Origin: Candidatus Micrarchaeota archaeon
GTDB lineage: Archaea > Micrarchaeota > Micrarchaeia > Anstonellales > Bilamarchaeaceae
Direction: 5' to 3'
Assembly (NCBI GenBank): GCA_013425375.1
Contig: JACCLH010000004.1
Span: forward strand, 1 to 40,199
Length of the DNA: 40,199 nucleotides
The notes under the pieces are model-generated. The model made no database searches and had not been told where the DNA came from. It saw only the letters and a list, made by a program, of their open reading frames with translations. The position numbers and the translations under genes were made by a program. Of the stretch, positions 1 through 40,199 are shown in pieces (position 1 is the stretch's first letter; the number at the start of each line of letters is the position of its first letter).

Positions 1-2
1 TA

Positions 3-86
3 TGCAGGGGAAGAGATTTGAACTCTTGAACGGACTAACCGATCAGGCCCTGAACCTGACGCGTTTGACCACTTCGCTACCCCTGC
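3..86 (-). tRNA. tRNA-Leu(CAG), no intron, CCA not encoded
   Basis: Reverse complement folds as a cloverleaf: acceptor GCAGGGG/CCCCTGC, anticodon arm TCAGG-TT CAG GG-CCTGA, long variable arm, T-loop TTCAAAT. Confidence 0.95.
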
Positions 87-183
87 GAACGAATGTGAGC
101 GGGGGTTTGATGGTCGGAGTGCCGATCAGCTATACCCCTGCTAATGAGTAGAATTCTATTAACTAAGGCAACCAAATATAAAC

Positions 184-1470
184 TTACTCTCCCTCTCCAG
201 CCTTATTAGAGCCGCCCTTGGCGGCTCTGATATCCGAGTCGTCCGACGACTCGGACATTGCGAATTCTATCGGCTGCCTTGTGAAGACCCTTGTCCCGGA
301 AGGCACATTCTTGTTGACCACCACTCCAGAGTGTATCCAGCAGTTCGTGCCGATGAACTTGCCAGGCATGGTGCATGACAGCACGCCGAATTTGGTGTTG
401 TCGCCCACGAAGACGCCCAGCTTCTTCCTGCCTGAGTTGGCCCAGCCCTTCTCGGTCTGGACATTGACGTTCTCGCCATCGAACCTGAAGTTCGCTATCT
501 GTGTCCCTGAGCCGAAGTTCACATTCTCGCCAATCACGCTGTCACCTATATATGCGAGATGCTTAGCGTTGACATGGTCCAAAAGTATGCTGTTCTTCAC
601 TGTGGTACCGCTCCCTATGGCGCACCATTTGCCTATGCAGTTGTATCCTTTGAGATAGGCGTTCGGGCCGATGACCGTGCCTGCACCGATGTAAGCAGAG
701 CCTTCCACGTAGCTGTTTATTATCCTCGCTCCCTCTTCCATGATGACCTTTCCTTCTATGGTGGAATTCTCTATATGACCTGATTGGGAATCCATCTTCG
801 ACAGCACATATTCGTTGGCCTCGAGAAGGTCCCAAGGATATGCGATGTCGCGCCAGTAGCCCTCGGTCACGACACCTTTCGCACCCACGAAAAGGTTCAC
901 TATCTCATGCTCGCCCCGCTCGGATTTCCCGATTGACCTGAGCTCGCTGAAGACGGTCGGCTCCATGCAGTAGACAGAGAGATTGGCGAGGTCGCTTTTC
1001 GGATGCTTGGGCTTCTCCTCGAAAAGGCTGACCTTGCCATTGGACAGCTCCACAACGCCGTATTCGTGCGGGTTGTCCACCCTCTTGAGGCCCAGGGTTA
1101 TGCCGCCCTCATGGCCCTTCATCACTGCGCTTATCACTGAGGATTCGGTCACTATGTCGCCTGCGAGCGCCATGAACGTGTCGCTGACCTGGTCCTTAGC
1201 GCAGAGCAATGCCGCGCCAGTCCCAGTCTCGCTGCCCTGCTCGACAAAGGAGACTTTCATGCCGACATCTGCCTTGGAGAGATATTCGGTGATTTTCTCC
1301 TTCATGTGGCGGACCACTATGACCGCCTCGGTTATGCCTGCCTTCCTGGCTTCGATGAGGAGGTTGTGTATCAGCGGCTTTCCTGCGACAGGCAGCATGG
1401 CCTTGGACCTTGTCTCGGTGAGCGGCCTGAGCCTCTTGCCTTCCCCTGCCGCAAGTATGATTGCTTTCAT
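184..1470 (-). CDS. glmU: Archaeal bifunctional sugar-1-phosphate nucleotidyltransferase/acetyltransferase (GlmU-like)
   Basis: MKAIILAAGEGKRLRPLT..K nucleotidyltransferase motif, hexapeptide repeats, HLAYIGDSVIG..VNFG.GT..AN; start placed at the ATG at 1470. Confidence 0.88.
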   Translation of the reverse strand: MKAIILAAGEGKRLRPLTETRSKAMLPVAGKPLIHNLLIEARKAGITEAVIVVRHMKEKITEYLSKADVGMKVSFVEQGSETGTGAALLCAKDQVSDTFMALAGDIVTESSVISAVMKGHEGGITLGLKRVDNPHEYGVVELSNGKVSLFEEKPKHPKSDLANLSVYCMEPTVFSELRSIGKSERGEHEIVNLFVGAKGVVTEGYWRDIAYPWDLLEANEYVLSKMDSQSGHIENSTIEGKVIMEEGARIINSYVEGSAYIGAGTVIGPNAYLKGYNCIGKWCAIGSGTTVKNSILLDHVNAKHLAYIGDSVIGENVNFGSGTQIANFRFDGENVNVQTEKGWANSGRKKLGVFVGDNTKFGVLSCTMPGKFIGTNCWIHSGVVVNKNVPSGTRVFTRQPIEFAMSESSDDSDIRAAKGGSNKAGEGE

Positions 1471-1636
1471 GGCAAAACCCTCCACGCCATTCTCCATGGG
1501 GTTTTGTATCCCCATCTATCTGCCTTCATGTGAAAACCCTCACGTCTCCGCTATACGTTGTTTCGCCGCTCCTGTTTAAACCTTTTCTGATTTTAAAACA
1601 TGAAGATTTATAAAGTATAACAAACATATTCAACAC

Positions 1637-2425
1637 ATGCTTCACACAAAAAGGCTCGCTTATGAGGATGGTAAAAAGGCTGAAAAGCCAAAGCAGTCCA
1701 AGAGCCTGTTTTTCGGAGCGGTATGCGGCGCTGCGCTCATGATGTCTACATCATGTGCCCATGCAGATTTAATCCCCAATAAGGAAACGCCGCGTCCAAA
1801 GAGGGAAATGCCTGCCTGGACCCTTACGAAGAAACCCAAAAGTGAAGAGATAAAAGGAAAGTGCGGAGCGGACCTGACTGCCGCGCTGAATGAAGGCAAG
1901 AAGATCATCGAGAGCATCTGCACAGACCACTATGAATATGTGCTGACGCAGGATGAGATAATGATTTTCCCCAGGGAAAAGCCAGAGAGCATGAATATAG
2001 ATGATGTGAAGGTTACTTTCAGCAACATGGCGCTTGATGTGAAGAATATAACCAAGGCAGGAGTGGTGGATTGGGAGGCATCGGATGCAGAAGCGTATCT
2101 TATGCTTCGCAACAACACGCTGGTAGTGGTGCCACGCGAGGGAAAGGACCTGCGGGTGTCGATCTATGACCTCTATTTCGACGCAGCGAGTATGGGGAAG
2201 GAACGCATGGCTTATCTCAAAGGATATCTTGTTCTTGCTACACCTAACGGCAGCATCCTGTTCCTGAATGATGGAAAATGGTATACCCGGCCAAGCGGCA
2301 TAAGCGATCCGGATGCCACTCTGCACAAGACAGCTGGGGGGCTCTTCTTCGGAGATAAAAACGGCGCAGATGTGGAGATAAAAATAGATGAGGACGGTCC
2401 TTCAGTGGCCGCCCCTTCGAAATGA
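1637..2425 (+). CDS. Hypothetical exported/membrane-anchored protein (copy A1)
   Basis: 262-aa ORF with basic N-region plus hydrophobic stretch ending SCAHA; TATA box tttataaa at 1607; gap-free paralogue at 4288. Confidence 0.85.
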   Translation: MLHTKRLAYEDGKKAEKPKQSKSLFFGAVCGAALMMSTSCAHADLIPNKETPRPKREMPAWTLTKKPKSEEIKGKCGADLTAALNEGKKIIESICTDHYEYVLTQDEIMIFPREKPESMNIDDVKVTFSNMALDVKNITKAGVVDWEASDAEAYLMLRNNTLVVVPREGKDLRVSIYDLYFDAASMGKERMAYLKGYLVLATPNGSILFLNDGKWYTRPSGISDPDATLHKTAGGLFFGDKNGADVEIKIDEDGPSVAAPSK

Positions 2426-2986
2426 TTACATTGGATGCTTCACGCGCGCTATGTGAATGCTGGCATTGGTATCAGCCATCAGAGCGTTGTGAATAGTCTC
2501 CAGAGCTTTGCCAAGGTCAGCGGGCTTTACGCCTTCCACCGCGAGCACGGGGTTGTCAGTCCCATAGAGCAGGGTGTGGCGCCTCTCTTCCTGAGTGCCT
2601 GTGATAGGCTTCTCGCAGCTTATCGTGAATTTTTTGCTTTCGTTTTCCACAGTAGCTTCCACATCATAACGAAAAACATGCACTGGAGCTTCACCCTTTT
2701 TCGCGACCGCTCCGGCGAGCGGGGATGATATCGGGCCCATGAGCAGAGATGCCTTGACATTCTCGTCTGTCACCGGCCTGGTGGGGTGGCGCATCCTCCA
2801 TACCAGGTTTGCATCCTGTTGGTCGATTCCGAAACCAGCTTTGAAGGTGAAGTTCCTCTCCTTTGTCATTTCCATTATGCTCTTCACTGCGTCAGGACTG
2901 TATTTTGCGGTATACAGCCTTTTGACTAGTGCATTGTCCAATTCTGCCTCGCTCAGGGGTTTAACCATCTTTCCAGTTCCAGCCAT
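2426..2986 (-). CDS. Hypothetical protein (copy B1)
   Basis: 186-aa ORF with AGGTGA RBS; paralogue at 5156-5734 shares the MGP(I/L)S, F.I.CEK.IT and ERR..LL motifs. Confidence 0.8.
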   Translation of the reverse strand: MAGTGKMVKPLSEAELDNALVKRLYTAKYSPDAVKSIMEMTKERNFTFKAGFGIDQQDANLVWRMRHPTRPVTDENVKASLLMGPISSPLAGAVAKKGEAPVHVFRYDVEATVENESKKFTISCEKPITGTQEERRHTLLYGTDNPVLAVEGVKPADLGKALETIHNALMADTNASIHIARVKHPM

Positions 2987-3040
2987 TCAAATCACCTCGA
3001 TATAATCATGTTATCATAATCACGTTATAATTTTTTTAAT

Positions 3041-4096
3041 TCATACCTTATCTACCTTCAGCTCTTTCATGAAGGCGCGGCATTGCGACGCCAGATATGA
3101 TGTGTACCTCTTGAGCAGGTCGCCGCTCTCCGGACCGAGCACGTCACCCCTCGGCGTGGTCACAGACAGGACCGCAGCCGGCTCGTTCTGGAGGATGTTG
3201 GAAATCTCGGTTTTGAGGTCCTTGCCTTTCAGCTCCTTGTTGAGCGTGACGCTGTACTTCTGGCCGTAGATGTCTATGTTGTAGGCGTATTCTTTGGTGA
3301 CGCTTTCGGCCTTGCCTGGAGAAAGCTTTGGTTTGCCGTACGAGCCCGCCTCGATGTAGACAGTATCTAACTGCACTGGCGGCTTCAGCTCGGATTTCTT
3401 CGGTACCGCTGCGAGGTATGGATTCTTTGGCATCTTTTCGAGGAAATCCTTGCCGCGGTACGGGTTGAACTCCAGTTCCGCTCCTTTCACAGCGACAGTG
3501 GGCCCTGCAGGCTTTTTCGTGCCCTCCTTGTAAAGATATGGATTCATCTCCAACTTCTCCAAGTCTGCTGACGCGACAGCAGTATCTGCCGGCTTTTCCC
3601 TGGCCCCAGGCACCCGGGCAGGGCCTTTGAACATCGCGCCTGCGGCAGCGGCCTTATAATTCTCCTTCGGATGGGCACGGGCATAATCGAGCGCGTCCTT
3701 GACCGCGGAGACGTCGAATTTTTCTATCCTGTTGAAGCCAGGCATCTCTAACCCCTGGCGGGCGCGGTCGACGATCTCGTAGGCCTCATCCGCAGTGTAT
3801 CCTTTCTTCATGAGCTTCGGCATGAACGTCAATTGGTCGCGGGTCTGTTCCACAGCATCGCGCGCCTTTCTTAGCATGGAGCGTCCCTCCGGGGTCTTTG
3901 GACGCGGGAACGTGATTTCCTTGCCTTTGGAAGCGTCAGATGCCAGTCTGAGTATGGTATCGGCCGTAGCTGGTTTGAAGCCCTGTGAGATTAGGTTCTG
4001 GCGTATCATGTCCTGGGTCTGCTGCATCATCGGAGTTAGCGTTTCTGCTGTTTTTTCCTCTGCCTTCTGTACTGGCGTCATGGCATCACTTCCCAC
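3041..4096 (-). CDS. Hypothetical protein (gene C), probable distant paralogue of the B genes
   Basis: 351-aa ORF (start may be the ATG at 4081), Lys/Ala/Pro-rich, three NPY motifs. Confidence 0.75.
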   Translation of the reverse strand: MGSDAMTPVQKAEEKTAETLTPMMQQTQDMIRQNLISQGFKPATADTILRLASDASKGKEITFPRPKTPEGRSMLRKARDAVEQTRDQLTFMPKLMKKGYTADEAYEIVDRARQGLEMPGFNRIEKFDVSAVKDALDYARAHPKENYKAAAAGAMFKGPARVPGAREKPADTAVASADLEKLEMNPYLYKEGTKKPAGPTVAVKGAELEFNPYRGKDFLEKMPKNPYLAAVPKKSELKPPVQLDTVYIEAGSYGKPKLSPGKAESVTKEYAYNIDIYGQKYSVTLNKELKGKDLKTEISNILQNEPAAVLSVTTPRGDVLGPESGDLLKRYTSYLASQCRAFMKELKVDKV

Positions 4097-4287
4097 GCAG
4101 CGTTAAAATAAATGCTGCTTTTGGTTCCGCACGTGCGGAATATATCATATTTGTGGTAAAGGATTTATAAACCTGCAACTTGGGCTGTGGAACGGTAGGG
4201 ACCTTAGGGGATTGCTGCGCTCGGCCTCAAACCTTTTCTGGTTTGGAAGCATAATGGTTTATAAACTATAACAAACATATTCAACAC

Positions 4288-5076
4288 ATGCTTCACACAA
4301 AAAGGCTCGCTTATCAGGATGGCAAAAAGGCAGAAAGGCCAAAGCAGTCCAAGAACCTGTTTTTCGGAGCGGTATGCGGCGCTGCGCTCACGCTGTTCGT
4401 ATCGTGCGCCCACGCAGATTTGATTTCCAAGAAGGAAACACCACGTCCAAATAGGGAGATGCCTGCCTGGATTTTGGCGAAGAAACCCAAAAATGAAGAG
4501 ATAAAAGGGAAGTGCGGGGCAGACCTGACTGCCGCGGTGAAGGAAGGCGAGAAGATTGTCGAGAGCATATGCACAGACAACTATGAATACGTGCTGACGC
4601 AGGATGACATTCTGATCTTTCCCAGGAAAAAGCCGGAGAGCATGGACGTATATGATGTGAAGGTGACATTCAGCCACATGACGCTTGGCGTAAAAAACAT
4701 GATCAAGGTAGGAGTGGTGGATTGGGAGGCATCGGATGAAGGAGCATATCTGCTGCTTCGCAACAAAAAGGTGGTCATGGTGCCACGTGAAAGCGATGAA
4801 CTGGCGGCACCCACGTTTGAATTGTATTTCGACGTAGCGAGTATGGGGAAGGAACGCATGGCGTATCTCAATGGATATGTCGTTCTTGCTATGCCTAGCG
4901 GTGATATCCTGTTTTTGAAAGATGGCGAAAAACGTGTCCGACCAAGCCACATAAGCGGGCCGGATGCCACCCTGCATAAGACAGCTGGCAGGCTTTTCTT
5001 CGGAAAGAAAGACGGCGCTGATGTGGAGATAAAAATAGATAAGGACGGCCCTTCAGTGGCCGCCCCTTCGAAATGA
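4288..5076 (+). CDS. Hypothetical exported/membrane-anchored protein (copy A2)
   Basis: 262-aa ORF aligning without gaps to 1637-2425; TATA box at 4258. Confidence 0.85.
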   Translation: MLHTKRLAYQDGKKAERPKQSKNLFFGAVCGAALTLFVSCAHADLISKKETPRPNREMPAWILAKKPKNEEIKGKCGADLTAAVKEGEKIVESICTDNYEYVLTQDDILIFPRKKPESMDVYDVKVTFSHMTLGVKNMIKVGVVDWEASDEGAYLLLRNKKVVMVPRESDELAAPTFELYFDVASMGKERMAYLNGYVVLAMPSGDILFLKDGEKRVRPSHISGPDATLHKTAGRLFFGKKDGADVEIKIDKDGPSVAAPSK

Positions 5077-5115
5077 TTACATCAGGTGATTGTCCCGCGA
5101 AGAGCCGATGGTGGA

Positions 5116-5219
5116 TTACGGTCATTATCCAGAGCTTCACGGAGCGCATCGATCGTTACATGGATCTGACTTCGGCTTTACGGTCATTATCCAGAGCTTC
5201 ACGGAGCGCTTTGATCGTT
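5116..5219. repeat. 42-bp direct repeat (5116-5157 and 5178-5219, 2 mismatches)
   Basis: ttacggtcattatccagagcttcacggagcgc(a/t)t(c/t)gatcgtt occurs twice with a period of 62 bp. Confidence 0.9.
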
Positions 5220-5734
5220 GTAGGTTCCGTCGGGCCATAGCTCTTTTTAACTCCTACCTCGAGCAGCTTGTTGTCTTTGGTAATACCATCAAGTATGTCC
5301 AGCAGGGCAGTGCGCCTCTCGGAAAGAGGGGCAGTAATCCTCTTCTCGCAACGGATTACGAAAGATTGGTCATCGGCAGCCACGATATACTTGAAGCCTG
5401 TCTTCTCTTTCCTCTCCGCGATTACCTGGGCGGCTACGGATAGTGGACCCATAATGAACGTCTTGGTGATATCGTCCTCAGTCACCTTTGGTGCAATGAG
5501 GATTGCCTGGACTTTCTTCACGTCATCCACTTGGATTCCACTGCCCGCAACTACCGTGAAGACAGGCTTATTTGCCAACTTCATGATTGTGTTGACCTGC
5601 TCGGGCGTGTAGCCCCGCTTATCGAGGACGTCCCTTACCTTCTCCTCGATTTTGGTTCGGTTCAACGGCATCTGCGAAGTATCCGCAATCTTGACTGGCT
5701 CCGAAGCCTTTTGAACATCTTTGTGTCCTTCCAT
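5156..5734 (-). CDS. Hypothetical protein (copy B2)
   Basis: 192-aa ORF with AGGTGA RBS; paralogue of 2426-2986. Confidence 0.8.
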   Translation of the reverse strand: MEGHKDVQKASEPVKIADTSQMPLNRTKIEEKVRDVLDKRGYTPEQVNTIMKLANKPVFTVVAGSGIQVDDVKKVQAILIAPKVTEDDITKTFIMGPLSVAAQVIAERKEKTGFKYIVAADDQSFVIRCEKRITAPLSERRTALLDILDGITKDNKLLEVGVKKSYGPTEPTTIKALREALDNDRKAEVRSM

Positions 5735-6069
5735 TCAAATCACCTTGGTATGGCATTATTTCTCAAATGATGGCTTTGTAGAAATGCTCTAAGAGAAGCC
5801 CAATCTGCCGACGCGGGGGGACAGCGCAGCGGTGGGTCCTGCGTCAGCAAGCGCGTCCTGACTGATGGCTTTGGACTAGCGCGGCAGGCTCCCAGAAGTA
5901 GGGTTTCTACAGAGCCCAAATGATGTTAAAATAAACACCGTGGTTCGGTTCTGCATCCGCAGACATTGTTATATGTGGTAAAGGGTTTATAAACCTGCAA
6001 CTCTGGCTGTGGAACGGCGGAGAGCTGAATGGAGAGAAGTTTTTTAAGGAGAAGAACGCATTACCTGAT

Positions 6070-7113
6070 ATGCTTGAAAGAAAGAAAATAGAGGATATGC
6101 TATCAGGATACAGGAAATTCAAGATAGCGACTATTTGTTCCCACTCCTCGCTCCAGATATTCAAGGGCGCCAGGGAGGAGGGCATAAAGACCATAGGCAT
6201 AGTCCAGAAGGACAAGCGGAAGCTCTACGAATCCTTCCCGCTCGGCAGGCCGGACGAATTCCTGGAGGTGGATAGCTACGACGACATACCGTTCGGGGAC
6301 CTGGTCGCAGAAGAGGCCATAGTCATACCCCACGGCTCGTTCGTGGAGTATGTCGGAGAGGCATTTGACGATTTGAAGGCGCCGATATACGGGAACCGGG
6401 CGAGCATAGCCTGGGAAAGGAGCAGGGAAAAGATGCTCGAGTGGCTGCACAAGGCCGGGATAAAGACGCCGAGGATATACAAGAGGCCCGAGGACATAGA
6501 CGGCCCGGCGCTTGTGAAGTTTCCAGGCGCGAAAGGCGGCCGGGGATACATGATTGTGGGTTCCAAGGCGGATTTCGACAAGAAGATAGGCAAACGGGAG
6601 TGCATGATACAGGAGTTCATCGTGGGTGTGCGGGCCTATCCGCATTATTTCTTCACCCCGTTCGAGAAGCTGGGCTATCCGACAGCGCAGGGATGGCTGG
6701 AGCTGCTCGGAGTTGACAGACGGGTCGAGAGCAGCGCTGACGAGATCGCGAGGGCGGTTTCTGCAGGCATAGAACCGCACATGGGGTTCACTGTGATAGG
6801 CAACGAGCCGCTGGTGCTGAGGGAATCGCTGCTTTCCGAGTACATGGAGATCGGCAGGAAGATAAGCGAAACGTCCTTCAAGCTTTTCGGAGGGCTGTAC
6901 GGGCCTTTCTGCGTGGAGACCATAATAACCGAGGAATTGGAGATCTCCGCGTTCGAGGTGAGCGCCAGGATAGTCGCAGGAACCAATGTCTATCCTGAAG
7001 GCTCGCCGTATTCTGTTTATTACTACAAGGAGCCGATGAGCGCTGGGAGAAGGATAGCGCGGGAGCTCAAGGTGGCTGCGAAAAAGAAAAGGCTGAATGA
7101 GGTAGTCTATTAG
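6070..7113 (+). CDS. purP: 5-formaminoimidazole-4-carboxamide ribonucleotide synthetase (PurP family, ATP-grasp)
   Basis: IATICSHSSLQI, IPHGSFVEY, GAKGGRGY, GNEPLVLRESLL, FEVSARIVAGTN motifs. Confidence 0.92.
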   Translation: MLERKKIEDMLSGYRKFKIATICSHSSLQIFKGAREEGIKTIGIVQKDKRKLYESFPLGRPDEFLEVDSYDDIPFGDLVAEEAIVIPHGSFVEYVGEAFDDLKAPIYGNRASIAWERSREKMLEWLHKAGIKTPRIYKRPEDIDGPALVKFPGAKGGRGYMIVGSKADFDKKIGKRECMIQEFIVGVRAYPHYFFTPFEKLGYPTAQGWLELLGVDRRVESSADEIARAVSAGIEPHMGFTVIGNEPLVLRESLLSEYMEIGRKISETSFKLFGGLYGPFCVETIITEELEISAFEVSARIVAGTNVYPEGSPYSVYYYKEPMSAGRRIARELKVAAKKKRLNEVVY

Positions 7114-7125
7114 GGAGGCAGGCAA

Positions 7126-7821
7126 ATGGAAAGGAATACCGTGCCCCGACATATTGCTATCATACCTGACGGGAACCGTCGCTGGGCCGAGAAACAGGGC
7201 ATCAGCAAGAAGGAAGGCTACGCCATAGGCATAGAGAAGATAGGCGACGTGCTGAAATGGTGCAAGAAGCACGATGTCTATATGCTCACCATGTGGGGAT
7301 TTTCCACAGACAACTTCAAGCGGGACCACGAGGAGGTCAGCACCCTGTTCGGGCTTTTCAAAGACAATCTCCAGAAGGCCATAGAAAGCGATGACCGCAA
7401 CAAGAAGGAGCTGAGGGTGCGGTTCTTCGGCAGGATAAACCTGTTCCCGAAAGAGATACAGCAGATGATAAGGAAGGCCGAGGAAGTGACAAGTGGCGGG
7501 GACAGGAAATACCAGCTCAATCTCCTGCTTTCCTATGGCGGGCGCGAAGAACTTGTGGATGCTGTGAACAGCATAATAGCAGAGGGTATGGACAAGGTGG
7601 ATGAGAAGGCGATAAGCGATCATCTTTATACCAAAGGAGTGCCTGACCCTGACCTGGTGATAAGGACTTCAGGAGAGCAGAGGCTGTCCGGGCTCATGCC
7701 GTGGCAGAGCTGCTACAGCGAATTCTATTTCTGCAGGAAGCTATGGCCGGATTTCTCCAAAAAGGATTTCGAGGCTGCTCTGAATGAGTACGGGAAGAGG
7801 AAGCGGAGATACGGGAAGTAG
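7126..7821 (+). CDS. uppS: cis-prenyltransferase (polyprenyl diphosphate synthase)
   Basis: PRHIAIIPDGNRRWA, FSTDNFKR, YGGREE, DPDLVIRTSGEQRLSG motifs. Confidence 0.95.
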   Translation: MERNTVPRHIAIIPDGNRRWAEKQGISKKEGYAIGIEKIGDVLKWCKKHDVYMLTMWGFSTDNFKRDHEEVSTLFGLFKDNLQKAIESDDRNKKELRVRFFGRINLFPKEIQQMIRKAEEVTSGGDRKYQLNLLLSYGGREELVDAVNSIIAEGMDKVDEKAISDHLYTKGVPDPDLVIRTSGEQRLSGLMPWQSCYSEFYFCRKLWPDFSKKDFEAALNEYGKRKRRYGK

Positions 7822-7861
7822 GGAATTATAAAAGCTTTCACCTGAAATGAGAAAAGCATAC

Positions 7862-8064
7862 GCCGCAGTAGCTCAGTGGGAGAGCACACCTGCCTCTTTT
7901 AGGGATTGTTTTCTGAAAGAGACTGTGAAGCTGAAGACTCTCAATGAGTCGGAGGCCCTTTATCGGGTTGCCTTATCAAGGCAGAAACGGTGGGGTCGCT
8001 TGTTCAAAACGCGCGACGGCGCCGATATATGGCGACGGAGCGCGGGAACATCAGGCCTGCGGCA
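7862..8064 (+). tRNA. tRNA-Phe(GAA) with three introns (7891-7929 at 30/31, 7937-7986 at 37/38, 8009-8050 at 59/60)
   Basis: Joining exons 7862-7890, 7930-7936, 7987-8008 and 8051-8064 gives a 72-nt cloverleaf: GCCGCAG/CTGCGGC, CACCG-CT GAA GA-CGGTG, GCTTG-TTCAAAT-CAGGC; BHB-like motifs at the junctions. Confidence 0.88.
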
Positions 8065-8102
8065 TTTTGCTCACAGTAATGAGCAGTGCCGCCCGATTTA
8101 TT

Positions 8103-8110
8103 TTTAAATA
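8103..8110 (+). promoter_or_regulatory. TATA box of the leader-leuA transcript
   Basis: TTTAAATA begins exactly 30 nt before the ATG at 8133, the same spacing as 1607/1637, 4258/4288, 10148/10178 and 12516/12546. Confidence 0.7.
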
Positions 8111-8132
8111 CTTACATCCACAAGTAAACACT

Positions 8133-8201
8133 ATGCAGAGCATGAGAGAAATTGATAACTCTAAGTCCGCATTGCTCAGCCTGCTCCTTCTCCTGGCCTG
8201 A
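8133..8201 (+). CDS. Putative Leu-rich leader peptide MQSMREIDNSKSALLSLLLLLA
   Basis: 7 Leu codons among the last 9 sense codons; leaderless-type TATA spacing; lies directly upstream of leuA. Confidence 0.7.
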   Translation: MQSMREIDNSKSALLSLLLLLA

Positions 8202-8292
8202 CCGGCCACACTCTTATATACCCCCTGATTTGTAAGAAAAAATATCCTCAGTCTTACTTCTTTCTATCATCGAAAAAAACGAGGTGAAGGAT

Positions 8293-10065
8293 ATGGATGC
8301 TAACCAAAAAATAGGACATAACGGAAACCCGCAGACCATGCGTCCCATGCCGCAATCTGTCAGGGGATGGAAGTGGTGGGCCAACGTCAAGGACAGGTAT
8401 TTCGCGCAAATCGCGGAACATGCAGACGGTTTCGGCCGTGCATCGGCCTTCCCGGACATTGAAAGGCTGAAGAAGGTGAGGATATTCGACACCACCGGCC
8501 GGGACGGCATGCAGATGCCTGATGCCTTCATCACCGTGGCAGGCGGGATAACGGCCACACAGAACAAGATAGACATCGCGGTGGAGCTGGCGAAATGGGG
8601 CATACCCATAATAGAGGTCGGAAGCGCCATGAGCAGCCCGGAAGAAAAGATGGCCATCCGGGAGGCGAAAAGGAGAGTGATGAAACTCGGTCTGCCCAGC
8701 GAGATAGTGAGCCTTGCGCGCATGAACCGGAAGGATATAGAAGAGGCATGGGGTCCTGACGTTGGCACTGACAGCATCCATCCTGACATTATCCATCTCT
8801 TCTCTTCAGGTTCTGACCCGCATACATGGGTTAAGTTCGGGAAAATGCCGAAAGATGTGATACCGGACATCGTCGACAGCGTGACATATGCACAGCAAAT
8901 CGGATTCAGGAAGATGGTCGTATCGCTGGAGGATGCGGCAAGGACTGACCCAAAGCACCTGGTGGAGGTAGCCAGCGCAGTGAATGAGATAGCCAAAGCA
9001 AGGGGGGTGGAGGTGCACTATAACATCCCGGACACGATTGGCGTCGCTGACCCAGTGTACATGTTCGCCCTCATCTCATACATCCACAAGAAGGTGCCGT
9101 CGCTTCCGCTCCAAGTGCACTGCCACAACGACCTGGGAAGGGCTGTGGACAACAGCCTTGCAGCAATATACGCTGGAGTTTCAGAGGTCCATGCAACCAT
9201 GCATGGCATGGGTGAGAGAACAGGAAATGCCGCGCTGGAGCAGATTGTGATGAACCTTTACACAAGACATGGCGTGGCGCTGGTCGACCCGCACCAGATT
9301 TCAAGGATATCGGAATTCATAAGGCAGCGTTCCGGGGTGGACGCGCCAGTGAACGCGCCGGTCATAGGCAGGAACGCCTTCCGGCATGAGTCCGGCGTGC
9401 ACGGCGATGCCGTAGACAAGAGCAACCGGATGGGATATGGCAGGCGTAAGGGAGTGGACGGCGGAAGCGTGTATGCCCCGTTCAATCCGGCTGTCATCGG
9501 GAGAAAGGAGGAGATGGGCATAGGGCCGCTCTGCGGAAGGGCCAATGTCGAGTACCGCCTTGCGGAATTCGGCATCACAGTGCCTGACGACAAGATAGCC
9601 GACATCGTCGAAAAGGTCAAGAGGATGTCCGACAGCGCGAAGGTGAGCGACGCGGATTTCATCCTCATGGCCTACGAAAGCGTGAAAGAGAAGCCATGCG
9701 AGAAGGTCAGGATATCAGAGATAGACGTCTGGATCGCTATGAGCGGGGCCCGTGCATACGTGCAACTCGGACTGAACGGCCATTATAGAAAGGCTGGAGG
9801 CGATGGAAACGGCCCTGTGGATGCTGCGGTCGAGGCGATAAAGAACGCGCTTGGCAGGCACAGCATGGACATAGTAGCCTACGAGAACAAGTCGATAGGC
9901 CAGGGAAGCGACGCCGGGGCAAGAGTCACAGTGACGGTGAAGAAACGGCGGGGGAAGATACGGATCGAATCTTCTGCCGTAGGCACTGATACAGTCCTTA
10001 TCGCCGTGGAGGCTTTCAGGAAGGGCTACAACGCCATGTGCGCCCTGGAGACGCTCAGGAAATAG
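8293..10065 (+). CDS. leuA: 2-isopropylmalate synthase (LeuA/CimA DRE-TIM family) with C-terminal allosteric domain
   Basis: IFDTTGRDGMQ, NIPDTIG, HCHNDLG, GERTGNA, HESGVH, GNGPVDA motifs; GAGGTGA RBS at 8281 favours the ATG at 8293. Confidence 0.8.
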   Translation: MDANQKIGHNGNPQTMRPMPQSVRGWKWWANVKDRYFAQIAEHADGFGRASAFPDIERLKKVRIFDTTGRDGMQMPDAFITVAGGITATQNKIDIAVELAKWGIPIIEVGSAMSSPEEKMAIREAKRRVMKLGLPSEIVSLARMNRKDIEEAWGPDVGTDSIHPDIIHLFSSGSDPHTWVKFGKMPKDVIPDIVDSVTYAQQIGFRKMVVSLEDAARTDPKHLVEVASAVNEIAKARGVEVHYNIPDTIGVADPVYMFALISYIHKKVPSLPLQVHCHNDLGRAVDNSLAAIYAGVSEVHATMHGMGERTGNAALEQIVMNLYTRHGVALVDPHQISRISEFIRQRSGVDAPVNAPVIGRNAFRHESGVHGDAVDKSNRMGYGRRKGVDGGSVYAPFNPAVIGRKEEMGIGPLCGRANVEYRLAEFGITVPDDKIADIVEKVKRMSDSAKVSDADFILMAYESVKEKPCEKVRISEIDVWIAMSGARAYVQLGLNGHYRKAGGDGNGPVDAAVEAIKNALGRHSMDIVAYENKSIGQGSDAGARVTVTVKKRRGKIRIESSAVGTDTVLIAVEAFRKGYNAMCALETLRK

Positions 10066-10097
10066 ACGCACCTGGACGAGCGCGGCTCAAGAAGCGG

Positions 10098-10130
10098 ATT
10101 TTGTTTTTCGTATTTATTTTCGTGTTTGTA
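10098..10130 (+). terminator. Oligo-T terminator-like tract after leuA
   Basis: Several T runs (ttttgtttttcgtatttattttcgtgttt) just after the stop codon. Confidence 0.5.
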
Positions 10131-10177
10131 GAGAGCTAACCACATCATTTAAATTACATTCTGCACCATCATCATAC

Positions 10178-11182
10178 ATGAAGCTTTACATCCCCCCAGG
10201 ATATAAGCCACTTCTCAGGGCGAGGGATACCGAAGCAGCGATCCAGAGGATAAAATCGCTTTTCCAGAAGCGGCTTTCCGAGAACCTGAATCTCTACAGG
10301 GCGTCGGCCCCGATGGTTGTCCGGGCCGGCACTGGCATAAATGATGATTTGAACGGCGTCGAGAGGAAGGTCAGCTTCAGCGTCAAAGACGACAACGACG
10401 CCAAAGTCGAGATAGTCAACTCCCTGGCCAAATGGAAGAGGATGGCGCTCGCCAGGTACGGGTACAGCCACGGCGAAGGCATCTGGACAGACATGAACGC
10501 CATCAGGCCTGATGAGGAACTCGACAACACCCATTCTGTCTATGTGGACCAGTGGGACTGGGAGCGGGTGATAAACACACAGGAGCGGAATCCGGACTTC
10601 CTGAAATGGGCTGTGAAAAAGATTTACGATGCCATAAAGAGGATTGAGTGGCGGATATCCCAGGATTACGGCGCAAGGTCGTTCCTTCCGGAAGAGATAT
10701 CATTCATCACGACCTCCGAACTCGAGGGGCGGTATCCGGATCCGGATAGAAAGGCAAGGGAGAACGCAGTGGCTGAGCACAAGAAGGCGGTATTCATAAT
10801 GCAGATAGGGTGGCCGCTTAAGGACGGAAAACCGCATGACGGCCGCGCCCCGGATTATGACGACTGGAACCTTAATGGCGACATCTTCGTATGGAACCCG
10901 GTCCTCAAGAGCGCGTTCGAGCTTTCCTCGATGGGAATCCGCGTTGACAAGGAGACCCTTGTGAAACAGCTTCAGGCTGCGAATGCCATGGAGCGCCTGG
11001 AGCTCGAGTTCCACAAGATGCTCATGGCAGACCAGCTTCCGCTTTCAATCGGCGGCGGCATCGGGCAGTCAAGGCTTTCCATGCTCTACCTGGGGGCGGC
11101 GCACATCGGGGAAGTGCAGGTAGGCATCTGGCCGGCTGAGATGGTTGCCGAGCTGGAGAGGAATAATATAAAGCTGCTATGA
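10178..11182 (+). CDS. asnA: Aspartate--ammonia ligase (bacterial-type AsnA)
   Basis: GINDDLNG.E, SLAKWKR, HSVYVDQWDWE, HDGRAPDYDDW, ELSSMGIRV, GGGIGQSRL motifs. Confidence 0.95.
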   Translation: MKLYIPPGYKPLLRARDTEAAIQRIKSLFQKRLSENLNLYRASAPMVVRAGTGINDDLNGVERKVSFSVKDDNDAKVEIVNSLAKWKRMALARYGYSHGEGIWTDMNAIRPDEELDNTHSVYVDQWDWERVINTQERNPDFLKWAVKKIYDAIKRIEWRISQDYGARSFLPEEISFITTSELEGRYPDPDRKARENAVAEHKKAVFIMQIGWPLKDGKPHDGRAPDYDDWNLNGDIFVWNPVLKSAFELSSMGIRVDKETLVKQLQAANAMERLELEFHKMLMADQLPLSIGGGIGQSRLSMLYLGAAHIGEVQVGIWPAEMVAELERNNIKLL

Positions 11183-11272
11183 TAAGGAAACTACGACAAT
11201 ATTCCAAACCTCCCAGTTTGAGTGCTGACAACCGACAGATTTGCAAAAATACAATCAAAGATGGTGAGATAG

Positions 11273-11533
11273 ATGAAGCGTGAGGATGCATGCGTTAGGA
11301 TCAAGGATATGACATGCTGCTCGTGGCACAGTCAAAGGAATGCCATAGTTTATACGAAGACAGGGATGCCTGTTCCGAAGGAAGTGCTTGATAGGATACC
11401 TGATGGACCGGCAAAGGAGATGATGATGTATTCCGGGAACATGTGCGATCTATGCGCCAAGCGTTTCATGAGTGGAGGGAAAAGAGAACCGCTTGTGGAG
11501 AGCATGCTCACCAGCATGATAGTGCTGCGCTAA
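11273..11533 (+). CDS. Small hypothetical protein, possibly metal-binding
   Basis: 86 aa with GGTGAG RBS; CSWH and CDLC ligand pairs. Confidence 0.55.
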   Translation: MKREDACVRIKDMTCCSWHSQRNAIVYTKTGMPVPKEVLDRIPDGPAKEMMMYSGNMCDLCAKRFMSGGKREPLVESMLTSMIVLR

Positions 11534-12081
11534 ACTTTCATGGCCTGGATTATCTTCAGCAGAAGGGGGTAGGAGGTATAACCTGAACCCTCGTTTATGT
11601 GGCCGCCCCCGTGCTCGATTATAAGGTCGGCACCAAGGTTGTCGGCAAGCTTTTGCCCTTCATCCAGAGGGATGTAAGGGTCGTTGTCAGAGTTTATCAC
11701 GAAGAACTTGCGGCAGCTCTTCCTTATCTTCGGCCAGTCGAACTTTTTCTCAACGAAGTTCTTTATCTGTGGAATCTCCAGGTCCTTGGCGAAGCCTGCC
11801 ACCAGGATGGCAGCGCCGGCACGCTCTTCCTGGCCGAAGGTCTCAAGGAGGCGGAGGATAGCGGGGCATCCGAGGCTATGACCGATGAGAATCCAATCAT
11901 CGTCGAAATGCTGGACGTGCTTCCTGGTTTCTGCTAGCCATTCCTCCAGCTTCGGGTTGTCTGTGCCCGGAAAATCAGGTCCGATGACAGTCATTCCTTC
12001 CTTCCGTAGCGTGTCTGCGAGCCAACCGCTCCAGCAGCTCCGCGCATCCCCTCCCCAGCAATGGAAAAGGAAGACCTTCAT
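11530..12081 (-). CDS. Alpha/beta hydrolase, RBBP9/YdeN family
   Basis: GHSLG nucleophile elbow, SDNDPY acid residue, GGHIN histidine. Confidence 0.88.
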   Translation of the reverse strand: MKVFLFHCWGGDARSCWSGWLADTLRKEGMTVIGPDFPGTDNPKLEEWLAETRKHVQHFDDDWILIGHSLGCPAILRLLETFGQEERAGAAILVAGFAKDLEIPQIKNFVEKKFDWPKIRKSCRKFFVINSDNDPYIPLDEGQKLADNLGADLIIEHGGGHINEGSGYTSYPLLLKIIQAMKV

Positions 12082-12085
12082 CGTC

Positions 12086-12448
12086 TCACAATAATTTCAG
12101 TTTACCGAAAACAGCATCCAGCTCGTTCTCCCCCCATGGCCCTGCGGCGAAGCACGTGAGCGTGCCGGGCTCGAGCTGGGTGTGGCCTGCATCCCGTATA
12201 AGCTCGCATGGGATTCCGGCAGCTTTCCCTTTGTTGTAATATTCGAGGAGTTCGGCCTCGCTGTTGACCTTCAGCACGACCTTCTTCTGCCCTTCCTCTT
12301 CCCACGCGCGGGCGGTATCTGGGTTTGTTTTTGAGACCTTCTTGTACGCGCTCAGCGAGGCGTGCGAGCTTTGGACCGCGAGCTTGCCTTTCCCCATCTT
12401 CAGGTCTGCTCTTACAACTATCGTCTGTTTGTACACGGAGATGCCCAT
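12086..12448 (-). CDS. pth2: Peptidyl-tRNA hydrolase Pth2
   Basis: KQTIVVRADLKMGKGKLAVQSSHA, GQKKVVLKV, IRDAGHTQ motifs. Confidence 0.95.
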   Translation of the reverse strand: MGISVYKQTIVVRADLKMGKGKLAVQSSHASLSAYKKVSKTNPDTARAWEEEGQKKVVLKVNSEAELLEYYNKGKAAGIPCELIRDAGHTQLEPGTLTCFAAGPWGENELDAVFGKLKLL

Positions 12449-12452
12449 CCAA

Positions 12453-12505
12453 GCGCAAATTTTCGCAAAAATTTGTGCGCTATGGTAAATTATCAAATTT
12501 ACCAT
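12453..12505. promoter_or_regulatory. Two adjacent inverted repeats in the divergent pth2/mgtC promoter
   Basis: GCGCAAATTTT-CGCA-AAAATTTGTGC (12453-12478) and perfect ATGGTAAATT-ATCA-AATTTACCAT (12482-12505). Confidence 0.5.
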
Positions 12506-12545
12506 TCAATGAAAACTTATAAAGCCACTCCACGAATACAAAGCC

Positions 12546-12968
12546 ATGCTTGTCGATGGCGAGATAATACTCAGGTTCGTGGTCGCAGTCGTGATAGGCC
12601 TTCTCATCGGTTTAGCCAGGAGGCATAAACCAGCGGGCATCAGGACATTCACCCTCCTCTGCTTCGGCTCGGCGATCTTCACTGTGATTTCCGTCGCAGG
12701 ACCATTCACAACATCTGCGGCATACGATCCTACGCGCGTGATAGCCCAGATAGTGGCCGGCATCGGCTTCCTCGGCCTAGGTGTCATATGGAAGGAAGGG
12801 CTCGATAAGCCTTCAGGACTTACGACCGCAGCGGCCATATGGGTGACAGCAGGCCTGGGCATCCTTGTGGGTCTTGGCATGTGGGTGGAGACGCTGGCGG
12901 CCACCGTCTTTACGCTCGCCATACTTTATTCCAAGAAACCGCTGACGCTAGCCCACCTTGAGGAATAG
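12546..12968 (+). CDS. MgtC/SapB family membrane protein
   Basis: AGIRTF, DPTRVIAQIVAGIGFLG, GLTTAAAIW motifs. Confidence 0.92.
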   Translation: MLVDGEIILRFVVAVVIGLLIGLARRHKPAGIRTFTLLCFGSAIFTVISVAGPFTTSAAYDPTRVIAQIVAGIGFLGLGVIWKEGLDKPSGLTTAAAIWVTAGLGILVGLGMWVETLAATVFTLAILYSKKPLTLAHLEE

Positions 12969-12975
12969 CGCCCCA

Positions 12976-15546
12976 TCAGGAAAGTTTCCAGTATTTCTTG
13001 TTCTTTATGAAATTCTTCTGCGCTTCAATCAGATCCAGATAGAAGGACTCTTCGGTCTTGTGCAGGCGCTTCAGCACCCGGTCGGCTGTCGCAGGGCCGA
13101 TGCCGTAGGTGGAAAGGGCTATGAGGCCCCTTTTCCCATAGGCACGGATAAGTCCTGCCGAGAATTCCATGTCGCCTTTGGCTTCACCTTCCTTGCTGAC
13201 CAGAGCGAACGAAGGATGGCCGCATTTGTGGCAGGCTATTTTCTCAGGAGCTCCGGCAAGGTGCAGGAATCTGGATGCATTGCAGTGCAAGCACCTGAGG
13301 CGCAATGTCTTGGACAGCGCATTCTCCCTGAACGCTGCCACGATGCGCTGCCTGGGCTCGAAAGCACCGATGGATTCGCCTCCTGATACCCGCTCAAGGC
13401 CGATGGCAGCGAAATAGCTCGGCGCCTTCCTGATGTCTGTCACGAGCCTTATCTTCCCTTTGCGGATGAGTTCCATGAGCTCGGTTGACTTATCGACGTC
13501 GAAATACCTGAAGAAGATGGAACGGAGGGCCTCCTCATAGACCACAGAGTGGCGCATGGCATGGACGAAGCGCGAGTTGATCGTCGCATCCTCAGAAAGC
13601 AGGCCTGCCATCCTGCCCACATGGAGGAACTTGAACTTCAGGAGCGAGGAGTTCTCCAGGGCCTCCTCGAGCTGGCGGCGGATGTCCTTTATCTCCAGGA
13701 AGCACCTCTTCACCTGCTCCTCTTTCAGCGGGAACGGCAGCTTGACCATTATGCGATAGGGGTCTGCGACAGCCAGCACGCTCTCGCCAATCAGGTTGGA
13801 GAGCTTTTTGGAGAACACACGGGCAAGGCCTTCGTTGACCTGGGTGCCGAAGCAGGCATGGACCACCACGAGGTCCTCCACCATCTCCATTATGACGGTC
13901 TTCTCATCAGGGAGCGGGGAGATGTCCTTCTTCATGGCGCGCATCCTGCCCACATCCTGGGCGACCTCGAAAGATACCGGGATGTCTTCACCGGTCCATG
14001 AAGGCACCATGATGTCTGTGGCTGAGGTCGGCTCTGCGAGGACCTCTTTCTCGGTGATGTCTATCACATGCCATGGGATGCCCTGAGACAGGAAGCTGGC
14101 GCCTGGCTCCAGGCTGACCACGAAGTCCTCGTCAAGGCTGGAGATGAACCTGTTGGATGAAATGTCCTTCATGAGGAAGCGCTTGGTCTTGGGAATCGTG
14201 CTCAGGAAGGTATGATAATAAGTCCTTGCCCTGGGCTTGGCCTTGATGAAAACGGATTTGCCTGCTTCATCGTAGTAGATAAGGCCCTCGCTGTAGAGCT
14301 GGAGCGCGACCATCCTCAGCTTGTCGTAGGTGATGGAATAGGCATAGGAGCCTGAGAGGATGGAATGGGCTTTCGCCAGGTCTGTCCTGCCGAAATCAAG
14401 GCAGAGGCCTATGAGCTGGTGCGCGATGACGTCGAGCGCGCCGCGCTCCACCTTCTTATCCTCCATCCAGCCGTTCTTCGCCAGGACCGCGATGACCTCG
14501 CTCTCGAGGAGGTCGTCGAAATCCTGGCTGAAGATTATGCCTTTCGGTACCTTCTCCATCGTGTGGCCAGAGCGGCCCACCCTCTGGATGAGCCTGAAGA
14601 CCTGGTGCGGCGAACCGTACTGCATGGCAAGCGAGACATCGCCTATGTCTATGCCCAGCTCAAGCGAAGACGTGCATAGGATGGAATTCATCTTGCCTGA
14701 CTTGAACTCATCTTCTGCACCAAGCCTGATCTCCTTGGCCAATGAGCCGTGATGGACCAGGATGGGAGCGCCGAGCTTCTTCAGGGATGCGCCAAGCTCC
14801 TCTGCCATGCTCCTTGTGTTGACGAAGATGAGCGAGCGGTGCTTCTCGGAGAGCGATTTGATACGCTCGAGCCGTCTCTCATGCGGAAGCGTCTCCACGG
14901 ATATGTCCATGTGGCGGTTCTTCCCTGATTCGCAGACAGCGAACGGGCGCTCACCGAAAAGAAGTTTCGCTGCCTCGGTCTCGTTCGCCACGGTCGCGCT
15001 TATGCCTATCCTCTGGAATTTCGCTATCTCGTTCAGGCGCTCAAGGCCCATGGAGAGCTGGGCGCCCCGTTTGTTGTCAAGGATGTCGTGTATCTCATCA
15101 ACAATAACGAACTCGATGGTCGTGAGATGCTTCCGCATCACGCGTCCCATGAGAAGGGCCTGTAGCGATTCCACAGTGGTGAGCAGTATCTGGGGCGGTG
15201 ATTTGCGGTGTTTCGCCCTTTCAGCGAGCGTCGTGTCTCCGGTCCTGATGTCATGGCTGATATCCAGCTTCTCGCACCACCAGGTGAAGCGCCCCTTCAG
15301 GTCACGCGAAAGGGCGCGAAGCGGGGTGATGTAGAGGGCTCGGATGCCGACGATTTTGGATTCGGCTCCCGCGTCCTTTGTTTTTATCTTTTCCAGTATC
15401 GGGAGCAATGCGCTCTCGGTCTTGCCAGAGCCTGTGGGAGCCAGGATGAGGACGTTCTCTCCGGCAAGCACCCTGGGCATGGCGAGTTTCTGGATTTGGG
15501 TAAGCTCGCCGAACCGTTCCCTGACAAGGTCTGCTACGTTAGGCAT
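12976..15546 (-). CDS. lhr: Lhr-family SF2 DEAH-box helicase
   Basis: APTGSGKT, YITPLRAL, DEIH, HHGSL, SSLELGIDIG, QRVGRSGH, PSWTGE motifs; C-terminal CxxC...CxxC. Confidence 0.92.
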   Translation of the reverse strand: MPNVADLVRERFGELTQIQKLAMPRVLAGENVLILAPTGSGKTESALLPILEKIKTKDAGAESKIVGIRALYITPLRALSRDLKGRFTWWCEKLDISHDIRTGDTTLAERAKHRKSPPQILLTTVESLQALLMGRVMRKHLTTIEFVIVDEIHDILDNKRGAQLSMGLERLNEIAKFQRIGISATVANETEAAKLLFGERPFAVCESGKNRHMDISVETLPHERRLERIKSLSEKHRSLIFVNTRSMAEELGASLKKLGAPILVHHGSLAKEIRLGAEDEFKSGKMNSILCTSSLELGIDIGDVSLAMQYGSPHQVFRLIQRVGRSGHTMEKVPKGIIFSQDFDDLLESEVIAVLAKNGWMEDKKVERGALDVIAHQLIGLCLDFGRTDLAKAHSILSGSYAYSITYDKLRMVALQLYSEGLIYYDEAGKSVFIKAKPRARTYYHTFLSTIPKTKRFLMKDISSNRFISSLDEDFVVSLEPGASFLSQGIPWHVIDITEKEVLAEPTSATDIMVPSWTGEDIPVSFEVAQDVGRMRAMKKDISPLPDEKTVIMEMVEDLVVVHACFGTQVNEGLARVFSKKLSNLIGESVLAVADPYRIMVKLPFPLKEEQVKRCFLEIKDIRRQLEEALENSSLLKFKFLHVGRMAGLLSEDATINSRFVHAMRHSVVYEEALRSIFFRYFDVDKSTELMELIRKGKIRLVTDIRKAPSYFAAIGLERVSGGESIGAFEPRQRIVAAFRENALSKTLRLRCLHCNASRFLHLAGAPEKIACHKCGHPSFALVSKEGEAKGDMEFSAGLIRAYGKRGLIALSTYGIGPATADRVLKRLHKTEESFYLDLIEAQKNFIKNKKYWKLS

Positions 15547-15689
15547 TTTGCTCAGGATGATTATGGGAAAAGGAGAATAAAATAGAGGTGGATGGCTTGT
15601 CTGGCGGCCGGTAAAACTGATTAGAATGGCTAATAGTGGTAATTATTAATCTTTAATGCCATAATACAATTATCACTTGAGGCGAACTT

Positions 15690-16373
15690 ATGCGCATTGC
15701 AGCTGCCAAACAAACAACCGATGGCCAGAGAATCAGAGGCCCAGGCCTTGCCATACTCATCTCAGGAAACGAGGGTGCTCCATACGATGAAGGCTTGATG
15801 AGGGCAGATGCCGGGAACCTGGTCATAGCTTCAAACAAAAGAATGAGCCGGATGCTTATCTGGAGCGACGAGTGGAAAACGAAATATAACCTATTCGGAT
15901 GCTGGACAGGGACGACGACCGCGTATGAAGAGGCCGGAAAGGCGTTCGGCAGGCTTGTCGAGTATACCGATGAGAAGGCAGGAATCAGGTATATCTTCCC
16001 AGTGCCTGATGAGTTTGTCGGAGCGACGGATTGCCTGCTTGTCGCAGAGCATCCTGATTTCACGCTTGAACGAAAGGGCAATGACAGGATTGTCAGGGCC
16101 GCAAGGATAGCGCTGATTGAGAGATTCCCTGCTGAAAATGGCTGGTATCCGGGTGATGATGCCTATGACATCCCGAATGGGGATGCGGTAGATTCTTCTG
16201 GCCCTGGCGCCAGACGTTTATGGAGAATTGGGGGGGCGAGGGTGGGTCCTGTTGCCCGTGGGTACGGTGGCGACAACGACAAATATGACGGCAGGCGCGA
16301 CATCGTCCTCAATGGCAGGCCCTGCGGCGCTCTCGGGATGGCTGTGGAAGCACCCTTGGGAAGGCGTATCTGA
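15690..16373 (+). CDS. Hypothetical protein with a DGR variable-region-like C-terminus
   Basis: 227-aa ORF ending VARGYGGDNDKYDGRRDIVLNGRPCGALGMAV, encoded mostly by NNY codons. Confidence 0.75.
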   Translation: MRIAAAKQTTDGQRIRGPGLAILISGNEGAPYDEGLMRADAGNLVIASNKRMSRMLIWSDEWKTKYNLFGCWTGTTTAYEEAGKAFGRLVEYTDEKAGIRYIFPVPDEFVGATDCLLVAEHPDFTLERKGNDRIVRAARIALIERFPAENGWYPGDDAYDIPNGDAVDSSGPGARRLWRIGGARVGPVARGYGGDNDKYDGRRDIVLNGRPCGALGMAVEAPLGRRI

Positions 16374-16407
16374 AACCATGGCGGAAATGGGGAAGGAAAA
16401 ATAAGTA

Positions 16408-16635
16408 TTACCAGACCTGGATGACGCACACCCCGTGCTCCTCATCCGGCGATTTCCGGGCAGGCTGCTTCCAATCCGACGGGGGCTGTGGAATCTCGAT
16501 TTCGAGCTGCGGCTGCGGGCGGTCCTGCTTCCTCCGGTCTATGAGTGGGAGTTCCCAGGGGGTTGGCACCCACGACGGCACTGGCTTTGGCTGCTGCGTA
16601 TCTGACCTCTTCAGTTGCCCGAACTGCAGCTTCAT
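16408..16635 (-). CDS. Small Pro-rich hypothetical protein
   Basis: 75 aa, Pro/Gln-rich, hydrophobic C-terminal strand GVCVIQVW; AT-rich TATA-like tract about 30 nt upstream. Confidence 0.55.
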   Translation of the reverse strand: MKLQFGQLKRSDTQQPKPVPSWVPTPWELPLIDRRKQDRPQPQLEIEIPQPPSDWKQPARKSPDEEHGVCVIQVW

Positions 16636-16766
16636 GTATATAATATGCTTAACACAATTTTTAAATATATGCCACATAAGGTGGTGGCAGTGCGACGCTA
16701 CGAACCAGCATGGGTTTATAAAACGAGGGCGGCATTTTTCTTGGATAGGTATCAGTGGGTTTTCCT

Positions 16767-17663
16767 ATGGACGATAACGAACTGGAATTGTTCAGGCAGG
16801 TAGGCAAGATAACCTCCAGGATACGGGAGGACAGCAAGAGCCTGATAATGGTGGGCGAATCCCTGCTGGACGTGGCCGAGACCATAGAGAAGATGATAGT
16901 TGATGAGGGATGCAAACCGGCGTTCCCGGTCAACATATCAATCAATGACATCGCAGCGCATTACACCCCTGAATTCGAGGCTACGGCTTCGCTGGGCGAG
17001 ACTGACCTGGTGAAGGTGGATATCGGAGTGGAGATGCACGGGGCGCTTTCCGATACCGCTTATACCGTAGACCTGGCAGGGACCAACGGCAAGCTGGTGA
17101 AGGCGTCGGAAGATGCCCTGGAGAACGCCGTGAAGGCGATACGACCAGGCACGGCCGTTGGCGAGGTAGGGGCGGTCATAGAGGAGACGATAAAGGGCTA
17201 TGGCTTCAACCCGATATCCAACCTATCCGGGCATATGATAAAATCCAACGAGCTCCATGCCGGCGTGGAGATACCGAACATAAAGACAGACGATCCTTAC
17301 AGGTTCCAGGCACGGGATATATTCGCAGTGGAGCCTTTCGCGACGACAGGCAGGGGCTATGTGGAGGATCTGGAGCAGGTGGAGATATTCTCATTGTACA
17401 CCATGGCGAATGTCAGGATGAGGCAGTCCAGGAAGATTGCGGAGCACGTGATAAACAACTACGGCATGCTGCCCTTCGCCGAGAGGTGGGTCAGGAAGAG
17501 CTTCCAGTCCAAACTGCTGGTGAGCGCTGCCCTGAAGGAGATGCTCCAGAGCCATATGATAAGGGGATACCCGATACTCAGGGAAGTGAGCAGGGGCCTG
17601 GTGTCCCAGACCGAGCATACCATTCTTGTGACTGAGGACGGATGCGAAGTGCTGACGCGATAG
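16767..17663 (+). CDS. map: Methionine aminopeptidase type II
   Basis: AFPVNISIN..AAHYTP, KVDIG, DTAYT, NLSGH, AVEPF, EHT motifs. Confidence 0.96.
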   Translation: MDDNELELFRQVGKITSRIREDSKSLIMVGESLLDVAETIEKMIVDEGCKPAFPVNISINDIAAHYTPEFEATASLGETDLVKVDIGVEMHGALSDTAYTVDLAGTNGKLVKASEDALENAVKAIRPGTAVGEVGAVIEETIKGYGFNPISNLSGHMIKSNELHAGVEIPNIKTDDPYRFQARDIFAVEPFATTGRGYVEDLEQVEIFSLYTMANVRMRQSRKIAEHVINNYGMLPFAERWVRKSFQSKLLVSAALKEMLQSHMIRGYPILREVSRGLVSQTEHTILVTEDGCEVLTR

Positions 17664-17791
17664 AAGATTTTTCCCTAGAATGGCCGACCAGCTCACGTGG
17701 CTTTCTCTGAATCGGAGTCCACGTGCCCTTAGTATGACGGAGAAGGGCAACGAAAAGCATTAGAATGGGAATACATAAGGAATACCTCATT

Positions 17792-17891
17792 GGGCCCGTA
17801 GCTCAACTTGGATAGAGCGAGTGGCTTCGGATGCCTTCCTCTAATCGCGGAGGAAACCACTAGGTTGAGGGTTCAAATCCCTTCGGGTCCG
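17792..17891 (+). tRNA. tRNA-Arg(TCG) with canonical 37/38 intron (17831-17855)
   Basis: GGGCCCG/CGGGTCC acceptor, AGTGG-CT TCG GA-CCACT arm after removing 25 nt; BHB central helix CTTC/GAGG. Confidence 0.93.
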
Positions 17892-18002
17892 ATATCTTCC
17901 TTATTCTTTGCATTTCCGACAGATGCCGATGGGTATTTCGCATGATTTTAAAATCAGGCGGCTTAATTGCTAAAAGTCCAACCCATAGCTTAACGTGATG
18001 AT

Positions 18003-19811
18003 ATGGATTTCGTATTCAAGATAGCCGGCCAGGCCGGAGCAGGCGTCATGACGACCGGCAGGGTGATGGTGAAGTGCTTCACAAGGGGCGGCTACAATGC
18101 CCTGGGCTACCCGGAATACCCTTCGCTCATACGCGGAGGGCACAACACCGTGCAGGTGAGGGTGAGCGACAAGCCCATCCACTCGCCGCTCCAGAAGAAC
18201 GATCTGGTTTTGGCCCTGAACAAGGATGCCATATTCTATCATATGGGCAGCATGGCCAGCGGCGGCATGATCATATACGACGAGGCTATAGACGCCTCCA
18301 AGTTCACAAAAAGGCCGGATGTGCAGATGCACCCGCTCCCGCTTGCCAAGCTCACCCAGGCGGCAGGGGGGACCGAGCAGATGAAGAACACTGCTGCGCT
18401 CGGTGCTGCCCTTGCGGCTGTGGACTACCCCTTCAGCGTGCTGGAGGGCATCATGCGCGACGAGTTCAAGAGGAAGGGCGAGGAGGTCATAAAGCAGAAC
18501 GTGGATGCAGCCAAATCCGGCTATGATTATGTGAAAGGCAATGGTGTGCGCGCCTCCAAGACCATGAAACCCCTGTCAGACAGCAGGAAGATGGTGATAA
18601 CAGGCAACGAGGCAATAGCCCTGGGCGCCATCAGGGGCGGCATGAAGTTCTATGCCGCCTATCCGATGACGCCAGCATCTACCATACTGCATTCCATGAT
18701 AGACAATGAGAGGCGGTTCGGCCTGGTCGTGAAGCAGACCGAGGATGAGATAGCTGCCATCCATTACGCCATAGGCGCTTCTTTCGCAGGGGTGAGGGCG
18801 ATGACCGGGACTTCAGGAGGAGGGTTCGCTCTGATGACCGAAGCGCTTGGCCTGGCAGGCATGAGCGAAACCGGTATCGTCGTGGCAGTTGCCCAGAGGC
18901 CCGGACCGAGCACCTGCCTTCCCACCTGGACCGAGCAGGGTGATCTCAGGTGCGTGCTCCATGCTTCACAGGGGGATTTCCCAAGGGCGGTCCTGGCCCC
19001 TGGAGATATGCAGGAATGCTTCTTCCTGGCAGGCAAGGCGCTGAACCTGGCTGAGAAATACCAGACACCTGTGATAATACTGACAGACAAGAACCTGGCC
19101 GAGACCGCTTTCTCAACCGAGAAGTTCGACCAGTCCAAGGTGAAGATAGAAAGGGGCAAGATAGCCAAGGGCCTGCCCCAGCTGGCCAAGATGACAAGGT
19201 GGAAGCGCTATGCGCTGTCAGAAGACGGGGTCTCCGAAAGGGTGTTCCCAGGCACTCCGAATGGGATGCATGTGACCTCGTCATACGAGCATGACGAGAC
19301 CGGATTCAGCAGCGAGAGCTTTGCCATGCGGAAAGCCCAGGTGGACAAAAGGGCGAAGAAGCTGGAGGCCATGGCAAAGGAGATGGAAAGGCCTAAGATT
19401 TATGGGGCCAAGGATGCTGAAGTCACCCTGGTGGGCTGGGGTTCCATGAAGATGGCCGGGCTGGACGCCCTGCCCATGCTTGAAGCGAAGGGCATAAAGG
19501 CGAGGTTCGCGCATTTCACCCATCTGTTCCCGCTTGACCCCAAGGATATGAAAAGCGCGTTCAGGGGCTCCAAAGTCCTGATTATGGTGGAGAATAACCC
19601 GACCGCCCAGTTCGCAGGGCTGGTCAGGGAGCAGACAGGGATCGAGATGGACTTCCACCTGCTGAAATACGACGGCAGGCCGGTCTTCCCTGAGCAGATA
19701 GCCGAGGAAGTGGCCAAGCTGAAGGCCGCAGGATATCAGGGGCCGAAGGAGATAAGGATGGTGGAGAAGGAAGACCTGGAGTATTACAATCCCCAAAGGC
19801 ACGGGCTATAG
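18003..19811 (+). CDS. korA: 2-oxoacid:ferredoxin oxidoreductase alpha subunit (gamma-alpha fusion)
   Basis: IRGGH, GNEA, YPMTP, EDEIAA, TSGGG, QRPGPST motifs. Confidence 0.93.
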   Translation: MDFVFKIAGQAGAGVMTTGRVMVKCFTRGGYNALGYPEYPSLIRGGHNTVQVRVSDKPIHSPLQKNDLVLALNKDAIFYHMGSMASGGMIIYDEAIDASKFTKRPDVQMHPLPLAKLTQAAGGTEQMKNTAALGAALAAVDYPFSVLEGIMRDEFKRKGEEVIKQNVDAAKSGYDYVKGNGVRASKTMKPLSDSRKMVITGNEAIALGAIRGGMKFYAAYPMTPASTILHSMIDNERRFGLVVKQTEDEIAAIHYAIGASFAGVRAMTGTSGGGFALMTEALGLAGMSETGIVVAVAQRPGPSTCLPTWTEQGDLRCVLHASQGDFPRAVLAPGDMQECFFLAGKALNLAEKYQTPVIILTDKNLAETAFSTEKFDQSKVKIERGKIAKGLPQLAKMTRWKRYALSEDGVSERVFPGTPNGMHVTSSYEHDETGFSSESFAMRKAQVDKRAKKLEAMAKEMERPKIYGAKDAEVTLVGWGSMKMAGLDALPMLEAKGIKARFAHFTHLFPLDPKDMKSAFRGSKVLIMVENNPTAQFAGLVREQTGIEMDFHLLKYDGRPVFPEQIAEEVAKLKAAGYQGPKEIRMVEKEDLEYYNPQRHGL

Positions 19812-19819
19812 GTGATATC

Positions 19820-20689
19820 ATGGTGACGATAGCAGATTTGAATGTGAAGGAAAAACCGCAGTGGTGCGCTGGTTGCGGCAACCATGCCATAGTGGTGGCT
19901 GTCAAAGGCGCTCTGGCAGAGCTTGGGATACCCCAGCACCAGACAGTGATATCGTCAGGGGTAGGGTGCAGCAGCAAGCTCCCCCATTATGTCAATACCT
20001 ATGGATTTGAGGGGCTGCACGGCAGGTCGCTGCCAGTGGCCTCTGGCATAAAGCTCGCCAACCATAAACTGACTGTCCTGGCAGTGGGCGGCGACGGGGA
20101 CGGATATGGCATAGGCTCAGGCCATTTCATGCACATCATGAGAAGGAACTACGACCTGTCATACATCGTCCATGACAACCAGATATACGGCCTGACAACC
20201 GGCCAGGCATCCCCGACCTCGCAACCTGGGATGAAGACCAGGACAACGCCCTATGGCGTTGTTGAGACGATATTCAACCCCCTGGCTTCAGCCATAACAG
20301 GCGGTGCGACATTCGTGGCAAGGGCTTTCGCAGGCGACCCGGCGCATATGAAAGAAATGTTCAAGGAAGCCATAACCCATCGTGGCTTCGCCCTGGTGGA
20401 TGTGCTCCAGCCATGCGTCACGTTCAACAAGCTGAACACCTATGACTTCTTCACCAAGAGGTGCTACAAGCTCGATCAGGCAGGCCATGATCCCTCGGAT
20501 ATAATGAAGGCCCTGGATAAGGCGATTGAAGGCCCGAACACCAATTATGAGAAGATTGCCATAGGAGTGTTCTACAAGGTCCAGAAACCGCTTTATGAGG
20601 ACAGCCTCCCCCAGATAAAGGAGAAGACGCTGGTGGAACAGGAGCTGTCAGGCATAGATATCTCCGCGGTCTGCGAAGAGATGATGTAG
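19820..20689 (+). CDS. korB: 2-oxoacid:ferredoxin oxidoreductase beta subunit
   Basis: WCAGCG, SGVGCS, LHGR, GGDGD, NQIYGLTTGQ.SPT, QPCVTFN motifs. Confidence 0.94.
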   Translation: MVTIADLNVKEKPQWCAGCGNHAIVVAVKGALAELGIPQHQTVISSGVGCSSKLPHYVNTYGFEGLHGRSLPVASGIKLANHKLTVLAVGGDGDGYGIGSGHFMHIMRRNYDLSYIVHDNQIYGLTTGQASPTSQPGMKTRTTPYGVVETIFNPLASAITGGATFVARAFAGDPAHMKEMFKEAITHRGFALVDVLQPCVTFNKLNTYDFFTKRCYKLDQAGHDPSDIMKALDKAIEGPNTNYEKIAIGVFYKVQKPLYEDSLPQIKEKTLVEQELSGIDISAVCEEMM

Positions 20690-20694
20690 CTTTA

Positions 20695-21978
20695 TCATCC
20701 GATACCATAAACGCGCTTGTGGTAATCCAGGAACTCTGAGACCAACCACGCGGATTTGTATATCGCCAGCGGCACCAGGTACTCTGCCTGGTCGTAGCAC
20801 TCCTTCGGCGAGAGTTTTCCGGTCTTCTTCTGGTCCTTTACCGTACCCATATGGTCCACGCTCCTGTAGCGCTGGGTGTTTATGGCGATTTTGTCTATGA
20901 ATGCACCAAGCTTCTGGCCCACATTGCCTTTCGTCCAGGACGTGTCGAGCTTCGGCCGCGCGATGCCCTTGCTGCTCCATATCCTGATATTAGGCGAGTC
21001 TGCCTTCCTGGCTATGTGGGGATAATCAGCAAGCGTGTACCATGGCTCAAGCGAATCAAGCCCTCCGGCTATTCCGGGACCGTGGGGGTCGTTGTGCACA
21101 TGGGTCGGCATATGGATGTCCTGGACCAGGTGCATCATGTGCCCCAGCGCGCAGAACGCCCTGGGCATGTCTCCCTCTGCATAATACCTGGCGGCCAGGT
21201 CCCAGTATTGCATTATCCTGTCCTTCGCGCTCTTGAACTTGAGGTCTCCGTTGAGAATCTCAAGCCCGCGCGACGTTCCGTCGCTCAGCACCTGCAGGAA
21301 GTGGGAATGGCTGGGGCTGTTGAGATCGCCCAGAAGATTCGAAGCCAATTCGAAAATCCCGGTGGTTATGCTGGGCACATCATCGTAGTCAAGCCAGTCC
21401 GGCATCCCAGTTCTCCTCCTTGGCACGCGAGGTTCCTTCCGGATGAGGTCTTCAAGTTTCTCGCCTGGTGCGAACACATAGTCCTCGGCCATGGAACCGA
21501 TTATTAGGTGGAGGGTGTATCTCTGGATGAGCGGGTTGGTGCCGAGCAGCTTCGCGGCCTCGTAAGAGAGATACTGGTGGCTGGATTCCTTGCCTGCGAT
21601 GAGTTTGGCCACCGCATCCTGCGCCTCGAGGTAATTCATGTATTTCCTGCCTTGGGTGGCAGGAGTCTCGCCTGGCAGCAAGATGTCCACCTGACCCCAG
21701 TTCATTATCTCGATTATCATGCGCGATACGGACTCGCAGGCATGAGCCGGGTCGGTGTCAAAACCGCCGCTGTCGAAACGATTGATGTTCGGCTTGGCCG
21801 GCTCTGGCCAGTATACAGATATGGGTGGTATGTAACCGGGCCGCCCATCTATGAAGGCAGGCTGAAGGACCATGAAGTCTGACATTACGGCTTCTTTGAC
21901 TCTAATGAAAAATTCCTTTACCCGCGCAGCAGTCTCTGACTGGCGCGGCATACGGAGATAAGCATGTAGCTTCTGCAT
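20695..21978 (-). CDS. Zn-dependent phospholipase C / S1-P1 nuclease superfamily protein (putative)
   Basis: SHQ, GS..ED, SHF, LGH..HL.QD...P.H motifs; GGGGTGG RBS before the ATG at 21978. Confidence 0.65.
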   Translation of the reverse strand: MQKLHAYLRMPRQSETAARVKEFFIRVKEAVMSDFMVLQPAFIDGRPGYIPPISVYWPEPAKPNINRFDSGGFDTDPAHACESVSRMIIEIMNWGQVDILLPGETPATQGRKYMNYLEAQDAVAKLIAGKESSHQYLSYEAAKLLGTNPLIQRYTLHLIIGSMAEDYVFAPGEKLEDLIRKEPRVPRRRTGMPDWLDYDDVPSITTGIFELASNLLGDLNSPSHSHFLQVLSDGTSRGLEILNGDLKFKSAKDRIMQYWDLAARYYAEGDMPRAFCALGHMMHLVQDIHMPTHVHNDPHGPGIAGGLDSLEPWYTLADYPHIARKADSPNIRIWSSKGIARPKLDTSWTKGNVGQKLGAFIDKIAINTQRYRSVDHMGTVKDQKKTGKLSPKECYDQAEYLVPLAIYKSAWLVSEFLDYHKRVYGIG

Positions 21979-22074
21979 CTTTCCCACCCCATAAATGTAT
22001 ATATAGAACAACTTTTAAAGATGCCACTACCGCACCGGGCGAAGGGTTTAAACGCCGTGATGAGAATATGATGT

Positions 22075-23682
22075 GTGGAACTTATCCCGAGGGCCTACCA
22101 GCTCTCCATATACGAATCCATAAAGCAGCATGGCAATACCCTAGTGGTACTCCCAACCGGGCTCGGCAAGACCCTCATCGCGCTCATGCTCATCCAGGAC
22201 AGGATGAAGCTCGGCAGGTGCCTTTTCCTCACTCCGACAAAGCCGCTCGCCAAGCAGCACCAGCATTCGGTCATGAAGACGCTTGAACTAAGCGATAAGA
22301 ACGTGGCGCTGGTGACAGGCGAGATAGCCCCGGCCAAGAGGAAAGAGGCGTACATCACTGATGTCATAATCAGCACCCCGCAGACCATCAGGAACGACCT
22401 GGATAATGGGGTGCTTCAGCCGGATTTCTCTCTGGTGATTTTTGACGAAAGTCATCGCGCGGTTGGGGATTACGCTTATACGCAGATAGCCGAGAAGCTG
22501 AGTTCGGAAAAAACGCTTTTCGTGGGGCTCACCGCCTCGCCCGGGGGCAGGATGGACCGCATCCGGGAGGTCATGGACGCCCTGAGGATAAGCAATGTGG
22601 AGATACGCAGCCATGAAGACCCTGACGTGGCGCCATATGTGCAGAAAAGCTCTGTGACCTGGATACCTGTGGAGCTTTCCGACCATTTCAAGGAGATAAA
22701 GAAGGAGCTGGACAGCCTGACTGCCAAACATGCCCAGAAGCTGGCCGGCATGGGGTTCCCTCCGCCATTGAAGCACAAGGGCAAGTTCATGGAGCTGAGG
22801 CAGAGGATACTGAACATCCCGCACAACATCAAATATCCGGCGCTCGTGCAGTATTCGGTCCTGCTGCACCTGCTCCATATGACCGAATTGCTTGAGACAC
22901 AGGGCATCTACCCGATGAGAAGCTACCTGGAGAAGCTCGGCCAGAAGGAAAGCAAATCCGCGAAGATGCTTCTGCACGAGGAGGGGATGGCGAAAGTGAA
23001 GCTTCTGTGCCAGAAGGACGAGGACCACCCGAAGATGGCCGTGCTGGTGGAGACAGTGAAGAGGCTCGCTGGTAAGAAAATCATCGTGTTTGTGCAGTAC
23101 CGGGCCCAGATAGCCAGGATAGAGGCAGTGCTTAAGGAGAACGGCATCACCGCAAGGCAGTTCGTGGGCAAGAAGGACGGCGTCACGAAGAAAATCCAGG
23201 AGGAGACAATCGCTGATTTCCGCGAGGGCAAGTTCGATGTGATGGTGGCGAGCTCGATAGGCGAGGAGGGGCTGGACATACCTGCAGTGGATGCTGTGAT
23301 ATTCTACGAGCCTGTGCCGAGCGAGATAAGGAGCATACAAAGAAGGGGAAGGGCGGCAAGGCTGAAGGAAGGAGAGGTAATCGTGCTCATGACAATGGGC
23401 ACACGGGATGAATACCATCATTATGCTTCAACCAATCGCGAGAAGAGGATGAAAAAGATACTAACTGGCATGCAGAGAAGCAAGAAGGCAGGATTCCAAA
23501 GCGCAGATAGGCTCGATAAAAAAGAGAAACAACCCGAAAGCGAAAAACAAACAACAAAAAGCGAAAAAAACCAAAATACCGAAAGCGCGGACCCGCTCGC
23601 GAAAGAGGAGCGAACAAAAAAACAAAAAGCGCCCGAACCGTCCCCGCGTCAGGCAGGACAGACAAAGATGACTGATTTTTGA
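22075..23682 (+). CDS. Hef/FANCM/Mph1-type SF2 helicase with no C-terminal nuclease domain
   Basis: PRAYQ, LPTGLGKT, DESHRAVGDYAY, TASPG, EEGLDIP, IQRRGRAAR motifs; ends in PIP-like QTKMTDF. Confidence 0.88.
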   Translation: MELIPRAYQLSIYESIKQHGNTLVVLPTGLGKTLIALMLIQDRMKLGRCLFLTPTKPLAKQHQHSVMKTLELSDKNVALVTGEIAPAKRKEAYITDVIISTPQTIRNDLDNGVLQPDFSLVIFDESHRAVGDYAYTQIAEKLSSEKTLFVGLTASPGGRMDRIREVMDALRISNVEIRSHEDPDVAPYVQKSSVTWIPVELSDHFKEIKKELDSLTAKHAQKLAGMGFPPPLKHKGKFMELRQRILNIPHNIKYPALVQYSVLLHLLHMTELLETQGIYPMRSYLEKLGQKESKSAKMLLHEEGMAKVKLLCQKDEDHPKMAVLVETVKRLAGKKIIVFVQYRAQIARIEAVLKENGITARQFVGKKDGVTKKIQEETIADFREGKFDVMVASSIGEEGLDIPAVDAVIFYEPVPSEIRSIQRRGRAARLKEGEVIVLMTMGTRDEYHHYASTNREKRMKKILTGMQRSKKAGFQSADRLDKKEKQPESEKQTTKSEKNQNTESADPLAKEERTKKQKAPEPSPRQAGQTKMTDF

Positions 23683-23689
23683 GTTCTGA

Positions 23690-24874
23690 TCATTCCTTCT
23701 TCCTGCCCACCCTGCTCACGCTGGTCTCAAGCACGAAGGCCAGCTCATCCTCGCTGAAACCGTAGAATTCCATGAGATGCTCGGCGTTCTTCTTACCCAT
23801 TTCCTTCAGGACAGGAAGATAGACCAGCGCATCCTTCCGGTTGGCATGGACCTTCGCCCCTATCTTCAGCCCGACGGCCTTGAGCATGGCTCTCCTTTCC
23901 ATGGTCCTGGACATGCTCCTAAGGTATTCAGGGAAATTGTATTTCGTGAACTTGTGGTAGGGCGCCTTCTTGGCGATTGCCACCCCGGCGGTCGCGAGGT
24001 CTATGGAGTATTTCAGCAGCTGCCAGTGGGATTTCCTTATCCTGCCGTCAAAGACATCGGCCTTTGACAGCGAATCATAGGCAGCGGATATGTCCTCTGC
24101 GCTCTCATATTCCGCAGGTATGTTCTCGTCTATCCAGAGCTTGATGATGTCGTAGTCTATCTCTCCGCTGACTGCCTCGCGGGCTGCAGCATAGGTCTCT
24201 GCCTTGAACACCCCACGGACGATCTGGAAGATGTCCTTGTCATGGGTCCTTGAAGTCGGACCAAGGGCCTGGAGGTCGTTGAGGGCTGCGCGCATGTCGC
24301 CTTCTGCCATTTCGGATATCCTGTCCAGGGTTTCAGGTGATAATGCCAGCTTCTCGGCTTTCGCCACATGCTCCAGCCGCTTCCTGACAGACAGCTTGTT
24401 TATCTTCTTGAAATCCACGATTTCGCATTCCGCCCTGATGGAAGAGAAACTCTTGTCCCAGATGTCTGTGGCTGTGACGATTATCGGGCATGGGGAGTCT
24501 GCCAGGAAGTTCTTGATGGCAGTGGAACCGCCGCTGTCCTTTCTCCCTGCGAGGACATCGGCATCGTCTATCAGGACAAGCTTAGACCGGCCGAAAAGGC
24601 TGGAGGCGAGGGCAGAGCCGCCGACAACGCGCTCCACACGGTCGCGGTTCCTGAGCTCGCTTGCGTTCATCTCTATGAGGTCAAGGTCGAACTGCTGCTT
24701 CAGTGCGTATGCCAGGCTGGTCTTGCCTGTTCCTGGAGGGCCCCAGACGAGCAATGGCTTCCTGGCCTTCTTCGCCAGCCAGTGGAGCATCCACTGCTTG
24801 GCGTGCTCGACCTTCTCCTGGTTGCCGATGATGTCATCGAGCTTTTTCGGGGCGTATTTCACTGTGAATAGCAT
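23690..24874 (-). CDS. rfcL: Replication factor C large subunit
   Basis: KYAPK, GPPGTGKT, IEMNASE.R, DDAD, GDMRAALNDLQ, WIDENIP motifs. Confidence 0.93.
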   Translation of the reverse strand: MLFTVKYAPKKLDDIIGNQEKVEHAKQWMLHWLAKKARKPLLVWGPPGTGKTSLAYALKQQFDLDLIEMNASELRNRDRVERVVGGSALASSLFGRSKLVLIDDADVLAGRKDSGGSTAIKNFLADSPCPIIVTATDIWDKSFSSIRAECEIVDFKKINKLSVRKRLEHVAKAEKLALSPETLDRISEMAEGDMRAALNDLQALGPTSRTHDKDIFQIVRGVFKAETYAAAREAVSGEIDYDIIKLWIDENIPAEYESAEDISAAYDSLSKADVFDGRIRKSHWQLLKYSIDLATAGVAIAKKAPYHKFTKYNFPEYLRSMSRTMERRAMLKAVGLKIGAKVHANRKDALVYLPVLKEMGKKNAEHLMEFYGFSEDELAFVLETSVSRVGRKKE

Positions 24875-27800
24875 GCTTCTCCCAGAACCTGCCCACTTCT
24901 TCTTCGGGCGTGTCGGTGATGACTATTCTCTCCTGTTTATTTAAAATCCAGCTGTACTTCGACCACTGGAACCGCTCGTCCATATAGACGACCGCGACAC
25001 GGTCGCTCTCTTTCCGCCTCGCCCTTCCTGCTGCCTGGAGGGCTTTTATCGTCCCTGGGTAGAGATAGCCATAGTCCCAGCCCCTTCCGAACTTCTCATC
25101 ATAATAGTCTATCAGGGCCTGCGTCTCAACGCCCATCTCTTCCAATGCCACGCCTACTATGACCACTGTCTTTATCTCGCCCTCGCAGTAATCAACCCCT
25201 TCCGATAGGCTTCCACCTTGCACCCCGCAAAGGGTTCCCCCGTCCTTGAAGTCCTTGAGCAGCTGCCTGGTCTCATAGGGCCGCATGCCGAGCTTCTGCA
25301 CGAGCAGGTTGCGCGAGCGCATGAGCGGGAGGACCGAGTCCATCACCTTGTAGGAAGGGAAGAAGACGGCCGTGCCGCCAGGGGTGCGCGAGATTATGCG
25401 GTCGGTCTTGTCCGCGATTGCTGTGTATTCCTCCATGCCGCGCCTTGAATATTTGGTGGTGAGGTTGTTGGTGATTATGTTGGTGGTGTTGCGCCTGTCG
25501 AACGGCGAGGGATAGGTGCGCATCACTGTCCGTTCCTTGTCCAGGCCGAGTATGTCGCGGTGCATCTCAAGCGGGATGAGGGTGCCGCTCATGAGGACAG
25601 CGGATGCGCAATGGTTGAGGATGCGGGTGGCAGGAGAGGGGTCCAGCAGGCTCTTGGAAAGCAGGTGGGTGGTGCCTCTTCTCCTTAGGACCCTGACGCA
25701 CTCATGGGAGGAATCGCCCCACTCGGTGAAGAATCCTGCCAGCTTGAGGCAGGCGCTCTTCTTGCCGGTCTTCTCAACGAAGTCATAGCCTGCCTCAGCC
25801 AGGCGATTTGCTGCCTCGTCCATCCCCAGGCCGAACTTCTCTATGAAAAGCTCGAAGCTTTTCGCTGCGATTATGCGCTCCTCCTCTTTTGGCAGCATGG
25901 AGGCGCCCCACAGTTCGAACTCCTCTTTCACAGGCCCTGCGTCAAGGCCAAGGAAGCGCATCTCCTTAGCCATCCTGCTGAAAGTGAAGGTGCCTATCCT
26001 GCTGGAGAGGCTGTCCCTGACCCGTTGGGCCAGGTTGTGGGCTTCGTCTATGATTATGATGGAATCCTCTATCCGCTTCTTCACCTTGCCCAGGAAGATG
26101 TCGCGGATGTGCGGATTCATGAGATGGTGATAATCCGCTATGATGACATTGGACTCCTCGCCGAGCCTGAGCAGCCATTCGTATGGGCAGGAGCAATACT
26201 CCCTGCCGATTTTTATCAGGTCGTGATGGCTCTGGGCCACACCGTACTGCTCCAGCACCACGCGGAAAGTGGAGGACGCCTTAGCTTCTTGTATGCGGTT
26301 GTATCCCCTTGCGTTGCCGTAGTACATGCATTCCTTGTTCTTCCTTTTCTTGGAGCACAGGGTCTGGAAGGCATCGTGATCCAACCGGCTGATATTATCA
26401 TCTATGCAGCAGTGGGAGCGACCGACGATGTCGACTGCCCTGAGCTTGAGCTGGGGGTGCTTTTCTGCTATGCCTTTCACGACCTCCAGAGCTATCTTGT
26501 GCTGGGAGATTTTCGGGGTGAGGAAGAAGACAGTGAGGTCGTTCTCAAGGGCGTATGTTATGGCTGAGGAGAGCGCCGCGTCGCTATTATGGGCAATAAT
26601 ACCTTCGGCGACAAAGTTTTTTGCCGCTGGCACACTGAAATCAAAAACCTCTTCCTCCGGCATATTTTGTATTTCGACTATATCATCCCATAGGATATCG
26701 GAATTGAGAATGGCTTCTAATCTGGAGGGATATTCGTTTCGGCACTTATTCTTTTTAAGAAATTTTATCAATAAATCGAGCGTATATCTGGTCGGTTTTT
26801 TATTGCCAACCAGATATTCGCAAAGCGAATCATAAAGCTTGTTTCCCCACGGCACTTGTTTTCTAAGTTCCAAAAGAAAGGCACTGTCGATTTCGAAGGT
26901 ATCTATATTTGGGTTGGTTTTCTTGTTCTTAAGACTGGCCAGGATTGCCCTTAATCTTGATTTTTTATAGCTTACCGTGAAACCAATGAATTTTTCAAAT
27001 TGCACAAGGGAAAGACGGTCTGATATCCTTAATATGAAATAAGTACCGTATCTTCGATTTGCCTTTTTTCCCATCTGTGAAATAATACCGAATCTGAGCA
27101 ATCCGAATTTGAGTGTCCTAACCAGCCTTTCGGATTTGGTAGTGAGGCAAATGGAGTTTGATTTCTCCACATAACCATCAGTATCAAAAAGACCGCTCAG
27201 AAATTCCGCGAAGATGCTCTGGGGTGACACCATAATCTCATTTGGAACGTAAACATGAGCACATTTGCCGCCCTTTCTGCCGATTCTGACGTCAGGGGAA
27301 CCGTACTTTTCCAGAAATTTCTTCAGAACGACAGAATCAACATGGTAATCTGAAGTCCCATACCTCTTTAAGGTCAGTCCAAGTTCGGACATTGCCATGC
27401 TTATCCGTTCGATGATTTCTGGTGATTTTAAGGTAAATCTGATCCGTATTCTCGAGTTGAAACTTCCATCCCCGATAAACGCCCCCACCAAGTAAGATAT
27501 ATTTTTGGTGAGACGGATGGCATATCTTTTTACATTGGTCGCATGAGGGCTGGTTGGCTCAAAACCGAACCTTTGAGGTGATCTCGGGGTTACAATCAGC
27601 CTGCGCACCGTGGCGATTTTCTCTCCCAATTTCAAATTCTCGGCCTTTTTCCATCCACAGGGAGTTAAAAATTTGTGGGAATATGTCGACTTAATCTCAT
27701 AACCGTGGCGTGATTGTATTCTGCAGATTTTTTCCTTTCCGACCTTTACCATGAATCCTCGCTTGAGGGAAAGTGTATGAGTTTCGGAAATAGAGTTCAC

Positions 27801-27995
27801 ATTCTCGGACGACAGATCCTTCGCCATGACGAGGCCCTTGGAAGTGAAAACAAGCGAATCGCCGGATATGCATTTTCCAGAGCCGGTCGGCGCGCTGGCC
27901 ATGAAAAGCTTCCGCTCGCTGAGCGCATTGTAGATGTCGTCCATCAGCTCTTTCTGGAATGGACGCACCCGCTCGTGGCGGAAATAGATGACCAT
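24834..27995 (-). CDS. XPD/Rad3/DinG Fe-S helicase precursor with an intein
   Basis: RPFQ, APTGSGK[intein]S, Fe-S cysteines (CPY), IDEAHNL, MSGTL, FFPSY, SEGVD, QAAGRARR motifs. Confidence 0.92.
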   Translation of the reverse strand: MVIYFRHERVRPFQKELMDDIYNALSERKLFMASAPTGSGKCISGDSLVFTSKGLVMAKDLSSENVNSISETHTLSLKRGFMVKVGKEKICRIQSRHGYEIKSTYSHKFLTPCGWKKAENLKLGEKIATVRRLIVTPRSPQRFGFEPTSPHATNVKRYAIRLTKNISYLVGAFIGDGSFNSRIRIRFTLKSPEIIERISMAMSELGLTLKRYGTSDYHVDSVVLKKFLEKYGSPDVRIGRKGGKCAHVYVPNEIMVSPQSIFAEFLSGLFDTDGYVEKSNSICLTTKSERLVRTLKFGLLRFGIISQMGKKANRRYGTYFILRISDRLSLVQFEKFIGFTVSYKKSRLRAILASLKNKKTNPNIDTFEIDSAFLLELRKQVPWGNKLYDSLCEYLVGNKKPTRYTLDLLIKFLKKNKCRNEYPSRLEAILNSDILWDDIVEIQNMPEEEVFDFSVPAAKNFVAEGIIAHNSDAALSSAITYALENDLTVFFLTPKISQHKIALEVVKGIAEKHPQLKLRAVDIVGRSHCCIDDNISRLDHDAFQTLCSKKRKNKECMYYGNARGYNRIQEAKASSTFRVVLEQYGVAQSHHDLIKIGREYCSCPYEWLLRLGEESNVIIADYHHLMNPHIRDIFLGKVKKRIEDSIIIIDEAHNLAQRVRDSLSSRIGTFTFSRMAKEMRFLGLDAGPVKEEFELWGASMLPKEEERIIAAKSFELFIEKFGLGMDEAANRLAEAGYDFVEKTGKKSACLKLAGFFTEWGDSSHECVRVLRRRGTTHLLSKSLLDPSPATRILNHCASAVLMSGTLIPLEMHRDILGLDKERTVMRTYPSPFDRRNTTNIITNNLTTKYSRRGMEEYTAIADKTDRIISRTPGGTAVFFPSYKVMDSVLPLMRSRNLLVQKLGMRPYETRQLLKDFKDGGTLCGVQGGSLSEGVDYCEGEIKTVVIVGVALEEMGVETQALIDYYDEKFGRGWDYGYLYPGTIKALQAAGRARRKESDRVAVVYMDERFQWSKYSWILNKQERIVITDTPEEEVGRFWEKHAIHSEIRPEKAR
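26586..27872 (-). mobile_element. Intein (429 aa) with LAGLIDADG homing endonuclease
   Basis: Starts CISGD, block B TYSHKF, LAGLIDADG-like YLVGAFIGDG and FLSGLFDTDG, ends VFDFSV...IIAHN|S; visibly more AT-rich than the host gene. Confidence 0.95.
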
Positions 27996-28045
27996 GATGT
28001 GAATGGGTTGCAGAGGATTTTAAGCTGGACGGCACCTCATTTCCG

Positions 28046-28095
28046 CAGCAAACGGCGACCCGTTTGCTGGGTCACATGAACGGTTCGCCGTTCAT
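28046..28095. promoter_or_regulatory. Twin perfect inverted repeats in the divergent XPD/metallophosphoesterase intergenic region
   Basis: CAGCAAACGG-CGAC-CCGTTTGCTG and ATGAACGG-TTCG-CCGTTCAT. Confidence 0.5.
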
Positions 28096-28136
28096 TCAGG
28101 CCGCGGTCTTAAATATATTGGCGGCGAAAGCAATCC

Positions 28137-28853
28137 GTGAAGTTCCTCTACAATGCTCCTGCCATATTGCACAAGGGCGCCATAATAGTCGGCGACACAC
28201 ATTTCGGCATGGAAGATAAGCTCAGGAGGAAGGGCATATACGATGAGGAATTCAGCCTCAGGCTTTTCTCCAGACTGAAGGGGCTGATAGTCTCCCACAA
28301 AGCGAAGAAGCTGATTCTGCTTGGCGATGTCAAGGAAGACATAACCATGCTGGACAAACGAACCGAAGATATCCTGGCGAAGCTCTCCATGCTTTGTGAA
28401 ATAACTATAGTACGCGGGAATCATGATGGAGGCATAGAGCATTGCGCCAACGCTGAGATTGCCAAGGCTGAAGGATTCGCATATGAGGGACTCGGACTTA
28501 TCCACGGCCACTCCTGGCCTTCAGATGATGTCATGGCATGCGGTCATGTCATTGCCGGGCATCAGCATCCCCTTATCACCATGACAGATGCATTCGGAAG
28601 GAAGCGCAGCGAGCCGGTGTGGGTGATGGCGCCGCCAGACGCGGAACGCATCGCTGAGCGTTATAAAAAGTTCAACAAAAAGATAAAGCTCGTACTCATG
28701 CCAGCATTCAACCCGCTTGTCGGTTCCACTATAAATCACGACGAAAAAGAGCGTCTCGGACCGCTTCTTAACAACAATCTATTTAAACTCAACCATGCTA
28801 TAGTATTCCGTCTGGACGGAACCTGTCTAGGAGAACTCAAAAACATCCATTGA
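28137..28853 (+). CDS. Calcineurin-like metallophosphoesterase
   Basis: GDTHFG, LGD, GNHD, HGH, GHQHP, MPAFN motifs. Confidence 0.9.
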   Translation: MKFLYNAPAILHKGAIIVGDTHFGMEDKLRRKGIYDEEFSLRLFSRLKGLIVSHKAKKLILLGDVKEDITMLDKRTEDILAKLSMLCEITIVRGNHDGGIEHCANAEIAKAEGFAYEGLGLIHGHSWPSDDVMACGHVIAGHQHPLITMTDAFGRKRSEPVWVMAPPDAERIAERYKKFNKKIKLVLMPAFNPLVGSTINHDEKERLGPLLNNNLFKLNHAIVFRLDGTCLGELKNIH

Positions 28854-28862
28854 GGCAGCCAT

Positions 28863-29114
28863 ATGAGCGGAAACCGGAGAGGAAGACAGAAGCTTGAGAC
28901 CTGCGCATCATGCGGCAGGGCGGTTCCACGCGGCAAGGCTGTCGAATACTCGAGCAGGACCCACTTTACCACTGATCTCAAGGAAGACAACGTGACATAT
29001 ACCGGTTTCATTGACCAGTACTATTGCATAAGCTGCGCCAAGCACAGGAAGATATTCGAGAAGCTGAAGCAGCAGGCGCAGAAGCGCAAAGAAAAGAGGG
29101 AAGCCTATGGATGA
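28863..29114 (+). CDS. rps26e: 30S ribosomal protein S26e (eS26)
   Basis: CASCGRAVPRGKAV and YYCISCAKHRKI zinc-ligand motifs. Confidence 0.85.
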   Translation: MSGNRRGRQKLETCASCGRAVPRGKAVEYSSRTHFTTDLKEDNVTYTGFIDQYYCISCAKHRKIFEKLKQQAQKRKEKREAYG

Positions 29115-29394
29115 AATCTGCTTCGATGGTAAGAAGTACGTTGCTTTGAAGCAGGACATCGGAAATCTCCCTTTGATCGTTGTGAAGGCAAAGAAAGGAT
29201 ATATCGCCTGCAGCTACATAGACAAGGCGACCGCCGAGAAGGTTGGGGATATCGCTGCCTTTGTCTCTGGAGTCAAGAGCCTTGAGGACCTCAAGAAGGC
29301 CAAGATACGGGAAACGACTACTTGGGCCGAGGACCTTGGCATAAGGGAAGGCATGAGCGTCAAGAAGGCTTTGGAGCTCATGGACGTACTCTGA
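29107..29394 (+). CDS. DUF1805/YunC family protein
   Basis: GYIACSY, AAFVSGVK, AEDLGI..GM....AL motifs. Confidence 0.85.
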   Translation: MDEICFDGKKYVALKQDIGNLPLIVVKAKKGYIACSYIDKATAEKVGDIAAFVSGVKSLEDLKKAKIRETTTWAEDLGIREGMSVKKALELMDVL

Positions 29395-29935
29395 TTCTCA
29401 AAGAGCCCAACAGGAGCAGCGGGAGCAAGTAGACTATGGCGCAGATGTTGTCGCTCTTCCCCCAGTAGTTCTGCGGTGAAGTCTGGTATAGGCGGTTCAC
29501 ATCGTCTATGCACACGTCCTGGTTGACCACACCGCCCAGGAGCCCGGTGTCCACCTGCTGGCCAACGCTGCGCGCGAATATCAGCCTGCACATATCCTCA
29601 GCCTCGTTTGGTTTCGTGCGCGCGATTATCTTAGCCACATCGAAAAAGCAGTTGTTGGTTATGAGTTCGGCCTTTTTCGGGATGTCTGTGTCTGCAAAGG
29701 CCGGATCGCTACTGTATTTATCCCATATGTGCAGGCAGGCGTTGCGTGCTCCTATGACATTGCCCATATAGGCGCTTGTGATGGCAGCCGCATGGTAGCA
29801 GGTCATGTATTCTGCAGGGCGGATTACCTTGGGATCAGAATCGCAGCTGGCCACGGTCCTGAGGCCAAGCGCCGGGTTGTTGACGGTCCAGGCGAACGGG
29901 AGCAGCAAGATGAATAGAACGATAAGCCTTTTCAC
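29378..29935 (-). CDS. Secreted Cys-rich hypothetical protein with a C-terminal membrane anchor
   Basis: N-terminal signal peptide, several cysteines, C-terminal CAIVYLLPLLLLGSLRIR. Confidence 0.75.
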   Translation of the reverse strand: MKRLIVLFILLLPFAWTVNNPALGLRTVASCDSDPKVIRPAEYMTCYHAAAITSAYMGNVIGARNACLHIWDKYSSDPAFADTDIPKKAELITNNCFFDVAKIIARTKPNEAEDMCRLIFARSVGQQVDTGLLGGVVNQDVCIDDVNRLYQTSPQNYWGKSDNICAIVYLLPLLLLGSLRIRVRP

Positions 29936-30495
29936 GCCGACCCCTTCTCTGCATAGGGTTTGAGGAGCTTCTTGGCCTTGGCCAGGACTATCTTTATGTC
30001 CTTCTCGTTCTTGGCGCCGGCGCAGATGACCTTTCCGTTCTTGAACAGGAGAAGGGATGCCTTGGGCTCCTTGAACTTGAGGATGGCGCCAGGGAACTGC
30101 TCTGGCTCGTATTCCACGTCCTTTATCTTGGAGGCGATCTTGTAGAGGTCCAGCTCAAGCCCCAGCGCTGCTGAGGCCACGATGTTGGTTATCTCTATCT
30201 TGGGCTTCTTGGTCTTGGTTATCCTCTTGGCATACGGCGTGAGCATCTTTATGGTCTTCTGGATGGTCTTCTCGATCATATCTCTTCTCTTGCACCCGAC
30301 GCAGACCACCTTTCCGTTCTTGAACAGGAGAAGGGATGCCTTGGGCTCCTTGAACTTGAGGATGGCGCCAGGGAACTGCTCTGGCTCGTACTCTATCTCC
30401 GGAATCTTGCTCGCCAGCGCGTAAAGGTCCAGCTCAAGCCCCAGCGCTGCTGAGGCCACCATGTTCGTTATCACAAATTGGGGCGGTTTTGCCAA
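29932..30495 (-). CDS. tbp: TATA-box binding protein
   Basis: Two N.VAS...YEPEQFPG...LLF..GK..C.G repeats; TTG start with AGGTGA RBS. Confidence 0.97.
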   Translation of the reverse strand: MAKPPQFVITNMVASAALGLELDLYALASKIPEIEYEPEQFPGAILKFKEPKASLLLFKNGKVVCVGCKRRDMIEKTIQKTIKMLTPYAKRITKTKKPKIEITNIVASAALGLELDLYKIASKIKDVEYEPEQFPGAILKFKEPKASLLLFKNGKVICAGAKNEKDIKIVLAKAKKLLKPYAEKGSA

Positions 30496-30597
30496 GATAT
30501 CACCTGTTTAAAAATGCGTTATCCTTTATAAAGGAAGCAATTGTTTAAAAAGACTTTCTCTTAATCTTCCTCATAAAACTAATTTCTCGTGATTGAT

Positions 30598-30873
30598 ATG
30601 GTCAAATCTTCAAGAGGCTCAATGAGCAGAAAGACCCGCAAATTGAAGGGCAGGACGGGCGTCACCGTGGCCCAGCAGATCCGCACATTCAATATAGGCG
30701 ATAAGGTGGTCATAAACCCCTGCGCCAGGCCAGGAGGGCGTCCCCACCTGAGGTATTCGGGGAGGCATGGCATTATAAAGGAAAGGAGAGGCAACAGCTA
30801 CGTGGTGGAGGTCGGCGATATGGGCAGCAGGAAGTCTGTCATAGCCGGGCCGGTCCATCTCAAGCTTGCTTGA
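30598..30873 (+). CDS. rpl21e: 50S ribosomal protein L21e
   Basis: F.IGDKV.I, G.PH.RY.GR.G, P.HLK motifs; syntenic with rpoF and DUF655. Confidence 0.93.
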   Translation: MVKSSRGSMSRKTRKLKGRTGVTVAQQIRTFNIGDKVVINPCARPGGRPHLRYSGRHGIIKERRGNSYVVEVGDMGSRKSVIAGPVHLKLA

Positions 30874-30885
30874 AGGGTGGTAAGG

Positions 30886-31203
30886 ATGGAGGTCAAATCT
30901 TCTAGAGGGGCGTCGCTCAGCGAGGCCAAAGAGATACTCGCCAAAAGGAAGGAAGAGAGCGAGATGGGTTACGAGCAGACCCAGGCCCTGGACAACAGCG
31001 AGCGTTTCTCAAAAACAGAGGCCGCCAAAGCAGCCAAGCTGGCTGAGGCCCTGGTGAAGAAGGGCAAGCTGGGCGAAGAGGCCGCCATAAAGATTGTGGA
31101 TATCCGCCCGGAGAACGCGGCGACCGTAAAGGCGATACTGCTCAAAGAGAGGATAGAGCTCACCGATGAGGAGATAGAGGCCATACTGAAGGAAGTCTCT
31201 TAG
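30886..31203 (+). CDS. rpoF: RNA polymerase subunit F (Rpo4)
   Basis: L.EAK.IL, YEQ..AL, KIVDI.P motifs; conserved rpl21e-rpoF-DUF655 order. Confidence 0.88.
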   Translation: MEVKSSRGASLSEAKEILAKRKEESEMGYEQTQALDNSERFSKTEAAKAAKLAEALVKKGKLGEEAAIKIVDIRPENAATVKAILLKERIELTDEEIEAILKEVS

Positions 31204-31206
31204 GAG

Positions 31207-31776
31207 ATGGCTATGGAAGACTACGCTTGGGTCATCGAGTATCTGCCTGCAGGCCATGCGGAAGCGTTGCGGAGGGAGCCGGTCGTGCAGCTGCTGGGCA
31301 CCAGGTTCTTCACGCTTCTGGAGGCCACAGTCAGTCCGACCGCCAGCATAGTCATCGGCCAGAAGGTCTGCGTCGGCAAGGAGGGAAGGCAGGAGGTCTC
31401 CCACATCAGGGGAAGGATAAAGTACGATGACCTGACCAACGGGGCCAGGGAATTCCTGCCGGTGATGATCAAGAGAGCCGTGGGCGAGAGGGAAACCGAC
31501 TTCGTCGGCTTCATCAACAACGCCAGGCCCATATCCATAAGGGTGCACACGCTCGATTTACTGCCGGGCATCGGCAAGAAGAACATGGAGTCCCTGCTCA
31601 AGGAGAGGGAGGCCAAGCCGTTCGAATCCCTTACGGACATACATACAAGGGTGCCGACCTTGGCTGACCCGGTGGGTGTGTTCGTGCACAGGATAATGAG
31701 CGAGCTCCAGGGAAACGAAAAATACTACCTTTTCACCAAGCCGCCTTTCGTTCCGAGGCCTGGCGGAAGGTACTAG
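31207..31776 (+). CDS. DUF655 family putative RNA-binding protein
   Basis: FTLLE, H.L.LLPGIGKK helix-hairpin-helix, KYYLF motifs. Confidence 0.92.
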   Translation: MAMEDYAWVIEYLPAGHAEALRREPVVQLLGTRFFTLLEATVSPTASIVIGQKVCVGKEGRQEVSHIRGRIKYDDLTNGAREFLPVMIKRAVGERETDFVGFINNARPISIRVHTLDLLPGIGKKNMESLLKEREAKPFESLTDIHTRVPTLADPVGVFVHRIMSELQGNEKYYLFTKPPFVPRPGGRY

Positions 31777-31810
31777 TTATCAGGCGCCTACGGTGCAGAA
31801 GGAAGAGGCC

Positions 31811-32722
31811 CTACCGGAAACTGTCTATGGGCGCCAGGCAGTCCGAGAGGGCATCAGCCATCTCCTCAGCATCCTGGAAGCGTTTTTCTGGTTCCTTTGC
31901 CAGTGCCGAGGCAACCACATAAGACAGCCTTTTCGGTATGGTGGGGTTGCGCATGTGGAGCGGGACCGCTTCCTGGGAGCGGTGCGCCTGGAAGCAGTTT
32001 TCTCTCTCGTTCTCGCCTTCTTTGAATGTGTAGGGATACCAGCCTGAGAGGAATACATAGAGCACCACGCCTAGCGCATAGATGTCCGCCCGATGGTCCA
32101 CACGCTGCTTCGGATATGTCTGCTCAGGTGCCATGAACATTGGCGTGCCTACCGGAATGTCGACGCGCATGGCGAAATCCTCCATGCCGGGCAGGATAGC
32201 ATAACCGAAGTCTGTGAGGCTGATGGACTTGAAGTCGTGCTTAAGCACTATGTTTGATGGCTTCAGGTCCCGGTAGACTATGCCTGCTTTATGCAGCGTG
32301 GCTAGCACCCCACATACGCTTATGGAAAGCATAATGGCAGTGCGGCGGTCGCGGACGTTATTAAGGGCAAACGGCAGCCCGTCCATGAATTGCTCGGCTA
32401 CGTAGGGATCCGACCCTAGCGAGGCGGATATTATCCTTGGTATGCCTGGGTGGCCTGCATCCTGCATGAGCAACAGGGCCTGGTTTTCGGTCTGGAGCGT
32501 ATAGCGACTGTTTTTGTTCTCCAGCATGTCCCACCGCAGCCTTTTGAGCGCGACCATGTGGCCGGTGCTTTTGTCTTTCGCCAGATGGACAAGACATACG
32601 GCCCCGCATCCAATTTCCTGGAGGGGCTGGAACCTGCCGTCTATGACATCGAAAAGGCGGCGCTCCTTCGGCTCGTGATGTGTATGCAGCGGCATGCGTG
32701 TGACAATTTGCGGATTCATCAT
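31811..32722 (-). CDS. Hanks-type Ser/Thr protein kinase (catalytic domain only)
   Basis: GCGAVC.V, VALK, YRDLKPSN, DFG, GTPMFMAPE, DIYALG motifs; start re-placed at 32722 (TATA at 32750). Confidence 0.9.
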   Translation of the reverse strand: MMNPQIVTRMPLHTHHEPKERRLFDVIDGRFQPLQEIGCGAVCLVHLAKDKSTGHMVALKRLRWDMLENKNSRYTLQTENQALLLMQDAGHPGIPRIISASLGSDPYVAEQFMDGLPFALNNVRDRRTAIMLSISVCGVLATLHKAGIVYRDLKPSNIVLKHDFKSISLTDFGYAILPGMEDFAMRVDIPVGTPMFMAPEQTYPKQRVDHRADIYALGVVLYVFLSGWYPYTFKEGENERENCFQAHRSQEAVPLHMRNPTIPKRLSYVVASALAKEPEKRFQDAEEMADALSDCLAPIDSFR

Positions 32723-32871
32723 ACTGATTAACGTCAGAAAAGGATTTAAACCCATGTAAAAACATGATTTGCGACCAAAATTGAAGACTGGGGGCTGCAG
32801 GCAGGAGAAATTTTTAGCCCGCACCGGACTAACGCTTCTGATAAAATTAAATGAGCAGATTAAGAACAACC

Positions 32872-33030
32872 GGGGGGGTTGGAACCCTCAAGGGGGCAAA
32901 GAAGAAGGATGGGGGTATTGCCCCCTTATGGGAATGGGCCCGTTGTGGACGGCGTTCCGTCCACTTCGTTCCCAATTCCGCCTGAGGCAAAACTCAGGAC
33001 TGGAAACTGGAGACCGAAAGCGGAATTGGG
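32872..33030. ncRNA. Candidate structured RNA or repeat element abutting the tRNA-Val 3' end
   Basis: At least five GC-rich stems in 160 nt, e.g. AAGGGGGCAA/TTGCCCCCTT, GTGGACGG/CCGTCCAC, CCCAATTCCGC/GCGGAATTGGG. Confidence 0.35.
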
Positions 33031-33148
33031 CCCGCCCAGGATCGAACTGGGTATCTTTCGCGCTCTTAGCGAGAGTGCCTTGAACGAAGCGCCGCTCAAG
33101 CAACATTTCCCTTGTAAGGCGAACGTCTTACCGGTCGACTACAGGCCC
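33027..33148 (-). tRNA. tRNA-Val(TAC) with canonical 37/38 intron (33063-33112)
   Basis: GGGCCTG/CGGGCCC acceptor, TTCGC-CT TAC AC-GCGAA arm after removing 50 nt; perfect BHB helix CTTA/TAAG. Confidence 0.92.
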
Positions 33149-33162
33149 GACAAGGTGACTTT

Positions 33163-33690
33163 TCATCCTTCTGTTTTTAACAGCTTCTGGCAGTTTTTGC
33201 AGAACCCCGCTCCTTTATTGTCAACATCCGCGAGGGAATTCGAGAACACCATCACGCATTTTTTATCGTCGCAGTGGGGCATGCCGAGCGTGTGGCCGAG
33301 CTCGTGGATTATCTCCTTCAGGATGCGCTCCTTGAACAGCGCGCCTGCCTTCTTGCCGTCATCCACCTTGCCGTAGAATCTCGGGTCAAGGCGCGCGGTG
33401 GCCACAACACACGCGTCTTCGCTCGCCAAACCAAAAACAAAATTCAGCGGACCGGAAAACATGTCCTCGCGGACGATGAAGACGGTCCTGGTCCCTGGCT
33501 CTGAGAGCCTGCCCATCTCCTTGAGGAACGCCTCCGCATCATACTGCTTCCGCCCGCTCCTGTAAGAGCGCGTCATGGGGAAGTCTATCAGCTCCAGGCT
33601 CACCGGCGATTTGAAGGCACGGCCGACCTTGTCCGCAATCTCATTGAAAGCCGGAACAGTCCTGCCGACAAGCACGAGCAGTATACGCAT
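33163..33690 (-). CDS. Archaemetzincin (peptidase M54)
   Basis: LNFVFGLA, HELGHTLGMPHC, CVM.FS, FC..C motifs. Confidence 0.92.
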   Translation of the reverse strand: MRILLVLVGRTVPAFNEIADKVGRAFKSPVSLELIDFPMTRSYRSGRKQYDAEAFLKEMGRLSEPGTRTVFIVREDMFSGPLNFVFGLASEDACVVATARLDPRFYGKVDDGKKAGALFKERILKEIIHELGHTLGMPHCDDKKCVMVFSNSLADVDNKGAGFCKNCQKLLKTEG

Positions 33691-33753
33691 GGGAAGGATA
33701 AGAAAGGGAAGAAAAATAAACAAAGGGTTTTTGGTAGAGCGCTCCAAAAAGCT

Positions 33754-35124
33754 TCAGACGTTGAAGTACTTCTGGAGCTCGAAACTGGTCACGCCCTTCA
33801 TGGACTCGCGGTGCTGTTTCAGCTTGAGGTCCAGGAAGTCGCCGAGCAGCTCGGCAGGGACAATGCCCTTTAGGAAGGCTGTGTCGCTCTCCAGCGCGGA
33901 TGCCGCTTCCAGCAGGCTGGATGGCAGCTCCTTCTCCACCCTCTTCTTCTTGCCCTGTGCCTCCATCGGGTCTCCAGGGTCTGCCTTCTTCTTTATGCCG
34001 TCAAGGCCTGCGGCGGCCACAAGGGCATGGGCAAGGTACGGATTGGCAGACGGGTCTGCACCTCTGTAAACGACCCTCTTGGTCTCCTTGATGTTCTTCT
34101 TGTTGTATGGCACATAGACCAGGGCACTCTTGTCTGAGCAGCTCCAGCCCATCTTAAGGCCTTCAGCAGCAAGCCTGCGGTAGGAATTGGGGAGCGGAGC
34201 GGTGAACAGCGAGAGCGCTGCCGCATGCTCCAGCAGACCGCCTGCGAAGTACCTGCCGGTCTGGCTGAGCTGGCCATAGGTTTCCTTGCCCTCGTAGAAG
34301 ACGTTCTGCTCGCTTGTCTTCCACAGGCTGACGGCGATGTTCAGGGAATTGCCCTTCTCGCCCTCCACAGGGTACGGCATGAAGCTGGCCGAGGCGCTCA
34401 CAGCCGTGGCCAGGTTCTTGGTTATGAACTTCAGGGTGTTGACCGCATCGCCTGCGGCTTTCAGGCTCCTCGGGCCCAGCTCGAACGTCTGCTGGGCAGT
34501 GGGCGACCTGCCGTGGCGGTGGGAATCCACCAGCACGCCGAAGCTGTCTTCCATCGTCTCGGCTATCTGCACCCTGGCCGAGTACATCGAATCCTGCGGT
34601 GTGGCTGCATAGGCGCCTGTTTCGTCGTTTGACATCGGCGACGGGCCCCACTTGGCTTCCCTGGAGTCCATTATCAGTCCGGTTCCGCGGCCGCGGTTGG
34701 TCTTGTCCGCAGTGGTGGTGTCGAATATGTAGCAGTCCACCTCGCTGCCGACAAGCGAGTTCTTTATGCCTGCGGCGCTCAGGTTGGTCTCCATCCTCTC
34801 GGCGACATACCGCGGGTCCTTGAGGAACCTCTCCTTCTTGAGGGATGCGACGATATCGCAGATGAGCCTCACTGTGGCCGGCTCCCATGGAAGCCTTGCC
34901 ATGGTGTCAGGGTCAGGCAGCAGGACCAGGTCGCCCTGCTCGGATGCGCCGAAAACCTCGCTCAGGTCTGCTGCGGCTATGCCGTTTCCGAAGGACGCCT
35001 CCTCGAGCTTCCTGTTGGAGATGCTGACACGGTGCATCACGCCCTTGATATCGAAGAACTGGAGGTCTATCCAGCGTATCTCATTCGTAGCGACATATTT
35101 CATCACATCATCGATTGCAGACAA
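33754..35124 (-). CDS. Glutamine synthetase type I homologue with a degenerate active site
   Basis: DLQFFDI.G, D..L.PD, DPR, ASFMP.P, NSYRRL, DPSANPYLA scaffold kept but catalytic motifs altered; TTG start with GAGGTGG RBS. Confidence 0.85.
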   Translation of the reverse strand: MSAIDDVMKYVATNEIRWIDLQFFDIKGVMHRVSISNRKLEEASFGNGIAAADLSEVFGASEQGDLVLLPDPDTMARLPWEPATVRLICDIVASLKKERFLKDPRYVAERMETNLSAAGIKNSLVGSEVDCYIFDTTTADKTNRGRGTGLIMDSREAKWGPSPMSNDETGAYAATPQDSMYSARVQIAETMEDSFGVLVDSHRHGRSPTAQQTFELGPRSLKAAGDAVNTLKFITKNLATAVSASASFMPYPVEGEKGNSLNIAVSLWKTSEQNVFYEGKETYGQLSQTGRYFAGGLLEHAAALSLFTAPLPNSYRRLAAEGLKMGWSCSDKSALVYVPYNKKNIKETKRVVYRGADPSANPYLAHALVAAAGLDGIKKKADPGDPMEAQGKKKRVEKELPSSLLEAASALESDTAFLKGIVPAELLGDFLDLKLKQHRESMKGVTSFELQKYFNV

Positions 35125-35266
35125 GAGACCACCTCAATTCACGTATGACTAACCATATATAGGAATAAATAGGTTTCGAAGAAGACCGGTGTGGACCTGA
35201 GATGGCAGGACAGCACCGACGACAACCATTAAAACCGTTGCCGACGCATCTTATTAGGAGCTAATC

Positions 35267-36565
35267 ATGTTCGGCACTTCAGGCATCAGAGGGATATACG
35301 GCAAAGACATAACCGAGGGACTGGCCGGGAAGCTGGCTTCGGTGTTCGCAGAGGCCGGACTATGCCTTGGCCGTGACATAAGGACGAGCGGACCATCCCT
35401 TTTCAAGGCGGCTGCTTCCGGAGCCCTGTCTGCAGGCTCTGATGTAATTGACCTGGGGATAGTGCCAACGCCCACAGTGGCCCTGGCGACAAAGAAGCAT
35501 GGCTGCAGGGGCATCATGCTCACCGCATCGCACAACCCTCCTGAGTACAACGGCTTCAAGCTCATAGAGCATGGCAAGGAGATAGGCAAGGCCATGGAGA
35601 AGGAAGTGGAAAGGAGATGCAAAGAGGGATGGAAGGCAAGTGGCGGGAATGGCACGCTCGTCCATGACAATGACATCCTGGATGACCATAAGCAGATGGT
35701 GATGGGAATGGTGGACAGGAAAGCTGTCGCCAGGAAGAAGCCGAAGGTGGTCGTGGACTGCAATGGCGCTGCTTCAGTAATAACGCCTTATCTGCTCTCT
35801 GACCTCGGCTGCAGGGTCATAAGCGTGAACGCTTCCAGGGATTGCTTCAACCGGCCATCAGAGCCGAGCAGGGAGAACCTGGCATACTTATCTCGTTTTG
35901 TCGCTGATGTGGGCGCTGACTTCGCGATAGCGCATGACGGAGACGGGGACCGCTGCGCAGTGATGGACGAGAAGGGCGATGTCCTGCCGCTGGATGCCCA
36001 GCTCGCAATCATGATAGACCATGAGATGGCAGGCGCCAAGAACAGGAAGGTGATATCCACTGTGGAGGCATCGCTGACTATCAGGGATGTGGTGGAGAAG
36101 AACGGCGGGACGATAATGATAACACAGGTGGGAAGCACCTTCGTCGGGGATGCGCTTGAGGAGAAAGGGGCGCTTTTCGGCGGCGAGCCATGCGGCGAAT
36201 ACATTTATGGGGAAGGCGTCCATGTGCCTGACGCGGTCGTGGCGGCTGCGAAGTTCGCCGAGATATTCTGCGAACATGGGAAGTTCTCCAGGCTGCGGAC
36301 AAGATACCCCCAGCATTTCATGGCAAGGGAGAGGTTCCAGGCGAAAGACAATAAGGCGTCCATGGAGAAGGTGAAGCAGGCCATCGCGATAGAAGGCGAA
36401 ATGCGGAGCGATGACGGCATACGGATAGACGAGGAGGACGGCTGGCTGCTGATAAGGGCGTCCGGCACAGAGCCCATAATAAGGCTCACCATGGAGTACA
36501 AGAGCAAAGAGAAGCTGGAGAGAAGGAAGAAGGAGATGACAGAGATTATTAAGAAGAACATCTAG
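35267..36565 (+). CDS. Phosphohexomutase (phosphoglucosamine mutase/PMM-PGM family)
   Basis: FGTSGIRG, TASHNP, DGDGDR, GGE, RASGTEP motifs. Confidence 0.93.
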   Translation: MFGTSGIRGIYGKDITEGLAGKLASVFAEAGLCLGRDIRTSGPSLFKAAASGALSAGSDVIDLGIVPTPTVALATKKHGCRGIMLTASHNPPEYNGFKLIEHGKEIGKAMEKEVERRCKEGWKASGGNGTLVHDNDILDDHKQMVMGMVDRKAVARKKPKVVVDCNGAASVITPYLLSDLGCRVISVNASRDCFNRPSEPSRENLAYLSRFVADVGADFAIAHDGDGDRCAVMDEKGDVLPLDAQLAIMIDHEMAGAKNRKVISTVEASLTIRDVVEKNGGTIMITQVGSTFVGDALEEKGALFGGEPCGEYIYGEGVHVPDAVVAAAKFAEIFCEHGKFSRLRTRYPQHFMARERFQAKDNKASMEKVKQAIAIEGEMRSDDGIRIDEEDGWLLIRASGTEPIIRLTMEYKSKEKLERRKKEMTEIIKKNI

Positions 36566-36586
36566 AAAAATAGACGGGGTGGTTCC

Positions 36587-37471
36587 TTGTTTGTAGCTGT
36601 TTTGTCTGATAAGCCTGAACTGAGGGAGCAGTTCTGCAGGCTTATGGGGAAGGAGACAGGGAGAGATGACCTGAGCTTCTATTCAGCAAGCCATGAGGGC
36701 CGCACCTTGACACTGATCGAACCGACGCTTTATCCTGAGAAGATACAGCCCCTGCTTTATTCGCTCTCTATGGCGGATTGCGCAGTGGTGCTGGTGGACG
36801 CGCTGACCCCGAAGGTTGGCGAGATAATCGTGGCGCTGAACGCCATGAGGATAGAGAAGGGCATCATAGTGTCTTCTGCCCAGCTTCCGCTCGCAGGCAC
36901 GGTCCTTGACAAGTACGGGAAGGCAGCTGATATGGATGCGGCGAAGCGGATGCTGCTGGCCATCCAACGCGATGCGGCCGGAGAAAACGCCATGGCGCTC
37001 GTGGACAAATCCTTTGCGGTCAAATCGGTCGGGAACGTGGCGCTGGGCGCTGTGAAGTCAGGGAGCATAAAGAAGCACGAGAAGCTCTTCCTGCTGCCTT
37101 CGAAGAAGGAGATCGAGGTCAGGAGCATACAGATAAGCGATGCGGATGCAGAGGAGGCGGCTGCAGGCTCCAGGTTCGGCATGGCCTACAAGGGCGAGCT
37201 GCTGGAGCGGGGCGTGCTGGTGCCGCTGAGGAACGAGTTCCAGGTCGAGAACGTGGTGAACGGCAGGTTCAACAGGAGCCCGTTCTTCAAGGACGAGCTG
37301 AAAGGCAGGATACACGCATATACCAACATGCAGTTCGTGGAGGGCATGGTGACCGACAACGACCTCACGCTGTCGCAGCCGCTGGCTTTCGAGAAAGGCG
37401 AAATCATACTGGTGGTCGATGCGAGCAACCAGAAACTCAGGATAGCAGGGACGTTCCAAAGCAAATGGTGA
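36587..37471 (+). CDS. Archaeal SelB-like/EF-Tu domain II-containing factor (aSelBL-like), no P-loop
   Basis: YPEKIQPL...L, VDKSF.VK.VG.VALG.V..G, RSIQ..D motifs; TTG start with GGGGTGG RBS. Confidence 0.8.
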   Translation: MFVAVLSDKPELREQFCRLMGKETGRDDLSFYSASHEGRTLTLIEPTLYPEKIQPLLYSLSMADCAVVLVDALTPKVGEIIVALNAMRIEKGIIVSSAQLPLAGTVLDKYGKAADMDAAKRMLLAIQRDAAGENAMALVDKSFAVKSVGNVALGAVKSGSIKKHEKLFLLPSKKEIEVRSIQISDADAEEAAAGSRFGMAYKGELLERGVLVPLRNEFQVENVVNGRFNRSPFFKDELKGRIHAYTNMQFVEGMVTDNDLTLSQPLAFEKGEIILVVDASNQKLRIAGTFQSKW

Positions 37472-37478
37472 CCAGCGC

Positions 37479-37985
37479 ATGAAGCCGGAAGCCTACCAGA
37501 AACAGCTCATCATTTATCTCAACAACAAGTCCTATGGCCAGGCATATGACCTGGCCAGGCAGTATCTCGCTGAATATCCGGATGACATGGTGGCGCATTT
37601 CCTGCTGGCGAAATCAGCGTTGTGGGCGGAGAAATACGAGGAAGCGGCCCTGGAGGCGCGGAAGGCTTTCAACCTGGCCAGGAACGAGGCTGACATGGTG
37701 ATGTGCGCGGTACATGCCTGCATAGCCTATTACAGGCTCCAGCAGTACGGCAAGGGGTTCGAGCTCCTGAAGTCCCTGGAGAGCGTGCGGACATGCGAGG
37801 AGACCGAGCAGCTGGCCTTCCTGTTCAGCCTGGCCATTGGCAATGATTGGGAGGCAAGAAGGCATTTCGATTCCATGATGAACATAGACAGCGATGCTGC
37901 CATGGGGTTCCTGCAGGAGGTCGCTGAGGGAGCCCAGATAGATTATGAGAAGCTGGTCAGGAAGACAGACAGGATAACCTACTAA
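37479..37985 (+). CDS. TPR-like helical repeat protein
   Basis: Y..A......L...P....H..LA pattern; abuts the upstream gene. Confidence 0.7.
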   Translation: MKPEAYQKQLIIYLNNKSYGQAYDLARQYLAEYPDDMVAHFLLAKSALWAEKYEEAALEARKAFNLARNEADMVMCAVHACIAYYRLQQYGKGFELLKSLESVRTCEETEQLAFLFSLAIGNDWEARRHFDSMMNIDSDAAMGFLQEVAEGAQIDYEKLVRKTDRITY

Positions 37986-38213
37986 CTAGGTGGTTTTCGG
38001 TCCCTTTAGACGCTGGAAGAAGCCGCGGACCGCGCCGCCGATGCTCCCTTTCACACCGTTTATAAGGGCCTTGAGCTCTGGTTTTCCCATCATCTGGTCC
38101 TGTGACATGCCTCTTTGGCCCAGGCTGGATGCGAGTCTTGACACCTGCTTCTGCGTTTCTTCACTGGATAGCTCCTCTTTCGGGCCTCCTTTGAATGCAG
38201 CGGATGGTGACAT
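37986..38213 (-). CDS. Small hypothetical protein
   Basis: 75-aa ORF filling the gap between the translin gene (9 nt away) and the convergent TPR gene. Confidence 0.55.
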   Translation of the reverse strand: MSPSAAFKGGPKEELSSEETQKQVSRLASSLGQRGMSQDQMMGKPELKALINGVKGSIGGAVRGFFQRLKGPKTT

Positions 38214-38222
38214 AGGGATTCC

Positions 38223-38774
38223 TCAAAGCAGTTCTCCTCTGGCCTGCTCTATCTGGTGCCTTGCGACGTCCTGCTTCTTGCGGAACTCAGGCAGGATGGC
38301 GTTGGAGAACCTCAATGGGAGGAGCTCGTCGTATATCTCCTCCATCATCTTGAAATAGAACTCAGCCTCATGCTTGTTGCCGCGGCGGAGGGACTCATAC
38401 ATCTCCCTTTTCAGCTCGCCCGTCGCGTCAAGCAGGCCGAGGAGGTAGGGGATCTCCGGGACCTTGAGCTTGGCATAGCTGGGTATCTTCTTGAGCTCTA
38501 TGGCAGAGAGGACTATCTGCGCCTCGGCATACTCCTGGTAGATATGGTTGAGCTGGCCAGGGAACTGCTCGGCATAGGGCGCGAGCTCCTTGAGCGCGTC
38601 TTCTGCCTCCTTGAGATGAACCTTTGCGGTCTTCATCTCATAGGCGTGCATGGCCTTTATGGCATTGGAGCACGAGCGGACCACCTTGCGGTTCTCTGCG
38701 AGGACGATGTCGAGCTTCGCCTCCTTATCTGAGAGCATCTTCGCTATCTTGTTTATGCCGATATCGAGCGTCAT
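38223..38774 (-). CDS. Translin/TRAX-family protein
   Basis: QEYAEA, YLLGLLD..GEL.R, FRKK.D motifs. Confidence 0.9.
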   Translation of the reverse strand: MTLDIGINKIAKMLSDKEAKLDIVLAENRKVVRSCSNAIKAMHAYEMKTAKVHLKEAEDALKELAPYAEQFPGQLNHIYQEYAEAQIVLSAIELKKIPSYAKLKVPEIPYLLGLLDATGELKREMYESLRRGNKHEAEFYFKMMEEIYDELLPLRFSNAILPEFRKKQDVARHQIEQARGELL

Positions 38775-38824
38775 GGATAAAAGATGCTGGGGAGGATTAA
38801 AAAACTAGCCTTGGAAAGCCATCC

Positions 38825-39514
38825 ATGCACGTTGTACTATCTATAGGCGGAAGCTCGATAATACCAGAAGGGAAACCTGACATCGCTTTTCTGAAGGCCA
38901 TGGCCCTGACGATAAAGAAGAGCAAGAACAGTTTCGGCATCCTGTGCGGCGGGGGAACCGTCGCGAGGACCTATGCGGCAGCCGCAAGGGAGCTGGGCGC
39001 TGGGGAATACGAGGCTGATTCCATAGCCATAACATCGACACGGCAGAACGCCCAGCTCGTGATGGCTGCGCTCGCTGGCGCTGGGGTGGATGTTTACAGG
39101 AGGGTGTTGACGGATTTCGAGGATGCGAAAGGCCCTGCGCGCGACAACAAGGTGGTCGTGATGGGAGGGACCATCCCTGGAATAACCACTGACACTGATT
39201 CAGTGCTGCTGGCAGAGGCCATCGGAGCGCAGAGGCTGGTGAACATAAGCAATGTGGACGCAGTGTATGACTCCGACCCGCGCAAGAACCCTTCTGCGAA
39301 GAAGTTCCAGAAGATGGCCTACGACGAGCTGATAGGGCTCGCGGCGTCCAGCGACAAGAGGATGGCCGGAACGAATTTCATATTTGACATGCTCGCCTGC
39401 AGATTGATAGCGCGCTCCAGGATAGAGACGCACTTCGTATCCTTCAGGAAGATGGCTGACGTCGAGAATGCGATAGAAGGGAAGAAGCACAACGGGACTG
39501 TCGTCAGCTCTTGA
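38825..39514 (+). CDS. pyrH: UMP kinase (archaeal type)
   Basis: SIGGS, GGG..AR.Y, GGT.PG.TTD, VDAVYDSDP motifs. Confidence 0.93.
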   Translation: MHVVLSIGGSSIIPEGKPDIAFLKAMALTIKKSKNSFGILCGGGTVARTYAAAARELGAGEYEADSIAITSTRQNAQLVMAALAGAGVDVYRRVLTDFEDAKGPARDNKVVVMGGTIPGITTDTDSVLLAEAIGAQRLVNISNVDAVYDSDPRKNPSAKKFQKMAYDELIGLAASSDKRMAGTNFIFDMLACRLIARSRIETHFVSFRKMADVENAIEGKKHNGTVVSS

Positions 39515-40199
39515 TGTACTTGCCCACTTCCTTGTCAGGCAGGGTTATGCACTTCTTGGCCTTCACCGTGACATAGGATATCTCCACGTTCTCCTGCTGG
39601 AGCTTCTCCTCCTGGGTTTTGCGGAGCGCGTCCACGCAGAGCTTTATGGATTCGTCCAGCGTGAGCTTCTCGTCGTACTTGGCCTCCAGGAGCTCGTCAA
39701 CCTCTTTCTTGTTTGCCCCGATGGAATCTGCCTTGTAGGCTGTCATGGCACCGCTGGGCTCTGCTTCGAATAGCTTTGGGCCCAGGTCATCCACGCCGGC
39801 TATGAGCAATGATACGCCGAACGGCCTTATGCCACCGTATTGGGTGTATATCTGCATGAGGTCGCACACGCTCCTGGCGACGCTGTCCACGCTGGGCGCC
39901 TCGCTGTAGGTTATCCTGTGCCTCTGGGCATCCACCCTTGCGATGTCCACCAGGCGCCTGGCGTCTGCGATGAGTCCGCTGGCTGTGACGCAGACATGGC
40001 TGTCTATCTCGAAGACCTTTTTCAGGGATTCAGGCACGACCAGCTTGGAATGGATGGACTTGAATGCCACCAGTGCCACGCCCTCCTTTGAGGTTATGCC
40101 TATCGCCGTGGCTCCTCTCTTGACAGCCTCTTTGGCGTATTCCACCTGGAAAAGCCTGCCGTCAGGGCTGAAAACGGTTATCGCTCGGTCATATGCTTG
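39504..40199 (-). CDS. psmA: Proteasome alpha subunit (5' end lies outside the window)
   Basis: The frame stays open to the window edge: QAYDRAITVFSPDGRLFQVEYA, SGLIADAR, RPFGVSLLIAG. Confidence 0.96.
   Translation of the reverse strand, partial: QAYDRAITVFSPDGRLFQVEYAKEAVKRGATAIGITSKEGVALVAFKSIHSKLVVPESLKKVFEIDSHVCVTASGLIADARRLVDIARVDAQRHRITYSEAPSVDSVARSVCDLMQIYTQYGGIRPFGVSLLIAGVDDLGPKLFEAEPSGAMTAYKADSIGANKKEVDELLEAKYDEKLTLDESIKLCVDALRKTQEEKLQQENVEISYVTVKAKKCITLPDKEVGKYIKS

What the first reader, a model, noticed from the sequence alone, without database searches (positions are those of the whole stretch)
8103..8295. Candidate ribosome-mediated leucine attenuator (Leu-rich leader peptide plus anti-SD) upstream of leuA in an archaeon
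Seen in sequence: TATA box (8103), then an ATG exactly 30 nt later as for four other genes here, then a 22-codon ORF ending TTG CTC AGC CTG CTC CTT CTC CTG GCC TGA (7 Leu in 9 codons), then leuA 91 nt downstream. The Leu-codon tract TCCTTCTCCT (8185-8194) pairs at 9 of 10 positions with AGGTGAAGGA (8282-8291), the leuA SD region. The stop codon sits in a TGGCC/GGCCA hairpin loop. Competing pairings exist downstream: TCTTAT 8212-8217 with GTAAGA 8232-8237; GTAAGA with TCTTAC 8252-8257; ATATCCTCAgTCTT 8242-8255 with the SD and start (8281-8294). A pyrimidine tract at 8253-8265 could act as a terminator. Established: Leu-codon leader peptides control leuA in Proteobacteria, and the actinobacterial LEU element is proposed to sequester the RBS. 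To my knowledge amino-acid-sensing leader-peptide attenuation is not established in archaea. Inference: a ribosome stalled on the Leu codons masks the anti-SD and frees leuA initiation.
Basis: partly seen in the sequence, partly recalled or inferred. Interest (0 to 1): 0.9.

Follow-up and report, generated by a model that had tools for sequence, protein, structure and literature searches.

The report
Conserved leucine leader peptide in Micrarchaeota
A tiny upstream reading frame that ends in a run of leucine codons, with its stop codon held in a small RNA hairpin, is conserved in front of a leucine-synthase-like gene in a group of ultra-small archaea, which makes it a strong candidate for the first leader-peptide amino-acid sensor seen in Archaea.

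Summary
A short ORF ending in a Leu run + Ala/Gly + stop, with the stop in the loop of a GGCC-type hairpin, precedes the orthologous gene in 16 of 16 loci with enough upstream DNA (11 Micrarchaeota genomes, 5 metagenome contigs). It is absent from 0 of 21 distant relatives, and 1 stray hit turned up among 71 other LeuA-family loci.

Coding signatures are clear. There are four synonymous Leu codons, all three stop codons, and only 3-nt indels inside the ORF. The ATG lies 30 nt after a TATA box, which is this genome's modal leaderless geometry.

The proposed mechanism (Leu codons acting as anti-SD) holds in the window but is not conserved. The helices that are better supported are:
- uORF 5' end with the first Leu codons (P0)
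- the stop hairpin (P1)
- a downstream anti-SD (8252-8260) with the SD

A U/C-rich tract sits 54-59 nt after the stop in 13 of 16 loci.

"leuA" is over-named. The protein scores below all NCBIfam cut-offs, and the genomes searched lack LeuB, LeuCD and IlvD.

My best reading is a ribosome-mediated Leu-sensing leader (about 0.55). Its output step and its sign are unresolved. No expression data were available.

The parts
8102..8110 (+). Archaeal TATA box of the leader transcript (TTTAAA from 8103), 30 nt before the leader ATG
   Evidence: Read. Aligned TTTAAAAA block in 11 of 11 sequences. Genome-wide TATA peak at -30/-29 from ATG.
8133..8201 (+). Leaderless 22-codon leader ORF, MQSMREIDNSKSALLSLLLLLA*
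   Evidence: A homologous ORF is present in 16 of 16 orthologous loci with upstream DNA. Indels inside the ORF are 3 nt, those outside are mostly 1 nt.
8172..8195 (+). Regulatory Leu run: TTG CTC AGC CTG CTC CTT CTC CTG (7 Leu and 1 Ser)
   Evidence: 96 of 153 tail codons in 17 loci are Leu in frame, against 3 and 24 in the other two frames. Codons used are CTC 32, TTG 22, CTG 21, CTT 21.
8135..8184 (+). Helix P0: 5' part of the leader ORF (8135-8146) pairs with the first Leu codons (8175-8184)
   Evidence: MFE folds. 86.8% of cells pair against 22-39% in slid controls. Variants are GCAAGC/GCUUGC, GCAG/CUGC, and a 9-bp AGGAGCAGG/CCUGCUCCU in L121.
8194..8208 (+). Hairpin P1: TGGCC / GGCCA with the leader stop codon (8199-8201) in the loop
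   Evidence: Present in 17 of 17 leaders. L035 has GGGC/GCCC, a change on both sides that also turns Ala into Gly. The stem is longer in the AT-rich L034 and L038. The stop codon is TGA in 5, TAG in 11 and TAA in 1.
8206..8211 (+). CCACAC just after P1, a possible second anti-SD
   Evidence: Best partner of the SD region in L031, L032 and L123 (-12 to -16 kcal/mol). 76.6% of cells pair in the correct register, with no covariation (the +1 row).
8232..8237 (+). GTAAGA (segment E), a possible competitor for the anti-SD
   Evidence: E:G helix pairs in 81.3% of cells against 40-52% in slid controls, with no change on both sides.
8252..8260 (+). Anti-SD segment G (TCTTACTTC), pairs with the SD and its flank at 8281-8289
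   Evidence: RNAalifold. 90.9% of cells pair against 42-72% in slid controls. Covariation is reached by 4 of 500 shuffles. Pair 181:227 is UA 6, CG 3, UG 2.
8253..8265 (+). U/C-rich tract, candidate archaeal termination signal; it overlaps the anti-SD
   Evidence: The longest U run starts 54-59 nt after the stop in 13 of 16 loci. It is U5 or longer in 10 of 16 and U3-4 in 6 of 16, the window among the latter. No bacterial-type terminator was found.
8273..8286 (+). A run (8273-8279) and Shine-Dalgarno GAGGTG (8281-8286) of the downstream gene
   Evidence: GAGGTG is invariant in 11 of 11 sequences. The genome-wide SD-like peak lies at -13 to -9.
8293..10065 (+). LeuA-family gene, 590 aa from the ATG: about 60-aa N-terminal extension, HMGL-like domain, LeuA_dimer domain
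   Evidence: Orthologues occur in 11 of 176 genomes of the order.

Best explanation
This is a cis-acting leader that reads leucine supply through the ribosome.

An archaeal promoter (TATA at -30) makes a leaderless mRNA whose first 22 codons form a leader ORF. The last nine codons hold seven Leu. The stop codon sits in the loop of a GC hairpin (P1). The first Leu codons pair with the 5' end of the same ORF (P0).

Downstream lie a purine segment, a conserved pyrimidine segment (an anti-SD plus a U/C tract), an A run, and the SD of a LeuA-family gene.

Inferred mechanism:
- With charged tRNA-Leu plentiful, the pioneer ribosome runs through P0 and P1 to the stop and leaves. P0 and P1 refold, and the pyrimidine segment then acts. 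It pairs with the SD, and its U-rich stretch may also act as an archaeal terminator. Expression is low.
- With tRNA-Leu scarce, the ribosome stalls on the Leu run. P0 and P1 stay open and the downstream fold changes, so the gene is expressed.

Shown here: the anatomy, its conservation, the coding signature of the ORF, and helices P0, P1 and anti-SD:SD.

Inferred only: that stalling happens, which downstream pairing it changes, whether the output is translational, transcriptional or both, and the sign of the response.
For: (1) Conservation. The leader is present in 16 of 16 orthologous loci with upstream DNA. These fall into about nine sequence lineages, and two GTDB families are represented.

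(2) Coding signature.
- 96 of 153 tail codons are Leu in frame, against 3 and 24 off frame. Four Leu codons are used.
- Among 9 lineage representatives, 91 codon differences are synonymous and 47 are not.
- Stops are TGA 5, TAG 11, TAA 1.
- Indels are in multiples of 3 only inside the ORF.

(3) Leaderless start. The TATA lies 30-32 nt before the ATG in the loci examined, and this is the genome's modal geometry.

(4) Specificity.
- It is unique in the 1.1-Mb genome.
- 0 of 21 distant RDGMQ-type loci have it.
- Among 78 LeuA-family loci, 4 of the 7 Micrarchaeota orthologues pass the strict scan and 1 of 71 others gives a stray hit.
- A motif scan of 176 genomes of the order gave 14 hits against 2 control hits. 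Ten of the 14 are leaders.
- No leader was found among the genomes outside the order in a 401-genome phylum draw.

(5) Structure.
- P1 is present in 17 of 17 leaders, with one change on both sides.
- P0 pairs in 86.8% of cells against 22-39% in controls.
- Anti-SD:SD pairs in 90.9% against 42-72%, with covariation reached by 4 of 500 shuffles.

(6) The downstream product carries the LeuA allosteric domain.

(7) Background from the literature. Oligo-dT tracts, and FttA with a preference for U-rich RNA, terminate archaeal transcription (PMC13681488, passages read).
Against: - No expression data. No RNA run holds the locus, so the TSS, translation of the uORF and any attenuated 3' end are all unobserved.
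- Thermodynamic folds with the ribosome footprint masked give no consistent change in SD accessibility. They also give no consistent change in the hairpin before the U tract. In most folds the SD stays paired in every state.
- Two simple relays that I could build from supported helices predict the opposite sign, with stalling leading to SD sequestration. One is the freed uORF 5' end capturing segment D/E. The other is the freed CCACAC pairing with the SD.
- None of the pyrimidine:purine pairings beats composition-preserving shuffles on average: mean z is -0.05 to -0.5 and -0.12.
- The U tract is only U3-4 in 6 of 16 loci, including the window.
- The Leu codons used are the common ones, not rare ones.
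- The regulated enzyme is not part of a recognisable leucine pathway. In 5 element-bearing genomes IlvD is found in 0 of 5. Iso_dh and aconitase are found only as a TCA-type pair in 2 of 5. KARI is found in 1 of 5.
- The whole-leader fold is only modestly more stable than shuffles (z = -1.58).
Confidence: 0.55

Rival explanations
1. Direct translational attenuation, as the first reader proposed and as in the mycobacterial poly-Cys leaderless sORFs. The Leu-codon tract is itself the anti-SD. A ribosome stalled on it uncovers the SD, and a released ribosome lets it re-pair.
For: - In the window the Leu tract is the best partner of the SD region (-16.4 kcal/mol; 9 of 10 pairs). It is also the best in L033, L003 and L124 (-13.6 to -16.7).
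- That clade has both CUCCUCC and GGAGG.
- The tract between P0 and P1 is predicted single-stranded.
- Precedent: the bioRxiv preprint 10.1101/834739 (passages read).
Against: - In the window's register only 59.2% of cells pair, against 38-67% in slid controls, and there is no covariation.
- z against shuffles ranges from -1.8 to +1.4, with mean -0.14 over 16 loci.
- In L031, L032, L123, L120, L030, L034, L037 and L038 another segment is the better partner.
- Masking the tract does not free the SD in folds.
Confidence: 0.12
2. A structured cis-regulatory RNA that is read by a protein or a small molecule rather than by a translating ribosome. The open frame would be a by-product of a pyrimidine-rich strand. 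This is how Seliverstov et al. read the actinobacterial LEU element.
For: - Nucleotide-level invariance exceeds what coding requires. CTCAGCYTGCTCC, TATCCTCAGTCTTAC and the P1 arms are nearly invariant in 11 of 11 sequences.
- In L035 the hairpin is kept while the Ala codon becomes Gly.
- For the LEU element the authors cite experiments in which Leu-codon mutations did not affect regulation, and they favoured a protein (PMC1262725, passages read).
Against: - Frame, ATG and stop are kept in about nine lineages with very different sequences.
- The AT-rich L038 and L034 re-encode Leu with TTG/CTT codons.
- Indels are 3 nt only inside the ORF.
- The ATG sits exactly where this genome's leaderless genes start.
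- No Rfam family matches.
Confidence: 0.12
3. The uORF is translated but does not sense leucine. It would be a constitutive damper, a one-shot loader for the downstream gene, or the gene for a small hydrophobic peptide with its own function.
For: - The peptide tail LSLLLL(L)A is conserved at the amino-acid level, and an SNS motif precedes it in the window's family.
- The Leu codons are common ones.
- The downstream enzyme lacks a leucine-pathway context.
- In G018 the same leader precedes an unrelated 247-aa ORF.
Against: - Nine hydrophobic residues are too few for a membrane span (my own knowledge).
- The N-terminal half of the peptide varies freely.
- In 16 of 17 loci the element sits in front of a LeuA-family gene that carries a LeuA allosteric domain. 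That link to one specific amino acid is hard to explain otherwise.
Confidence: 0.12

Closest known systems
Enterobacterial leu operon leader (leuL) and other classical ribosome-mediated transcription attenuators (trp, his, ilv)
   Same: - A short leader ORF carries a cluster of codons for one amino acid just before its stop.
- The stop lies in or next to a hairpin formed by the regulatory codons, much like the trp 1:2 hairpin (recalled).
- Alternative pairings lie downstream, and the element stands upstream of a LeuA-family gene.
   Different: - This is an archaeal promoter with leaderless initiation instead of an SD-led leader.
- No GC-rich terminator hairpin plus U run is present. There is only a U/C tract, often interrupted.
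- The partner of the regulatory codons lies upstream of them (P0).
- The best-supported output helix sequesters the SD.
- No Rfam leader family matches.
- The regulated gene is not in a leucine operon.
Mycobacterial poly-cysteine leaderless sORF attenuators (bioRxiv 10.1101/834739; passages read)
   Same: - A leaderless short ORF is the first cistron.
- A run of one amino acid's codons lies at its 3' end.
- The proposed control is of translation of the next gene through SD masking.
   Different: - Bacterial versus archaeal, and Cys versus Leu.
- There the codon tract itself pairs with the SD. Here that pairing is not conserved, and a separate anti-SD segment is the supported partner.
Actinobacterial LEU element upstream of leuA (Seliverstov et al. 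2005, PMC1262725; abstract and passages read)
   Same: [quoted passage not shown]
- Pairing of the Leu run with the SD was proposed.
- No obvious terminator is present.
   Different: - The LEU element is a conserved pseudoknot in bacteria, and its authors judged ribosome-mediated attenuation unlikely.
- I did not test for a LEU-like pseudoknot.
- The sequences and the promoter context are unrelated.

Membership tests
Classical ribosome-mediated attenuator | Short leader ORF with its own start and stop upstream of the structural gene | tested here: met
   ORF 8133-8201. Conserved in 16 of 16 orthologous loci.
Classical ribosome-mediated attenuator | Cluster of regulatory codons for one amino acid | tested here: met
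   7 Leu in the last 9 codons here; 3-7 Leu in 17 loci, and 5 or more in 16 of 17.
Classical ribosome-mediated attenuator | Mutually exclusive helices that link ribosome position to the output | tested here: inconclusive
   P0, P1, E:G and G:SD each beat slid controls. G is shared by E:G and G:SD. Constrained folds give no consistent switch.
Classical ribosome-mediated attenuator | Intrinsic terminator (GC-rich hairpin followed by a U run) before the structural gene | tested here: not met
   No terminator-like site lies in 8133-8292. There is only a U/C tract, U5 or longer in 10 of 16 loci. It could act as an archaeal oligo-T signal, but this was not tested.
Classical ribosome-mediated attenuator | The regulated genes make the sensed amino acid | tested here: inconclusive
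   The product is in the LeuA family and carries LeuA_dimer. LeuB, LeuCD and IlvD were not found in 5 genomes with the element.
Classical ribosome-mediated attenuator | Expression responds to supply of the amino acid or charged tRNA | not testable with these tools
   No RNA run was listed. The organism is uncultured.
SD-masking codon-tract attenuator (poly-Cys sORF type, LEU element base stem) | The regulatory codon tract pairs with the SD of the downstream gene | tested here: not met
   Met in the window but not as a conserved feature: 59.2% paired against 38-67% in controls, and mean z -0.14.
Rfam leader and riboswitch families | Match to a curated covariance model | tested here: not met
   cmscan of 7700-8500 at E up to 10 gave only a 14-bit snoRNA chance hit on the other strand.
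2-isopropylmalate synthase (LeuA) equivalog | Score above the curated NCBIfam cut-off | tested here: not met
   The best score is 354.9 bits against a cut-off of 517 (NF002085). All 26 matched families are below their cut-offs. The Pfam domains HMGL-like and LeuA_dimer are above theirs.

The most novel reading that the evidence does not exclude
This is the first ribosome-mediated amino-acid attenuator in Archaea. It is built on a leaderless uORF whose regulatory codons pair backwards with the mRNA's own 5' end. It operates in DPANN archaea that cannot make leucine. There it would report host-supplied leucine and control an orphan LeuA-family enzyme of unknown role, possibly through an archaeal U-tract/FttA termination step as well as SD masking.
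Probability: 0.45. Interest if true: 0.9.

Novelty: new variant of a known kind. Interest (0 to 1): 0.8.

Why it matters
Leader-peptide attenuation is a textbook bacterial mechanism. It depends on coupled transcription and translation.

Four full-text searches turned up no archaeal example of a leader peptide that senses an amino acid. From my own knowledge, archaeal amino-acid control is described through protein regulators and a few riboswitches.

A conserved and compact case would give a concrete object for two tests: whether archaeal ribosomes regulate in cis, and whether coupling to RNA polymerase, oligo-T signals or FttA is exploited for regulation.

It also points to unexplained metabolism. 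Genome-reduced Micrarchaeota keep a leucine-linked, LeuA-like enzyme and appear to regulate it, yet the rest of the pathway is missing.

Tried and rejected
- The longer 85-codon frame (7944-8201) and the 86-codon frame (7847-8107) as real genes: rejected. They overlap an interrupted tRNA-Phe gene and match no family.
- Rfam: no family.
- Bacterial-type terminator: none.
- A promoter at 8214-8220: not conserved.
- A regulon of similar leaders in the same genome: none found.
- Leaders in front of canonical LeuA/CimA genes of other archaea: none. One stray hit (L088) was not followed up.
- Leaders outside the order, sought with a narrow motif: none. The hits in G408, G440 and G246 were inspected and are unrelated. 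The matched strings in G375 and G229 have TGG in place of a stop.
- A relay in which the uORF 5' end pairs with the U tract (Seg1:Y2): no better than composition, mean z -0.12.
- A relay in which the uORF 5' end pairs with segment D/E: 73.6% of cells pair against 23-50% in controls. It predicts the unexpected sign and is weak in several loci, so it stays a lead only.
- Ribosome-constrained folding: no clean switch.
- Expression evidence: no RNA holder was listed, and read laying was not used.
- Interpreting the Iso_dh and aconitase genes on contig C35 as LeuB and LeuCD: rejected. They score above the cut-offs for NADP-isocitrate dehydrogenase and aconitate hydratase, and they sit beside ATP-citrate-lyase-like genes.
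No supplementary files were consulted.
Full report
WHAT IS THERE. Every coordinate in the finding checks out.
- TTTAAA starts at 8103 and an ATG lies at 8133, 30 nt later.
- The 22-codon ORF (8133-8201) reads MQSMREIDNSKSALLSLLLLLA*. Its last nine sense codons are TTG CTC AGC CTG CTC CTT CTC CTG GCC.
- The TGA stop (8199-8201) lies between TGGCC (8194-8198) and GGCCA (8204-8208).
- Ninety-one nucleotides later, after GAGGTG (8281-8286), comes the ATG (8293) of a 590-aa gene.

The region from 7822 to 8132 is not empty. Positions 7862-8064 are a tRNA-Phe(GAA) gene interrupted three times. Its uninterrupted counterpart in a relative is called by ARAGORN (L030 615-686). This accounts for the two roughly 85-codon frames listed there, which match no family.

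ORGANISM AND PROMOTER GEOMETRY. Record titles of the orthologous loci say Candidatus Micrarchaeota, a DPANN lineage. The assembly has 1.097 Mb in 89 contigs and is 82% complete.

Across 845 crude ORF starts in this genome, TATA-like hexamers peak sharply at -30 (57) and -29 (43), against a background of 0-10. SD-like motifs peak at -13 to -9.

So the leader ATG sits where this organism's leaderless genes start. The downstream gene has the SD typical of internal cistrons.

The downstream gene has orthologues in 11 of 176 genomes of the order. They share an N-terminal extension of about 60 aa and the motif DTT(A/G)RDGMQ. Six metagenome contigs also carry it.

All 16 loci with enough upstream DNA have the element. 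The shared features are:
- a TATA box about 31 nt before an ATG
- an ORF of 19-33 codons that ends in a Leu run, then Ala (Gly in one case), then a stop
- the stop in the loop of a GGCC-type hairpin
- 75-104 nt further on (155 in L035), the SD and start of the gene

Three loci need a comment:
- In G131 the contig cuts the leader's 5' end.
- In G133 an unknown 157-aa ORF lies between the leader and the gene.
- L122 has too little upstream sequence to judge.

A seventeenth leader, in G018, precedes a 247-aa ORF of a multi-copy family with no Pfam match, just before the contig ends.

CONTROLS.
- 0 of 21 more distant RDGMQ-type loci have a Leu-run uORF.
- Among 78 LeuA-family loci from genome contigs, 4 of the 7 Micrarchaeota orthologues pass the strict scan. 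Of the other three, L040 has only 3 Leu, L043 is truncated, and in L044 (G133) the leader lies further upstream. One of the 71 other loci gives a stray hit.
- The G000 genome holds only this one case.
- A hairpin-plus-codon motif found 14 sites in 176 genomes of the order, against 2 for the reversed control pattern. Ten of the 14 are leaders.
- In a 401-genome draw from the phylum, none of the hits outside the order is a leader.

IS IT TRANSLATED? The sequence evidence says yes.
- In 17 leaders, 96 of 153 tail codons are Leu in frame, against 3 and 24 in the other two frames.
- Four Leu codons are used: CTC 32, TTG 22, CTG 21, CTT 21.
- AT-rich lineages re-encode the run with TTG and CTT.
- Stops are TGA 5, TAG 11 and TAA 1.
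- In the 11-sequence alignment, both indel blocks inside the ORF are 3 nt, while those after the stop are mostly 1 nt.
- The N-terminal half of the peptide varies freely and the tail is fixed.

RNA-level selection acts as well. CTCAGCYTGCTCC is invariant, and in L035 the hairpin changed on both sides (GGGC/GCCC) at the cost of an Ala-to-Gly change.

STRUCTURE. I tested candidate helices on the alignment against slid-partner and shuffled controls.

| Helix | Cells paired | Slid controls | Note | Call |
|---|---|---|---|---|
| P0: uORF 5' end with first Leu codons | 86.8% | 22-39% | | 70 |
| Anti-SD 8252-8260 with SD and flank | 90.9% | 42-72% | covariation reached by 4 of 500 shuffles | 66 |
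| GTAAGA with TCTTAC (E:G) | 81.3% | 40-52% | no change on both sides | 71 |
| CCACAC with SD flank | 76.6% | 13-52% | invariant sequence | 72, +1 row |
| uORF 5' end with GGATTTGTA (D/E) | 73.6% | 23-50% | | 74 |

P1 is invariant in this alignment and varies compatibly in the distant loci.

Against composition-preserving shuffles, only P0 shows a consistent signal, with mean z about -0.9 to -1.0. Leu tract:SD has mean z -0.14.

The Leu-tract:SD complementarity in the window is therefore real (-16.4 kcal/mol). It is largely what any CUY-rich tract does opposite a purine-rich SD.

A U/C-rich tract overlaps the anti-SD. Its longest U run starts 54-59 nt after the stop in 13 of 16 loci. That run is U5 or longer in only 10 of 16, and U3 in the window.

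MECHANISM. The sensor half is well defined: a leaderless uORF, the Leu run, P0 and P1. By analogy with bacterial leaders it should report the speed of Leu decoding.

The output half is not resolved.
- The conserved anti-SD:SD helix argues for control of translation.
- The position-conserved U-rich tract could also be an archaeal terminator. Oligo-dT tracts, and FttA with a preference for U-rich RNA, are the known signals (PMC13681488, passages read).

Folding with ribosome footprints masked gave no consistent switch. Two simple relays that I could assemble predict SD sequestration on stalling, the opposite of a biosynthetic logic. I therefore commit to ribosome-mediated Leu sensing, and I mark the output step and its sign as inferred.

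THE GENE. It has HMGL-like and LeuA_dimer domains. Its nearest solved relatives are isopropylmalate and homocitrate synthases. It scores below every NCBIfam cut-off.

Pathway searches in five element-bearing genomes, one of them a single-contig genome, gave the following:
- IlvD: 0 of 5.
- KARI: 1 of 5.
- Iso_dh and aconitase: only in 2 of 5. In G000 these are a TCA-type NADP-IDH and aconitate hydratase, next to ATP-citrate-lyase-like genes.
- A branched-chain aminotransferase-like gene: 4 of 5.
- No canonical citrate synthase, only citryl-CoA-lyase-like matches.

G000 also has a second LeuA-family paralogue at 36% identity. 'leuA' is thus a family name here. The enzyme's role in these reduced genomes is open.

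COMPARISON AND NOVELTY. The element works like a bacterial leader-peptide attenuator. In its leaderless design it resembles the mycobacterial poly-Cys sORFs (10.1101/834739, passages read). In its gene context it resembles the actinobacterial LEU element (PMC1262725, abstract and passages read).

It fails two membership features: a bacterial terminator, and codon-tract:SD pairing as a conserved trait. It matches no Rfam family.

Full-text searches for archaeal leader-peptide or ribosome-mediated attenuation found no archaeal case. A search for Micrarchaeota together with leucine biosynthesis found no paper. Subscription journals are mostly outside that library, so this is not proof of absence.

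I rate the finding a new variant of a known kind, with high interest and a real risk that the mechanism differs from the simple picture.

Noticed in passing
window 7862-8064 (+): A tRNA-Phe(GAA) gene interrupted by three insertions: two around the anticodon arm and one in the T arm. ARAGORN and Rfam miss it. The relative L030 has the uninterrupted 72-nt gene at 615-686, and L034 has another interrupted copy. In three loci the tRNA lies directly upstream of the leader promoter.
   Followed up: partly
G000 contig C35 (L146 132-6530), and G004, G106, G135, G026: The genomes that carry the leader lack recognisable LeuB, LeuCD and IlvD, and mostly lack IlvC. G000 and G106 have only a TCA-type cluster: ATP-citrate-lyase-like genes, NADP-IDH and aconitate hydratase. 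The LeuA-family enzyme is therefore a metabolic orphan. No canonical citrate synthase was found, which leaves open a Re-citrate-synthase-like role for one of the two LeuA-family paralogues.
   Followed up: partly
L153 (G018:C5), oriented 1434-2347: The same Leu leader, hairpin and SD precede a 247-aa ORF with no Pfam match instead of the LeuA-family gene. That ORF belongs to a multi-copy family found in 43 of 176 genomes of the order, with up to 8 copies in G085. The contig ends 95 nt after it.
   Followed up: partly
L159 (G133:C21), ORF L159:945-1415 (-): An unknown 157-aa Gly/Ala-rich ORF sits between the leader and the LeuA-family gene, so in this genome the leader heads a two-gene operon.
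   Followed up: no
G000 contigs C54 (- strand, ATG at oriented position 49) and C51 (+, 2313): Two near-identical 22-codon TATA(-30) short ORFs, MKQEAH(G/A)FLAAFGRWNPESKAL. Each lies 69-85 nt upstream of a different SD-led long ORF. This may be a second conserved uORF or a repeated element.
   Followed up: no
window 10178-11182 (+); L119-L121 upstream flank: An aspartate-ammonia ligase gene (AsnA, above its NCBIfam cut-off) neighbours the leader and LeuA-family unit. It lies downstream in the window and upstream in three metagenome loci.
   Followed up: no
L192 (G408:C33:4098-4196): Three tandem copies at 41-nt spacing of a unit that contains a GGCC-TAA-CGGCC hairpin, directly before a tRNA-like sequence. 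It is unrelated to the leader.
   Followed up: no
L037 / L045 (G135:C1): A second LeuA-family paralogue (35% identity) ends just before the leader promoter, so two family members lie in tandem with the leader between them.
   Followed up: no
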